64,000 nucleotides of DNA, from positions 192,001 to 256,000 of the forward strand of contig CBDBBI010000010.1 of assembly GCA_965202625.1 (NCBI GenBank). Direction: 5' to 3'. The notes below the pieces were generated by a model that had not been told where the DNA came from, did not search any database, and worked only from the letters and a program-made list of their open reading frames with translations. The stretch is from a bacterium. GTDB taxonomy: Bacteria; UBA8248. Positions 1-64,000 of this stretch are shown piece by piece (the first letter of the stretch is position 1; each line of letters opens with the position of its first letter). A program made the translations under genes and the position numbers.

Positions 1-2
1 AT

Positions 3-365
3 TTGGTGTTCAACCTGTTGTTCTTCTTCGTGGCGTGGATGCTCGTCGTGTTGTTTTTCCGTGTGATGTTCCATTTTTTCTCGACGCCTAAGCCTGAGTT
101 GCTGTCAAGGTTCGGTGGTGGTCTTGTCGGGTGCGCCAAGGGCGTATGCCTTGTCGCCATCGTATTGCTAGGAATTGAGACCTATGCGCCGAGCTATCTC
201 CCCAGGAGTGGAAGAACAGACAAAGTCTTGCCGTATATGCGAGAGGTGAGCGATTACATCGTCAGCCTGAGACTTCTGGACGTTCGAGATAATCTCGATT
301 TTGTCAAGAGGACGAAGCGAGGTGGCGGGGGATGGACGAAGGACAGTCTCGATGATGAAAAATGA
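3..365 (+). CDS. cvpA: CvpA family (colicin V production) membrane protein, 5' truncated by window edge
   Basis: Hydrophobic helices with LLSRFGGGLVGCAKG matching the CvpA 'R.LG...G..KG' signature, followed by a periplasmic segment (S..LPY). Confidence 0.7.
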   Translation: MVFNLLFFFVAWMLVVLFFRVMFHFFSTPKPELLSRFGGGLVGCAKGVCLVAIVLLGIETYAPSYLPRSGRTDKVLPYMREVSDYIVSLRLLDVRDNLDFVKRTKRGGGGWTKDSLDDEK

Positions 366-551
366 AAGCGTGGTCGTACTGATCGGCGGTTTCTCGTCCC
401 GGCTCGTTTTGCGATCTGGTTTCCATGATCGCCACTTGAATCGGATCCAAGGCTCTCGCTTGCCCGGAGGATGATGGTGATGCGCCTCTTAATATTTCTT
501 TTAAGAGATGAAAGATTGCTTTTGACTTCTTCATTATCATGTCCCCTCCCG

Positions 552-1296
552 CTATTCGACAAGAACTAGGCGACGCAAATACCTTCACGCCGTGAAGTCA
601 CTTTCCGGCGTATTGATCCTAGGTTTCTGTTGTTCGTATTTTTGCTCCAGAGTTTTTGAATTTCCTTTTTCTGCCGGTATCAACCGGGTCCGCCCACTCT
701 CTCGACGGTTTTCGATCTCGCTACGTATTCTCTCTCGTTGCCTCGAAAGGTGCCGATCAAGATTTTCTCCTGGATGTCTGCGCGGTCGGTATGCAGCTCG
801 CCATCTGATGCGGGGGTGTGACGATCAGAAAGCCTTCACTCATGTTGCGTTCCCGCAAGTAGTCGATAACGATTTTCGTTGCCGCTTCATAAAACTAGCG
901 CTTTCTCTTCGTCATTGAATAGAACTCGGGTTGTGGCTCACGAACGACGCTCCATTCCTGGACATGGTGCTTTCGGGTGCGGGTTACGGCGTGGCCCACA
1001 ACAGGTTGACGGTTTCTCATCGATCACCCACGAGCAGATCGATGAGAGGTTTCTCGCTTCCCTTGTCTGGCAGTGGCAGAAAACGTGTAAGTTTCGCGGT
1101 GTTAGAGGTCTCGTTCTCATTATCTCATCCACTAGGGGGCCGCAGACCTTGAGCGCTTGCAATGACGGCGAACCTCCGGGCATGGGCTTGTTCATCTTGC
1201 AGTATTTTCAAGGTTTCCTTCTGTCAATGCGCCGATCCGCGTAGGATCGCGAATCACGCGAACGCGCATTCCGGGTTTCAGCTTCTCCTCATTCAA
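552..1296 (-). pseudogene. Highly decayed, internally deleted SNF2-family helicase remnant
   Basis: Minus-strand pieces in different frames: N-terminal LNEEKLKPGMRVRVIRDPTRIGALT; central RTRKHHVQEWSVVREPQPEFYSMTKRKR*FYEAATKIVIDYLRERNMSEGFLIVTPPHQMASCIP; C-terminal DRADIQEK..LDRHLSRQRERIRSEIENRRESGRTRLIPAEKG..LVLVE*. From memory these resemble the N-terminal, middle and C-terminal parts of ~1000 aa SNF2-related helicases. Lower GC than flanks. Confidence 0.55.
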
Positions 1297-1301
1297 CTGT
1301 T

Positions 1302-1871
1302 TTATTCTTGTCGCGCCCGCCAGCAAGCCGGATCGTGGCGCTCGGGTATCCGGCCTACGCTTTCGAGGTAGGCTTCGGTGATCTTGGGACCTATGAACGT
1401 GAACTCTTTGCGAAATATCTTTTGGAGCGTGGGCAAATCGTCGGGCAGGGAGGCGAGATAGCGGTTGAACGAGCCATATCCCTCTTGAATGGTCAGAAAT
1501 TTTTTGGCGTTCTTGATGGCCGCCTCGATTTTCTTGCGATTGCGCACGACGGCCGGATTGTTCATGATGCGCGTGACGTCTTCATCCGTGAAGCGGGCGA
1601 CTTCCTCGGGCAAGAACCCAAGGAACTCTTCCCTGAACGCCGCGCGCTTGTGAAGTATAGTGCGCCAGGACAGACCCGCCTGAAAAATCTCGAGCGTTAA
1701 TTGCTCAAAGTGTTTTTGGTTCTTGCGGACGGGAAACCCCCACTCCTCGTCGTGATATTTTTCCATCACCGGGTCGCCCTCGGCCCATGCGCACCTTCTG
1801 GGGTTGGAGGGGATGTCTTTTCGCGTTCTTGAAGGAATATTTTCTCGCTTAGGTGAACCTAGAGGGGCCAT
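1302..1871 (-). CDS. tag: DNA-3-methyladenine glycosylase I
   Basis: RCAW..YHDEEWGFP, FEQLTLEIFQAGLSW.TIL.KR..FR..F, RNRKKIEA.I.NA, and C-terminal H..C zinc ligands. Confidence 0.93.
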   Translation of the reverse strand: MAPLGSPKRENIPSRTRKDIPSNPRRCAWAEGDPVMEKYHDEEWGFPVRKNQKHFEQLTLEIFQAGLSWRTILHKRAAFREEFLGFLPEEVARFTDEDVTRIMNNPAVVRNRKKIEAAIKNAKKFLTIQEGYGSFNRYLASLPDDLPTLQKIFRKEFTFIGPKITEAYLESVGRIPERHDPACWRARQE

Positions 1872-2545
1872 TTTTCCAGGTTCCAGCTCATGTCCCAGAA
1901 AAGGTATTCATATCTCGTGCCCGTCAAAAAACGCGCCCGCATGCGCTCCCACTCGGCCGGGCACGCCGTGGACGCGGTCTCATCGAGCATTTCGCGCAGC
2001 CAGCGGGCGAGCTGCGCGAATTCGTCCGAAGCATAGGTTTCTATCCATTCGGCGTGGAGCGGCGCGTTTTCGGGGATGCCCCCCAAGGCGAGCTGCTCGC
2101 CGATGATCGCGTAATCCCATTGGCAGGGGAGCATGGCGGCGGCGATTTCTCCAAACGTGCCTGAAAAAGCCGCCTCCAGCAGAAAATCGGTGTACGCCTT
2201 GCACGTAGGCGCAGACTTTGTCGCCTCGATCTCCTCATCCGGGATGCCGAATTTCGCGGCGAACCCCCGGTGTAGCGCCATCTCTGTGTTCAGCGTGGCG
2301 TTCAGCAGGTCGGCGAAACGTCCCATCTCCTCCAGACGAGGTGCCTTCACGACGGCCAGAGCAATGACGCGGCTGTATTCCTTCAAGAAGACGTAGTCCT
2401 GGCACATGTAGAAGCGAAATTGCGTCATCGACAGCGTGCCGTCCCCGATGCCTCGGACGAAGGGATGCGCATGGATCTTTTCCCAGAGCGGCTCCGCCTC
2501 AGCGCGAAGGGCCTCGCTTATCTTCGTTTTAGGTTCAGAAGCCAA
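1859..2545 (-). CDS. tenA: Thiaminase II / TenA
   Basis: HPFVRGIGDGTL, FRFY..QD..FL, E..LH, catalytic LPC.W.Y, WIETY, E..FWDM. Confidence 0.93.
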   Translation of the reverse strand: MASEPKTKISEALRAEAEPLWEKIHAHPFVRGIGDGTLSMTQFRFYMCQDYVFLKEYSRVIALAVVKAPRLEEMGRFADLLNATLNTEMALHRGFAAKFGIPDEEIEATKSAPTCKAYTDFLLEAAFSGTFGEIAAAMLPCQWDYAIIGEQLALGGIPENAPLHAEWIETYASDEFAQLARWLREMLDETASTACPAEWERMRARFLTGTRYEYLFWDMSWNLEKWPL

Positions 2546-2552
2546 GACGACC

Positions 2553-2885
2553 TCAAAGATTGTCGAGGATTTTCTTTGAGCGGCCCTTCTCTAGGACTTC
2601 GCCGAAAGAATCGCCCAGGTCGACGCCCAGCTGCTGGGCGCGTTTTTGCGCCCAAAGCCCGATGTTGCGGTCGTCCTTGTAGAAAGAGCCGTCTTGTGGT
2701 TGGGAGGGGTCGAACCCCTCAAGCCGCTGGGCTTCGGTCTGATGAGAGGAGAAGCGCGACATGATTTTTCGCAGCCTCCCTCTCCCGCAGGCCCGGCAGA
2801 CGAGTTTTCGCCGATCCGATGGCCTCATCACCAAGTGGCCGGAGATAAAGCCGCATTCTTTGCATTCATACTCATATATCGGCAT
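2553..2885 (-). CDS. FmdB family zinc-ribbon protein
   Basis: MPIYEYECKECG ... C..CG...L.KIMS signature. Confidence 0.85.
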   Translation of the reverse strand: MPIYEYECKECGFISGHLVMRPSDRRKLVCRACGRGRLRKIMSRFSSHQTEAQRLEGFDPSQPQDGSFYKDDRNIGLWAQKRAQQLGVDLGDSFGEVLEKGRSKKILDNL

Positions 2886-4161
2886 TGTCTGAATCCCTCG
2901 TCTCCACCTCGGCGCCCAACGACGCCACGCGCTCGCAAAAATCAGGAAAAGTTATCGACATGGCTTCGGCAGTGTCGACCGATACCCCTTCTGGGGCGGC
3001 GAGACCGGCTACGGCGGCGGACATGACGACGCGATGATCGCCAAAGCCATGGGCCGTCCCGCCCCGCAGTCCGCCCCCTTTGATGATGACGCCGTCCGCC
3101 AGTTCCTTCGCCTCTCCGCCCAGGGATTCGAGGACAGATCGCATGGCGGAGATTCTGTCGGTTTCTTTGATGCGGGCTTGGGGGACGTTCGCGAGTCTGG
3201 TCTCTCCTTCGGCGAACCCACCGAGAATGGCCATGATGGGCAGCAGATCGGGCGTGGCGTTCAAGTCGAATTCTCCGCCGCGCAGCCCGCTCCCGCGCAC
3301 TCTGACTCCAGCCTCCGTGATGAGAACGTCCGCGCCCATCTCCTCCAGGAACTGGAGAATTTTCTTGTCTCCTTGTGGGTCGCTCATATCTAGACCCTCT
3401 AGCGTCACGTCGCCGCCCGGCAGCGCTCCCGCTGCTGCAAGGAAGGCGGCGGAACTCCAGTCGGCGGGCACGGTGATCTCGAACCCGGAAAGCGTCTGAC
3501 CTCCCGGAATGAGGAACTTCCGGTACTCGTCCCGCTCGTATCTCAGGCCCAGACGATCGAGCCACCAGAGCGTCATCTCGACATAGGGACGCTCATTGAG
3601 ATGGATCGGCTTGATGACGCTTGTATTCTCGCCAAAAGGCGCGTTCAACAACAAGGAGGACGTGAACTGGCTCGTCGTGCCGTCCACCATCGTCTGGCCG
3701 CCGCGCCATGGGCCGCTCACCGTGGCGGGCAGTCGGCCACCCTTGCTGGACCACGTGGTCGCGCCCAGGTTGGTGAGCGCGTCAAGCAGAGGCCCCATCG
3801 GACGTTTTCGGGTCTGGGAGTCGCCGTCGAAGTGGGTTTTCCCCTCTTGCATGAGGGCGGCGGAGCCGAGTGCCATCCGGCAGGTGGTTCCAGAATTGCC
3901 CACGTCGAGAACCCCGCGCGGCTCTTTGGGTTGAGCGCAAAAGCCCTTCACGCGCCAAACCTTCTCTGCCTTGTGAATGGCGGCACCGAGACTCTCGTAG
4001 ACCGTGGCCGCCGAGAGGCCGTCCTCAGAGTCTAGGGGGTTGAAAATCGCGCTCTCGCCAGAGGCGAGGGATGCGAGAGCGACGGCACGGATGGAGTGGG
4101 ATTTGGATCCGGGAACGCCGGTGGTTCCCTTCGTCTTTGAGGGTTTGATCGACAGTATCAT
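2872..4161 (-). CDS. aroA: 3-phosphoshikimate 1-carboxyvinyltransferase (EPSP synthase)
   Basis: PGSKS, GNSGTT.R, RPM..L, SQFTSSLL, D.SSAAF, KETDRI, DHR..M motifs. Confidence 0.96.
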   Translation of the reverse strand: MILSIKPSKTKGTTGVPGSKSHSIRAVALASLASGESAIFNPLDSEDGLSAATVYESLGAAIHKAEKVWRVKGFCAQPKEPRGVLDVGNSGTTCRMALGSAALMQEGKTHFDGDSQTRKRPMGPLLDALTNLGATTWSSKGGRLPATVSGPWRGGQTMVDGTTSQFTSSLLLNAPFGENTSVIKPIHLNERPYVEMTLWWLDRLGLRYERDEYRKFLIPGGQTLSGFEITVPADWSSAAFLAAAGALPGGDVTLEGLDMSDPQGDKKILQFLEEMGADVLITEAGVRVRGSGLRGGEFDLNATPDLLPIMAILGGFAEGETRLANVPQARIKETDRISAMRSVLESLGGEAKELADGVIIKGGGLRGGTAHGFGDHRVVMSAAVAGLAAPEGVSVDTAEAMSITFPDFCERVASLGAEVETRDSDNADI

Positions 4162-4173
4162 GGCGGGTGCTTT

Positions 4174-4536
4174 TTAGAGGTTGTCGCTCAGATAGCGGCC
4201 GAGCGCGTCGCGAGAGTGTTCATCTTCATGGCATTCCACGCATAGGTTCTCCCAGTTGCGGCCGTCTGGAGGGTTGTTCTTATGGTCGCCGTCTCGGTGG
4301 TGGACAGTCAAGCTGTGGAGGTTGTTTTCATCAAAGTCCCGGCTGCATTTGGCGCAAAACCAACCGTGAATTTTAAGCGACTTTCGTCGGTAATCCGCCG
4401 CGCTCTTGCCCACGACCGCCGAAGACTTGAGGCGCGCAGCCACCTGTTTGGCGTTTTCGCCGGAATCAGCGGGGGGGCGAGAGACCCTCTCTCGTCCGGG
4501 GCGGCGTTTTTTCGCCCTGAATCTGATTCTCGCCAT
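4174..4536 (-). CDS. yajD: YajD family HNH nuclease
   Basis: YR..SLKI.GW.CAKC.R.F...NL..LTVHHRDG.H.NNPPDG.NWENLC..CH..EHSR. Confidence 0.88.
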   Translation of the reverse strand: MARIRFRAKKRRPGRERVSRPPADSGENAKQVAARLKSSAVVGKSAADYRRKSLKIHGWFCAKCSRDFDENNLHSLTVHHRDGDHKNNPPDGRNWENLCVECHEDEHSRDALGRYLSDNL

Positions 4537-4664
4537 CAAGTCAACCTCCCGTGCGCACGTCTCATCCTAGCAAATCGCGTTATAATGGGAAAGATGAGAG
4601 GCTATCTTTCATCCTAGTGGGAGAGAGCGCGGGTGCTCGCGCGTCCGGGCCGAGGAGAGCCTGA

Positions 4665-5288
4665 ATGAGGAGATTGCGGGGTCGCTGGTGGAAATGGTTG
4701 ATTTTCATCATGGCCTTATCTCCACTCGTCGGAGTCGGCGGGCTGTATGGGATTCGCGCCGTGGAATCCTACGATCCCTTTTGTACGGCCTGCCACTTGC
4801 AGGATCATCGGGATTATCTCGATGACGGAGCGCGTTCAAGGGAGCGGGTAAGGACGTTGGCCGGATGGCACGTGAGCGCGGGCGAGGTGAGGTGCATATC
4901 CTGTCATGGAGAGGAAGGGATTGGGGGGATGATTCGGACGACGATTTTGGCGAACAAGGACCTCTACAAATTCCTGATCGGCGATTTCGAGCAGCCCTCG
5001 CGCGTGTTTCATCCCATCCTCGATAAGGACTGCACGAAGTGCCATGACGAGGAGCGTCTCTTGGAGTTGGCTGACGGCGCGTTCCATGCCATCACGGATC
5101 ACGCGGAGCTCAAGGCGAACTGCGTGGAATGCCACAATGGTCACCGAATGGGCGGTGCGAGGGAAAAGGGGTTCATGGTGGCGGCGACGGCGCAGCCTCG
5201 TTGTGACGTCTGTCACGACGAACTGGAGCAAAAGGTGGATTTGGAGACGCTGGATCCGTTTCCCCGAAGCGGAGAATCTGATAGTTGA
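4665..5288 (+). CDS. Membrane-anchored pentaheme c-type cytochrome (NapC/NirT-like N-terminus)
   Basis: N-terminal TM helix then five CxxCH motifs (CTACH, CISCH, CTKCH, CVECH, CDVCH); RBS GAGGAG upstream. Confidence 0.85.
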   Translation: MRRLRGRWWKWLIFIMALSPLVGVGGLYGIRAVESYDPFCTACHLQDHRDYLDDGARSRERVRTLAGWHVSAGEVRCISCHGEEGIGGMIRTTILANKDLYKFLIGDFEQPSRVFHPILDKDCTKCHDEERLLELADGAFHAITDHAELKANCVECHNGHRMGGAREKGFMVAATAQPRCDVCHDELEQKVDLETLDPFPRSGESDS

Positions 5289-5324
5289 GGGTGGCGGCTC
5301 ACCTGGGTTTTCACCTCTTGCCTG

Positions 5325-6242
5325 ATGTCCGAAACAGGGCGGGTTTGGGGAAAGAATGAGGAAACGTTGCGATTTTTTGTCTTGATTTTTGCCGTCACCT
5401 TTCTTTGGGGTTTGAGTTTTCCCGCGGCCAAGATTGGGCTGCGCGGCGTGGAGCCTTTCACGTTTCTCTGGCTGAGGAGCCTGATCTCGGCCGCGAGCGT
5501 TCTTCTGATCATGATCGCAAGAAAAATGCCCGTTCTGCCCCCGCGCCCCGGAGGCGGGAGAGAGAACGGCGACTTCTGGATCAACGCCTGTCTGCATAAT
5601 CTCATGTTTCTCACCTATTATCATGGCGTGGACTACACTACGGCCGGGCGTGCATCCTTATTCCTCTACGCTCAGCCTCTTTTCCTTACAGCGCTCGCCG
5701 CGTGGATTCTGCCTCAGGAGAGAGTGGGGCTTCGCGCCGTTTCCGGCTTCATAGGCGCGAGTCTGGGCATGGTTCTCCTGTTTGGCGACAAACTCTCTTC
5801 ATCTGGCGGCTCCACCTGGTTCGGGGACTTCGTCGTCATTCTGGCGGCTGCTTTGTGGGCGATTCAGTCGATTTTCCTGAAAACGAGGCTCAGAAGTTTT
5901 GACGTCTTTAGAATCACGGCCTGGACCCAGCTTCTGGCCGTGCCCCCGTTTTTTCTCATCGCCTCTCTCCTGGGGGAACCCTGGCCCGACCTTTCAGACC
6001 CCAACGTGTTCACGGGTGTGGGCTATAACGGCCTCATCGGCACCGGACTCGCCATGATCCCCTGGCTGTGGTTGCTGAAGGACTACCCGGCGGGCCGCGT
6101 GAGCGCGTTCATGTTCCTGACGCCCGTCTTCGGGGTTTTTCTAGGTGCTTTGCTGCTCTCGGAGCCCTTGACGTTTCTCATGCTTGGCGGGGCGATTTTG
6201 ATTTCAGCCGGAATTTACCTCGTCAATTCGGATTCGAAATGA
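5325..6242 (+). CDS. DMT/EamA family transporter
   Basis: About 10 TM helices, WG.SF.A.K, two EamA repeats, FLTPVFGV..G..LL.E motif. Confidence 0.9.
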   Translation: MSETGRVWGKNEETLRFFVLIFAVTFLWGLSFPAAKIGLRGVEPFTFLWLRSLISAASVLLIMIARKMPVLPPRPGGGRENGDFWINACLHNLMFLTYYHGVDYTTAGRASLFLYAQPLFLTALAAWILPQERVGLRAVSGFIGASLGMVLLFGDKLSSSGGSTWFGDFVVILAAALWAIQSIFLKTRLRSFDVFRITAWTQLLAVPPFFLIASLLGEPWPDLSDPNVFTGVGYNGLIGTGLAMIPWLWLLKDYPAGRVSAFMFLTPVFGVFLGALLLSEPLTFLMLGGAILISAGIYLVNSDSK

Positions 6243-6560
6243 CCCATGCCAGGAAGCGCTTGCTGCTCCCGAGAGGTGTATCGGCAAGCCGACAGGTTTC
6301 CTCATTCTTGATGCTGAGGCCCATTCCCCCCCTGCTCCATTGAGAGGGTAGAACATATTTTATTTTTCTATCCTATTGTATTTCAGAGGGATAGGTGAGG
6401 AGGGATTTCCGAGCCAGCCTAAATTGAGTAACTAGGGATTGTTATCAAAGGTTGAGTGGAATAAGGTATCCTAATGATTCCGATGTCAAAAATGGACTAG
6501 GAAGCTTCAAAGCTTGCGAGTCTCTCCTTCACGTTCGCTGGGGCAAGAGGAACAAGGCTT

Positions 6561-9185
6561 ATGTCATTCACTCCAATAAAAAAAATGATGGATCGCGTTC
6601 GAACCAATGGAAATGCCTCCGATTACGAGCTGTTTCACAAGCTTCTTTACGCAGGCGAATTTATAGCAAAAATAACCATTGCAGCCTTTGTCGCCTTGAT
6701 TGACGACGATCGAGACAACCATCGCTACAGGTGCGAGCATAGGCTCGTGAGAGCGGATGGAATTGGAGAGTGGGCAAAAAGCATTTCTGAAATCTGTACC
6801 GGACCAACATCGCAACACCTCTCTCCTTCGATTCGGGACGCACAGCGTGTTTTCACAGAACGAGTCGGAAAAGGAAAAGATAAGTGGCAATATGAAGTCG
6901 TAGAAACCGTGCACGAAGTTTTGTCTGATATTAATCGTGATACTTCCCCGATAGAAAAAAAAGTCAGACTTCTCGCTTGGTTCATGAAGTTTGTTGAACT
7001 GCGGAATAAAACCCGGGGTCATGGGGCACCCACAACCACTAAGTGCAAGAAACTTGTCCCGAAACTTCAAAGATCGATTGAGTTGCTGATTGCCAATAAT
7101 CCTTTCTTTAACCTGCCATGGGCTTATCTTCATCGAAATCTTTCAGGAAAATATAGAGTTGTTACGCTTGGGGGTGATGAATCTCATTTTTCGGAATTAA
7201 AGACCGCCGCGGCCTTAAAAGGAGAGAAAAAAGGAGAGAATTATCCAGATGGCATTTATTTGTGGGTCGAAAAACCAAGAGCAGTTTCTCTTCTGAAAAG
7301 CGATCCTGATACTACCGACTTCTTTGTTCCGAATGGTGCGTTCAATGGAAGAAAAAGAACCTACGAACTCCACTCACCCATTACCGACGATCGCAGCAAA
7401 GGAGACGCGAATCTGTATCTTAAACCCCCGTCGAACAGGCCGCCTAGTGAAACAGAAGGGTTGGGGGAGCTAGACATTATTGGAAAAGTATTTACTAACC
7501 TGCCAGCAGCTCCGGTCGGTTACGTTAGGCGTCCCCAGCTCGAAGAGGAAGTAAGGGATAAATTCATCAATGACCGTCATTCGATTGTGACACTTGTTGG
7601 TCGCGGTGGCATCGGCAAGACATCACTTGCGCTCATCGTATTGCATGAAATCGCTAAAACGGACCTATACGCAGTGATAGTTTGGTTTAGCGCGAGAGAC
7701 ATTGACTTAACTGAAACCGGTCCCAAGGTCGTTAAACCCAAGACTTTAACCGCAAAGGATATTGAAGAAGAATATAGAGATTTGGTTACCCCACTTGGTT
7801 CTGATTTCAGCAACGGTAATATGTCAAAACATATGCACGAGTCTCCGCACGGTGGTCCGATATTATTCGTTTTTGACAATTTTGAAACAGTCCGCCCTCC
7901 GATTGATATTTACAACTGGATCGATATGAACATCAGACTGCCGAACAAGGCCGTCATCACTACGCGTTACCGAGATTTCAAAGCTGATTTCCCCATTGAA
8001 GTATCCGGCATGGAGTATAATGAGGCGAAGGAACTCATTGAGCAAACTGCCAAGAAGCTTAACATTGAAGGAATAGTTGGCACTGAACAAATTGATCAAG
8101 TCATTGAAGGTTCAAACAGACACCCATATGTGATCAAGATTATTCTTGGAGAAATGGCGGATAGCCGTGAATTCAGTAAACCGAAAAGGGTGTTGGCCCG
8201 TAAAAACGATATTTTGGACGCTTTGTTCGAGCGAACCTATAGCAATTTGTCCCCACTTGCGAATCGTATTTTCCTTACCCTCAGTGGATGGCGATCTCTT
8301 GTGCCCCAGCTTGCGGTGGAGGCTGTGCTCCATTGGCGCAATTCGAATGAAGATGTTGATCCAGAAGCAGCGATCGATGAACTTGTACGTATGTCTTTAA
8401 TTGAACGAACAGTAGCAGAGGACGAAACCGATTTTCTTGGGGTGCCGATTACAGCAGCATTGTTCGGCAGCAAGAAGCTTGAAGTTAGCCCCTCTCATGA
8501 GTTGATTCGAAATGACATCCAGTTTCTGCGATATTTTGGACCCACGGCCACTATTAATTTGAACAAAGGTAGTTATCCGCGTATTCAATCTATTTTTAAG
8601 AAAATCTCTAATCAGATCAGCGAGAAAAGCGTTTCTTTGGAAGAAATGCGACCAATGCTGGAGTTCATAGCAAAACATTACCATCAAGCTTGGTTGCTAT
8701 TTGCTGATCTTGAGAACGAGGCAGGCGATGAACCGGAAAATGAAGCTGAATATATTCAACGTTTTCTTGAACAGAGTCCATCCAGTGAAGAAGCCCATAA
8801 GGCATGGATGCGCCTCGTTTCCCTCTACCGCACAATGGGTGGCGTCGATGGTGTTGTTGGAAGCTGTAGTGCTTTCTTAAGTGCTGCTAAGATTTTAGAG
8901 CCGGACATTGATGATGTCAGCCGCATGGCAAATTATGTGAACAGCGATCGAGAAATCATTGATGGGATGGATGCTGACCAACGTAGCGCATTGCTAAAGC
9001 CACTTGCATCTCTTATGGAAAAACATCGGCAAAGTCTTTCTGCGACCGATTTGTCGCGGCTTGCATGGTTGTATCTTCACTCAGGAGAAAAAGAATGTGC
9101 GCGCCATCTGGCAGAATTAGGTTTAGAAAAAGATCCAGATAATGCGCATTGTCAGCGTCTTTATGAGAGGCTGAAATTAGAATAA
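6561..9185 (+). CDS. STAND/NB-ARC NTPase with N-terminal putative effector domain (HEPN-like motif) and C-terminal helical/TPR-like region
   Basis: Walker [10 protein letters not shown], Walker [10 protein letters not shown], sensor-1 VITTR, YV.R motif upstream of Walker A; [10 protein letters not shown] in the N-terminus; TPR-like C-terminus (LAWLYL..G....AR..AE.GL..DPDN). Clearly AT-richer than host genes. Confidence 0.85.
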
Positions 9186-10300
9186 CAATAGCTCACCATA
9201 TAAAGCTCGCCCGCCTCCTTCGCCACTCGCGCCTCCTCCCTTACCTCTCCCCAAACCCGTAAGCGCCATAGATTTCTCCCGCATGATGCGCGCGAGCAGC
9301 CGCGCTTCCACGCAGGGCGACAGAGCGTGAACGGGCGAATCAAAGTCCCAGTGGGGATAATCCGTGGCGAAGAGAAGGATTTTCTCCGCGCGCACCATGT
9401 CGAATATCTGGAGCAGATGCGCGTCCTCCTCGGGTTCCTCAATGGGCTGGATCGGCACCCGAAAGTGCGCGAAGAAATATTTGCTCGGCAGCTTCTTGAG
9501 TCAGAGCACCTCCGGGCGCATTCCCCGATAGTTCTTGCCGAGCCGCCACAGCAGCTCCGAAATCCAGGAGGGGCCGCTCTTGATGAGCGCGATTCTCAGC
9601 TTCCGAAGCAGCTCGAACACGCCCTCGCAGATGCAGCTGACGGCGTGTATCATGAAACACTGCTCATGGCCGTGTGCCATTCTATGTAGTCCGAAGCCGT
9701 GGGCGTCGGGGCGTTTCCCGCGCCCGTGCCGCCAAAGTGAATTCCGATCGGAAGCCTCTGCTCCTCGACGGCGGCGTATATCGGGTGATACCTCCCTTGC
9801 CATACGGGGTGTGCGAACCCACCGGAAAGAGAACCTGCGCCATGTTCGCCCGTTCGCCGACGCGCTCGATCTCCTCCACGATGTGCCGGGGGTTCTGGTG
9901 CGATGCCCCGTGATGGCGCCCCGCAGTTGCTCGTCTTTCTCCAGCCAGTGTGCGATCTTCCAGTCGTTGCGGGCGGGTGCCAGAGCCGCACCAAACTTGG
10001 GAATGCCCATGAAGGAGACGTTGTAGTAGACCCTGTTCAGAATGGCGTGGCTCACTCCGTAAGGGTTCAGGACCTGCTCTAGGAGCATGGCGAGGCTAGA
10101 GCCGACGAGTCCGCCCTCGGCGGGTATGGCGTCCTGCGGTGCATGTCGCCCCCCGTTTTGGAGTAGGGGGCGTTGGGCAACCTAGCGTAGTCGGTCTCCT
10201 CTACGTAGTTACTCGGCCGGTAGATAGGGCAAGGAGGCGTCCATGGACGGAGGCGCGTGATGAAAGTCGGCTTCGTGTCCGTTTTTTCTTCCTCCCGCAT
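9177..10300 (-). pseudogene. Amidohydrolase_2 family metallo-hydrolase/decarboxylase, multiply frameshifted
   Basis: Family motifs spread over at least four frame segments plus an internal stop: A.NDW....WLEKD..LRG.I; EIERVG....AQVL.P; [17 protein letters not shown]; S.I.EGVFE...LRI.LI.SG.SW....WRL; QPIEEP; [15 protein letters not shown]. Confidence 0.85.
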
Positions 10301-10347
10301 GTAAGCCCTCGCGTCTCCTCGTTGGGGAAACGGGGCTTGTCTGGCGA

Positions 10348-11094
10348 TTATGCGAGCAAAAGACGAATCGATCCGCCCAGGGCGATGCCCAGCACGCAGA
10401 GGTTGAACGCACGCCCGCTGAGCCTGTCCTGAACCCAGGCGCCGGCCTTAAGTCCCAGCCACAGGGCGGGGAGGCCGATGACGCTCGCCCAGAGGGTGTC
10501 CGCCGTGACGACGGAAACCTGCCAATAGGCGATGACCTTGATGGGATTCATCACGGCGTAGAGGCTCCATATCGTGCTGATCATGGCGCGTTTTTCCAGT
10601 TTCTGGCTGATGAGGATGGGGGTGAGGAAGATCGCCCCGCTGTTGGCGAGTGCGGAGCACAGCCCGCTCATAAGACCGAAGCCCGCACCCTGCCAGATGG
10701 GCAGGGGAGGGATGTCAAAGGGCCGGCCCCTGAGCTCGATGCCCGTGTGATACAGGGCGAGAGAGAAGCAGATGACGCCGATGACGGCTTTCAACCCCGC
10801 CCCCGGAAGCCAGGTGAGGAGCCAAACGCCGCAGAGGATTCCGAAGACGATTCCGGGGGCGAGAATGAGCACGTAGCGCGTGCTCCACTTCCCCCAGAGA
10901 TCGAATGCCGCCCCTAGCCCCGCCCAGCAGCTGAGGAGCGCGATGAGGCCCAGGGAGAAAGTGGGCGAGAAGGCGAATATGAGGAAGGGGGTGATGGCGA
11001 GGCCCACGCCCGCTCCGAACGTGCGCACCAGAAAGCCGTTGCAAAAGGCCGCAGCAAGGACGAAAGCCCACGCGAGCGTGGAGAAATCGGGCAT
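10348..11094 (-). CDS. TauE/SafE sulfite exporter family protein
   Basis: 248 aa, about 8 TM helices, G.G.GL..TP.L and duplicated G..SG..SA half, C-terminal G.W...RL.....FN motif. Confidence 0.8.
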   Translation of the reverse strand: MPDFSTLAWAFVLAAAFCNGFLVRTFGAGVGLAITPFLIFAFSPTFSLGLIALLSCWAGLGAAFDLWGKWSTRYVLILAPGIVFGILCGVWLLTWLPGAGLKAVIGVICFSLALYHTGIELRGRPFDIPPLPIWQGAGFGLMSGLCSALANSGAIFLTPILISQKLEKRAMISTIWSLYAVMNPIKVIAYWQVSVVTADTLWASVIGLPALWLGLKAGAWVQDRLSGRAFNLCVLGIALGGSIRLLLA

Positions 11095-11097
11095 GGG

Positions 11098-11844
11098 TCA
11101 ATTCGACTCGAGAAGCAGGCGCAAGGCTGCAGCGATGGAGAGGAGCAGAAAGATGCGCGTGAAGCCTTTTTGTGGAATGCGCTCAAGCGTCCGCTTGCCG
11201 CACCAGCTTCCAGCCCACGCCAGGGGAAAGGCGAGGAAGCCGACCACGAGCATCTGCGTTTTCACGACGCCCCCAAACCACAGCGAGGCGACCTTGAGGG
11301 GGTTCACCCAGAACCACGTGCCGAGAATGCTTGCCACCACCGCCGTTTTGGAAAGCCCCTGACTGATGAAGAACAGGCTCAAAACGAGTCCGCCCGAATG
11401 AAACATAGCGCTTATGATTCCGCCTCCCACGCCGATTCCCACCCCCGCCGCGGCGCTGATGGGCGGCGGCTGCATCTCTCCGCGTGCCTCCCGCCAGACG
11501 AGCAGAGCGGCGAAGCAGACGCACGCGACCCCGATTCCCTTGCGCAGCCAGTAATCCGGCAGGCGCACGAGCGCGTAGACGCCGATGATGATTCCCACGT
11601 AGAAACCGGGCACCAGAAAGCGCAGGAAGCGGGCCTCCCATTGCTTCCAGAACATCGGCAGGGCGAACAGGTCGGTCACCCACATGACGACGGCCACGAT
11701 TCCGATGATGAAGCGCGTGGGCCAGAACATGATCAGGACTGGAACGAGAAAGACGCCGATTCCGGAGCTGAAAGTGGTTTTGAGAAAACCGACGAAAAAG
11801 GCGGCGATCCCGACGGCGAACAGCTGATGATTCGCGTATTCCAA
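11098..11844 (-). CDS. TauE/SafE sulfite exporter family protein
   Basis: 248 aa, GFLK..F..G.G...VP.L, G..GG.ISA..H.GG, NP.K; paralogue of the adjacent gene. Confidence 0.85.
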   Translation of the reverse strand: MEYANHQLFAVGIAAFFVGFLKTTFSSGIGVFLVPVLIMFWPTRFIIGIVAVVMWVTDLFALPMFWKQWEARFLRFLVPGFYVGIIIGVYALVRLPDYWLRKGIGVACVCFAALLVWREARGEMQPPPISAAAGVGIGVGGGIISAMFHSGGLVLSLFFISQGLSKTAVVASILGTWFWVNPLKVASLWFGGVVKTQMLVVGFLAFPLAWAGSWCGKRTLERIPQKGFTRIFLLLSIAAALRLLLESN

Positions 11845-12131
11845 AACGTCCCCTGCTTGCCTGTAATGGAACGGGAGACAAGCCTAGCGATTCAAGGGCG
11901 GCGGAACAAGCACTCGCGCGGGTTCGCGGCAAAAACCGGATTCGCTCTTTCGGGGAGTTCGATTATACGTTTTGACGAACCACTGCTCGTTCTCCCTCAT
12001 TTTGGAGGCTTCGGGAGAGGAGGATTTGTGGAAAAAGCATTTCCACTTAGGGAGGAGCATCCCCGATTCCGCTCTCTGCGCGCCGCGCGTGGTCGTTAAA
12101 CGGAATGGAGAGGGAGCGCGGCGAAATGCGC

Positions 12132-12389
12132 CTAAAACGTGACGATCCCCCCTTTGACGCCGAGGAGTTTGGATATCAGGCCGTGAAAGTAATAGACGTC
12201 CAGAAGCGTCAGGGCGATGAGAAGCGCTACGAATATGAGTATGAGGCCGGCGACGAAGCAAGGGAGCTGGGCGATGGCGTGAAATACCCCTCCTGCTTTC
12301 CCCGCCCGGAGAGGATAGCCGCAGTGTGGACAGGAGACGGCCTTCGTGCTCAGGGTGCCCTTGCATTCGGGACAATCGAGGAGGGCCAT
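12132..12389 (-). CDS. Small zinc-ribbon membrane protein
   Basis: MALLDCPECKG..S.KA.SCPHCG.PL followed by one TM helix. Confidence 0.7.
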   Translation of the reverse strand: MALLDCPECKGTLSTKAVSCPHCGYPLRAGKAGGVFHAIAQLPCFVAGLILIFVALLIALTLLDVYYFHGLISKLLGVKGGIVTF

Positions 12390-12390
12390 T

Positions 12391-14337
12391 TCACAGCGCC
12401 TCCTTGATGGCGTAGAGAAACGCCGGCGTCTCGATGGAGGAGACGTCGATGCGCGCCGGGTCCGCGCCTAGATATACTTTCTTGATGGCGGCGCGAACGA
12501 TTTTGGCCGAGCGGGTCTTGGGCAGTGCGCGGACGAACTTGACTTTCTCGGGCCGTAAACTTTTTCCGAGATATTTTACGGTTTCTTCTTTCAGGGTTTC
12601 CCTCAGCGCGTCCGTCGGTTCGTGGTTCTCGGCGAGCACCACGAAACAGCACAGACCCTCCCCCTTGATGGGGTGCGGCGCGCCGATGACGGCGGCCTCC
12701 ACGACGGCTGGATGGGCGATGAGAGCCGCCTCCACCTCGGCGGGCCCCACGCGCTTGCCCGCGACGTTGATGGTGTCGTCCGAGCGGCCATAGAGATACC
12801 ATTGGCCATCCGCATCCGCTCGTGCCCAGTCGCCGTGATACCAGACGTCAGGCCACCGGGAGAAATACGTCTCCATGTAGCGTGCGTCGTCTTTCAGAAA
12901 ACTTTTCGTCATCGAGGGGGTCGGCTGCTTACACACGAGATGGCCGATCTCACCGCGCACGGATTCTCCCGCCTCGTTGAACACGTCCGTGTCCGCCCCA
13001 AGGGCGGGGCCGCCCAGAGAGCAGGGCGTAAGTGGAACGATGGGGTAGGGCTGAAGCAGGCAGCCGCAAAGCTCGGTGCCGCCCGAGATGTTCATGATGG
13101 GACACCGCCCCCCTCCCACCTTCTCGAAGAACCACATGTAGGATTCCCGATCCCAAGGCTCGCCGGTCGAACCCAGTATTCGCAATTTCGATAGGTCGTG
13201 TTTTTCCACCCATTCGTCGCCCTGGCTGATCAACAGCCGAATCGCAGTGGGCGAGACGCCGAAGGTCGTCACCCCGTGATCGCTCAGGAGCTTCCAGAGA
13301 CGGTCGGTCTCCGGCCAGTTAGGCGCCCCCTCGTAGATGAGGTAGGCGCCGCCCCCGAACTGGACCCCTATCATCTCCCAGGGGCCCATCATCCAGCCGA
13401 TGTCCGTCACCCAGAAGAAGACGTCCGCATCCCTTAAGTCGAGACAATATCGAATCTCTTTCGCCACGTTGAGCATACAGCCTGCGTGGGTGTGCACCGT
13501 GCCCTTGGGTTTTCCCGTCGTGCCCGAGGTGTAGATGATAAGAGAATGGGCCTCGGCGGGCAGGCGCTCGGTTGCTGCGGCGTCTGACTGCCCCCGGACG
13601 AAATCCTTCCACGAGACGTCTCGCCCCTCCCGCATGGGGACGCGCGTTCCGGTTCTTCTGAAAACCACCACTTTTTCGACCCCCGTCCCGACATCGAGCG
13701 CCGCATCCAGCAGGGATTTTACGCCGACCTCCTTGCCTCGGCGCAGGCCTGCGTTCGACGTGAATACGAGTCGCGCCTCGGCGTGGGCGAGACGCTCGGC
13801 GACGGCCTCGGGGCCGAAGCCGGAGAAGATGGGAATCGCGACGACCCCGATTTTCAGGCAGGCGAACATGGCGAAGACAGTCTCGGGAATCATGGGCATG
13901 AAGATGCCTGCGCTCTCTCCTGGACGCATTCCCATTCCGCGCATGGCGTTCGCCAGCCGGCAGACGTGGGTGTTCATCTGCGCGTAGGTGAAGCGGCGGA
14001 CCTCGCCGCCGTCGCCCTCCCAGACGAGGGCCGTTCTGTCGCGCGCCGGAGTCGCGAGATGCCTATCGATGCAGTTGTGGACGATGTTGATCTCACCGCC
14101 TAGAAACCACTTCGTCCAGGGGAGGCCGCCCGATTGGTCGACGATTTTCTCATACGGCTTGAACCAAGAGACGCCCATGTCCTTTTCCAGCGTCTCCCAG
14201 AAGCGGCCGACGTCCTCTCTGGAGAAGGCAAGGAGCGTCTCGTAGTCGGCGAGGTCGTTTTTGCGCATGAAGCGCGCGACGTTCGAGTTCTCGATAAAAT
14301 CCTTGCTCGGCCGCCAGATGATGTCGTTCGCGCTCAC
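12391..14337 (-). CDS. Acetate/short-chain acyl-CoA ligase (Acs family), copy 1
   Basis: YTSGTTGKPKG, TDIGWMMG, GSTGEPW, SGGTE, GRSDD, catalytic PKTRSAKI.R. Confidence 0.92.
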   Translation of the reverse strand: MSANDIIWRPSKDFIENSNVARFMRKNDLADYETLLAFSREDVGRFWETLEKDMGVSWFKPYEKIVDQSGGLPWTKWFLGGEINIVHNCIDRHLATPARDRTALVWEGDGGEVRRFTYAQMNTHVCRLANAMRGMGMRPGESAGIFMPMIPETVFAMFACLKIGVVAIPIFSGFGPEAVAERLAHAEARLVFTSNAGLRRGKEVGVKSLLDAALDVGTGVEKVVVFRRTGTRVPMREGRDVSWKDFVRGQSDAAATERLPAEAHSLIIYTSGTTGKPKGTVHTHAGCMLNVAKEIRYCLDLRDADVFFWVTDIGWMMGPWEMIGVQFGGGAYLIYEGAPNWPETDRLWKLLSDHGVTTFGVSPTAIRLLISQGDEWVEKHDLSKLRILGSTGEPWDRESYMWFFEKVGGGRCPIMNISGGTELCGCLLQPYPIVPLTPCSLGGPALGADTDVFNEAGESVRGEIGHLVCKQPTPSMTKSFLKDDARYMETYFSRWPDVWYHGDWARADADGQWYLYGRSDDTINVAGKRVGPAEVEAALIAHPAVVEAAVIGAPHPIKGEGLCCFVVLAENHEPTDALRETLKEETVKYLGKSLRPEKVKFVRALPKTRSAKIVRAAIKKVYLGADPARIDVSSIETPAFLYAIKEAL

Positions 14338-14527
14338 GGCTTCTCCTCCTCGCGCGGTCGTTACGCCATCCGGCTCTCATACGCTAGACGCATGAGTTCC
14401 TTGAGAGCATCGGCGCGGTTCTCGATTTCGTCCCCACTTTCCCAGGGTGGGATGATTTCTCAGGGGGATTCTTTGAGGTTTTTGGTAGTTCTCCAAGTCC
14501 ATCTTCTTTCCGTGCCTGCGGGCGGTG

Positions 14528-16474
14528 CTAGATCGCTTCCCGAATGGCGTCGAGATGCGCGGGGTTCTCAAGGGAGTTCATATCCATGTGGTCTACCGGC
14601 TCGCCCAGATAGACCTTCTTGATCGCGCTGCGCACGATTTTCGCTGAGCGCGTCTTGGGCAACGCCCGAACGAACCGGACCGCATCGGGCCTCAAACTCT
14701 TGCCCAGATATTCCACCGCTTGATCTTTGAGCTCCTCGCGCAGTGCGTCGCTCGGCGCGTAGGAATCCAGCATGACGACGAAGCACGTGAGGCCCTCCCC
14801 CTTCACCGGATGCGGCGTTCCGACCACCGCCGCCTCGATGACGCCCGGGTGCTTGATGAGTTCGGATTCGATCTCGTTCGGTCCCACGCGCTTTCCCGAC
14901 ACCTTGATGGTGTCGTCCGAGCGGCCGTAGAGATACCAGAGTCCCTTCTCGTCCACCTTGGCCCAGTCGCCGTGATACCAGACGCCCTCCCAGCGCGAGA
15001 AATAGGTTTCGACGTAGCGCTCCGGCTCCTTCCAGAAGCCGTTGGTGAGCGAGGGGATGGGTTGTTTGAGCACGAGGTGGCCCACCTCGCCGCGAATCGG
15101 CTTCGCGTCCTCGCCGAACACGTCCGTGTCCGTGCCCATGGCCGGCGCCCCCAGCGTGCAAGGGGCGAGCGCCATGACGGGAAGGGGCTGGAGGAGGCAG
15201 GCGCCGATCTCCGTGCCGCCCGATATGTTCATGATTGGACAGCGCGAGCCGCCCACTTTCTCGAAAAACCACATGTAGGACTCCGTGTCCCAAGGCTCGC
15301 CCGTAGAGCCGAGAACGCGCAGGGAGGAGAGGTCGTGCTTCTCCACCCACGCATCGCCTGCGCTGATCAGAACGCGCACCGCGGTGGGCGAAAGGCCAAG
15401 ATGGCTGATTCCGTGTCGGGCGACGATTTGCCAGAGGCGATCGGGCGCGGGGTGGTTCGGCACGCTCTCATACAGGAGGCAGGAATGCCCGCTGAAGTGT
15501 GCGCCCACCAGTTCATAGGGCGCCATGACCCAGCCGAAGTCCGTGACCCAGAAAACCGTGTCTCCATCGCGCATGTCGAGACAGTATTTGAGCTCTCGTC
15601 CGGGGCCGCTCATCAGGCCGGCGTGGGTATAGACGGCGCCCTTGGGCTTTCCGGTGGTGCCGGAAGTGTACATGATCATAGAGACGGCGTCTGCGGGGAG
15701 CCGCTCGGTCTTCGCCTCAGCGGGTTGGCCCTTCACGAAGGCGTCCCAGGTGACGTCGCGCCCCGCCTGCATGGGAACGTCCTCGCCCGAGCGCTGGACG
15801 ACGACGACCCTTTCCACCATCACGCCCTGCTCCAGCGCGGCGTCCGCCGTGCCTTTGAGGGGAATATGCTTGCCCCGGCGAACGGCACCGTCGGCCGTGA
15901 ACAGAATGCGCGCCTCCGCGTGAATCAACCGCTCGGCCAGTCCTTCAGGACCGAAGCCGGAGAAAACGGGCAACACCGCCACCCCCGTCTTAAAGCACGC
16001 GTACATGACGATGGCGGCCTCGGGCACCATGGGGAGGAACACGCCCGCCACGTCCCCTGGCTTGAGTCCCATATCACGCATGGCGTTTGCCAGTCGGGAG
16101 ACTTCCGCCGAGAGTTCGGCGTAGGTGAATTCTCGCGTCTCTCCCGTATCGCTCTCCCAGAGGAGCGCGGTCTGATTCCTTCGCGCACTCGCGGCGTGAC
16201 GATCGATGCAGTTCAGTACAATGTTCGTCTCCCCGCCCACGAACCACTTCGCCCAGGGAAAGCCGCCGCTCAGGTCCAGCAACTCGTCATAGGGCCTGTA
16301 CCACGCAAGCTCCATGTCTTCGAGCACGACTTCCCAGAAGCGGCGGATGTCCTCAACCGACCATTTCAGAAACTCTCGGTGATCGGCGATGTCGAGTTTT
16401 TTCATCAGCTTGGCCACGTGGCTGTTCGTCAGAAAATCTTCGTTGGGTCGCCATATGACGTCCGAGGTGTTCAC
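14528..16474 (-). CDS. Acetate/short-chain acyl-CoA ligase (Acs family), copy 2
   Basis: Same motifs as copy 1 (YTSGTTGKPKG, SGGTE, PKTRSAKI); GTG start at 16474 chosen by alignment to copy 1 (D.IWRP) and upstream GGAGAGG. Confidence 0.92.
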   Translation of the reverse strand: MNTSDVIWRPNEDFLTNSHVAKLMKKLDIADHREFLKWSVEDIRRFWEVVLEDMELAWYRPYDELLDLSGGFPWAKWFVGGETNIVLNCIDRHAASARRNQTALLWESDTGETREFTYAELSAEVSRLANAMRDMGLKPGDVAGVFLPMVPEAAIVMYACFKTGVAVLPVFSGFGPEGLAERLIHAEARILFTADGAVRRGKHIPLKGTADAALEQGVMVERVVVVQRSGEDVPMQAGRDVTWDAFVKGQPAEAKTERLPADAVSMIMYTSGTTGKPKGAVYTHAGLMSGPGRELKYCLDMRDGDTVFWVTDFGWVMAPYELVGAHFSGHSCLLYESVPNHPAPDRLWQIVARHGISHLGLSPTAVRVLISAGDAWVEKHDLSSLRVLGSTGEPWDTESYMWFFEKVGGSRCPIMNISGGTEIGACLLQPLPVMALAPCTLGAPAMGTDTDVFGEDAKPIRGEVGHLVLKQPIPSLTNGFWKEPERYVETYFSRWEGVWYHGDWAKVDEKGLWYLYGRSDDTIKVSGKRVGPNEIESELIKHPGVIEAAVVGTPHPVKGEGLTCFVVMLDSYAPSDALREELKDQAVEYLGKSLRPDAVRFVRALPKTRSAKIVRSAIKKVYLGEPVDHMDMNSLENPAHLDAIREAI

Positions 16475-16490
16475 CTGGATTTCCTCTCCG

Positions 16491-17312
16491 TTATTTTCTG
16501 GCGTGATCCTGAATCCATACTTTGACGCGTGGGAACACGTACTCGTCCACCTCGCCCCACGCCCCACCGTCCACTTTGGCGGGCGGATCGTGCGCGCCCG
16601 CTTCGAGCTCCTCCATATTTTGCGCCAGCTCGCCGATGATGGAAGGATCCGGATAGGGGTCGGTATGTCCCGACGTTATCCACCGCACCTCTTTCTCCCG
16701 GGCGAGTTTTTCCATTTTCCTGAGCGAGGGGGCGTAGTCGGAGAGCACCGCCGTGGGTACTTGCAGGAACAGGTATTCCTCGCACCGAATCAAATCGCCC
16801 GAGACGAGAATTTTCTCCCGCTCGTCGTAGAGCGAGATGCTGCATGGAGAGTGCCCGGGCGTGTCGTAGACGTAGAACTTTCTCTCGCCGAGGTCGAAGC
16901 TGTCGCTTTCCTGAAGCGTCCAGCCAAACGTGGCGGGTTTGATGGCGTAGGTGTCCTCGTCGAACCAGTTGGGGAAAGCTTTGCCATTGCTCTTCCACGT
17001 GTTCACGAAAGCCTTCTCCAGCCGGGAGAAATCGTTTGCGAGTAGGTTTTTGCCGGCGGGGTGAACGCCGACTTCATCCCATTGCGCCGCCGCCCCAAGG
17101 TGGTCCCAGTGGGTGTGGGTGAGAATGAAGTCGATGGGCTTGTCCGTGATGCTCTCGTAGAGTTTTCGCAAGTTTCCGACCCCGATTCCGCCGTCGATGG
17201 CGACCGCTTTTTCATCTCCGACCAAAAGGAGCATGTTGAATCGGCCGCCTTCGGTGATTTGGTAGCTGTTCGGGGCGAATTCGTTGACGGAGTACCAGTC
17301 TTGGGTTTCCAT
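16491..17312 (-). CDS. MBL-fold metallo-hydrolase
   Basis: THTHWDH, TPGHSP, SGD and GH zinc-binding motifs. Confidence 0.9.
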   Translation of the reverse strand: METQDWYSVNEFAPNSYQITEGGRFNMLLLVGDEKAVAIDGGIGVGNLRKLYESITDKPIDFILTHTHWDHLGAAAQWDEVGVHPAGKNLLANDFSRLEKAFVNTWKSNGKAFPNWFDEDTYAIKPATFGWTLQESDSFDLGERKFYVYDTPGHSPCSISLYDEREKILVSGDLIRCEEYLFLQVPTAVLSDYAPSLRKMEKLAREKEVRWITSGHTDPYPDPSIIGELAQNMEELEAGAHDPPAKVDGGAWGEVDEYVFPRVKVWIQDHARK

Positions 17313-17868
17313 GGAGTCGCCTTTCTCGTTGAGGGATGAACCATTCACAGGTACATGGCAACAAAGAGACTATCCTCATCCTTATGGGTCTCGCCGTCCC
17401 GGGTTGAGGATTCCAATCTAGCCCCATTGCCCCGCGCGAATCAAGCGCGAGGCGCGTTTTCGAGCGACGTTCGAGCTTTTGTTTCACGCGTTTTCCCGCA
17501 GATCTTTTGAATCGGGGGCATTCTGGTACGCTCGCGCCGAAGTGGGGCGTGATTTGCGCCTTCGCTGTGTGGGGTTTTCTATTAGGTAAGGAGAATACAA
17601 GTGGTTTGTGCGAATGGCGTTTTCTGTGGGACTCTCGCTTTGTCATGTATGTGGGCGCGGGAGAGGGGAAACCGAGAAAGGGGACCCAGGTGGGGTTTCG
17701 CTACGAACACGTCCGCTTCTTGACGCGCGATGTCCGCGCCACGAAGGAGGATTTGAGGGATGCGCCCTGGGCGGTTTTCAGGCCTGGAGGAGAGGGGGAC
17801 CCCCGCTCGTTCGGGGATGTAGCTTGAGAAACCGTCCCGCCGCGCATCCGCCCTCTGCCGATACGGGC

Positions 17869-18759
17869 ATGACGCTTGAACTCGTTCTTGGTTCGCTGTT
17901 TCTCACGCTGGTGTGGGGGATGGCCCAGCCCATCATCAAGGGTGCCTACGCGGGTCTCACGCCCTTCGCCCTCATCTGGATGCGTTGCGGGGCGGGCATC
18001 CTCACTCTGACGCTCTATCGGCTCCTCACCCGTTCTCCCAACCGGGTGACCCATCCGGACGCCTGGAAGGAGAAGGGACACCGAATTCTAAGCGGCCTTT
18101 TGCATAACGTCTATATTCTATTCTTGTATCAGGGAATGTTCGGAACCACCGCCGCGCGCGCCTCGGTTCTGCTTTACACCCAGCCGATTTGGGTCATGCT
18201 GTTCAGTGCCCTGATGCTCGCGGGCGAGCGGATTACCCCCGTGCGGGCGCTCGGCTTCGCCGTGGCGATGGGCGGAACCATCACGGTGTTCTCAAATCGC
18301 CTTGGGCCGGGCAGCGCGCCTTGGGCGGACGCCTACGTCCTCCTCGCCGCCGTTCTCTGGGCGGTGCAGACGATGCACTACCGCCGATATCTCTCGAATT
18401 CGGATTTCGTGTCGATCGCCAGATGGGCCATGTTCATCGGGGCGCCGATGTATTTTCTTCTCTCCTATACGGAGCATCGCTTCGGAATCGCTTTTTTCGG
18501 AGGGGCGCAGATTTTGGCGGTCGTCTATATGGGCGTGCTGTCCAGCGCGCTCCTGCTGGCCTACTGGGGTTATTTGCTGCTCAAGTACTCACCCGCCAGA
18601 ATGTCGGTGTTCTTGTTTCTGAACCCCATCGTCGGCGTGCTAGGCAGCGCCTTCTATCTCGACGAACGACTGAGCTGGCGTCTGGCTGCGGGTGCCGCTC
18701 TGACGGCGGTCGGCGTCTGGCTGGTGACGGGAGAGGGAAGAGCGGCGCAGACGGGATAA
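17869..18759 (+). CDS. DMT/EamA family transporter
   Basis: About 10 TM helices; LLYTQPIW, FLNPIVGV..S...L.E motifs; start set at MTLELVLG. Confidence 0.88.
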   Translation: MTLELVLGSLFLTLVWGMAQPIIKGAYAGLTPFALIWMRCGAGILTLTLYRLLTRSPNRVTHPDAWKEKGHRILSGLLHNVYILFLYQGMFGTTAARASVLLYTQPIWVMLFSALMLAGERITPVRALGFAVAMGGTITVFSNRLGPGSAPWADAYVLLAAVLWAVQTMHYRRYLSNSDFVSIARWAMFIGAPMYFLLSYTEHRFGIAFFGGAQILAVVYMGVLSSALLLAYWGYLLLKYSPARMSVFLFLNPIVGVLGSAFYLDERLSWRLAAGAALTAVGVWLVTGEGRAAQTG

Positions 18760-18782
18760 GCGCCCCGCCTGTTTCCATGGAG

Positions 18783-19931
18783 TCATGGGGCGGCGGGTAC
18801 ATAAACCATTCCCTCCATCAGGCGTCTCGCCGTGCGATGGACGATCACCTTTTCCGCTTTGTATCCTTCGGGTGTGCTGAAAACGTCCGCGCCTACCGTC
18901 TGGACGCCCGAAGGATGCCCGAGGCGGATGGCGCGGTCGGATCGTCCGACGGCCTCGTGAACCAGAGTGCCGGGAATCTGCGCGGCGACTGCCAGGCACA
19001 TCGCGCCCGTGAGGGCGTAAGCGCGGTGGGTTTTGCCCATTGAGACGACGCTGCTCACGACGTCGCACGCATCCGGCGCGATGACGTCGCCTTTTAGGTT
19101 CACGTATTCTATCGCCGGTGCGACGAGGGCGATTTTCGGCGCTGCCTGCCCGCTCTCGGACGCCTCTCTCCTGTTTCGCGCCAGCCCCATGTGCACGGCC
19201 GCCTCCGCGCGAATCTGCTCAAGGTTCACCATCAGCTCGACTTGGCTGTCGATGCGTCCCGGGGCTTCTCCGCCGGACAGTCCTACGTCCTGCGCGCGGA
19301 GGAACACCATCGGGTTGGTCGCGTCCACCATGCTCACCTCAATGCTTCCCACGCCCTCGATCTGAAAAACGTCCACGACGTTGGCGGAGGGCAGGAGCTT
19401 TCCTGTGGCGGCGCCTCCCGGGTCCAGGAATTCGAGGGTGATTCGCGCCCCGGTGCCGGAGACGCCGGGCAGTTCGTATGCGCCGTTCACGCGGGCCGCG
19501 CCGGCTTCCACCTCAAAACGGCACTGGTAGGTTTTCCCCGTGTTCGTGTTGTGAACGCGAACGGTGGCGACTCCGTTTTCAGGCGCGGCGACCAACCCCT
19601 CATCCACCGCGAAGGGGCCGACGGCACTTGATATGTTTCCGCAGGTGCCCGCATAGTCCACGATTTTTTCCCGAACTCCCACCTGAGCGAAAGTAAAATC
19701 GACGTCCGCATCCACGCGCGCAGAGGGCGTGACGATGGCGATTTTGCTCAAAGAGGACACTCCGCCCCCTAGGCCATCCAGCTGGCGGCCGTTTGGGTCG
19801 GGACTGCCGAGAGCCTTGAGGAATATGGCGTCTCGCGCGTAGCGTTCCCCTGGCAAATCCTTCTCGTGGAAAAAGATGGCGCGGCTCGTACCCCCGCGCA
19901 TGAATACGGCCGGATATTTTGCTTGCCTCAT
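18783..19931 (-). CDS. prpF: PrpF family isomerase (2-methylaconitate / aconitate cis-trans isomerase-like)
   Basis: MRGGTSR, GSPDP.GRQLDGLGGG.SSLSK, CGNISSAVGPFA, SMGK.H.A...TG, HPSG, RTARRLMEG. Confidence 0.93.
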   Translation of the reverse strand: MRQAKYPAVFMRGGTSRAIFFHEKDLPGERYARDAIFLKALGSPDPNGRQLDGLGGGVSSLSKIAIVTPSARVDADVDFTFAQVGVREKIVDYAGTCGNISSAVGPFAVDEGLVAAPENGVATVRVHNTNTGKTYQCRFEVEAGAARVNGAYELPGVSGTGARITLEFLDPGGAATGKLLPSANVVDVFQIEGVGSIEVSMVDATNPMVFLRAQDVGLSGGEAPGRIDSQVELMVNLEQIRAEAAVHMGLARNRREASESGQAAPKIALVAPAIEYVNLKGDVIAPDACDVVSSVVSMGKTHRAYALTGAMCLAVAAQIPGTLVHEAVGRSDRAIRLGHPSGVQTVGADVFSTPEGYKAEKVIVHRTARRLMEGMVYVPAAP

Positions 19932-19932
19932 C

Positions 19933-21906
19933 TTATGCGCCGACTTCCGTTTCGCTCTGTGGTGCGCACACCCCTTCGATTCGGGCCAGAGCGAGCGCGC
20001 CGCCCGCCAGGAGGGTGCTCCGCTCGCGCGCAGTCAGCGTGCACGCCACGCCAAAGGCGCGGCCCGCTTCCTGGTTTTCCACTTCGAGGACGCCGGCGAT
20101 GAGCGAATCCCTGAGGTGGGAGATCGAGAGTTTCTGTCCCGGGGCGGTTTGCTCGTAGTCGGCTTCGTTCAGAAACAGGAGGGGCAGGACGCCCCAGTTG
20201 ATAAGATTCGCCCGGTGGATTCTGGCGAAACTCTTGGCGATGACCGCGCGAACTCCCAGCATCATTGGGCAGATCGCCGCCTGCTCCCGGGCGGAGCCTT
20301 GTCCGTATGTTTTCCCCCCGACGATGATTCCGCCGCCCGCTTTCCGCGCTCGGGAGACGAACGTTGAATCGACGCGCCTGAATACGTAATCGGACAGCGC
20401 GGGCATGTTCGTGCGATAGGTGATGGCCTCCACCCCTGCGGGAATGATGTGGTCGGTCGAGACGTTGTCGCCGAGTTTGATGAGAACTTCCCCCTTGCAG
20501 GAGTCCCCCCAAGGCGACCCTACCGGAACGGGGCCGATGTTCGGCCCTCGCGGAATTTCCACGGACGCCGAATCGTCCGACGGGGGAACGATGCCCGTCC
20601 TGTCGCTCTTCAGACGGTGGGGAAGGAGGATTTCGGGAGGTTTCCCTTCTTTTCGCGGGTCTCTTATCTCTCCGTGAAGGGCGGCGACGGCGGCCACTTC
20701 GGGACTCGCGAGATATACCGAATCCTCATCCGCTCCCGAACGCCCCTTGAAGTTGCGGTTGAAGGTGCGCAGGGAGTTCATGCCCGAGGCCGGAATGTGT
20801 GCGTAGCCGGGACATGCGCCGCAAGTCGCTTCGGAGACGCATACGCCGGCGGCGAGGAGGTCGGCCAGGTGCCCCTCTCTGGCGAGTTCCTCGAACGCCT
20901 GGCGGCTGCCCGGAAAAACGATGGCGTCCACGAGGTGGGCCACTTTCCGGCCCCTGAGCGTCTGGGCGAACGAAGCGACGTCGGTGAATGAGCCGTTCGT
21001 GCAGCTGCCGATGATGACTTGGTGAACCGGCGTGCCGACGGCTTCCGATACGGGAACCACGTTGTCCGGATCGGAGGGCAGGGCGACGAGAGGCTCTATC
21101 TCGCTCAGGTTCAGCGTCATTTTCTCGTCATAGGCGGCGTCCCTGTCCGCTTCCTGGGCGGACCAATCCCAGGGGCGGTTGATGCGCTCGTAAAACAATC
21201 GGGTCTGCGCGTCGCTGGGGAACACGCTCCCCGTCAGTCCCAGCTCGGTCCCCATGCTGGCGATAGTGAAGCGCTCCGGCACCGAGAGTGTGAGGACGCC
21301 GGGTCCGGCGTATTCAAAGAATTTGCCAATTCCCCCCTGAACGCCCAGCCGGCGCAGAAGCTCCAGGGCGACGTCTTTCGCCGTGGCACAGGGGCCCAGT
21401 TTTCCGCTCAGATTCATCTCCACGACGAGAGGGCGGGGGAGAATGGCGGCGCCCGTCGCCATGGCGACTGCCACGTCCACCCCGCCGGCGCCGATGGCGA
21501 GCATCCCCACGGCTCCCGCCTGGGGCGTATGGGAATCGGTCCCCATGAGACTTGTCCCGGGAAGGGAGAATTCCTCAAGGTGCACGTTGTGGCAGACGCC
21601 GTTTCCAGGTTTTGAGAAATGGATGCCGTATTTTTGACAAAATCCGAGCATGAAGCGGTGGGCGTCCGTGTGCAGGTGGTGTGCCTGAATAGTTTGGTGG
21701 TCGCCATACATGACGGCGGTTTTTTGTTTTACCCTTTCAAAGCCCATAGCCTCGAACTGGAGCAGTGCCATGGGACCCGAGGCGTCCTGAAGGAGGATCT
21801 GATCGATTTTGATCTTGACCTCCTCGCCGGGAGTTCTGGAGGCGCCTGAGAGGAGGTGCGCGTCGAGGAGTTTTTGCGTGAGGCTGCGCGCATCTGGATC
21901 AACCAC
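19933..21906 (-). CDS. Aconitate hydratase (single-chain, ~657 aa small type)
   Basis: C-terminal part of the long ORF: QDA.G, GVCH, DSHT, GSCTNG, CGAC.G (three Fe-S Cys), RTFNRNF.GRSG, STDHI.PAG, YGQGSARE. Own GTG start at 21906 overlaps the citrate synthase stop. Confidence 0.9.
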   Translation of the reverse strand: MVDPDARSLTQKLLDAHLLSGASRTPGEEVKIKIDQILLQDASGPMALLQFEAMGFERVKQKTAVMYGDHQTIQAHHLHTDAHRFMLGFCQKYGIHFSKPGNGVCHNVHLEEFSLPGTSLMGTDSHTPQAGAVGMLAIGAGGVDVAVAMATGAAILPRPLVVEMNLSGKLGPCATAKDVALELLRRLGVQGGIGKFFEYAGPGVLTLSVPERFTIASMGTELGLTGSVFPSDAQTRLFYERINRPWDWSAQEADRDAAYDEKMTLNLSEIEPLVALPSDPDNVVPVSEAVGTPVHQVIIGSCTNGSFTDVASFAQTLRGRKVAHLVDAIVFPGSRQAFEELAREGHLADLLAAGVCVSEATCGACPGYAHIPASGMNSLRTFNRNFKGRSGADEDSVYLASPEVAAVAALHGEIRDPRKEGKPPEILLPHRLKSDRTGIVPPSDDSASVEIPRGPNIGPVPVGSPWGDSCKGEVLIKLGDNVSTDHIIPAGVEAITYRTNMPALSDYVFRRVDSTFVSRARKAGGGIIVGGKTYGQGSAREQAAICPMMLGVRAVIAKSFARIHRANLINWGVLPLLFLNEADYEQTAPGQKLSISHLRDSLIAGVLEVENQEAGRAFGVACTLTARERSTLLAGGALALARIEGVCAPQSETEVGA

Positions 21907-23031
21907 GGCTTCTGAGTGCCTTGTAAGCCCGCTTGGCGGGGCCGACGTAGCGCGCCCGGGGGCGGATGAGACGATTATCGGCCTGCTGCTCCAGGATGTT
22001 GGCCGTCCAGCCGGCGACCCTTGACATGGCGATGATGGGAACGAACAGCTCCATGGGGATTCCCAGGCCTTGCCACAGGGGAGCGGAGTAGAAGTCCACG
22101 TTCGGAATGACGCCTTTTCTGCTTCGAACCGCGCGATCGAGTGCCCGCGCCATGTCGAACCATTTGCTCTCCCGCCCGGGACGGTGGGATATCTCATCTG
22201 CCAGTTCGATGAGGACGTCTGCGCGGGGGTCCCCGTTCCTGGCGTACACCCGGTGGCCGAACCCCATGAGCAGCCTTTTTTGCGCGCCTCCTCGACGAAG
22301 GGTTCCACGGCCTCTATCGATCCGATTTCCTTCAAGGTTTCCATGACCGCCAGTCCGGCACCCCCGTGCAGCGGGCCTTTCAGGGCGCTGACGCCCGCCG
22401 TGACGGCGGAATAGATGTCTGACATCGTGGAGGTGACGACCCGCGTTGCGAAGGTCGAGGCGTTGATCTCGTGCTCCGCGTACAGGACGAGCGTGGCGTC
22501 GAGCGCGCGGGCGTCAGCTTTGTCGGGAGTCTCTCCGGTGATCATGTATAGAAAGTTCGCCGCATGTCCGAGTCCCTTGCGCGGGGTGAGGGGCTTGAGG
22601 CCGGCCGCCAGTCGATGCTGGGCGGCGATGATGGTGGGAATTTTCGCCACCAGCCGGATTGCTTTTCTGGCGTTCGCCTCGGGTGCGGCGTCCTCCGCCT
22701 CGGGGTCGAAAAGTCCCATGACGCCGACGCCCCCCCTGAGTGCCGCCGTTCTTTGCCCTCTGGAGGGGATCTGCTTCAGGGTGCGCAGCATCTCGGGCGA
22801 GAGCTTTCGCTCGGCCTTAAGGTTTTGGTCAAACGCTTTCAGGCGCTCGCGTGTGGGCAATTCCCCGCGCCATAGGAGATAGACGATTTCCTCGAAAGTC
22901 GCCCTTTGGCGCACCATCTCCGGCACGTCATACCCGCAATAGGCCAAAACGCCGTTCACGCCGTCGAGATCGCATATGCGCGTGTCGGTCGCTATGACGC
23001 CCTCAAGTCCCCGGATGGGCGCGTCTTCCAT
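21899..23031 (-). pseudogene. Citrate / 2-methylcitrate synthase, split by a single frameshift at an A6 run (22276-22281)
   Basis: GLEGV, L.Y.GY, AEHE.NASTF, KGPLHGGA in the first frame; MGFGHRVY..GDPR, PNVDFYS, R..GW.A..EQ, LIRPRA.Y.G in the -1 frame (ORF 21899-22267). One extra A restores RKKRLLMGFGHRVY. Confidence 0.88.
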
Positions 23032-23056
23032 GTCGGCGTCCCTCCCGGAGCACTAC

Positions 23057-24013
23057 TCAGGCGTATATCTCAGGGTTGGCGAGCGACGTGACTCTCTCGC
23101 CCTCCACCGCTCTTTTGATGTTATCACACAAAAGTTGATAGCTGGCGCGCTGAACACTCTCGGTCTGAGCGGCATTGTGCGGGGATATGACGACGTTGGA
23201 AAACCGGTGCAGGGGGTGTGTCTTGGGCAAGGGTTCAGGATCGGTGACGTCGAGTCCCGCGCCAGCGATTCTCCCCTCTCTGATGGCCACCAAGAGCGCG
23301 TCCGTGTCCACGTGGGGTCCGCGCGAGACGTTAATGAGAAACGCCGTTTTCTTCATGGTTTCAAGTTCTCGCTCGCCTATAATACCCTTGTTCTCGGGCG
23401 TCAGGGGCAGGGTGAGCGCCACGAAGTCCGCGCGCGGCAATAGTTCCTCAAGAGTCTCTGCCTCCTCCACCTCGAAGCCCTGCGGACGGAATTTCCTCCT
23501 CGTGCGCGTATAGGCGAGTATCTCCATCTCGAAACCGGCGGCGCGCCTGGCGAGCGCCTGCCCTATGTTGCCGAGACCCACGATGCCAAGCGTCGCCCCT
23601 TGCAGCTGAACGTGAAGCTTGCGCTCTCCGATCGACCAAAGCCAGGGTCTGCGCGCCATCATAAGCATCAGCGCCATCGCGTGCTCCGCCACAGGGACGC
23701 ACCGCATCGATCCGGGAGCGTTGGCGACGGGAATGCCGTGCTCCGTGGCAGCGCGCACGTCGATATTGTCGACGCCCGTCCCCACTTTTCCGACGACCTT
23801 GATGTTAGGCCCCGATTCCATCAACCCTCTCGTGATGGGGGCGAATCCGGTGACGAGCGCGCAGGCGCTTTTCGCCTCCTCACGCAAAGCGTCAGGGTGA
23901 AAAGACGCAGGGACGATGAACGTATAGCCCTCGTGCAGGTATTCTTCCATGAACGCTTTTCGGGCCGGCTGCGTTCTGGTGCGCTCATCTACGCTGAGGA
24001 CGCGATGCTGCAT
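23057..24013 (-). CDS. D-isomer-specific 2-hydroxyacid dehydrogenase (NAD-dependent)
   Basis: GTGVDNID, VAEHA, GLGNIG, INVSRG, LDVTDPEP, SPHNA; strong GGAGGAGG RBS before ATG 24013. Confidence 0.92.
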   Translation of the reverse strand: MQHRVLSVDERTRTQPARKAFMEEYLHEGYTFIVPASFHPDALREEAKSACALVTGFAPITRGLMESGPNIKVVGKVGTGVDNIDVRAATEHGIPVANAPGSMRCVPVAEHAMALMLMMARRPWLWSIGERKLHVQLQGATLGIVGLGNIGQALARRAAGFEMEILAYTRTRRKFRPQGFEVEEAETLEELLPRADFVALTLPLTPENKGIIGERELETMKKTAFLINVSRGPHVDTDALLVAIREGRIAGAGLDVTDPEPLPKTHPLHRFSNVVISPHNAAQTESVQRASYQLLCDNIKRAVEGERVTSLANPEIYA

Positions 24014-24641
24014 TTTTTCCTCCTCCGTGTTCATCTATTGCGCCCGCCATGCTCGAGACGCCGGGCCGCCATGCGGGAGGCGGGTCTGCACCTTCGCGCG
24101 CATATCCATCCCGCTCCAGCCGGTCCCGATACCACTCCTCGTTTACCCGGTTGGTGTCCGCGTCCATTCGGGCCATGTCGCAGAAAATCTCGATGCCGTT
24201 TCCGCAAGGATCGTGAAAGTAGAAGGCGCGGTTCTCACCCAGGGTTCCGTCTCCCTCCGGGTGCGTCGGGCTGTGGACGAGAGGACCCGCGGCGATGTCG
24301 ATCCCTTTCGAGCGAATGTGCCGCACCCAGGCTTCGAACTCCTCTCGGGAGCCTACCTCGAAGGCGAGGTGGTGAAGGCCGACTTCGGGTTTTCTCATGT
24401 CGCCTTCCTTGGGCGACAGGCCGGCGTCCGGATGGTATCCGATGAGGGAGATTTCGTGATGTCCCTCTGCGCAGCGCATGAAGCATATTCCCCAGGGGTT
24501 ATGGGGGTTGTCCCCTGGGGCGTAGCGATCGGAGATTCTCAGGCCCATGACGTCGCGGTAGAAATGTGTGGCTTCGTCCAGATCGTGCACCTTGAGGCCA
24601 ACGTGCTGAATGCGCTTCAGGGGAGGGGGGGCGTCGCTCAT
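23985..24641 (-). CDS. VOC / glyoxalase-extradiol dioxygenase family protein
   Basis: IQHVGL.V.DL.....FY..VMGL, HH.I.L, GLHHLAFEV, FYF.DP.GN.IEIF. Confidence 0.88.
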   Translation of the reverse strand: MSDAPPPLKRIQHVGLKVHDLDEATHFYRDVMGLRISDRYAPGDNPHNPWGICFMRCAEGHHEISLIGYHPDAGLSPKEGDMRKPEVGLHHLAFEVGSREEFEAWVRHIRSKGIDIAAGPLVHSPTHPEGDGTLGENRAFYFHDPCGNGIEIFCDMARMDADTNRVNEEWYRDRLERDGYAREGADPPPAWRPGVSSMAGAIDEHGGGKNAASRPQRR

Positions 24642-24671
24642 CGTGTCTCTCCTTCTGGGGATGCGCGTGGA

Positions 24672-27143
24672 CTAGGCGGTTTGCGGCGTCTCGTCCGCTC
24701 GGGTTCTTTGCATGATGAACGCCGCTGCGATGGTGAGAACGCCTACGGCGTATGCGTAATACCGTAAATCTCCCTTTATCGGGGTGATGAACGCCACGAA
24801 ATTCCCCACGGGAAGGAGCAGACAAACGGAGCTGACGAACATCAAGATGCGCTCCGCTCGGTTGGCGTGCCGCGTCATGAAGTTCTCCATCCATCCGGCC
24901 CACCCGACGATGCCGATGAGACAGGCGGCGAAGGTGATGCTTACCTCCATGGCCGTGCCGCTGAGGAGGAGAGGGGTATAAACGAACAGGAATGGCATGA
25001 TGAAGAGCCAGGAGGCGAGCTTGAGAGCCTGAAAGCCGGTCTGGACCGGGTCGGATACGGCGATGGCGCTCGCCGCGTAGGCGGCCAGGGCGACCGGAGG
25101 GGTCACCGCGCTCACGACGGCTACCCAATAGCAGATGAGGTGGGCGTGCACCGTGGGGATTCCCAGATTGGTGAGCGCGATGACGCCAAAGATGACCAGC
25201 ACCACATAGCTCGCCGTGATGGGCAGGCCCATGCCGACGATGTATCCAGCGATGATCACCCAGATGATGGTGAGCGGCAAAAGCCCGAAGCTGAAGTCGG
25301 TCAGCAGGATGGAGATGCGTCCCGAGAGGTCGCTTTGCGTCGCGCAGGAGAGGAGTATGCCCAGCACACAGGCGATGCAGCCGATGACGAGCGTATTTCT
25401 GGCGCCGGCCTCAAGCGAGACCCACGTGATCCTGATGATTTCGAGAAGGAGGTCGCGAAGCCGCGTGTAGAGAATCGGGCCCGTCTCATGCTCAGGGTTT
25501 GCTGCGGAATCGCTTTTGGAGGCGGCGATGAGAATTTCCCCGAGTTTCAGAATGATGAATCCCGCTATTGTCCAGAACAGGGCGTCTCCCCAGTTCATTC
25601 CGCGCAGCGTGTCCGCGAACCAGGAGAACGGAGCGCCCACCTTCAGCCCGAAGTAATAAGAGAAAACGCCGAAGAGGATCGAGATGCACAAGAAGGGACG
25701 GGCTGTCTTGTGCGCCGTCGGTATCTTGAGCGCCGCGAGCAACTCGCAGGACTTGAGCATGATGATGATGCAGATGGTCTTGAAGGCCGCCAGAAAAGCG
25801 GAATCCCCGATCACGAGATAATACACCATCACGGGAATGGGCAGCAGGAAATGAAGACGCGGAACGATCCGGTTCCAGGCGGGAAGTTCCGACACGGGAA
25901 CGCCGTGAAGCCCCCGCCGCACCGCGCGGATATACACCATGTAGCCCACAGACAAATAATAGAGAATGGCGGGAAGAGTCGCTATTTTCACGATCTCGAA
26001 ATAGGGCGTTTCGGTGAGCTGTGCGACGAGGAAGGCGGCGCCCGCCATGATGGGAGGCATGTACGCGCCCCCCGTGGAGGCGGCCGCCTCGACCGCGCCG
26101 GCGAACTCGGAGCGGTAGCCCACCCGCTTCATGAGCGGAATGGTGAACGTTCCCGTCGTCACCACGTTGGCGACGCCGCTGCCGGATATCATGCCAAACA
26201 GACCGCTCGACATGACGGCCGTCAGGCCGGGGCCGCCCGTTTTCTGTCCCGTCAGTCGATAGGTGGCGTCGATGAGGAATTCGCCGAGCCCCGTTTTTTC
26301 CAGAAAGGCGCCGAGGACGACGAATATGACGATGTAGGTGGCGAAAACCTCGACGATGAGACCGGTGATGCCGTCGGCCTCCAGCATCAGGAACTCGGCC
26401 ACGCGGTCGAGTCCGAAGCCATCGTGAAAAAGGAGTCCCGGAGACATCTGGGCGATGGGTTGGAAGGTATAGATGAGGAACATAAAGCCGATGAGCGGAA
26501 TGACAGGGCCGATGACGCGCCTGGCGATGTCGAAGCTCACCGCCGTCAGAAGCGCGGTGTATATCACCACCGAGGTGGGCACGGGGCCGCCGATGCGCGT
26601 GGTGAGCTCGATGTTGAACATGTTCCACCAGACGATGGGGGCGACGGCCGATACGATGAACAGCCAGTCGGAGAGTGACGGAATCTCCGATATCCTCCGT
26701 CTGGTGGCTTCGTATCGATACAAAAATGCGCCGAACAGCCCGCCGCCGAGGGCGAGCAGATAGGTTCCTGCCCCCAGAAATTCGCTCCAAAGCCCGTCTC
26801 GATGGAATACGCCCCAGTAGAACCACAGGATTAATGACGCACACATGACGACGAGGGCGAGGAACGAAAAGAATTCATCCAGATAGGCGAATCCGTCTCG
26901 AATGGGTCTTTGCCTGCTTTTGTAGACGAGGATGCACAGGGCGGCGGTCGCCAGGATATAGACGCCCTTGAAGATTTCTGATCGCGGGGGGCCGAAGTAG
27001 GAGATATGGACGAAAAAGTAGGAAAACGCCACGGAGATGATGGAGACGATGACGTGCGGGAAGCCCCTGAGCGCGCGTGGTTTCACCATCTCGCTGGATA
27101 TGAGGCCGACCTTGATCAATATGGGCAGGAGATTCCGAAACAT
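24672..27143 (-). CDS. TRAP transporter fused permease (4TM/12TM, TAXI-associated)
   Basis: S..FG.ISGS.VANV.TTG.FTIP.MK..GY...FAGAVEAAASTGG..MPPIM, GMGLP.TA.Y, VTPPVALAAYAA. Confidence 0.93.
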   Translation of the reverse strand: MFRNLLPILIKVGLISSEMVKPRALRGFPHVIVSIISVAFSYFFVHISYFGPPRSEIFKGVYILATAALCILVYKSRQRPIRDGFAYLDEFFSFLALVVMCASLILWFYWGVFHRDGLWSEFLGAGTYLLALGGGLFGAFLYRYEATRRRISEIPSLSDWLFIVSAVAPIVWWNMFNIELTTRIGGPVPTSVVIYTALLTAVSFDIARRVIGPVIPLIGFMFLIYTFQPIAQMSPGLLFHDGFGLDRVAEFLMLEADGITGLIVEVFATYIVIFVVLGAFLEKTGLGEFLIDATYRLTGQKTGGPGLTAVMSSGLFGMISGSGVANVVTTGTFTIPLMKRVGYRSEFAGAVEAAASTGGAYMPPIMAGAAFLVAQLTETPYFEIVKIATLPAILYYLSVGYMVYIRAVRRGLHGVPVSELPAWNRIVPRLHFLLPIPVMVYYLVIGDSAFLAAFKTICIIIMLKSCELLAALKIPTAHKTARPFLCISILFGVFSYYFGLKVGAPFSWFADTLRGMNWGDALFWTIAGFIILKLGEILIAASKSDSAANPEHETGPILYTRLRDLLLEIIRITWVSLEAGARNTLVIGCIACVLGILLSCATQSDLSGRISILLTDFSFGLLPLTIIWVIIAGYIVGMGLPITASYVVLVIFGVIALTNLGIPTVHAHLICYWVAVVSAVTPPVALAAYAASAIAVSDPVQTGFQALKLASWLFIMPFLFVYTPLLLSGTAMEVSITFAACLIGIVGWAGWMENFMTRHANRAERILMFVSSVCLLLPVGNFVAFITPIKGDLRYYAYAVGVLTIAAAFIMQRTRADETPQTA

Positions 27144-27209
27144 GGCGTCCCTATCTTGCGTTGGGCGATTCCACAGTTGGTTTTCGGGAGAAAAAGCGCA
27201 AAGAACTAT

Positions 27210-27248
27210 CGGGGAGGAGGAGCGCGCTGCGGGCTCTCCTCCTCCCCG
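27210..27248. other. Intercistronic stem-loop (13 bp perfect stem)
   Basis: CGGGGAGGAGGAG ... CTCCTCCTCCCCG between the TAXI receptor and permease genes; typical position for an mRNA-stabilising or attenuating hairpin. Confidence 0.65.
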
Positions 27249-27290
27249 GATGATTCCGTATCCGCCGGATTCTCCGGTCGGTGCCGAGGG

Positions 27291-28283
27291 CTAGTAGCCT
27301 TTCACGACCTCCTCGGGGACCGCCACGCCGCGCTCCTTCCAATAGCGCGCGGCGGCCGGATGCACCCAAATCTTGTGCACTTTCAGCGCGTTGAAGTTGC
27401 CGCTCAGGTCGCGCCAATACCGCGCCGTCTTGGTCAGCTGCTTGAGGTTGTCCGGATCCGCGATGACCTTCAGCATGTTGTAGATGGCGGCGTCGGACAT
27501 CTGTTTGTGAGCGATCCACCACACGTCGTAGGCGATGGAGCGCGCGGGCGCGGTCATTCCCCGGACTTCCTCTTGGGGAGGAATGGTGACGGGCACGTAG
27601 AAGCGGTGGTTGGAGATCACCGCCTTTTGCTCCGCCTCGGTGAGGCCGATGTAGCGCACCGGCTTCTGAATGGAGAGCCGCGTGATCGCCGGAATGGTGA
27701 AAGGGGCACCGGCCGAGCAATATACGTCGATCTGGCGATCGCCCAGGGCGCGCCCAGAGGCGGCGAAGCCCAGATAGCGCGGCTCGATCTTGTCGAGAAT
27801 GCCGACTGCGGCGAACATGTTTTTGCAGTTCACGTGGCTGCCGGTTCCCTGTTTGAGCAGGTTCACCCTCTTGCCCACCATGTCCTGATAGGACTTGATG
27901 GGGCTGTCCGCCAGAACGGCGATGATCTGGGACTGGGCGCGGACGTTGGCGACGATGCGGAAGTCCTTGCTGGCGCCGTCTTGCTTGAACAGGCCGGTGC
28001 CCGTCCATGATTGATGGACCTGGCCCACGTGTCCCCATGAGGTGCCGAACTCGCCGAGGCTCACGCGGCGGACGTTGGCGACCGAGCCGGCGGAGGGAGA
28101 ATACTGAAAGTAGAATTTTCTTCCGACTTTTCTGTTGAGAAGCTGGGTTCCCGCGCTGATGGCGGGGTGCCATCCGCCGCCGGAGGGACCGCCGCCAAAA
28201 CGATAGCGCTCGGCGGCGTCCGCCGCGCCCATCATGAGCGCCATGCACGCCGTCGTCGTCAGAAAGAATGCGAATCTTTTCAT
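27291..28283 (-). CDS. TAXI family TRAP solute-binding protein
   Basis: Signal peptide, GGGPSGG.W, S.GSVAN, I.S..DM.GKRV.....G.G, HP.A.RYWKE.G; AAGGAG RBS. Confidence 0.92.
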   Translation of the reverse strand: MKRFAFFLTTTACMALMMGAADAAERYRFGGGPSGGGWHPAISAGTQLLNRKVGRKFYFQYSPSAGSVANVRRVSLGEFGTSWGHVGQVHQSWTGTGLFKQDGASKDFRIVANVRAQSQIIAVLADSPIKSYQDMVGKRVNLLKQGTGSHVNCKNMFAAVGILDKIEPRYLGFAASGRALGDRQIDVYCSAGAPFTIPAITRLSIQKPVRYIGLTEAEQKAVISNHRFYVPVTIPPQEEVRGMTAPARSIAYDVWWIAHKQMSDAAIYNMLKVIADPDNLKQLTKTARYWRDLSGNFNALKVHKIWVHPAAARYWKERGVAVPEEVVKGY

Positions 28284-28482
28284 TGTCCACTCCTTTAGTA
28301 GTAGATGGTGAAAACCTGCGCGATGTGGTGATGAAGCCCCATCACCGGATGAACGCTTCATCTCTATCTCTCGTGGAGAGTTCCCTTGCGCGCAATATCC
28401 GTCCATTCTTCTGAAGCTCCCCGTCTCATGCGCGCCTAGGGGACGCCCGCCGTTTCATCAAGACTGCGATATGAATGCGTCT

Positions 28483-28510
28483 ATTATCCCCTCTCTGAAA
28501 TCCGTGTCAA
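28483..28510 (-). promoter_or_regulatory. Putative sigma70 promoter for the TAXI-TRAP catabolic operon
   Basis: Minus strand TTGACA - 16 nt - GATAAT about 200 nt upstream of the TAXI start. Confidence 0.4.
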
Positions 28511-28694
28511 GACCTGCACGCACGTCGGTACGGGACGGTAGCGAGAGGGCAGTTTTGGAAGGGAAAGGCGGGTTTTGAGGGCGAGAGCATTTTCTCTGAA
28601 TGTGTGATAAGGGGATAGGGGACGCGGGAGATTCTTTCATCACCGGCGGGAGAAAATCGGCGCCATGGCGTCAACTACCTGGGGGGAGAGGAAA

Positions 28695-29672
28695 ATGAAG
28701 GCGATATGCGTGCATGAATTCGGCGGTCCTGGGGTAATGGTGCTTGAGGAGGCGGAAGAGCGGACTCCGGCGGCGGGAGAAATTCTGGTGCGGGTGCGCG
28801 CGGCGGGAGTGAACCCTGTGGACACGACCTTTCGATCGGGTGCGCATCCATTGTCAAGAAACCTTGCTCTGCCCTGGACGCCCGGCATTGACGCGGCGGG
28901 CGAGGTGATGGCCGTCGGGGAGGGCGTGAGCGGATTCTCCCCTGGCGAGAGGGTTTTTGGCGCCGCGACGAGCGGGAGTTACGCAGAACAGGCGCTTCTC
29001 AACCCGTTGCGCACGGCGAAGCTTCCCGAGGGCGTATCCTATGAGGAGGGCGCTTCCTTTCCGGTCGTTTTATACACGGCCTATTACGCCCTGATATACA
29101 AGGCGCGCATCAGGGCGGGCGAGACGGTGCTCATCCACGCGGGGGCCGGCGGCGTGGGCTGCATGGCGATTCAAATCGCGAAGGCGGCCGGAGTTCGCGT
29201 CATCACGACGGTGAGCTCGGAGGAGAAGGCGGAATTTTGCCGAGGGTTTGGCGCCGACGTGATAGTGAATTACCGGGACGAGGATTTTGCGGAGCGTTGC
29301 CTGGCGGAGACCGAGGGGCGCGGGGTGGACGCCGTCGTCGAGATGGTGGCGACGGATAATTTCGACAAGGACTGCCGGGCGGTCAAAAAATATGGCTGCA
29401 TCGTCGTGCTGGGCGCCGGGACCGGCAAGAACCCGGTGGGTTCGGTGAACTATCCCCCCTTCTATTCCAAGGATATCGACGTCCGGGGGATGAGCCTGTT
29501 CAATTCGGACCCCGTGTTTCCGTACATGGCGCGTCAGTTGGATCTCCTGCTCGCCGAGGGGAGAGTGCGCGCCGCCGTGGGGGAGACGATGCCGCTCGCT
29601 GAGGCCGCGCGCGCCCACGAGGCGCTGATGACGGGCGAGGTTTTCGGGAAAATCGTCTTGTCGGTTGACTAG
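28695..29672 (+). CDS. NADPH:quinone oxidoreductase (zeta-crystallin/MDR family)
   Basis: MKAI....FGGP, AAGVNPVD, PG.D.AG.V, AGAGGVG, GKIVL. Confidence 0.92.
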   Translation: MKAICVHEFGGPGVMVLEEAEERTPAAGEILVRVRAAGVNPVDTTFRSGAHPLSRNLALPWTPGIDAAGEVMAVGEGVSGFSPGERVFGAATSGSYAEQALLNPLRTAKLPEGVSYEEGASFPVVLYTAYYALIYKARIRAGETVLIHAGAGGVGCMAIQIAKAAGVRVITTVSSEEKAEFCRGFGADVIVNYRDEDFAERCLAETEGRGVDAVVEMVATDNFDKDCRAVKKYGCIVVLGAGTGKNPVGSVNYPPFYSKDIDVRGMSLFNSDPVFPYMARQLDLLLAEGRVRAAVGETMPLAEAARAHEALMTGEVFGKIVLSVD

Positions 29673-29774
29673 ACGAGGCGTCAAGCCCATCAAACGAGCC
29701 GGCGCGAATGGCGGCTTCGATTTGGTGCCCGGTGGGGGGCGTGCCCTTTGACGTGAAAATTTCGTAAGGAAATC

Positions 29775-30180
29775 ATGCAGAAAATCATCTGGGTGATCAA
29801 GAAAATCCTGCTGGTTTTGGTCGCTTGGGTTTTGGTCGCGGGAACTGTTGGAGCGATGATCTTCGGCGAAGTTCGTTCTTGGCCCAACTTGATCAGCGTC
29901 GCTGTGCCGATTTTCAGTCGCGGTGGAGCGTGGAGACGGGTTGCGGCCGCCTGCGCCGGATTCGCAGCAGGAAACCTGACCGTCCTGGCTTTTCGCACGG
30001 CGGCAAAATTGTATGTTGTGGCCAAAGGGGGTTTCAGCACGCCCGCTTTCTACGACGTCATTATCCACCGCCGGTAACATAGCTGGCATTGGTGCTGCTG
30101 TCGTCGCTCCGATTGTGAGCTTGGGGGTGGTTTTGCTGGTTTTGTGGTGGAACCGGACCCCCCTGAAATCGTCGAAGTGA
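29775..30180 (+). pseudogene. Small hydrophobic membrane protein, probably frameshifted
   Basis: ORF 29775-30077 with hydrophobic helices and AAGGA RBS; another TM helix (LSTAGNIAGIGAAVVAPIVSLGVVLLVLWWNRTPLKSSK*) continues in the +1 frame to 30180. Confidence 0.45.
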
Positions 30181-30213
30181 TTCCCCATGTCCTGCGTGCG
30201 ACTTGAAAACCCT

Positions 30214-30364
30214 TGTAGCTGAGCAAAAATCATTGCGCATTTATGCGAAAATAATTCAGAATGCCCTGGAAAATGGCCGTTTTTCGGGCGTAAATGGCCG
30301 TGAAAAGGCCTTGAAAAGCCCTTCAAAGCGCGTCGTCGAGCGCGGCGGCGGCGAGGGTCTCCGC
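30214..30364 (+). repeat. Diverged non-coding repeat, copy A
   Basis: Collinear similarity to 53164-53330: TGTAGC, ATTGCG, AAAATAA, GAATGCC, CCGTTTTTCGGG, TAAA.GGC, GTGAAA.GGCC, GCGGCGAGGG..TCCGC. Confidence 0.7.
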
Positions 30365-30560
30365 GTCTCCGGGCGCGGCGTCGATGGGGGATAATCGCCG
30401 CGTTCGTCATTGCGAGCAGTCGCCTTTCCGCCCGTTCGGGTGAAAAAACACAATGGGCGTCATCGGGAAAAGTTAAGGGAGAGCGCACAGCACGCTCCGT
30501 AAGTGGGCACTTGTAGTTCACAATGCGGATATCGGTAGCGAAGAGGATTGGGGGAAAGAC

Positions 30561-31733
30561 ATGGGCGCGTTGGACGGTATTCGCGTGCTGGACATGACGC
30601 ACTACGTGGCGGGGCCGTTCTGCACGCTGATGATGGGAGATGCGGGCGCCGACGTCGTCAAACTCGAGCCGCCCGAGGGCGATCGCGTCCGGAATTTTCC
30701 CTCCTCGTTTGCGGGGGAAAGCAGGCTGTTCCTGGGTTTGAACCGCAGCAAGCGCAGCCTCGCCCTGAACCTGCGCGCGGCGCGCGGCAGGGAGATCGCC
30801 AGAAAACTGGCCTCGGATGCGGACGTGTTCGTGGAGGGCTATCGTCCGGGAGCGGTCGAGAGGCTGGGGCTGGGCGCCGACGCGTTGATGCGGGAGAACC
30901 CCCGGCTGATTTATCTGTCCGTCTCCGCCTATGGACAGAGGGGTCCCTTGCGTGAGCGCAGGGGCATTGACCCCATCATCCAGACCACGGCGGGCATTCC
31001 GGCCGAGCAGGGGGCGGGCGGTCCTCCCCGACTCGTGCAGGGCTCTTTCGTGGATTACATTACCGGAGCACTGGCACTGGGCGCGGTGCTGATGGCGCTG
31101 TACGCCCGTGAGCGCACGGGCGAGGGGCAGCGCATCGACGCCTCGCTTCTGGGAGGCGCTGCGGCCGCCCAGTTTGGCCGTCTGATATGGGCGCCCGACT
31201 CTGAGCCTCTCTCGAGGGTGGAGGACGCCCTGAGCGACAGGATTTCCCGGATCTACGAGGTCGCCGACGGACATATCTACCTTTATCTGGACGTGGATGG
31301 TTTCTGGGAGAAATCCTGCGAGGTTCTCGGACTTCCCGAATTGCTTGAGAATGCCGCGTGGCAAGCTTTCAGAGGGCGGCATCGCGCGCGCGATGCCATT
31401 ATCCCCCGCGTCCAGAAGGTTTTGCTCGGGGCGTCGGCCGAGGAATGGGTGCGGAAGTTCGAGGGCGTCGGCGTGCCCTGCGCGCGCGTGAGAAAGCCTG
31501 CGGACCTGTTCGAGGATGAACAGATGAAGGCGATGGGCTATCTCGCCCAGGCGGAGCATCCCGAATACGGCGTTTTGCGCATGGCGGGCGTTCCTGTGCA
31601 GCTCGACAAGACGCCCTCGTCTGTGCGAAGGCCGCCGCCTCGCCTCGGGCAGCACACGGACGAAGTGCTCGGGGAGATGGGCCTCCCTCCCCGCGAGATA
31701 TCCGCCTTGCGCGCCGAGGAGGTCGTTCGCTGA
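30561..31733 (+). CDS. CoA-transferase family III (CaiB/BaiF)
   Basis: L.GIRVLD....AGP....MGD.GADVVK.E, NRSKRSL.LNL, D...Q...G, GQ.ID.SL, P.LGQHT.EVL. Confidence 0.95.
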   Translation: MGALDGIRVLDMTHYVAGPFCTLMMGDAGADVVKLEPPEGDRVRNFPSSFAGESRLFLGLNRSKRSLALNLRAARGREIARKLASDADVFVEGYRPGAVERLGLGADALMRENPRLIYLSVSAYGQRGPLRERRGIDPIIQTTAGIPAEQGAGGPPRLVQGSFVDYITGALALGAVLMALYARERTGEGQRIDASLLGGAAAAQFGRLIWAPDSEPLSRVEDALSDRISRIYEVADGHIYLYLDVDGFWEKSCEVLGLPELLENAAWQAFRGRHRARDAIIPRVQKVLLGASAEEWVRKFEGVGVPCARVRKPADLFEDEQMKAMGYLAQAEHPEYGVLRMAGVPVQLDKTPSSVRRPPPRLGQHTDEVLGEMGLPPREISALRAEEVVR

Positions 31734-31761
31734 TGGATTTTGTTTTTGCGGGCGCGCGCGA

Positions 31762-31791
31762 TTGACCGAGGGGCGTCCCCGCGCTTAGCAT
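31762..31791 (+). promoter_or_regulatory. Putative sigma70 promoter
   Basis: TTGACC - 18 nt - TAGCAT upstream of the hydrolase start at 31868. Confidence 0.3.
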
Positions 31792-31867
31792 TTCGCCGAA
31801 ACCCTGCGCGGCGACGCGATTTTTTGCGGCGAAACTCCTTCCCCATTTTCTCAAAACGGAGAGCGAA

Positions 31868-33088
31868 ATGATTCGGAAACTACGCACCGAGAGAGACAAC
31901 CAGCAGTGGATGCTCGATTTGGCGCTCAACATGAGGGGCCGCGTTCAGAACTTTGAGCGCGATTACCTGGAAGTCCCCCAGGGCAAGCGCGCCCACAATT
32001 ACCAGATGTTGCCCAAAGTCTGGCGCGAGTCCGCCGAGACGCATGAGAAGCTCGCCAAGAAGGCGCAAAGGGAGGGTTTTCATCCCACGGCCACGGAGCA
32101 CTACGACCACGCCATCGAAGCGTATCGAATGGCCCAGCATCCGATTTTTTACGACGACAATCCGGTGAAGATCTACCTCACCAACAAGCTCAAGGAGATG
32201 GTGGACAGGCGATCCGAGACCGCCTCCTATCCCATCGAGCGCGTCGAAGTCCCCTTCGATGACGGCAAGACCATATCGTGCCTTCTGCATTTGCTGCCGG
32301 ATCGCAGAAAGGCGCCTTGCGTGATCTACGTGCCGGGAATGGACCAGACCAAGGAGGTGTTTCCCCACGCGAGGCACAACGTCGCGGCCGAGCGGGGCTT
32401 TCACGTCCTGGCGATGGACGGGCCCGGACAGGGGAACTCCAACATGCAGAAGATACGCGCCGTCGGGGACAATTATGAGCGCGCAGGCGCCGCGGTGATG
32501 GACTACCTTCTGGGTCGCGAGGAAATCGAGCCGACCAAAATCGGCGTATACGGCATCAGCATGGGCAGCTTCTGGTCGCTTCGCCTGGCGAGTTACGACC
32601 GCCGCGCGGCCGCCGTGGCGAGTGCGGTGGCCTGCTTCAACCCGAACAACACGATCTTCACGCAGTCCTCGCCCCGCTTCAAGCAGGTGTTCATGTATAT
32701 GGCGGGCATGGAGGATGAGGATGCGTTTGACGAGATGGCGCGGAATATGACCGTGAAGGGGTATATGGGCGAGATACAATGTCCCACCCTTCTGGTGACG
32801 GGCGAGTTCGACCCGCTCTGCCCCCTTGAGGATGCGATTGAGGTGTATGAGGACCTCACGTGCAAAAAGGAGATGTGGGTGTTCGAGAATCAGTTCCACC
32901 CCCTGGTCAGCCTGAAGAATCTCGGGGGCATGGACAACCATCAATACATTCTGGACTGGCTGCGTCGCACCCTCGTGGATGGGCGGGTGAGCGACGACCG
33001 CATCGCCTACGTGAAGGAGGACGGGGATGGTCCATTCGGGCAGTGCGAATGGACGCCGCCCGTGCGTTCCGGCCAGGTCTATTTTTAG
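31868..33088 (+). CDS. Alpha/beta hydrolase (FrsA / 2,6-dihydroxypseudooxynicotine hydrolase-like)
   Basis: PGMD.TKE, DGPGQG, nucleophile elbow GISMG, G..DPL, H near C-terminus. Confidence 0.85.
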   Translation: MIRKLRTERDNQQWMLDLALNMRGRVQNFERDYLEVPQGKRAHNYQMLPKVWRESAETHEKLAKKAQREGFHPTATEHYDHAIEAYRMAQHPIFYDDNPVKIYLTNKLKEMVDRRSETASYPIERVEVPFDDGKTISCLLHLLPDRRKAPCVIYVPGMDQTKEVFPHARHNVAAERGFHVLAMDGPGQGNSNMQKIRAVGDNYERAGAAVMDYLLGREEIEPTKIGVYGISMGSFWSLRLASYDRRAAAVASAVACFNPNNTIFTQSSPRFKQVFMYMAGMEDEDAFDEMARNMTVKGYMGEIQCPTLLVTGEFDPLCPLEDAIEVYEDLTCKKEMWVFENQFHPLVSLKNLGGMDNHQYILDWLRRTLVDGRVSDDRIAYVKEDGDGPFGQCEWTPPVRSGQVYF

Positions 33089-33207
33089 CGGATGAGAGAA
33101 TGCGAGAAGCGGTGAGTTGAACGCAACCTGAATAAGGGGCGCGCCGGGGCGGAAGCGTGGGTCTTCCGCCCCGGCTTTTTGATGCCTGCACTTTGCGGGG
33201 AGGCTTC

Positions 33208-34083
33208 TTGGAGCATTATCTCGCCATCGTTTTAAGTCTGGCGTCGGCGGTTCTGTTCGCCGTATTCAGCGTTATCGCGCGCAAGGGGCTGGGAGAGACG
33301 ACCGCCTACGTCGGCGCGGTCGTCGGTCTGGCCATCGGAATTCCGATTCTGGGGGGGCTATCCCTCGCTTTCTCCAGCTGGGGGCAGCTCTCCTATCGGG
33401 CGGGGCTTTGGTTTCTCGCAGGCGGCGTCCTGGCTCCAGGGTTCAGCCGCTTCCTCCTTTTTCTGGGTTTCAGGACGATAGGCGTCGGCCGCACCATGCC
33501 CCTGGTGACGATCACCCCCTTCCTCTCGACCCTGGTGGCGATCGCCTGGCTTGGAGAGAGGCCGGGGCCTGCGGTTTGGATCGCCATCGTTTTCGTAATG
33601 GCGGGATGTTTGTTCTTGACCGTCAAGCCGGAGGGCGACTCCGACTGGAGGCGCGTCCACATGATCTACCCTTTCCTTCACGCCGTCGTGATGGCGGTCG
33701 CATCCACCCTGCGGCGCTACGGGCTGCTCGTTTACGGCGATCCCTTGATCGGCGCGACGATCGCGAACCTCGTTTCGCTGCCCGCGCTCCTGTTGTTCGC
33801 TCCCGCCCTGCCGGAAGCCGAGCGTTTCCGCATGGACTGGGTGGGCCTCAAGTGGTTCAGCCTGGCGGGCGTGGTCAACGCCGCGGCCTATCTGGCGTTT
33901 TTCTCCGCGTTTCAGTATGGCGAGGTGTTCGTCGTCATGCCCCTCAGCTATACCGCGCCCTTGTTCTCCCTGGCGCTCGCGCGCGTTTGGCTCAAAGAAG
34001 AAGAGAAACTCACGTGGCGGAAATGGGCGGGAGGCGTCTTGTTGTTTTTCGCCACGATGATGATCGCCTGGGCGAGCGTGTAG
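33208..34083 (+). CDS. DMT/EamA family transporter
   Basis: Ten TM helices in two repeats; TP...T..AI.WLGE and APLF....A...LKE.E; TTG start after GGGGAGG. Confidence 0.88.
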   Translation: MEHYLAIVLSLASAVLFAVFSVIARKGLGETTAYVGAVVGLAIGIPILGGLSLAFSSWGQLSYRAGLWFLAGGVLAPGFSRFLLFLGFRTIGVGRTMPLVTITPFLSTLVAIAWLGERPGPAVWIAIVFVMAGCLFLTVKPEGDSDWRRVHMIYPFLHAVVMAVASTLRRYGLLVYGDPLIGATIANLVSLPALLLFAPALPEAERFRMDWVGLKWFSLAGVVNAAAYLAFFSAFQYGEVFVVMPLSYTAPLFSLALARVWLKEEEKLTWRKWAGGVLLFFATMMIAWASV

Positions 34084-34221
34084 ACGGAACGAGACGTTTC
34101 ATGTTGAAAATCCCCCCTTTTGGGGGGGGCGGGCGTCTCCCGCAAGCGTCGGTCGAAAGTGCGCCCCCGCGCGCTGCGCATCGGGGAGGAGGAGCGACCG
34201 GCCAGTCTCCCCCCTTGCGGG

Positions 34222-34755
34222 TCATTTTTTGAGGAGCCACACGCCGTCCTCGCCATCCACTTCCCGCATTCGAACCTGGATGTGCTCCTGGGGGGAGGTG
34301 GGCACGTTCTTGCCGACGAAATCGGGACGAAACGGCAGCTCTCGGTGCCCTCGGTCTATCAGGGTGGCGAGCCATATTCTCTTTGGTCGTCCCATTTCCA
34401 TGATGGCGTCCAGTGCCGCGCGCGTGGTTCTGCCCGTGAAGAACACGTCGTCCACCAGAAAAATCTGGCGATTCGTCATGTCAAAATCAACGAGCGTCGG
34501 CTCGAAATGACGCCCCTCCGCGGGGTGCCCCGCGTCGTCTCGATGGATGCCGATGTCGAGCACGCCAAGAGGGGGGGTGACGTTTTCGAGTTCCTGAATG
34601 TGTTCCTTGAGCCGCCTGGCCAACGGTTCTCCTCGCGTGAGCACTCCGAGGAGGGCGACGCTTTCATCTCCGGCGCACGCCTCCATCATCTCAGAGGCGA
34701 TCCGCTTGAGGGACAATTCGAGCTCTTTCGCCGTCATGATGGAAACCGCAGCCAT
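34222..34755 (-). CDS. pyrR: Bifunctional pyrimidine operon regulator / uracil phosphoribosyltransferase
   Basis: RIA.E, G..TRG..LA.RL, G.LDI..HRDD, LVDDV.FTGRT.RAALDA, L.DRGHRELP.RPDFVGKNVPTS..E. Confidence 0.95.
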   Translation of the reverse strand: MAAVSIMTAKELELSLKRIASEMMEACAGDESVALLGVLTRGEPLARRLKEHIQELENVTPPLGVLDIGIHRDDAGHPAEGRHFEPTLVDFDMTNRQIFLVDDVFFTGRTTRAALDAIMEMGRPKRIWLATLIDRGHRELPFRPDFVGKNVPTSPQEHIQVRMREVDGEDGVWLLKK

Positions 34756-34817
34756 GCAGGATACCCGGAGTGGGGGAGAAGTGCACCGCTTCATCCTAGC
34801 GGTTGTCGTTTCGCGAA

Positions 34818-36143
34818 TCAACGACTTTGCGGAATGGCGAAATTTCGCCTTACGAAATCCCTGGCCTGCTCGGCGTTGGACACGCACCCCTCGAGCTGCG
34901 CATCTTCAAGCGCGAAGAGAATCTCTCCCAGCCTCGGCCCTTGCGGGTAGCCCATGTCCATGAGCGCGCGCCCATCCAGCAGACGCGGCGGACGGAGGGA
35001 TTCCTCCTGGAGTGCGCGCAGTTTTTCGGTGCAGAACTCATGGGTTCCCAAATCGCCGTGGCTGGCGAGGCAATCGATGCGATGCAGCTCCAGCAACTCC
35101 TCGAAGTAGGGCTCCCGCAGAAATCGCTTCAGGCGGCTGTCCCGCATCTTCTCCACGTGCATGAAGCGCATGTGGTTGGCGACCAGCGCCTGAATGCGCA
35201 GCGCGCGCGACCGCGCCATGCGAAGCCTCTCGCAAATGGCCAGACCCATTTCCGCGCCTGCCTTGTCGTGTCCGTTGAAGCGGATTCTGTCGGTTTTCGC
35301 GTATGTGGAGGGTTTGCCGACGTCGTGGAGCAATACGCTCCAGGAGAGGGTGGGCGAGGAGGAGCGCTTGATGTGCAGCATGATGAGGGTGTGCGTCCAG
35401 ACGTCGCCTTCGGGGTGAAATTCCGGAGGTTGCGCAACGCCCTTCAGGGCGACGACCTCGGGCAGTGCGTAAGGGAGAAGCCCCAGCGAATCGAGCATGG
35501 GGAAAGCGCGGTCGGGATTCTCCTGGGTGAGCATCGTCGTCAGTTCGTCTCGAATCCGCTCGGCGCTTATTTTCTCGATGCGCCTCGCGTTCGCCTGGAT
35601 GGCCGAGGCGGTCGCCGGCTCGATGGCGAAACCGAATTTCGCCGAGAAGCGGACCGCTCTCATCATCCGCAGGTGGTCCTCCTGGAATCGAAGCCCCGGC
35701 TCTCCGATGGCGCGAATGGTTTTCTCCGCAAGGTCGCGCATACCGCCGACGTAGTCGAGAACCCGACTCTCGAGTATGTCGTAAAACATTCCGTTGACCG
35801 TGAAATCCCGCCTTCTCGCATCTTCGACCTCGTTGGAAGGGCGTACCGCATTCGGGCGTCTTCCGTCGCCATACACGTCGTCTTCGCGAAATTGCGCCAC
35901 TTCAAACTCTCGCCCCTCCATGCGCACGCGCACCACGCCAAACTGCGCTCCCGTCATCGCGGTTTTCTCGAAGCGGCTCCGCACGGTTTCCGGCCTCGCG
36001 TCCGTGGCGATGTCCCAGTCCTTTGGTTTCCGGCCGAGCAGGGCGTCTCTCACGCACCCTCCTGCAAGAAGGGCGCGATGGCCCAGTGCCCGCAGCGCTT
36101 GAATGATGCGAACCGCAGCGTCCGGCGGCTTGATGTCCAGCAT
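34818..36143 (-). CDS. cca: CCA tRNA nucleotidyltransferase with HD domain
   Basis: GGCVRD.LLG..PKDWDIAT, DA.RRDFTVN, RFQED.LR..RA.RF, ISAERI..EL, HPEGDVW.HT, LHDVGKP. Confidence 0.9.
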   Translation of the reverse strand: MLDIKPPDAAVRIIQALRALGHRALLAGGCVRDALLGRKPKDWDIATDARPETVRSRFEKTAMTGAQFGVVRVRMEGREFEVAQFREDDVYGDGRRPNAVRPSNEVEDARRRDFTVNGMFYDILESRVLDYVGGMRDLAEKTIRAIGEPGLRFQEDHLRMMRAVRFSAKFGFAIEPATASAIQANARRIEKISAERIRDELTTMLTQENPDRAFPMLDSLGLLPYALPEVVALKGVAQPPEFHPEGDVWTHTLIMLHIKRSSSPTLSWSVLLHDVGKPSTYAKTDRIRFNGHDKAGAEMGLAICERLRMARSRALRIQALVANHMRFMHVEKMRDSRLKRFLREPYFEELLELHRIDCLASHGDLGTHEFCTEKLRALQEESLRPPRLLDGRALMDMGYPQGPRLGEILFALEDAQLEGCVSNAEQARDFVRRNFAIPQSR

Positions 36144-36407
36144 GAACTACCCTCCATGGTGAAGGCGTCTGCGCTCTCGGTGCAGGATAGCCCAGCCCTG
36201 AGCGCCGGCAAAACCTGGGTTTCATGGAGGGGTTTGCCTCGATTCGCGTCTGGCTGATAACTTGCCGCGCGACGGAGGATGCGATGGTTCCCCAAAGCGC
36301 GCGCGTTTGTCGCTTGCCGCATCATTTTCCGGCCTCGGCGAGCGCGGCGTTCGGGGCGTCCCTTCTGCGATGATGCAGAAAAGCCCCCACCCGAAGCGCG
36401 GGGAGAG

Positions 36408-37259
36408 ATGGTGATGTGCTCAGCCATACGGGCAGGTTTGGCGATTATCGCGCTGATGCTCGCCTCTTTTTCTCTTCCGGGTTTCGCATGGTCCGCTCCA
36501 GTCGAGGTGGACCTGGAGCTCGTCCTGGCCGTGGACGTTTCCGGAAGCGTGGATGCGGAGGAGGGGAGGCTCCAGCGCATGGGCTACGTGAACGCCTTTC
36601 GCTCCGCATCCGTTTTGCGCGCCATTCGCTCGGGCAGGCGCAAACGCGTCGCGGTGGCTTACGTGGAATGGGCCGGCCATGATTTTCAGCACACTGTGGC
36701 GGGCTGGACGCAGATTCACGACGCGGCGAGCGCGGGGGCGTTCGCCGCGCTCCTCGCCCGGAAACCTGTGGGTGCGGGCCCCTACACCTCCATCAGCGGC
36801 GCGATAGAGTTCGCCTTGCCCATGTTCGATGACAACGGATTCACGGGCACGCGCCGCGTCATTGATATTTCCGGAGATGGGCCGAACAACAGCGGAGATG
36901 ACGTGACGACGGCGCGGGCGAAGGCCATACGGGCGGGGGTGACGATAAATGGACTCCCCATCGTGAACGACCGGCCCAGTCCCTGGGGGAGAGTGCCGAT
37001 GGCGAACCTGGATTTGTATTACAGAAACTGCGTCATCGGGGGCAGGCGCTCCTTCATGGTGGTTGCGAGTGATTTTGCGTCTTTTGGACGCGCCATTCGC
37101 AGAAAACTGGTTCTGGAGATCGTGGGCGCGCCGGCGGAAAGGCCGCGCCAGGCCCATCGCGTGCGAGAAGCAGGGCGAATTCCTGTTCTCATATCCAGGA
37201 CGTCCCCGCCGTGCGATGCGGGCGAGCGACGCCGCAGCAGCTGGCCGGAGGATTTTTAG
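36408..37259 (+). CDS. DUF1194 (vWA-like) exported protein
   Basis: Signal peptide, VDLELVLAVDVSGS, VEW, RRVIDISGDGPNN.G, INGL.I, YY...VIGG, F..AIRRKLV.EI. Confidence 0.9.
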   Translation: MVMCSAIRAGLAIIALMLASFSLPGFAWSAPVEVDLELVLAVDVSGSVDAEEGRLQRMGYVNAFRSASVLRAIRSGRRKRVAVAYVEWAGHDFQHTVAGWTQIHDAASAGAFAALLARKPVGAGPYTSISGAIEFALPMFDDNGFTGTRRVIDISGDGPNNSGDDVTTARAKAIRAGVTINGLPIVNDRPSPWGRVPMANLDLYYRNCVIGGRRSFMVVASDFASFGRAIRRKLVLEIVGAPAERPRQAHRVREAGRIPVLISRTSPPCDAGERRRSSWPEDF

Positions 37260-37367
37260 GATTTATCAGGCGTTTGTATTTTCTTTTCGTGTTCAGGCGC
37301 GGGCGGAACCTCTGTGCCGTCCGGTGGCGTTTGAACTGGTTTTCAAAACTGAAGGAGTGAAACTTCG

Positions 37368-38342
37368 ATGAAAGCGGTGCGCGTACATGAATTCAACATG
37401 GATGTCCCCATGCGGGTGGATGAGGTGGAAGACCCGAAGCCAGCCCCTGGCGAGGTGTTGATAAAAACCGGCGCGGCCAGCGTCAATCCGGTGGACTTGG
37501 CCATTCGCGCCGCCAAACACCCCTACGCCAGGCTGGTTGTGCCGCCCTACGTTCCGGGCGCCGAGGCGGCGGGGGAAATCATCGCCTTGGGAGAGGGGGT
37601 GGAGGGCTGGCGTATCGGGCAGCGCGCGTATGGCCGCGCGGTGGGCGGCGGCTACGCCGAGAACGTGCGCCTCTCGGCGGACGCGGCGGCGGAGTTGCCC
37701 GACGCCTGCTCCTACGAGGAGGGAGCGTGCATCACCGTGGCGTTCTATACCGCCTGGAACGCGCTCGTCATCAAGGCCCAGGCGGGTCCCGGCGAGACGG
37801 TGCTGATTCAGGGCGGAGCGGGAGGCGTCGGCATGGCGGCGATTCAACTCGCCCGGCGCCTGGGGTGTCGCGTCTTCGCCACGGTGAGCTCTGATGAAAA
37901 GGCGAAATTTTGCAGGGATTTGGGCGCGGACGAGACGATCAACTACCGAGAGGAGGATTTCGCGGAACGCTGCATGGAGCTCACCGACGGGCGCGGCGTC
38001 GACGTCGTCGTCGAGCTTTGCGCGTGCGATAATTTTGACAAGGATCTGGACGCCATCCGCGTGGACGGAAGAATTATCGTCATAGGTACGGGAACGGGGA
38101 AGGGGCCGGGCGCGGAGTTTCGCGTTCCGGCCGTGATGACGAAAGACACCGTCGTTCTCGGTTTGGCCGTGGTGAACCTGTTTCCGAAGATGCCGGAGTT
38201 GGTGCGCCGCTTCACGCCTTTGCTGCGCGAGGGCGCGTTTCGCGTCCACGTCGATAGGACATGGGGGTTTGCGGAGGCGAACCAGGCACACGATCACGTT
38301 TTGGAGGGGCGGTTTCTGGGCAAGGTTGTCCTGACCCCATAA
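37368..38342 (+). CDS. NADPH:quinone oxidoreductase (zeta-crystallin/MDR family)
   Basis: ASVNPVD, PG.E.AG, GGAGGVG, GKVVL. Confidence 0.9.
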   Translation: MKAVRVHEFNMDVPMRVDEVEDPKPAPGEVLIKTGAASVNPVDLAIRAAKHPYARLVVPPYVPGAEAAGEIIALGEGVEGWRIGQRAYGRAVGGGYAENVRLSADAAAELPDACSYEEGACITVAFYTAWNALVIKAQAGPGETVLIQGGAGGVGMAAIQLARRLGCRVFATVSSDEKAKFCRDLGADETINYREEDFAERCMELTDGRGVDVVVELCACDNFDKDLDAIRVDGRIIVIGTGTGKGPGAEFRVPAVMTKDTVVLGLAVVNLFPKMPELVRRFTPLLREGAFRVHVDRTWGFAEANQAHDHVLEGRFLGKVVLTP

Positions 38343-38382
38343 GCGCCCACGGGCGAGGGTTGCGGGGCGAGAGGAGAAGGAA

Positions 38383-39357
38383 ATGAAAGCGATAAGGGTG
38401 ACCCGGTTCGGGCTCGAGCATCCGATGGTTCTGGAAGACGTGGAGGAGCCGAAGCCGGGGCGCGGCGAGATTTTGGTGCGCGTAGCGGCCGCCGGAGTGA
38501 ATCCTCTGGAAGTCGCCATACGCTCGGGAAAGCATCCGCGCTCCAGGGCGATGCGCCTCCCCTATACGTGCGGCACGGACGTGGCGGGCGAGGTGGAGGC
38601 GGTGGGCGAGGGCGTCGATGCGTTCTCTCCGGGAGATCGGGTATGGGGGCGCGCCCCGGCCGGCGCGTACGCCGAGAGAGGGCTGGTGCCCGCAGACGCG
38701 GCGGGAAGGCTGCCGGATTCCATGTCCCTCGCGCAGGGTGCCGCGCTGCCCATCCCCCTCCTCACGGCCTGGAACGCCTTGATTCTGAAGGGAGAGGCGA
38801 CTCCGGGCGATTGCGTGCTCGTGCAGGGGGGAGCGGGCGGCGTGGGCTATTTGTCCATTCAGCTCGCCCGCGAGGTGGGTTGTCGGGTGTTCGCCACCGT
38901 GAGCTCGAAGGAGAAGGCGGATTTTTGTCTCGCCGCCGGTGCCGAGGCGGCCATCAACTACAGGGAGGAGAACGTGCCCGAGCGCGTGATGGCACTCACT
39001 GCCGGACGGGGCGTCGATGTCGTCGTGGAGACTGCGGGCTGCGAGAATTTGCCCGCCGACCTCACGCTCAACGCCGTCAACGGCCGAATCGTCATCGTGG
39101 GAACGGGGACGGGCAAGGGGCCGGAAGCGACGATTCCGCTGCCGGCGGCCATGGGACGAGACGCCAGAATTCTGGCGCTCTCATCGGGGAATCTGGGCCC
39201 GCTCGTTCCGGGCATCATCCGGCGTCTGTCCCCTTTGCTGGACAGAGGCGCCATCAACCCCCACGTCGGACGGGAGTTTCCGCTTGCGGAGGCGAACGAC
39301 GCCCACGCGCTTTTGTTGAGCGGAAAGTTTCTGGGCAAACTGAACCTCGCACCCTAG
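38383..39357 (+). CDS. NADPH:quinone oxidoreductase (zeta-crystallin/MDR family)
   Basis: AGVNP, G.DVAG.V, GGAGGVG, GKL.L. Confidence 0.9.
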   Translation: MKAIRVTRFGLEHPMVLEDVEEPKPGRGEILVRVAAAGVNPLEVAIRSGKHPRSRAMRLPYTCGTDVAGEVEAVGEGVDAFSPGDRVWGRAPAGAYAERGLVPADAAGRLPDSMSLAQGAALPIPLLTAWNALILKGEATPGDCVLVQGGAGGVGYLSIQLAREVGCRVFATVSSKEKADFCLAAGAEAAINYREENVPERVMALTAGRGVDVVVETAGCENLPADLTLNAVNGRIVIVGTGTGKGPEATIPLPAAMGRDARILALSSGNLGPLVPGIIRRLSPLLDRGAINPHVGREFPLAEANDAHALLLSGKFLGKLNLAP

Positions 39358-39393
39358 CGCAAAACGAACCGCGCTTTGATGAGGGGAGAGAAC

Positions 39394-40083
39394 GTGCGCT
39401 TGCTGAACGGCCATGAAATCGACGTCTGTTTGTTCGACGCCTACGGCACCTTGTTTGACGTGTCCGCCGCCGCCGAGGAGAAGGAATCCGCTCTGGGCGA
39501 TCGGTGGCGGGTGCTCTCCTCGCTTTGGCGGACGAAGCAGATCGAATACACGTGGCTGAGGAGCCTGATGGGGTGTCACGCGGATTTCTGGCGGGTGACG
39601 GGCGACGCGCTGGATTTCGCCCTTGATACTCTGGGAATGGAGGAGCCGGAGCTTCGAGACGAACTCATGGCGCTTTACAAGCGATTGCGCGCGTATCCCG
39701 AGGTGAGAGGCGCACTCGGGAAGCTCCGGAGGAGCCGGATGCGGGCGGCGATTCTCTCCAACGGCTCTCCCGAAATGCTCGACAGCGCGGTGAGAAGCGC
39801 CGATATCGGGGAGTATCTGGAAGCGGTCCTCTCCGCCGAGGAGGTGGGGGTGTTCAAGACGCACCCCTCCGTCTATCAACTGGCGGTGGACAGGCTCGGC
39901 GTTCCCGCCGGCAGAATCTGCTTTTTCTCCTCCAACGCCTGGGACGTGGCGGGCGCGTCGCATTTCGGGTATCGCGTGGTCTGGGTCAATCGATTCGCAC
40001 AGAAAAAAGAGCGCGTCCCGCACGAGATCGACGCGGAAATCGGCTCGCTTGAGGAGCTGGAAGGCGTGCTGGCGTATGCGTGA
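39394..40083 (+). CDS. Haloacid dehalogenase type II
   Basis: FDAYGTLFDV, WR.KQ.EYTWLRSLM, DFW.VT..ALD, LSNG, FK..P.VY, SSNAWD..GA. Confidence 0.93.
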   Translation: MRLLNGHEIDVCLFDAYGTLFDVSAAAEEKESALGDRWRVLSSLWRTKQIEYTWLRSLMGCHADFWRVTGDALDFALDTLGMEEPELRDELMALYKRLRAYPEVRGALGKLRRSRMRAAILSNGSPEMLDSAVRSADIGEYLEAVLSAEEVGVFKTHPSVYQLAVDRLGVPAGRICFFSSNAWDVAGASHFGYRVVWVNRFAQKKERVPHEIDAEIGSLEELEGVLAYA

Positions 40084-40104
40084 AGCCCCCGCATCTCTCG
40101 CGGC

Positions 40105-40689
40105 TTACGAGACGTTCAGCGCACCTCTGAGGGTTTGAATTCTCCCCGCGTGATCGGAATGGCTGACGGGCGGAAGTTTTTCCCTGTTCGTGACGGGAAG
40201 CGCGATGAAGTGCGGTCCCGCCTCGGCGAGGAGCCGGGGGAGGGTTTTGCGAAACGCCCCGAGAGAATCCACCCGCTCCACCTTGCCCTTTCCCGTCGCG
40301 CCGCCGCCCTCAAACCCCGAGGCGCGCGCCAGCGCGACGAAATCTGCCCGGGGGGGGAGCCTTTGCCCGCCCACCATTTCGTAGCTCCTGTTCTCCAGCA
40401 GAAAGACGAGCAGGTTTTCGGGTCCATAGCGCGCCAGCGTCACGAGCGAGCCGAGACTCATCAGCATCCCCCCGTCCCCTTTCCAGACGATGACCTTTCT
40501 CTCGGGTCGCGCGAGGGCGAGGCCCAGGCCGAAGTCGGCGGCGTGCCCCATGCCGAACGCCAGAAAGTCGAAATCGAGGTCGCTTTGCGAGACCAGGGGC
40601 CACTGCAGGGTGGCGGTCATGGTCATCACCACGATCTCTGTCGTTCTGTGCTCCGCCACGGCCTGAAACAGCCCCATCCGCTCTATCAA
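40105..40689 (-). CDS. TPP-dependent decarboxylase beta subunit (sulfopyruvate/phosphonopyruvate decarboxylase-like)
   Basis: MG.A...GLGLALA.P...V....GDG..LM.LG.L.T ... L.N..Y...GGQ. Confidence 0.85.
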   Translation of the reverse strand: MIERMGLFQAVAEHRTTEIVVMTMTATLQWPLVSQSDLDFDFLAFGMGHAADFGLGLALARPERKVIVWKGDGGMLMSLGSLVTLARYGPENLLVFLLENRSYEMVGGQRLPPRADFVALARASGFEGGGATGKGKVERVDSLGAFRKTLPRLLAEAGPHFIALPVTNREKLPPVSHSDHAGRIQTLRGALNVS

Positions 40690-40707
40690 GACGCTCCGCC
40701 TCTGTGG

Positions 40708-41217
40708 TCAGGGTTGGAATGCGTAGCCGGTGAGGACGGCCGCCGGATAGGAGGAGGCCGCCGCCGCTTCGTCCATCAGGTCGAGCGTGCCCAGGTCTTC
40801 GTCCGACATGAGGTGCCAGGTCGGTATCCCCCACGCCTTGAGAAGCGGCTCTGTGAAGGGGTAGGCCGAATCTATCGGCAGCTTGCCCGCCATCGCCCCG
40901 CCGTATCCCCGCCAGCCGACCACCATGCGCAAGGGTACCCTGGGCCCTGCACCGCAGCCTCTCAAGGCGTCTCCCGCCTCCATCAGCCCCGTGTTCTGAA
41001 TCACGAGCAGCGGTTTTTGCCCCCCCGTCCACAGCCCGGCGGCGATGGCGATCGACTCCCCCTCCCGGCAGGGGGTGATGAGGTCGATTTCCGGGGCACT
41101 CTCCAGACGTTCGTAGAGGAGCCTGCTCTCGCTGTCCGGAATCATGAGGACGTGCGTGAATCCGAGTTCGTGAAATTTCCGCACCGTGTGGGTCGCACTC
41201 GCACCTTTTGCGTCCAA
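40708..41217 (-). CDS. TPP-dependent decarboxylase alpha subunit (ComD-like)
   Basis: PDS, REGE.IAIAAGL..GG..P....QNTGL, RG, TEPLL.A.GI. Confidence 0.85.
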   Translation of the reverse strand: MDAKGASATHTVRKFHELGFTHVLMIPDSESRLLYERLESAPEIDLITPCREGESIAIAAGLWTGGQKPLLVIQNTGLMEAGDALRGCGAGPRVPLRMVVGWRGYGGAMAGKLPIDSAYPFTEPLLKAWGIPTWHLMSDEDLGTLDLMDEAAAASSYPAAVLTGYAFQP

Positions 41218-41399
41218 AGGGTTTTCCTCTCCGCCCCTTGATGAGAGTTCCAGGTTCTTTCATATTCAGGCAGCCATCTTCGGCCGCGCGCGTCGCCAAA
41301 GTCAAGGGTTTCCGGCGAGACGATGCGCGAAGCGAGAATGATAGGCGCGCGCGGCTGCGTTTTGGTTTTTCCCGTGCGGTGTGCGGAGAAGGAGCCACC

Positions 41400-42434
41400 T
41401 TGAGAAGACGACCTGTCATCGCGATGACCATGGGGGATCCTGCGGGAGTGGGCCCCGAGGTGTGCCTGAAGGCGGCTCAGGAGGTGCGCGTTCAAAAAAA
41501 ATGTGTCCCCGTCATCGTCGGCGACGCGGCGGTTCTTCGCAAACACGCGCGCAGAATGGGAGTTCGGCCCCGGCTCCAGTCGCTCGCAGAGGAGAAGCCG
41601 CCCCCTCCGGAGTGCGAATCCTCGTCCATTTGCGTGATCGACCTCAAAAACGTCGCTCCCGCGCATCGGGTGTTCGGAGAGGTTCTTCCCGAACTCGGCA
41701 GGGCGTCGGGCGAATACGTCGAAAGAGCCGTCTCGATGGTGCGCACCGGATGGGCGGACGCCGTTGCGACCGCACCGATAAGCAAGGAATCCTTGCAGGC
41801 CGGAGGTTATGACTATCCCGGGCATACCGAAATGCTCGCCGCCCTGTGCGGCGGGGGACGGCCCGTCATGATGCTGGCCCACCGCAGAATACGCATCGCC
41901 CACCTATCCACGCATTGCCCTCTTCGGACGGCGGTTCAGCTCGTGAAGAGAAAAAGAATCGTATGCGTGGGGCGGATTTTCGACGAGGCGTTGTGCCTGC
42001 TCGACCGCAAGAGGCCCAGAATCGGGGTTGCGGGCCTGAATCCCCACGCGGGCGAATCCGGCTTGTTCGGAACCGAGGAGGGGGAGGAAATCGCGCCGGC
42101 GGTTTCGGATTTGCGGGCGATGGGCATCGACGCGCATGGGCCCGAGCCGCCGGATACGATATTCGCGAAATTGCGAGGGGGGCACTACGCTGGCGTCGTG
42201 GCCATGTATCACGACCAGGGACACATTCCGGGGAAGCTGGCGTGTTTTCGCTTCAACGCCCGGGGGGAGGGGAGCGTTCGGGGCGTCAACGTCACGCTGG
42301 GCCTGCCCATCATCAGAACGTCGGCGGAACACGGAACGGGGTTTCCCATCGCAGGGCGGGGGGTCGCCGACCCCTCCAGCATGATCGACGCGCTCCTCCT
42401 CGCCGCCCGAATGGTCAAAAATGGCGGGAAATGA
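41400..42434 (+). CDS. pdxA: 4-hydroxythreonine-4-phosphate dehydrogenase (PdxA family)
   Basis: TMGDPAGVGPE, TAPISK, GHTE, GLNPHAGE.G.FG.EE, DT.F, AMYHDQG, NVTLGLP.IRTS..HGT; TTG start after AAGGAG. Confidence 0.93.
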   Translation: MRRRPVIAMTMGDPAGVGPEVCLKAAQEVRVQKKCVPVIVGDAAVLRKHARRMGVRPRLQSLAEEKPPPPECESSSICVIDLKNVAPAHRVFGEVLPELGRASGEYVERAVSMVRTGWADAVATAPISKESLQAGGYDYPGHTEMLAALCGGGRPVMMLAHRRIRIAHLSTHCPLRTAVQLVKRKRIVCVGRIFDEALCLLDRKRPRIGVAGLNPHAGESGLFGTEEGEEIAPAVSDLRAMGIDAHGPEPPDTIFAKLRGGHYAGVVAMYHDQGHIPGKLACFRFNARGEGSVRGVNVTLGLPIIRTSAEHGTGFPIAGRGVADPSSMIDALLLAARMVKNGGK

Positions 42435-42697
42435 ACAGTTTGTGGTGCCGCTCCGCCAGAGCCGTTTCGCTTTTATGCTTCGGTATCTGAGAAATTTTCT
42501 GCGCACGACGCCGTTGTCTGCCCCCACGACGCCCTGTGCGGGCTGAGACGCAGGGCGGCGTGGGCGAGTAGGTTGGCAGGAGATGCGCGGCCGGCTTCGG
42601 CGACGCCAACGGTTTATAAAATCGCACTGGCTGGCCTGATCCGTGATTGACGGTTCTGGCCGTTGTGGCCACTATCCCGTCAAAATGGAGATAGCCC

Positions 42698-42830
42698 ATG
42701 AAAGCGATTTCCGCCCGGCGCGCGCCCGTTGTGGTCGAAAAGCACGGTCGGCCGTTCGTCGTGGTCATGGCCGTCAAGGAACGTGAAAATCTGACGGGGA
42801 ACATCGTCCTTCCCTCACAAGATAAGGAGC
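42698..42830 (+). pseudogene. Phd/YefM-type antitoxin remnant with internal deletion
   Basis: MKAISAR-RAPVVVEKHGRPFVVVMAVKERENL; lacks the usual 'EAKN.FG.L.D' helix between ISAR and the PV.I.KHGRP..VV strand; GGAG RBS; frame runs on into hsdM. Confidence 0.6.
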
Positions 42831-42837
42831 ACGAACC

Positions 42838-44401
<1,564 letters not shown>

Positions 44402-44409
<8 letters not shown>

Positions 44410-45688
44410 TATCTGGCCGAGAATACCTTTAGATTCTGTTGTCCGCTTCCAAGAAGGTCCGGGCATCCTTGCGAAAGACTTTCATCCAGACGGCGTTCCG
44501 CTTGTTAGGCTTGCGGGGCTTGGCGGGTACGAAGTAACGCTCAACAAGTGTAACTATCTTGATCCGTCTTTCGTAGCGAAGAAGTGGGATCACTTCAGGC
44601 TTAAAAAGGGGGACATACTTATTTCAACGAGTGCATCATTTGGAAGACCTGCGGTTGTGGGTGCAGAAGCCGAAGGCGCAATATTTTACACGGGAATAAT
44701 CCGCTTTCGTTCTATGTCTAGTGAGCTAAACGAGGGCTATTTGAAAAGCTTCCTCGGGTCTCGCGCGTTTATGCTTCAGGCCGAAGCACAGGCGTCAGGA
44801 AGTGTAATTAGTCATTTTGGACCTTCGCATTTGCGCCGGATGGAAATCCCACTGCCGCCATTGAAAGAGCAGCAAAATATCGCGTACGTACATTCCACCC
44901 TCGACGACAAGATCGAACTGAACCGGTGGATGAACGAGACGCTGGAGGCGATGGCGCGGGCGATTTTCAAGGACTGGTTCGTGGATTTCGGCCCCACCCG
45001 CGCCAGGATGGAAGGCCGCGAACCCTGCCTCGCCCCCGAAATCTGGAACCTGTTCCCCGACAGGCTGGATGCGGAAGGCAAGCCGGAGGGGTGGGAGCAA
45101 GGAACCCTTGTGGATATTGCGGATTCCCCGAGGCGAGGCGTTAGCCCAGCCGACGTTGCCGAGGACACGCCCTACATCGGCCTAGAGCATATGCCGCGCC
45201 GTTCAATCGCACTCTCGGAGTGGGAAGGCGCGGGGAAAGTTACGAGCAACAAGTCGATCTTTAAAAAGGGGGAATTCCTGTTCGGGAAACTGCGGCCCTA
45301 CTTCCACAAGGTCGGATTTGCGCTATTGGACGGCATTTGTTCGACTGACATCGTTGTTGTGATCCCGCGAGCCCCGAACTGGGGAGCGTTTACTCTCGCC
45401 TGCCTATCTACGGATGAATTCGTGGATTACACGGATCAGACGTCGACCGGCACGAAGATGCCGCGCACGGGCTGGAATACAATGGGGCAATACGAGGTTT
45501 GCATTCCATCTGAGCAGATTGCCCATGCTTTTCAGAGCATCGCGCAGACGCTGTTTGACCGTGTCAGCACGAACATTCATGAATCCCGCACCCTCGCCCA
45601 AACCCGCGACTTTATTCTTCCGAAACTGATGTCCGGCGAAATCCGGCTCCGTGAAGCCGAGAAGATCGCAGGGGAGGCAGTTGCATGA
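44402..45688 (+). CDS. hsdS: Type I RM specificity subunit S
   Basis: Two TRDs, PLPPL.EQ..I...[24 protein letters not shown] linker, C-terminal L...[11 protein letters not shown]. Confidence 0.95.
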
Positions 45689-46482
45689 AGGTAGCGGCAG
45701 GAGAACCGGTGTACCATGAAGGCAGCGCCCCGTGTTCCGGGCTTGGCCTGAAGTGGTCGGGCGACGAGCTTGATGCTGCGATGAATGGCCGCGTGGCTGC
45801 CGTCCTGTTTGATGACGCAGGCAAGGCCGACATCGAAGGCATTCTGACCGGCCTTCCCGAGACCGACTTTGAGCAGGAAGGGCTTCGCCGTATTCTCTCC
45901 GCTCCCGATGATATGGAGGACTGGCGCGTCGGAGAGGCGATCGCCGAGGCCTATCTCACTGATCACCGCGATTGCTGTTTCCCGTGGCCTGCCGGACGAG
46001 ACGAGCGCAAGCGAGGCTCCAGTCTGCCTGGTGCGGATCTTGTCGGCTTCCATGCCGACGAGCAGGGCGATTGCCTGGCATTTGGTGAAGTCAAGACGTC
46101 CTCCGAAGCCAGGTATCCACCGGGGAGCATGTATGGCCGGACAGGGCTCAAGCAACAACTTGGGGACTTGCGAGACAGGGTTTCCATACGCGATGACCTC
46201 GTCTGGTATCTCTTCCATCGTGCCAAGGGGGCCGATTGGTTTGCGCGGTTCATGAAGGCGACAAAGCGCTATCTGGCCAACAAATCGGACGTGCGGCTTT
46301 ACGGGTTTCTTGTCCGTGATGTTCAACCGCAGAAAGATGACGTGCGAGTCCGTGTGGAAAAGCTCGGAAAGGACTGCCCGGAGGGAACGAAAGTTGAACT
46401 TCTTGCGCTGTATCTTCCGAAGGGCCGCATTAAAGGAATCGGCGCCGCCGCTGTGAAGACAAGGACAGGAGCGGGATCATGA
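45685..46482 (+). CDS. PD-(D/E)xK nuclease, HamA (Hachiman A)-like
   Basis: WRVGEAIAEAYL ... LPGADLVGF ... LAFGEVKTS giving the E-D-ExK catalytic pattern; coupled (ATGA overlap) to the downstream Ski2-like helicase. Confidence 0.7.
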   Translation: MKVAAGEPVYHEGSAPCSGLGLKWSGDELDAAMNGRVAAVLFDDAGKADIEGILTGLPETDFEQEGLRRILSAPDDMEDWRVGEAIAEAYLTDHRDCCFPWPAGRDERKRGSSLPGADLVGFHADEQGDCLAFGEVKTSSEARYPPGSMYGRTGLKQQLGDLRDRVSIRDDLVWYLFHRAKGADWFARFMKATKRYLANKSDVRLYGFLVRDVQPQKDDVRVRVEKLGKDCPEGTKVELLALYLPKGRIKGIGAAAVKTRTGAGS

Positions 46483-49400
46483 CTCTGTCCATGAAATCTC
46501 TTGACGATCTCAGAGAACATTGGGCTGTCAGTGCAATCGGCGCGGAGGATATCGCGCGGGCCGAAAGGCTCGTAAACGAAAATCTCGCCCGTCGAGCGGT
46601 TGGCCAGCAGATAGCCTTTTCGTTCTCGCCAGGTGCGAGTGACGACGCCTTTCTGGAGCGCGTTGCGCTGGCCTTTGAAATGGCGGCTATTGAGGGCCTG
46701 GACGAGCTGAGCCGTCCTTCCGGCGAGAACGCGGCATTGCGCGATCAGGCGACTGCCGCGTCATTCCGCGCTTTTGATATTCGCCGTTTGCTGCCGGTCC
46801 CGACCGAAACGCATGACCGGCTTTTCTTTGTCCTGCAACTTTCCGCCCTTGCCTATTGCGGGGATCGCTGGTCGGACCTTCGCCGCTGGTACAAGGAAAA
46901 CGCCGGGGCACTGGCGGCTCCGAGCGTTGCCGAAAGCCTGTGGGACCGCCGCCTTCTGTACCGTTTGTTCCATTGCTGGGTCCGGTTGTTCCGGAAGGAG
47001 GGCTGGGATGATCTTGACCGGATCAGTGAGATCATCGACGGACTGCGCGACGATCAAAAGATATATGAGAAAGAGCGACTTAAGAACGGTTCGCACGCGG
47101 CGAATCGGGCAATCGCCCTGCGGCTTGCGGCGCTTTATCACTGGGCGAAGAGCACCGAGCTTGTTGCGCAATACATGTTGCAGGGGCAGCCGGCAAACCC
47201 GTTTGGCTTGATTGACAAGCACTTCGACGGGGCCATCAAGGCAGCGACGGCCTCAGGCGACGCGCAGCACGAGATTATTCTGCGCTGGTTACATGCAGCC
47301 GCGCGGATCATGATCACGAACTCGCTTTGGTGGGCGACGCGTACCGTCAATTCACGCACAACGCGTTTTGTCCACTCCTTGACGCACCGCAAACACCAGG
47401 CGATGTTCGAGCTCCTGCCGCCTCAGCGAGCGGCCCTTCTTGAGCAGGGGCTGCTCGATCAGGCCAAGACGGCAATCGTGGTCGATATGCCGACCTCGGG
47501 AGGAAAAACCCTCCTCGCGCAATTCCGCATCCTTCAGGCATTGAATCAGTTCAGCGCCGATGGTGGCTGGGTCGCATATGTTGCGCCCACACGCGCCTTG
47601 TCCGCCCAGATCACCCGGCGGCTGCGAAAAGACTTCGAGCCGCTCGGCGTCCGGGTCGAGCAACTAACGGCCGCGGTCGAGGTGGACGCCTTTGAGGAGG
47701 AGCTGCTGGCGAACAAGGAGCAGCCATTCACGGCCACGGTCCGGGTGGACGTCTTTGAGGAGGAGCAGCCGGCGGACAACGATCCGCCATTCGACATTCT
47801 CGTGGCTACACCCGAGAAGCTGTCCCTCGTCATCCGCAACAAGAAGGTCGAGAACCGGCCGCTTGCCCTCGTTGTCATGGACGAAGCACACAATCTCGAA
47901 ACGAAAGACAGAGGGCTCCGCATCGAGTTGTTGCTCGCGACGGTGAAGAGGGATTGTCCGAAGGCGAACTTCCTTCTCCTCATGCCTTATGTAGAAGGAG
48001 CGGAATCCGTAGCGCGGTGGCTGGCACATGATATAAACGCCGGCCAGGCGATCAGCCTTGGAACGACGCCCTGGAAACCCAATGAACGAATTATCGGCCT
48101 TTATAGTGCCGTTGCGGATGACAGCCAGCGCGCTGGATGGCATCTCAAATTCGAGACTTTAACTGCTACTTCGAAAGCTATGCAGCTTCACGGCACTCAC
48201 CGCGTTGGCGGTGTGAAGCCCATCAATGTTCCCAAAAGCAAGGTGCTTATCAAAGGCCGGCAGGAAGGTTTCGGCCTTCAGACGGCGGCCATTGCGACCG
48301 TCATGTCCGCCCGTGGCACGAGCGTCGCCATAGCCAACCATATTCCCACCGTGTGGAACATGGCCGCCAAGGCGGCAGAGTGCTTGTCGGATTTCGATAC
48401 GATTCCGACCGACATCAAGCTCGTTCAGGATTTTCTGCGCACCGAGATCAGCCCCGACTTCCCGCTGATTGCAATGCTGGACAAGGGAGTCGGTGTCCAC
48501 CATGCCGGTCTTTCCGATGACGTGCGCGGCCTTATGGAGTGGCTTGCCGAAACCGGAAGCCTGCGGATGCTTTGTGCGACCACCACGATTGCGCAGGGGA
48601 TCAATTTTCCGGTTTCCTCCGTTTTCCTGCAAACGCACAAATATCGCTACGGGCAGGAAATGTCGCCGCGCGAGTTCTGGAACCTGGCCGGTCGCGCAGG
48701 CCGTATCGATCATGACAGCGTGGGTGTCATTGGCATTGCGGAAGGTTCGAGTCGAGATTCTCTCATCAAGTTCGTCAGCCGCAACACGGGTGCTCTCGTC
48801 TCGCGCCTTGTCTCGTTGCTGGACGATCTTGCCAAGCAAGGCGAATTGGCGAATCTGTCGGAAGTCCTTTGTCAGGAACAATGGGAGGATTTCCGCTGTT
48901 ACATTGCGCATCTTTGGGCGGAGAAAAAGAACCTCGACGCCGTTCTCTCTGAATCTGATCAGCTCCTTCGCCAGACGTTCGGCTATACGTCTCTGCGAAA
49001 CGACCCCGCGCAGCGGGAGAAGGCTGACGCATTGCTGCTTGCGGCCCACGCCTACGCGCGCGAACTTGCCAAGAAGCCTGGCGTCGCCGAACTTGCGGAC
49101 TCGACGGGCTTCTCACCGGAAGGCGTGGGTAAAGCGATGAGCGAACTTAACCAGCTTGAGACCAAACTCACGCCATCGGATTGGGCTCCGGAGAGTCTTT
49201 TCGGAAAGGGCGGCAAAATCGCCGATTTGTATGGCGTCATGTTGAAAGTGCCGCAACTCCAGAAGCAACTTGAGGAGATTGGCGGCCAGGGTTTTGATCG
49301 CACCCGGATTTCCGATATCACGCGCGACTGGGTGAATGGCAAGGGAATTGACGCCATAGCCAGGGAGTACTTCAGCCGGGAAACGGACGACGAAGGGAGA

Positions 49401-49814
49401 ACGGCTGCGATTACGGATGCCTGCCGCGCCATATATCGCGCGATTGTCAATAATGGAACCTGGGGTGTTTCCGCGCTGAGCCGCATTTCCGGTATCGACT
49501 TTGACAGTCTGCCGGAGGCCGAGCGTCGCAGGATCAATGCGCTTCCCGCGATGATTTATCACGGCGTCCGCACGGAAGATGCGGTTTTGATGCGTATGAA
49601 TGCCGCGCCACGCAGCGCGTCTGTAAACCTAGGGAATTTGTATCGCGAGACAATCGGCGAAGGCGATGGTCGCTATTCCGTCGGCCAAGCCCGCCAATTC
49701 CTGAAAGACCTGAGCGATCGCGACTGGCACCGCGCCCGCCCGGAAAGCGCCGCTCTCTCTGGCGACGGATACAAGCGCGTCTGGGAAGTGCTTTCCGGGG
49801 AGAGAAGCACATGA
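46479..49814 (+). CDS. Ski2-like DEAH-box SF2 helicase, HamB (Hachiman B)-like
   Basis: Q motif LPPQ, Walker [50 protein letters not shown]; ~300 aa helical N-terminus; 1111 aa. Confidence 0.85.
47667..47792 (+). repeat. In-frame 63 bp tandem duplication inside the helicase gene
   Basis: [21 protein letters not shown] followed by [21 protein letters not shown]; both DNA units start ACGGCC and end GCCATTC. Confidence 0.85.
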
Positions 49815-49848
49815 CGGCATTTGCCGAAAACGTCAAGGAGGCCGTGTA

Positions 49849-53007
<3,159 letters not shown>

Positions 53008-53163
53008 TGACCAGAAAAGACGAGACATGAGAAGCTCCGTTCCATGCGGACTCTCTTCCAAAAATTTCTGGGACGCAGGGTGTCCCGGTTCCTTGACGCG
53101 GCGGGCCGGGCGGTATGCGCGGAACCCCCTCGGGTCGCATACGCCCTGGACAGCCTGGTCGGC

Positions 53164-53330
53164 TGTAGCCAGACAAAATAATTGCGAATTTGCACAAAAA
53201 TAACCCGGAATGCCTTGTGAAAAAGACCGTTTTTCGGGGCCTAAACGGCTTGTGAAATGGCCGTGCAAGGGTGTTGCAAAGGTCGCGCAAGGCAGAATCC
53301 GCAAGCGTTGATTGCGGCGAGGGCGTCCGC
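53164..53330 (+). repeat. Diverged non-coding repeat, copy B
   Basis: Collinear with 30214-30364 (see copy A). Confidence 0.7.
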
Positions 53331-53361
53331 AGCCTTTGATATCTCCAAGGAAAATTTGGTT

Positions 53362-53400
53362 TGGTTGCGGGGGCAGGATGTGAACCTGTGCCTTCAGGTT
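53362..53400 (-). other. Degenerate 3' half of initiator tRNA-Met (att-site-like remnant)
   Basis: Plus strand TGGTTGCGGGGGCAGGATGTGAACCTGTGCCTTCAGGTT closely matches the reverse complement of a tRNA-fMet 3' end (TGGTTGCGGGGGCAGGATTTGAACCTGCGACCTTCAGGTT); CCA end, acceptor strand and T-arm present, anticodon and 5' half absent. Confidence 0.75.
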
Positions 53401-53434
53401 TGGGGATGGGGGTCTTGCGAGAAGACGCGGCCCC

Positions 53435-54190
53435 TCAAGCGCGGCAGATGGTGAGGAGGTGCACCGCGTTGGCCCCCGCTTTTTTGAGCTCCCGCGCACA
53501 CGCCGAGGCGGTCGAGCCGGTCGTGACCACGTCGTCGATCAAGATGCACGTGGCGGATGCGAGTTTTTCACGCACCCCTCCGGAGCGAACCCTGAATACC
53601 CCGCGCATGTTTCGCCGCCTCTCCCGCCCGGACAATCCCGTTTGCGAGCGGCCTGGCTTCGCGCGTTCCAGCAAGCGCGCGTGCGGCTTGCCCAGGTGCT
53701 CCGCCGTCTGGAGGGAGAGGAGCAGTGCCTGATCGAAGCCCCGGGTTCTCCAGCGCGCGCGGTCGATCGGCACGTGCGTGAGGATGACGTTCGGCGTTTC
53801 TTCACCGACGCCGAATTCGCTTGTCGCCAGATCGGCGAGATGGGGAGCGAGTGCGCGCGCCAGCTTCGTGACGCCCCCGAACTTGAGGAGATGCACCAAC
53901 TCTCGCAAAGAACCCTCAAAGGCGCCGATGGAGCGGACCTTGTCATAGTGAAGGTCGTCTTGTTGGCACGGGGCGCAGACGTGCGCGGGAAAATGGGACA
54001 GGGCGGCCTGGGAGTGAAAGGGTCTGCCGCATCTGGGGCACCAGGGCGGCTTGAAGCATTCGAAGGCGTCCGCGCAAGGGGTGCATATCGCATCGGTACC
54101 GCCGATTTCCATCAGATTCAGGCACAAGGGGCACTTTCTGGGGAGGAGAAAGTCCGTCGCCGCGCGAAGGAGAGAACGCAGGTGGCGCAT
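53435..54190 (-). CDS. comF: ComF family protein (double zinc ribbon + phosphoribosyltransferase)
   Basis: C..C / C..C / C..CG / C..C, HLLKF.G, VP......RGF.Q, Q..L...ER..N..G.F, LIDDVVTTG.T. Confidence 0.92.
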   Translation of the reverse strand: MRHLRSLLRAATDFLLPRKCPLCLNLMEIGGTDAICTPCADAFECFKPPWCPRCGRPFHSQAALSHFPAHVCAPCQQDDLHYDKVRSIGAFEGSLRELVHLLKFGGVTKLARALAPHLADLATSEFGVGEETPNVILTHVPIDRARWRTRGFDQALLLSLQTAEHLGKPHARLLERAKPGRSQTGLSGRERRRNMRGVFRVRSGGVREKLASATCILIDDVVTTGSTASACARELKKAGANAVHLLTICRA

Positions 54191-54258
54191 AGGCTTTTCG
54201 CTTCAGGTGAAAGGGGAGACACTCTTGTCCGAGCGCCGCGGGCGTTCTTTGCGGGACG

Positions 54259-55404
54259 TCAGGATTTTCTTCTCAACTGCACCCTTTTGCTGCCCGCCCC
54301 CTCGCTTCTCGCCTCGCCCCGGCGGCGGTGGCGAATGAGTTCTGCGACGATGGCGACCCCGATCTCCCCCGGCGTATCGGCGCCAATGTCCAGGCCGATG
54401 GGTGCGTGGACGCGCTTGATGAGTTCTCCCCGATCGTGGCCCTTCTCTTCGAGGTGGCGATAGGTGAGCAGTACCTTGCTCTTTGAACCTATCATTCCGA
54501 TGTAGCGCGCGTTCGTCTGCATCGCCCATTCGAGGACGACCTCGTCGTTCGCGTGTCCCCGGGTGATGATGGCCATGTAGTCTGCCTCGTCCACCGGAAT
54601 TTTCTCGAAAATTTCGGGAAAATCCCCCACGTAGAACGCCTCCGCCATCGGAAAGCGCTCCGCGTTGGCGAACGATGGTCTGTCCTCTACGACCGCGACC
54701 CTGAAGCCGGCGAGATAGGCCGCCTGCGCGACGCAGAAAGACACGTGCCCGCCGCCGAAGACGTAGACGAGCGGCTGGCCGGATATGGGTTCGACGAAAA
54801 TTTCTGTGGCTTCTCCGGGCGCGGACCTCTTTCGCCCCGCGCGCGCCGCCTCCGTGTGGAAATGCAGGAGAGAGGGGCTGCCCTGGCGAATGATTTGCGT
54901 GCTCTCCGCCCAAATCTCTGCCGAATAGTGGGGAATTTCGCCCACGGCGCTGCCGTCGCGCCTGAAAAGCATTTTTCTGGCCTCCGGCGTCGGAATGTCG
55001 AGCGCGCCCGGCTGGACGATGGTCGCCAACGCCGCGCTGCCGCCCTGGTTTCTGATGGCGTTGATCGCATCGAGCAGTTCCGGATGAAACACCCGAAACG
55101 GCTCCACCAGTATCTCCACGACGCCGCCGCAGATGTGTCCGCTGTCCTCCGCCTCCTGCTGGGTGAGGTCGAAGGCGCACTTCTCAGGCTCGCCCGTCTC
55201 CAGGACGCTCATGGCGCTTTCCCAGACCTCCGCCTCCAGGCAGCCGCCCCCGACGGTACCCTCCGTGCTGCCGTCCTCGCGCACGAGCATTTTCGCATCC
55301 CCGCTCATGGGCGCCGATCCCTTGCGGTTCACCACGGTGGCGAGCGCGCCGCTCTGGCCTTCTTCCTTCAGCCTGGCCATTTCCCTGAAAACGTCCTTGC
55401 CCAT
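54259..55404 (-). CDS. xdhC: XdhC/CoxI family molybdenum hydroxylase accessory protein
   Basis: ALATVV...GSAP....AKMLV..DG...GTVGGGCLE, CGG, FGGGHV, TRGH..D, YIGMIGS..K, APIGLDIGA.TP.EI..AI.AE. Confidence 0.93.
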   Translation of the reverse strand: MGKDVFREMARLKEEGQSGALATVVNRKGSAPMSGDAKMLVREDGSTEGTVGGGCLEAEVWESAMSVLETGEPEKCAFDLTQQEAEDSGHICGGVVEILVEPFRVFHPELLDAINAIRNQGGSAALATIVQPGALDIPTPEARKMLFRRDGSAVGEIPHYSAEIWAESTQIIRQGSPSLLHFHTEAARAGRKRSAPGEATEIFVEPISGQPLVYVFGGGHVSFCVAQAAYLAGFRVAVVEDRPSFANAERFPMAEAFYVGDFPEIFEKIPVDEADYMAIITRGHANDEVVLEWAMQTNARYIGMIGSKSKVLLTYRHLEEKGHDRGELIKRVHAPIGLDIGADTPGEIGVAIVAELIRHRRRGEARSEGAGSKRVQLRRKS

Positions 55405-55434
55405 TCCCCGCTCCCTTGAGGCGCACCGCCCGTC

Positions 55435-56262
55435 TCAGGCGTCTGGTGCGATTCGCAAAAAGACTTTGCACGCGTTCTGCAAGCAAGACGTGAGGAGAAT
55501 ACCGTCCGCCGGACCGTTCGATCCTCCGGCCATCTCCCAGATAATATATGCCATTTTTTCGAGTTTTTCCACCGAGGGCTCCAGGTCGGCCTTGTTGATG
55601 ACGATCCACTTCCGCACACCAGCCCCCGCCTTGTGAAACAGACCCGCAGGGCTCGCGCATAATTTTCCGATCGCTTGCGCCGTTATCTCCTCGCCGGCCT
55701 GCACGCCGCACACTTTCGAGAACCGCTTCGCGCGAAAGACGCGCGCCTCGCTCAAGGGGGCGCCCAACGCATCCAGCCCTACGACGCCCAGAACGGCGTC
55801 CAGGCTTTCCGGCAGCACGGGCTCGTCCGGCCCAGGCGCCTTGATGGGCAGCCTTCTCGCCCCGTCCGCCTCGACGAGGGTGAGGCCATCGCATAATTGC
55901 AGGCGGGCGATTTCCGCAGGGGCGAAGCCGACGAGCTTCATGCGCCGCTCGCCCTGCCGGCCCGGGAGCGGCGCCTTTCCCTCCCTGCGGCGAGCGAACC
56001 ACGAGATTCCGCAGACGCGCATGTAAGGGCGGAGGCGCTTCGAGAGGGTGTCGACGTGGCCCAGGGCGAGGGGCGTCTCCTCCTCCGGAAGCGGCGCGAA
56101 AACCTTGGTGGTCGTCGTAAGAAGCGCGGGTTTTCCGTATTGGGCGTGAAACTCTTTGGCGATGGCCGTCAGCAGACTCGTTTTTCCGCCCGCCCCGACC
56201 GCCGCCAGGCTTTGGCCCGGCCGGACGTCGAGTGCCTGAACCGCACCGCCTCGCGCTACCAA
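55435..56262 (-). CDS. yqeC: Selenium-dependent hydroxylase accessory protein YqeC
   Basis: VGAGGKTSL, TTTTK, LVEADGA.RLPIKAP...EPV.P, GVVG.DALG, INK.D. Confidence 0.9.
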   Translation of the reverse strand: MVARGGAVQALDVRPGQSLAAVGAGGKTSLLTAIAKEFHAQYGKPALLTTTTKVFAPLPEEETPLALGHVDTLSKRLRPYMRVCGISWFARRREGKAPLPGRQGERRMKLVGFAPAEIARLQLCDGLTLVEADGARRLPIKAPGPDEPVLPESLDAVLGVVGLDALGAPLSEARVFRAKRFSKVCGVQAGEEITAQAIGKLCASPAGLFHKAGAGVRKWIVINKADLEPSVEKLEKMAYIIWEMAGGSNGPADGILLTSCLQNACKVFLRIAPDA

Positions 56263-58025
56263 GGGCGCCTCTCCGCACCGCCGAGCAGCTCGTGCCTGAG
56301 AATGCGCACGAGCTCCGCGGAAAGCTGGGAGAGATCCTCCACCACGATGTGGTTGGGGTAGATTTGCTCGACGAATGGGTCGACCACGCCAACGCCGATG
56401 ACGCGGACGCCCAGCTTGTGCATCCGGTTCACCGCGCCCACGAGGTGGGTCGCGTCCCCGTTGGGCTGGCCGTCCGAGGTGATGATGATGATTTTTTCCT
56501 CCTCGGGCCGCTGGATGAGCCTTCGGTAGGCGAACAGGAGATGTTCCTCGTCCCAGTTGTTGAAGCGCGGATAAATGTTGACGAGGCGATTTTTGACCTG
56601 CGAGAAAGCGTCATCGAATCCCTTGTAGATGCGGTGCTGCAGGGGGGAGTGTCGAATGTGCCGGAACTTGAACGCGGGGATGTGGCCCAGGGCGGCCGCC
56701 ATCGCGGCTTCTGAACTCTCGGTGGAATAGCCGATCACCTCAAAGGGCACGTCCAGGCGATTCAGAACTTCCGCGAAAAATATGGTCGCCTCTCTCGCTG
56801 CGACGTATTTTGATTCGCGATTCATGCTGCCGCTCTCATCCACGAGCAGCGTGAAGCAGACGTCGAGCTTCTCCGGTTCTTCCTTTCGGTGAAAAAGATG
56901 AAACTTCCCCAAGCGCTGCTTCCAGAGTTTCGGGACGTTCAGCTTGCCGGAGCGATGGGCGCCGCTGAAGCGGGTATAGGTTCTCTCGTGAATGATCTGG
57001 GTGAGCTTCCATACCAGCACCTTGATGTGGCTGCCCGCGTTGTCCATGATCGCCGCGTATTCCTCGGCCTTGCCCTCGGGCGGCAATATGATGGTGCGCT
57101 CATCGGGATGCCGCGCCGTCGGATGCACCTCCTTCCCGTGTCCCTCGCGCTCGAACCACGGAGCGGCCCAGCGCCCCATGGCGGCGAGCTCCTCCGGCGT
57201 CAGCTCGACCTGTTCGCCTTCCTCCCCGTCGATTTCCTCGAGCGCCTCCGCGTGAAGCGCCTCGAGCGTCTCGTCCTCTTCTCCCTCCATGCTTTGGCTC
57301 TCGATTTTCTCGAGAATCTCGTCGGGAATCTCGGAGAGTTGTTCATAATTGCTCATCTCGCTTCGCTGCGCTTCGGTGAAATATCGTTGAATGGCGTCAT
57401 AGACCTCATGCGCGCAGTCGAAGGCGGCCTTCGGGCTGCGGCCGGCACACCCCCGAACCACCAGGGGGGCGATTCGTTGAAGGATTTGCGCGACGACGGG
57501 GTCGAGCCAGGCGGAGGGCAAGTCTCCGGGCCTTGAGGAGGCGACGCCGGGCGTTTGTCCGACGCCGGCGAGATAGATTCCCCACTGAATCTGTAGAAAC
57601 AGGGGGAGCTCTCCGCGCGCGTGGGTGCCCTCGGCGGACTCAATCGCCGGACGAACGAAGGCGCGAAAGTTTTTCTTCGTGCCGGGCAGCGATTCGGCGA
57701 GGCGGTTTTCGCACCTCGCGTCCTCTATCACGCGCCAGAGGAGAAAAAGCCCCGGTCTTTCACGGTTGGCGCGCGCGGCGCGTCCCGCCCAGCAAAGCGT
57801 ACCCTGGAGTCTGTGGGCCGCCTCGATGAGCGTCATGCCCTTTTGGTATCTCAGGACGCACTCGTCTTCTAACTCGCCGCCCAGGCGCGCCAGGGTTTGT
57901 TCCGGGTCTTCGAGGTGGATGGCGTCGTTCCCGGCCTTCGTCTGGGAGCCGAAGAGCAGGGCGAGGTCGTAATCGTGCGTCGTGACCTGCGCAAGTGCCT
58001 CCAGACGGGCGCGTCGGTGCTCCAT
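56256..58025 (-). CDS. vWA-domain protein (NorD/CbbO/CobT-like MoxR partner)
   Basis: IEDAR.E N-terminal motif, acidic linker, SGKL, MIDAS LLVDESGSM, V.GYST, ITSDGQP. Confidence 0.85.
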   Translation of the reverse strand: MEHRRARLEALAQVTTHDYDLALLFGSQTKAGNDAIHLEDPEQTLARLGGELEDECVLRYQKGMTLIEAAHRLQGTLCWAGRAARANRERPGLFLLWRVIEDARCENRLAESLPGTKKNFRAFVRPAIESAEGTHARGELPLFLQIQWGIYLAGVGQTPGVASSRPGDLPSAWLDPVVAQILQRIAPLVVRGCAGRSPKAAFDCAHEVYDAIQRYFTEAQRSEMSNYEQLSEIPDEILEKIESQSMEGEEDETLEALHAEALEEIDGEEGEQVELTPEELAAMGRWAAPWFEREGHGKEVHPTARHPDERTIILPPEGKAEEYAAIMDNAGSHIKVLVWKLTQIIHERTYTRFSGAHRSGKLNVPKLWKQRLGKFHLFHRKEEPEKLDVCFTLLVDESGSMNRESKYVAAREATIFFAEVLNRLDVPFEVIGYSTESSEAAMAAALGHIPAFKFRHIRHSPLQHRIYKGFDDAFSQVKNRLVNIYPRFNNWDEEHLLFAYRRLIQRPEEEKIIIITSDGQPNGDATHLVGAVNRMHKLGVRVIGVGVVDPFVEQIYPNHIVVEDLSQLSAELVRILRHELLGGAERRPW

Positions 58026-58039
58026 GCCCCATCCTCCGG

Positions 58040-58924
58040 CTAGAAGTGGTTGTCTACGATGTCCTCAAGCACTTTGGCGTCGAAAGAGTTCACCTTGCTG
58101 AAGATGGTGGAGACGGCGGCCTCCATGGGGCTGAACCGCGCCGCCATTCGCGCCCAGTCTATCAGGCGGCGGGTGCTGAACGTGCAAAATACCTTTTCGT
58201 TTCTCATGGCCTCGCGCACGTCGTGGCCCACGCGCACCATGCGCTGGACGAGCTCCTCGTCGTGATTTCCGCTTTGCCGCATGATGACCTCGACTTCGGC
58301 CTCAAAGGGCAGGTAGTCCATTCGCACGCTGACCGGAAAGCGATCCAGAAGCGCCTCGTTCAGTGGCTTCGTGCCGCCGTATCTGCGGTCCTCGTGCGGG
58401 TTCATGCTGGCGAAGAGCCTGAAGCCCGGATGCGGCCTGACGATGCGGCCGTCATACTCCGACAGGACGATCATGCGATCGTCGTCAAGAAGGCTGTGCA
58501 GACAAAAGGCGATTTCGGGCAGACATGCGTTGATCTCGTCGATGAGCAGCCAGTCGCCCGATTCCATCGCGTCCACGAGAATGCCGTTCACCCAGTAGGT
58601 GCCCTGTTCGTTGATCATGAGCTTGCCGACGAACTCATCGACCGTGGTCATGCCGTTGAGGTTCACGCGCCTGAAGCCGTTGTTCGTCATGTGCGCGAGG
58701 TGCCGCACCGAGAGCGTTTTGCCGACTCCGGTCTCTCCCACGAGGAGGACGGGCAGGTTCTGGCTCACCGCCCACGCGATGCGCTCCAGCCCATCGCCGC
58801 CGGCCAGATAAAACTGCCCTGGCGGGACGAAGGAATTCCCGTTCGATTCATTGACGGGGATGACGCTGCGCCCGATGCGGTAGGCGCCGTTCTCCACCGT
58901 TTCGGTCAAAATTTCGGGGCTCAA
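58040..58924 (-). CDS. MoxR-type AAA+ ATPase (CbbQ/NirQ/NorQ-like)
   Basis: Walker A GETGVGKT, Walker B LLIDEIN, LLDD.R, H..FRL.ASMNP, Y.GTK.LN.A..DRF, STRRL. Confidence 0.9.
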   Translation of the reverse strand: MSPEILTETVENGAYRIGRSVIPVNESNGNSFVPPGQFYLAGGDGLERIAWAVSQNLPVLLVGETGVGKTLSVRHLAHMTNNGFRRVNLNGMTTVDEFVGKLMINEQGTYWVNGILVDAMESGDWLLIDEINACLPEIAFCLHSLLDDDRMIVLSEYDGRIVRPHPGFRLFASMNPHEDRRYGGTKPLNEALLDRFPVSVRMDYLPFEAEVEVIMRQSGNHDEELVQRMVRVGHDVREAMRNEKVFCTFSTRRLIDWARMAARFSPMEAAVSTIFSKVNSFDAKVLEDIVDNHF

Positions 58925-59778
58925 TTCGCATACTCCAAGGCTGAATGCGCACCGAACAGGAACGCCATGACCGCCTCAAGCGCGCCGCCGCCGACCGCGC
59001 GCGATTTGTCGGATATCGTCGTGCAGTGGGAAGGATCGGCCCTCGGGTCCACGTCGCCCACCTTGAAGCCGGCGCACACCTCGATGCCGTCTCTGATGAT
59101 GCCGCGCAAAACGCCGTCAACGCGCGCGGTCACCTCCGCCCCATCCACCCGCGCAACGACCTGGCCCGCCCGCACCACGTCTCCCATTTTGGCGATGGAC
59201 GTGAACGCGCCGGCCTGGGGGGCGCGCAGCAGGCGCTCGGTGGTGTAGCCCGCGATGGCGCCCGGCACGCCCGTGTCGGGTTTCGCCGCCCCGTCAAGGA
59301 TCACCCGGCCCAGGTCGTGCCCCCGGGCCGTCTCGATGACGGCGTGGCAATCCACGCCCGCGGTGAAACCGGGCCCCAGCCCGACGACGACGTCGGCGTC
59401 GGCCATGCGCGTGCCGAGGTTTCGCTTCGCCAGAATCGCGTCGATCAGGACGACGGGCCGGAGGCGGGGGATCGACTCGGCGCGCGGGTCCGCCATCACC
59501 GGAATGGAGCCCGCCTCAAGCGACGCGCGCGCGTTCGCTATTTTCTCCTCAATGGTCTCTCCGTCCGCTCTGGCGGACCGCACGCCCTCCACCTCCCATG
59601 CGCCGACGTAGAGGCACTCGGCGAAGGAGACGGCGCGCCTCACCATGGTGGGGTTCTCGATTTCCGTTATCATGACCGGAAAGCCCGAGCGGTGCAGACG
59701 GTGGGCCACGCCGGTGGCGAGATCGCCGCCGCCCTTGACGATCACGAGCGTCTCGCAAATCGGCCTTTGCCCTCTCAT
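58921..59778 (-). CDS. yqeB: Selenium-dependent molybdenum hydroxylase system protein YqeB
   Basis: VKGGGDLATGVA.RL, P..VRR.VSF.E, DAILAKRNLGT, GLGPGF.AG.DC.AVIET.RGH.LGR, G.K.GD.DPR, SDKSRAVGGG.LEA. Confidence 0.94.
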   Translation of the reverse strand: MRGQRPICETLVIVKGGGDLATGVAHRLHRSGFPVMITEIENPTMVRRAVSFAECLYVGAWEVEGVRSARADGETIEEKIANARASLEAGSIPVMADPRAESIPRLRPVVLIDAILAKRNLGTRMADADVVVGLGPGFTAGVDCHAVIETARGHDLGRVILDGAAKPDTGVPGAIAGYTTERLLRAPQAGAFTSIAKMGDVVRAGQVVARVDGAEVTARVDGVLRGIIRDGIEVCAGFKVGDVDPRADPSHCTTISDKSRAVGGGALEAVMAFLFGAHSALEYAN

Positions 59779-60176
59779 GGCGTCTCGTCTTCCACGAAGG
59801 CGACGGCGTCGATCTCGATGAGCCATTCGGGTTTCGCCAGCCCGCTCACGATCAAAAGCGTGCTCGCCGGATAGGGCGCGCTGAAATAATTTTGCCGCAC
59901 TTCCGTGCTTCCCGGAAAATTCGCCCGATCCGTGAGGTAGACGGTGAGGCGGATGACGTCCTCCATTCCGGCGCCCGCCGCCTCGAGTGCCGCCTTGATG
60001 TTCTCATATACCTGCCGGGCCTGTGCCTTGACGTCATCCCCCCCGACGGTGCGGCCCTCCACGTCGGTCGCCACCTGGCCCGCCAGCAGGATGAGATGCC
60101 CGTTCGATACCTTCCAGCCCGTGGAATACGCGGCTACGGGCCTGACCTTCTCCGTGTCAATCTGTCGTTTTCCCAT
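59775..60176 (-). CDS. RidA/YjgF family protein
   Basis: YS, AGQV, Q......NI.A.L.AAG....DV....VYL, YPAST...V.GL......IEI.A.A. Confidence 0.9.
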   Translation of the reverse strand: MGKRQIDTEKVRPVAAYSTGWKVSNGHLILLAGQVATDVEGRTVGGDDVKAQARQVYENIKAALEAAGAGMEDVIRLTVYLTDRANFPGSTEVRQNYFSAPYPASTLLIVSGLAKPEWLIEIDAVAFVEDETP

Positions 60177-60336
60177 GGAGTTTCCCTCCGACGCCTCATC
60201 GAAAAGAATCGTCCCTTCCCTGAAAACGAGAATCTAGCACGGGGGCGAAACTCCAGGCAACGCGAACGAACGATGTGGGGTTCCGTATTTCCATCATCTG
60301 GCGCATGGGAAGGATCGCGAGGTTGGGGAATCACAA

Positions 60337-61503
60337 TCACCCATCCAGCAAATTCCGGGCGATGACCATGCGTTGAATCTGGTTGGTTCCCTCGATGATT
60401 TGCAGTTGCTTGGCGTCGCGCATGAAACGCTCCAGCGGGTAGTCCTTCATATAGCCCGCCTCGCCGAGCACCTGAATCCCGTTCACGGCGGCTCGCATGG
60501 CGACGTCGGTGGCGTAGCATTTCGCGGCGCACATGAAGTGCGCTCTCTCTTTTTGGTAAGCGCCGTTATCCACCATGGCGGCGGCGCGGTAAACGAGCAG
60601 ACGCGCCGCTTCGATTTCCATGAACGCATCGGCGAGAATGAACTGGACGGCCTGGAGTCGGCTGATCGGCTCTCCGAAAGCCTCGCGCTCTTTCGCATAT
60701 TGGGACGCGCAGTCCAGACACCCTTGCGCCAGGCCCACGGCCCTGGCACCGATGGCGGGCCGGGCCTGGTTGAAGCCGAGCATGGCGGTCTTGAACCCCT
60801 CCGCGCGTTCGCCAATCATGTTTTCCAGAGGCACGCGGGCGTTCTCCAGAAATATCTCGCAGGTGGGAATTCCCCGCATCCCCATCTTTCTCTCCCGTCG
60901 GCCCACCCGAAACTCCCCCTTGGGGACGATAAAGAGAGAGATGCCCCTCGCCCCCTTATCAGGTTCGGTCTTCGCCGCCACGACGATGAAATCGGCGACG
61001 CTCGCACCGGTGCAGTAGCACTTCTGGCCGTTGATGCGCCACGAATCTCCATCCCGCGTCGCCCTCGTCAATATGCGCGCGGCGTCGGAACCCGCATGCG
61101 GCTCGGTGAGGGAGAAGGCGGGCCGCATCTCGCCGCGCGCGACGCCGGCCAGATAGCGGTTTTTCTGCGCCTCGGTTCCGCCGATGGCGATGGGGCGCGT
61201 GGCGAGCAGGTGGACGGAGAGGAAGAGGGGGGAGTTCGAGCAGAAGCGCGCCATCTCCTCAATGGCGACGCACGTCTCCAGAATTCCGAGGCCTGCCCCG
61301 CCATACGCCTCGGGAACGTAGAGGCCGAGCAGTGCGCGGGATTTCAGAATCTGAAAAATATCTTCGGGATATTCGTCGTTCTCGTCAATTTCACCCGCGC
61401 GGGGGGCGATGTGGCGGCGGCTGAGTTCGCGCACCGACTCCCCCAGCTTCCGCTGGGCTTCGGTGAGAGCGAACGCGCCCGCGGAATCCGTTTCTTCCCC
61501 CAC
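60337..61503 (-). CDS. Acyl-CoA dehydrogenase
   Basis: FSLTEPHAGSD, INGQK, KMGMRG, R.AFG..I...Q.VQF, Q.LG..GY.....ER..RDAK..QI.EGT.QIQR. Confidence 0.94.
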   Translation of the reverse strand: MGEETDSAGAFALTEAQRKLGESVRELSRRHIAPRAGEIDENDEYPEDIFQILKSRALLGLYVPEAYGGAGLGILETCVAIEEMARFCSNSPLFLSVHLLATRPIAIGGTEAQKNRYLAGVARGEMRPAFSLTEPHAGSDAARILTRATRDGDSWRINGQKCYCTGASVADFIVVAAKTEPDKGARGISLFIVPKGEFRVGRRERKMGMRGIPTCEIFLENARVPLENMIGERAEGFKTAMLGFNQARPAIGARAVGLAQGCLDCASQYAKEREAFGEPISRLQAVQFILADAFMEIEAARLLVYRAAAMVDNGAYQKERAHFMCAAKCYATDVAMRAAVNGIQVLGEAGYMKDYPLERFMRDAKQLQIIEGTNQIQRMVIARNLLDG

Positions 61504-61518
61504 CGCCGGACCCGCTCC

Positions 61519-62691
61519 CTAGAGGTCGAGCAGGTTGCGAGCGATGATCATCCGTTGAATCTGGCTCGTCCCCTCGACGATCTGGATTTGCTTGGCGTCG
61601 CGCATGAAACGCTCCAGCGGGTGGTCCTTCATATAGCCCGCTCCGCCCAGGACCTGAATGCTGTCTATCGCGCACTTCATCGCCATGTCGGCCGCATAGG
61701 TTTTCGCCGTTGAGAAATATCGGGCGTTTTCCTTGCCGATTTGTCCCGCGTCCACGAGAGAGGCCGCGCGATAGACGAGCAGCCGCGAGGCCTCGATGTC
61801 CATGAACATGTCGGCGAGCATGAACTGAACGGCCTGGTGCCGGGCGATCGGTTTTCCGAAGGCTTCACGCTCTTTGGCGTAGTTGGCAGCGTAGTCGAGG
61901 CACCCCTGGGCGAGGCCCACCGCGCGCGCACCGATGGCGGGCCGCATCTGGTTGAACCCGAGCATCGCGGACTTGAACCCCTGGTTCAGCGCGCCGATTT
62001 GATTCTCCAGCGGGACGGCCACGTTGTCGAAGCGGATCATGCAGGTCGAGACGCCCCGCATCCCCATCTTGCGCTCGTGCTTGTCGATGCTGAAGCCCGG
62101 CGCGTCCGTGGGGACGACGTAGTAGGTGATGCCCCGCGTGCCCGCGTTGGGGTCGGTCTTGGCGGCGACGGTGATGAAGTCCGCTTTGTCGGGCCCCGTG
62201 CAGTAGCATTTCACGCCGTTGATGACCCATTCGCCGCCCTCCTTGACGGCGCGCGTGCGGATGTTTCCGGCGTCGGAGCCCGCGTGGGGTTCCGTAAGAG
62301 CGTAGGCACCGCGCAGCTCTCCTTTCGCGAGGCCCGACATGTAATGGTTTTTCTGCTCCTGCGTGCCGCTCAGGTCGATGACGCGGCTCGACAGCATGTT
62401 GAGCACGATGAAAAGGGGAGAGTTCGAGCAGAAGCGCGCGATTTCCTCAATCGCGACGCAACCGCCTAAAAAGCCCATTCCGCCGCCGCCGTATTCCTCG
62501 GGAAAGAATATGCCGAGGAGACCGTGGTCCTTTTGCATCTGGTAGATGTCTTCGGGGTATTCTTCGCTCTCGTCAATTTCGGCGGCGCGCGGGGCGACGT
62601 GACGCTCGGCGAGTTCGCGGACCGTCCGGCGGAGCATCTTTTGCGTATCGTCCAGGTCGAATGGAAGCGTGGATTCCGTTTGCAGGCTCAT
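61519..62691 (-). CDS. Acyl-CoA dehydrogenase
   Basis: YALTEPHAGSD, INGVK, KMGMRG, REAFGK, GGAGY, IVEGTSQIQR. Confidence 0.94.
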   Translation of the reverse strand: MSLQTESTLPFDLDDTQKMLRRTVRELAERHVAPRAAEIDESEEYPEDIYQMQKDHGLLGIFFPEEYGGGGMGFLGGCVAIEEIARFCSNSPLFIVLNMLSSRVIDLSGTQEQKNHYMSGLAKGELRGAYALTEPHAGSDAGNIRTRAVKEGGEWVINGVKCYCTGPDKADFITVAAKTDPNAGTRGITYYVVPTDAPGFSIDKHERKMGMRGVSTCMIRFDNVAVPLENQIGALNQGFKSAMLGFNQMRPAIGARAVGLAQGCLDYAANYAKEREAFGKPIARHQAVQFMLADMFMDIEASRLLVYRAASLVDAGQIGKENARYFSTAKTYAADMAMKCAIDSIQVLGGAGYMKDHPLERFMRDAKQIQIVEGTSQIQRMIIARNLLDL

Positions 62692-62869
62692 CTCGCGGCT
62701 CCAGAGGTTTCGTTCACATTTGGAGTGCATTCTCGTTGCTTTTCCATCCATCATCTATTTCGCGGCGATTGCGTGTCAACGCCCCCGGATGAATAATGTC
62801 CTCCCCCCTCGGCTGTCGGTCCAAGCGAGCGGGCGCTTTCCGGCCCCGCTCCTGGAGGAATTATCGAGA

Positions 62870-64000
62870 ATGGATATCATCATCCGCGGTGGATACGTCG
62901 TCGATCCGTCCCAGGGTTTGGAAGGGACGCTGGACGTGGAAATCGCCGGCGGCCGCGTGCAGCGGGTGGCGCCCCGCATTGAGCCGGAGGGCAGGCGGAC
63001 GCTGAACGCCAGAGGAAAAATCGTCACCCCAGGGCTGGTGGACCTTCACTGCCACTTCTATGAGGGCATCACGCATTACGGCGTGAACCTCGAGGCGGCG
63101 ATGCTCTCGCGCGGGGTGACGACGGCGGTGGACACGGGAAGCGCCGGCGCGCGGACGTATCCGAGCTTTCAAAAATGGTTTCTGGAGAAGGCACGGCCCA
63201 TGGTTCGCGCCTATCTGAACATTTCCGAGGGAGGGCTTTTGATCGACGGCCTGGGCGAGAACGTGGACATGCGCGCGCTGCGGGTGGACAGGGCGGTGGA
63301 GTGCTATCAGGCGAATCGAAAATATCTCATCGGCATGAAGGTGCGCCTGAGCGACAACGTGGTGGAGCGCAGCGGCTCAAGGCCTCTGGACGCGGCACTT
63401 GAGGCGGCGCGGTTTCTGAAAGTCCCCCTCATGGCACACGTGGGAGATACGCCGTCCTCCCTGCCCAGCATTCTCAAGCGCCTTCGCCCGGGAGACGTGC
63501 TCACGCACGCGTTTCACGGCCGGGGGGAGAACATACTCGACAAAAGGGGCAAGGTGCGCCGCGCCGTTTGGGAGGCGAGAGACGCGGGCGTGCTGCTCGA
63601 CGTCGCCCACGGGCGCGCGAGCTTCAGCTTCGAGGTTTTGGAGAGGGCCATGGCCCAGGGACTGATGCCGGGAAATCTCAGCACGGACCTTCACGCGCAT
63701 TGCGTTCACGGGCCCGTTTATGATTTTCCGAACCTGATGAGCAAGTTTCTCGCCCTCGGGTTTCCCCTCTCGGAGGTGGTGCGCCTCAGCACGCAAACGG
63801 CGGCGGAGTGGATTGGCCTGAAGGGGGAGGCGGGAACGCTGAAGAGAGGCGCTCGAGGGGATGTGGCCGTGTTTCGGATGAAGGAGGGCAGGTTTGCGTT
63901 TGAAGACTCTCTGGGGGCGCGGCGCGCGGGGGATCGAATGCTTGAGGCGACGCACGTGGTCCTGGGCGGCAGGCTCTTGCGGCCGTCGGGGCCGGAGAAG
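62870..64000 (+). CDS. Amidohydrolase/deacetylase family metallohydrolase (dihydroorotase-like), runs off window end
   Basis: Not in the ORF track (no stop in window). Manual translation: MDIIIRGGYVVDPSQG..., VTPGLVDLHCH, GVTTAVDTGSAG, GMKVR, PLMAHVG, GDVLTHAFHG, DVAHG..SFSF, LSTDLH. Confidence 0.9.
   Translation, partial: MDIIIRGGYVVDPSQGLEGTLDVEIAGGRVQRVAPRIEPEGRRTLNARGKIVTPGLVDLHCHFYEGITHYGVNLEAAMLSRGVTTAVDTGSAGARTYPSFQKWFLEKARPMVRAYLNISEGGLLIDGLGENVDMRALRVDRAVECYQANRKYLIGMKVRLSDNVVERSGSRPLDAALEAARFLKVPLMAHVGDTPSSLPSILKRLRPGDVLTHAFHGRGENILDKRGKVRRAVWEARDAGVLLDVAHGRASFSFEVLERAMAQGLMPGNLSTDLHAHCVHGPVYDFPNLMSKFLALGFPLSEVVRLSTQTAAEWIGLKGEAGTLKRGARGDVAVFRMKEGRFAFEDSLGARRAGDRMLEATHVVLGGRLLRPSGPEK

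Follow-up and report, generated by a model that had tools for sequence, protein, structure and literature searches.

A divergent Hachiman-like nuclease-helicase pair of the catalogued candidate PDC-M23, probably a self-contained cassette carried as cargo in a type I restriction-modification operon

Hachiman type I-A, represented by ECOR31 HamAB (PDB 8VX9), pairs the helicase HamB with a HamA nuclease that is of DUF1837 only, and according to Tuck et al. 2024 (PMC12278908) Hachiman reacts when DNA is damaged or when free 3′ ssDNA is present. The PDC candidates of PADLOC are defined, according to the preprint of Payne, Hughes, Fineran and Jackson 2024 (bioRxiv 10.1101/2024.01.29.577857), by their location inside BREX, DISARM or type I restriction-modification (RM) systems. 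In the window analysed here, the whole 64,000-nucleotide stretch of DNA, five genes follow each other on the + strand in the order hsdM-hsdS-A-B-hsdR, and the A-B insert of 4.1 kb occupies the hsdS-hsdR interval:

42838..44409, + strand: hsdM, type I methyltransferase subunit, 523 aa
44402..45688, + strand: hsdS, specificity subunit, 428 aa
45685..46482, + strand: gene A, PDC-M23A, predicted divergent HamA-like PD-(D/E)xK nuclease, 265 aa
46479..49814, + strand: gene B, PDC-M23B, HamB-like Ski2/Hel308-type DEAH helicase, 1111 aa
47659..47784, + strand: in-frame 63-nt tandem duplication in gene B
49811..49849, + strand: 12-codon mini-ORF between gene B and hsdR
49849..53007, + strand: hsdR, restriction/translocase subunit, 1052 aa

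The nesting of the pair between hsdS and hsdR, the gene order, the overlaps of 8 nt (hsdM/hsdS), 4 nt (hsdS/A) and 4 nt (A/B) and the mini-ORF before hsdR had all been noted beforehand, and the coordinates bear them out. Brief overlaps within operons are commonplace and do not in themselves argue for special coupling. The A-B pair is probably cotranscribed with the hsd genes because internal promoter-like and terminator-like sites show no excess: within 42300-53600, 0 promoter-like sites were found vs 2.7 expected, and 9 terminator-like sites vs 12.5 expected, i.e., no excess over chance. The M, S and R subunits are canonical and full length in both Pfam and PADLOC. HsdM matched N6_Mtase (5.5e-106), HsdM_N (1.7e-24) and PADLOC MTase_I (3e-204); HsdS matched Methylase_S (1.4e-15) and Specificity_I (4.9e-83, residues 1-426, for a model of 446 positions); and HsdR matched HSDR_N, SWI2_SNF2, T1R_D3-like and T1RH-like_C (2.1e-123) as well as REase_I (E=0).

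Both inserted genes match the PADLOC candidate PDC-M23 (models PDLC04529 and PDLC04531) nearly end to end, gene A with 5.3e-99 to PDC-M23A over residues 1-257 and gene B with E=0 and 1423 bits to PDC-M23B over residues 13-1108, and the pair is a member of this candidate, with the same two-gene cassette in A-then-B order and no substantive difference. The suggestion of an undescribed RM-coupled subtype was thus not upheld, since the pair is catalogued in a class that 10.1101/2024.01.29.577857 defines by just the embedded arrangement seen here. The main text of that paper contains 0 occurrences of "PDC-M" and does not name PDC-M23; the searched full-text literature yielded 0 texts with "PDC-M23" and no anti-phage test of it, and the PDCs tested in a cold-seep study were others. 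Members of the PDC-M23-type family show very good conservation across phyla and form 1537 clusters at 90% identity, with 489 representatives at 50%; among related genomes the pair occurs patchily, in 2 of 101.

Gene B encodes Walker A (MPTSGGKT) and DEAH (VVMDEAHN) motifs and matched Pfam DEAD and ResIII. It also matched PADLOC HamB1 at 1e-47 and the solved HamB 8vx9_B at 3.3e-23 as a single sequence and 3e-30 as a family profile; its PDB matches comprise Slh1, ASCC3, Brr2, HamB and Hel308. As in HamB, an N-terminal extension of ~300 aa precedes RecA1, with the helicase core starting at ~residue 305 in B vs 302 in the solved HamB, and Pfam matches nothing in residues 1-300. An hhalign comparison with a canonical HamB from another genome of this genus (probability 99.7%, E=1e-25, residues 161-731) extends ~140 residues into the N-terminal domain of B, and the aligned core is about 26-28% identical. 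By these comparisons B is clearly HamB-like. The tandem duplication in the RecA1 region comprises two copies that are 81-84% alike and adds 21 residues, a segment missing from the other 33 aligned B proteins. Neither A nor B has an interrupted reading frame here, and every catalytic and ATPase motif is conserved.

For the small protein, the original prediction had named the motifs GE...E, PGAD and GEVK, which we found in A as VGEAIAE, LPGADLVGF and FGEVKTS. Among 80 diverse members of the A family, E84, G116, G121, K137, S139 and Q158 do not vary, and conservation reaches at least 90% at D118 and E135, which makes E84, D118, E135 and K137 candidate catalytic residues. The AF2 model of A (mean pLDDT 95.7) has a helix-strand-strand order near the conserved residues that is compatible with a PD-(D/E)xK core. 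A matched no Pfam or NCBIfam family and no PADLOC HamA model at E<=0.01, and PF08878 had no match across the whole genome; A was rightly described as divergent from canonical DUF1837 HamA, as neither PF08878 nor any PADLOC HamA HMM recognises it. In remote comparisons the top PDB match of the family profile was HamA 8vx9_A (E=0.04), and Pfam HamA was matched by 8 of the 80 family members (best E=3.4e-4), any other family by at most one. With hhalign, A aligned to a canonical HamA with E=5.9e-5 and a probability of 65%, the GE, GxD and GExK motifs being in register, and to a 33-sequence HamA family with only E=0.009 and 4.5%. In the ESM-Atlas, 28 of the 30 feature neighbours of a 76%-identical homologue of A were PF08878 clusters (top score 0.98). 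Although the curated HamA models missed it, three weaker tests point to A as a distant HamA relative. The predicted divergent PD-(D/E)xK protein is thus corroborated by the conserved E/D/ExK residues and by best remote matches that are all HamA, along four routes, and the Hachiman-like character of the pair by these together with the HamB matches of B.

Like ECOR31 HamAB, the pair consists of a small PD-(D/E)xK gene, with an intact E...D...ExK motif, that immediately precedes the gene of a ~1100-aa Ski2-like DEAH helicase; unlike Hachiman type I-A, A falls under every curated HamA model and B diverges in its core to the extent given above. We consider, with a probability of roughly 0.7 for both parts taken jointly, that the pair belongs to the Hachiman family (HamA nuclease plus HamB helicase) as a highly divergent branch and forms a self-contained two-gene anti-phage cassette of the PDC-M23 type, carried as cargo in an ordinary type I RM operon.

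To assess how the pair is distributed, we compared related loci, sampled as the 80 most similar of at least 309 confirmed ones, so that the embedding rate may not extend to the whole family. In 82 related loci, from among the most similar of at least 309, A is succeeded by B in 76, and the remaining six have at most 344 nt past A; the A-then-B linkage is strict wherever the DNA continues. Pairwise distances of A and B correlate as well (Spearman 0.72, 47 loci). Both flanks were readable in 40 of these best 80 loci: in 25 the pair is enclosed by type I M/S on one side and R on the other, in 4 it is RM-associated in a different arrangement, and in 11 there is no RM nearby; of the 29 with only the upstream flank readable, 12 have hsdS directly upstream. 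The pair is often, but not obligatorily, embedded in a type I RM operon, and these operons belong to several lineages. By far most of the neighbouring genes serve in defence (RM, TIR, SIR2, YhcG, Mrr, AbiE, RT with PRTase-CE, GmrSD), and the non-RM contexts include transposons, a resolvase, WYL regulators, imuA-imuB-dnaE2 and housekeeping genes.

The hsdS-hsdR interval is a slot for many other genes. In five hsd operons of the same genus the S-R interval is filled by other genes (an M78/RmrA-like pair, Mrr_cat, DUF2806, the SIR2 candidate PDC-S65 and one unknown gene), a sixth has a canonical HamA-HamB located after R, and the second hsd operon of the same genome holds a 216-aa unknown gene in the slot. 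Such cargo (PDC/HEC candidates, Mrr, SIR2, TIR, YhcG, AbiE, RT-PRTase pairs) shares with our pair its position, a low GC3 relative to hsdM and hsdR and swapping between sister genomes, whereas the proteins are unrelated: the landing site is common, the mechanism is not. Since their GC3 values (hsdS 0.62, A 0.63, B 0.68) differ from those of hsdM (0.84) and hsdR (0.82), hsdS-A-B was probably imported as one block, which may have entered by homologous recombination between the conserved hsdM 3′ end (or hsdS) and the hsdR 5′ end. The mini-ORF shares its ATG with the TGA of B (ATGA) and its TAA with the ATG of hsdR (TAATG), and contains the hsdR Shine-Dalgarno sequence (AAGGAGG at 49835-49841, 7 nt before the hsdR start). 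In relatives the HsdR frame opens immediately at the stop of B, with MANFAESHVEEA... (L008) or MPKFAESHVEDA... (L018), and in L013, L048, L060 and L074 B is followed by a truncated HsdR N-terminus of this kind. Judged from these sequences, the mini-ORF is evidently the leftover N-terminus of another hsdR allele, a recombination scar and no coupling device.

Alternatively, the pair could be a fail-safe wired to the type I enzyme and triggered by HsdR-made DNA ends or by an Ocr/ArdA-type anti-restriction protein that disables HsdMSR. The precedent for the latter trigger is PrrC, the anticodon nuclease of the EcoprrI type I RM locus and a known RM-coupled backup defence; this RNA nuclease is kept latent by the RM complex. 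It is named in 10.1101/2024.01.29.577857 and described there as nearly always embedded. Our pair likewise sits in the hsdS-hsdR interval, co-oriented with the hsd genes and with tightly overlapping junctions, and HsdR cleavage and end-processing could provide the damage or free 3′ ssDNA sensed by Hachiman (PMC12278908). In a 15-locus subset, B-to-R distances correlate (0.63) on par with A-to-B (0.60); together with the high embedding rate of about two thirds this may reflect long co-inheritance with RM and hence some functional dependence. However, unlike PrrC, the pair occurs without RM in the 11 of 40 loci mentioned above (best 80 of at least 309), and the gene data give no sign of contact with HsdMSR. 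It outlasts RM decay, where only an hsdS fragment (L004), an IS-interrupted hsdS with hsdM missing (L006) or an hsdR scar (L013) is left, and elsewhere it is found downstream of hsdR (L001) or as the last part of an R-M-S operon (L022, L058). The downstream HsdR proteins of the 15 loci fall into five clusters at 45% identity while A stays 53-79% identical, and at least five HsdR lineages adjoining the pair are only 21-33% identical to that of the window. None of ten A homologues with an N-terminal extension has any Pfam match, and they show no RM-domain fusion. Given also the shared slot and the scar nature of the mini-ORF, we regard this wiring as unlikely and do not favour it.

Less probable still is that the pair plays no part in defence and is either a helicase of the Hel308/Ski2 type for repair or recombination that, together with an accessory nuclease, landed here by chance on mobile DNA, or a decaying passenger that has lost its function here, as the housekeeping helicases among the best solved-structure matches of B (Slh1, ASCC3, Brr2, Hel308), its only sub-threshold, Hel308-type NCBIfam matches, the 21-residue RecA1 duplication, the B split into two ORFs in L035 and the adjoining imuA-imuB-dnaE2 in L029 and L061 might suggest, but against which stand the intact frames and motifs, the patchy distribution, the defence-dominated neighbourhood and the strong conservation across phyla.

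For the self-contained cassette, a defence function and a HamAB-like mechanism can be proposed by analogy, with ECOR31 HamAB as set out in Tuck et al. 2024 (PMC12278908) as template. B would restrain A while scanning DNA; once it came upon DNA damage or free ends in the course of an infection, its ATPase would free A, and the freed PD-(D/E)xK nuclease would degrade DNA indiscriminately, leading to abortive infection. Adjacency to RM would then bring co-transfer and co-expression with no obligatory mechanistic dependence, and one mobile unit would carry two defence layers.

Five genes, hsdM, hsdS, A, B and hsdR, follow one another on the same strand, and the reading frames confirm both their order and the overlapping junctions of the original prediction, with overlaps of 8, 4 and 4 nt along hsdM/hsdS/A/B, the last being that between A and B (together, the pair).

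Features of the operon (coordinates of the window)
42838-53007, plus strand: five co-oriented frames, hsdM (523 aa), hsdS (428 aa), A (265 aa), B (1111 aa) and hsdR (1052 aa)
45685-46482, plus strand: gene A
46479-49814, plus strand: gene B
49811-49849, plus strand: mini-ORF of 12 codons between B and hsdR

HsdM, HsdS and HsdR are all present, co-oriented, full length and canonical, with full coverage by Pfam and PADLOC models. The operon is flanked by a pdxA-like gene on one side and a comF-like gene on the other, with housekeeping genes around; no integrase adjoins it, the window contains no tRNA, and it is not an obvious integrative island. Simple scans returned no promoter-like site inside the operon, where 2.7 were expected; terminator-like sites numbered 9 for 12.5 expected and were not in excess, and no Rfam family was matched within 42000-54000. 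The only repeat at the operon is an in-frame 63-nt tandem duplication within B (47659-47784, two copies, 81-84% alike), which adds 21 residues between RecA1 helicase motifs and is absent from the other 33 aligned B proteins.

Both proteins of the pair match a catalogued phage defence candidate of PADLOC over their full length. A matched PDC-M23A (PDLC04529) with 5.3e-99 and 328.5 bits (its residues 1-257 aligning to positions 1-258 of the 265 in the model), and B matched PDC-M23B (PDLC04531) with E=0 and 1423 bits (residues 13-1108 on positions 4-1060 of 1060). Candidates of this class were drawn from genes nested in BREX, DISARM or type I RM systems (preprint 10.1101/2024.01.29.577857). The pair and its nesting are therefore already on record, and the suggestion of an undescribed RM-coupled subtype finds no support: the locus is intact and ordinary, its arrangement is one that the catalogue already contains, and it represents no new kind of system. 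PDC-M23 is not named in the main text of that preprint. We found no experimental test of it, the term "PDC-M23" being absent from the full texts searched, and a study that tested such candidates experimentally chose others (PMC12881386).

The relationship to Hachiman is clearest for the helicase. PADLOC HamB1 models matched B with 1e-47, and the solved HamB of ECOR31 (PDB 8VX9, chain 8vx9_B) was matched with 3.3e-23 by the single sequence and 3e-30 by a 34-sequence profile; the RecA1/helicase core starts at residue 305 in B and at 302 in 8vx9_B. In an hhalign comparison with a canonical HamB from a genome of the same genus (probability 99.7%, B residues 161-731), the alignment reaches back to residue 161 and thereby enters the N-terminal extension of B by about 140 residues. 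In Hachiman, HamA is bound by the N-terminal alpha-helical domain (NAH) of HamB; B has an N-terminal extension of equal length, which is predicted from homology to be helical. The Walker A residues G341/K343/T344 and D468/E469 of the DEAH motif are invariant among the 34 sequences.

Protein A is much more distant from HamA than B is from HamB. As originally noted, it diverges from DUF1837 HamA: neither a Pfam family at E≤0.01 nor an NCBIfam family nor a PADLOC HamA model was matched, and a search of the whole genome with PF08878 (HamA/DUF1837) returned nothing. HamA domains were called by PF08878 at its cut-off of 25 bits or by a PADLOC HamA HMM, the genome set at phylum level being the same 51 genomes as at class level; as a positive control, a canonical HamA of the same genus scored 1e-83 on PADLOC HamA1. 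The weaker tests all point to HamA, none of them strongly. The top PDB match of the A-family profile (80 sequences) was HamA (8vx9_A), at E=0.04; PF08878 was matched by 8 of the 80 family members (best E=3.4e-4) and any other family by at most one. Against one canonical HamA, hhalign gave E=5.9e-5 and a probability of 65%, the GE, GxD and GExK motifs lining up; with an alignment of 33 HamA family sequences as the target, the result fell to E=0.009 and 4.5%. Among ESM-Atlas feature neighbours, 28 of 30 were clusters carrying PF08878, the query being P0012, a homologue 76% identical to A, in place of A itself. The D-E(x)K nuclease motif is conserved among the 80 sequences, with E84 and K137 invariant and D118 and E135 at least 90% conserved at a mean column identity of 34%, and the AF2 model of A is confident (pLDDT 95.7). 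Of the predicted Hachiman-like pair, B is plainly HamB-like, and A may be a remote relative of HamA. Hachiman is a HamA-HamB heterodimer that acts against phages by degrading DNA; we file the pair as a PDC-M23 member and a probable divergent relative of Hachiman rather than a strict member.

With 1537 clusters at 90% identity and 489 representatives at 50%, the A family is large, and it is patchily spread, being present in 2 of 101 related genomes, that of the window included; A had no counterpart in plasmid or phage collections at E≤1e-5. We compared 82 further loci. Eighty were the best of at least 309 confirmed metagenome matches, from a scan with A2, a closer alignment of the A family; one came from Bryobacterales, the single locus returned by a single-protein scan of genome contigs; and one belonged to the same genus. 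In this set, B follows A in 76 of 82 loci, the other six ending at most 344 nt past A. To label neighbouring genes we used tblastn with the window proteins and Pfam, and 40 loci could be read on both flanks.

Arrangement of the pair in the 40 two-flank loci (including those from the best 80 of at least 309 metagenome matches)
25/40: between type I M/S and R, same strand
4/40: RM-associated in another arrangement, namely after hsdR (locus L001), closing an R-M-S operon (L022), behind an orphan hsdS fragment (L004) or beside a divergent RM (L083)
11/40, 9 of them distinct: no RM genes nearby

Nesting within type I RM operons is common without being obligatory. In the 11 RM-free loci the pair keeps company with transposases, a resolvase, WYL regulators, imuA-imuB-dnaE2 or ordinary genes. 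The remaining 42 loci were readable upstream only (29, with hsdS directly upstream of the pair in 12), downstream only (5) or were too short (8).

Several loci deserve separate mention. Extra cargo is common in embedded loci and includes YhcG, TIR, SLFN/AlbA_2, Mrr_cat, AbiEi/AbiEii, KilA-N and PRTase-CE with a reverse transcriptase. PRTase-CE/wHTH and reverse transcriptase genes adjoin A-B in three loci (L013 14150-16717, L060 7782-10346, L071 2-2344), once inside the hsdS-hsdR slot. In L001 (3208-4836 and 5333-6481) and L105 (7552-9315), some HsdS genes adjoining the cassette begin with a nucleotidyltransferase domain (Polbeta/NTP_transf_2); in L001 the S-R slot is filled by a PDC-M02B-like gene (2e-118) and the pair follows hsdR. 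The otherwise intact embedded locus L035 (10795-14054; GmrSD-M-S-A-B-R) has B in two ORFs of 870 and 219 aa, probably through a frameshift. Three activated-sludge copies lie outside RM operons (L029 4559-10006, L061 14158-19605, L028 6428-8484). Two of these copies are closely followed by a mutagenesis cassette of the imuA-imuB-dnaE2 type, and the third comes after a couple of WYL-domain regulators in divergent orientation. The sole other genus member with the pair (L004, genome G016 contig C30, 7088-11801, minus strand; A 65% and B about 75% identical) has it behind a 218-aa hsdS fragment, with hsdM and hsdR absent nearby; this copy was acquired independently, and the RM that hosted it is gone.

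The most likely reading, to which we give a probability of roughly 0.7 together with its mechanism, is that the pair forms an autonomous HamAB-like module that shares both transcription and transfer with the RM genes. Its helicase would restrain the nuclease until damaged or free-ended DNA is met during infection, and the nuclease, once released, would degrade DNA, by analogy with ECOR31 HamAB as described in PMC12278908. The fail-safe originally proposed, in which the pair is wired to HsdMSR and triggered by HsdR-made DNA ends or by anti-restriction proteins, draws on the high embedding rate (25/40, including loci from the best 80 of at least 309 matches) and on B-HsdR distances that correlate within lineages (0.63). 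However, the pair persists without RM and beside decayed RM remnants (L004, L006, L013), it adjoins several HsdR lineages in several positions, and no A-RM fusion was found, the 10 N-terminally extended A homologues being free of Pfam domains; we consider this coupling unlikely. The RM guard of the PrrC type, in contrast, is found almost exclusively in type I RM loci, whereas the PDC-M23 pair is without RM in 11 of 40. About two-thirds of the loci are embedded, and B and R diverge together within lineages, which leaves some room for PDC-M23 being a Hachiman branch that has become specialised for type I RM operons. The helicase of such a branch would read HsdR-made DNA ends or stalled translocation complexes, or would sense the loss of HsdMSR activity to anti-restriction proteins; we hold this reading to be rather improbable. 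If it were true, an embedded pair would work together with restriction, amplifying it or backing it up, and not on its own. A role outside defence fits the data poorly and is very improbable.

The pair sits in a slot whose contents change. Five same-genus operons (HsdM 65-71%, HsdR 54-68% identical to those of the window) carry different genes between hsdS and hsdR, and this interval is a swappable cargo site.

Cargo in the hsdS-hsdR slot of the five same-genus operons
Cargo 1: 279-aa protein and M78/RmrA-like protein
Cargo 2: Mrr_cat protein
Cargo 3: 260-aa protein, family not recognised
Cargo 4: DUF2806
Cargo 5: SIR2 protein (PDC-S65)

A sixth same-genus operon (L106, genome G017 contig C112, 4009-11634, minus strand; hsdR 57-60% identical) has canonical HamA-HamB directly downstream of hsdR, with HamA matching PADLOC HamA1 at 1e-83 and a HamB of 1136 aa. 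The genome of the window itself has a second type I RM operon on another contig, also apparently intact (L107, contig C7, 3211-9896, minus strand; HsdM 80.5%, HsdR 54% identical); its hsdS-hsdR slot is occupied by a 216-aa gene (GC3 0.57) that belongs to no known family.

GC3 in the window steps down after hsdM (0.84) to hsdS (0.62), A (0.63) and B (0.68) and back up at hsdR (0.82), which indicates that hsdS-A-B was imported as one block. Among 15 loci the downstream HsdR proteins form five clusters at 45% identity, some being 21-33% identical to that of the window, while A stays 53-79% identical; the cassette has thus moved between type I lineages. The right-hand junction bears the mini-ORF, whose ATG overlaps the TGA of B and whose TAA overlaps the ATG of hsdR. 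In many relatives hsdR begins at, or a few bases from, the stop of B, with products starting MANFAESHVEEA (L008) and MPKFAESHVEDA (L018); in the window the 12-residue mini-ORF peptide is followed by the start of the resident hsdR. Since the HsdR N-termini of relatives stand at this place, the mini-ORF is best read as a putative fossil of the 5′ end of a donor hsdR, marking the right-hand crossover. Truncated HsdR N-termini of this kind also follow B in L013 (no RM left), L048, L060 and L074; they indicate a scar, and a selected coupling device was rejected. The mini-ORF could pass ribosomes on to hsdR, yet hsdR has its own strong Shine-Dalgarno sequence, AAGGAGG, inside the mini-ORF and 7 nt ahead of its ATG.

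The five-gene operon would make a compact construct to clone for work on possible cooperation between embedded defences and the RM systems that host them. Its copy of the catalogued candidate PDC-M23 is clean and intact, and the locus ties that candidate to the Hachiman family. The locus also shows cargo movement, with a compositional step at both ends of hsdS-A-B and a fossil hsdR N-terminus at the right junction, and because of these features homologous recombination within the conserved hsd genes is pointed to as the probable mechanism by which such cargo is swapped.
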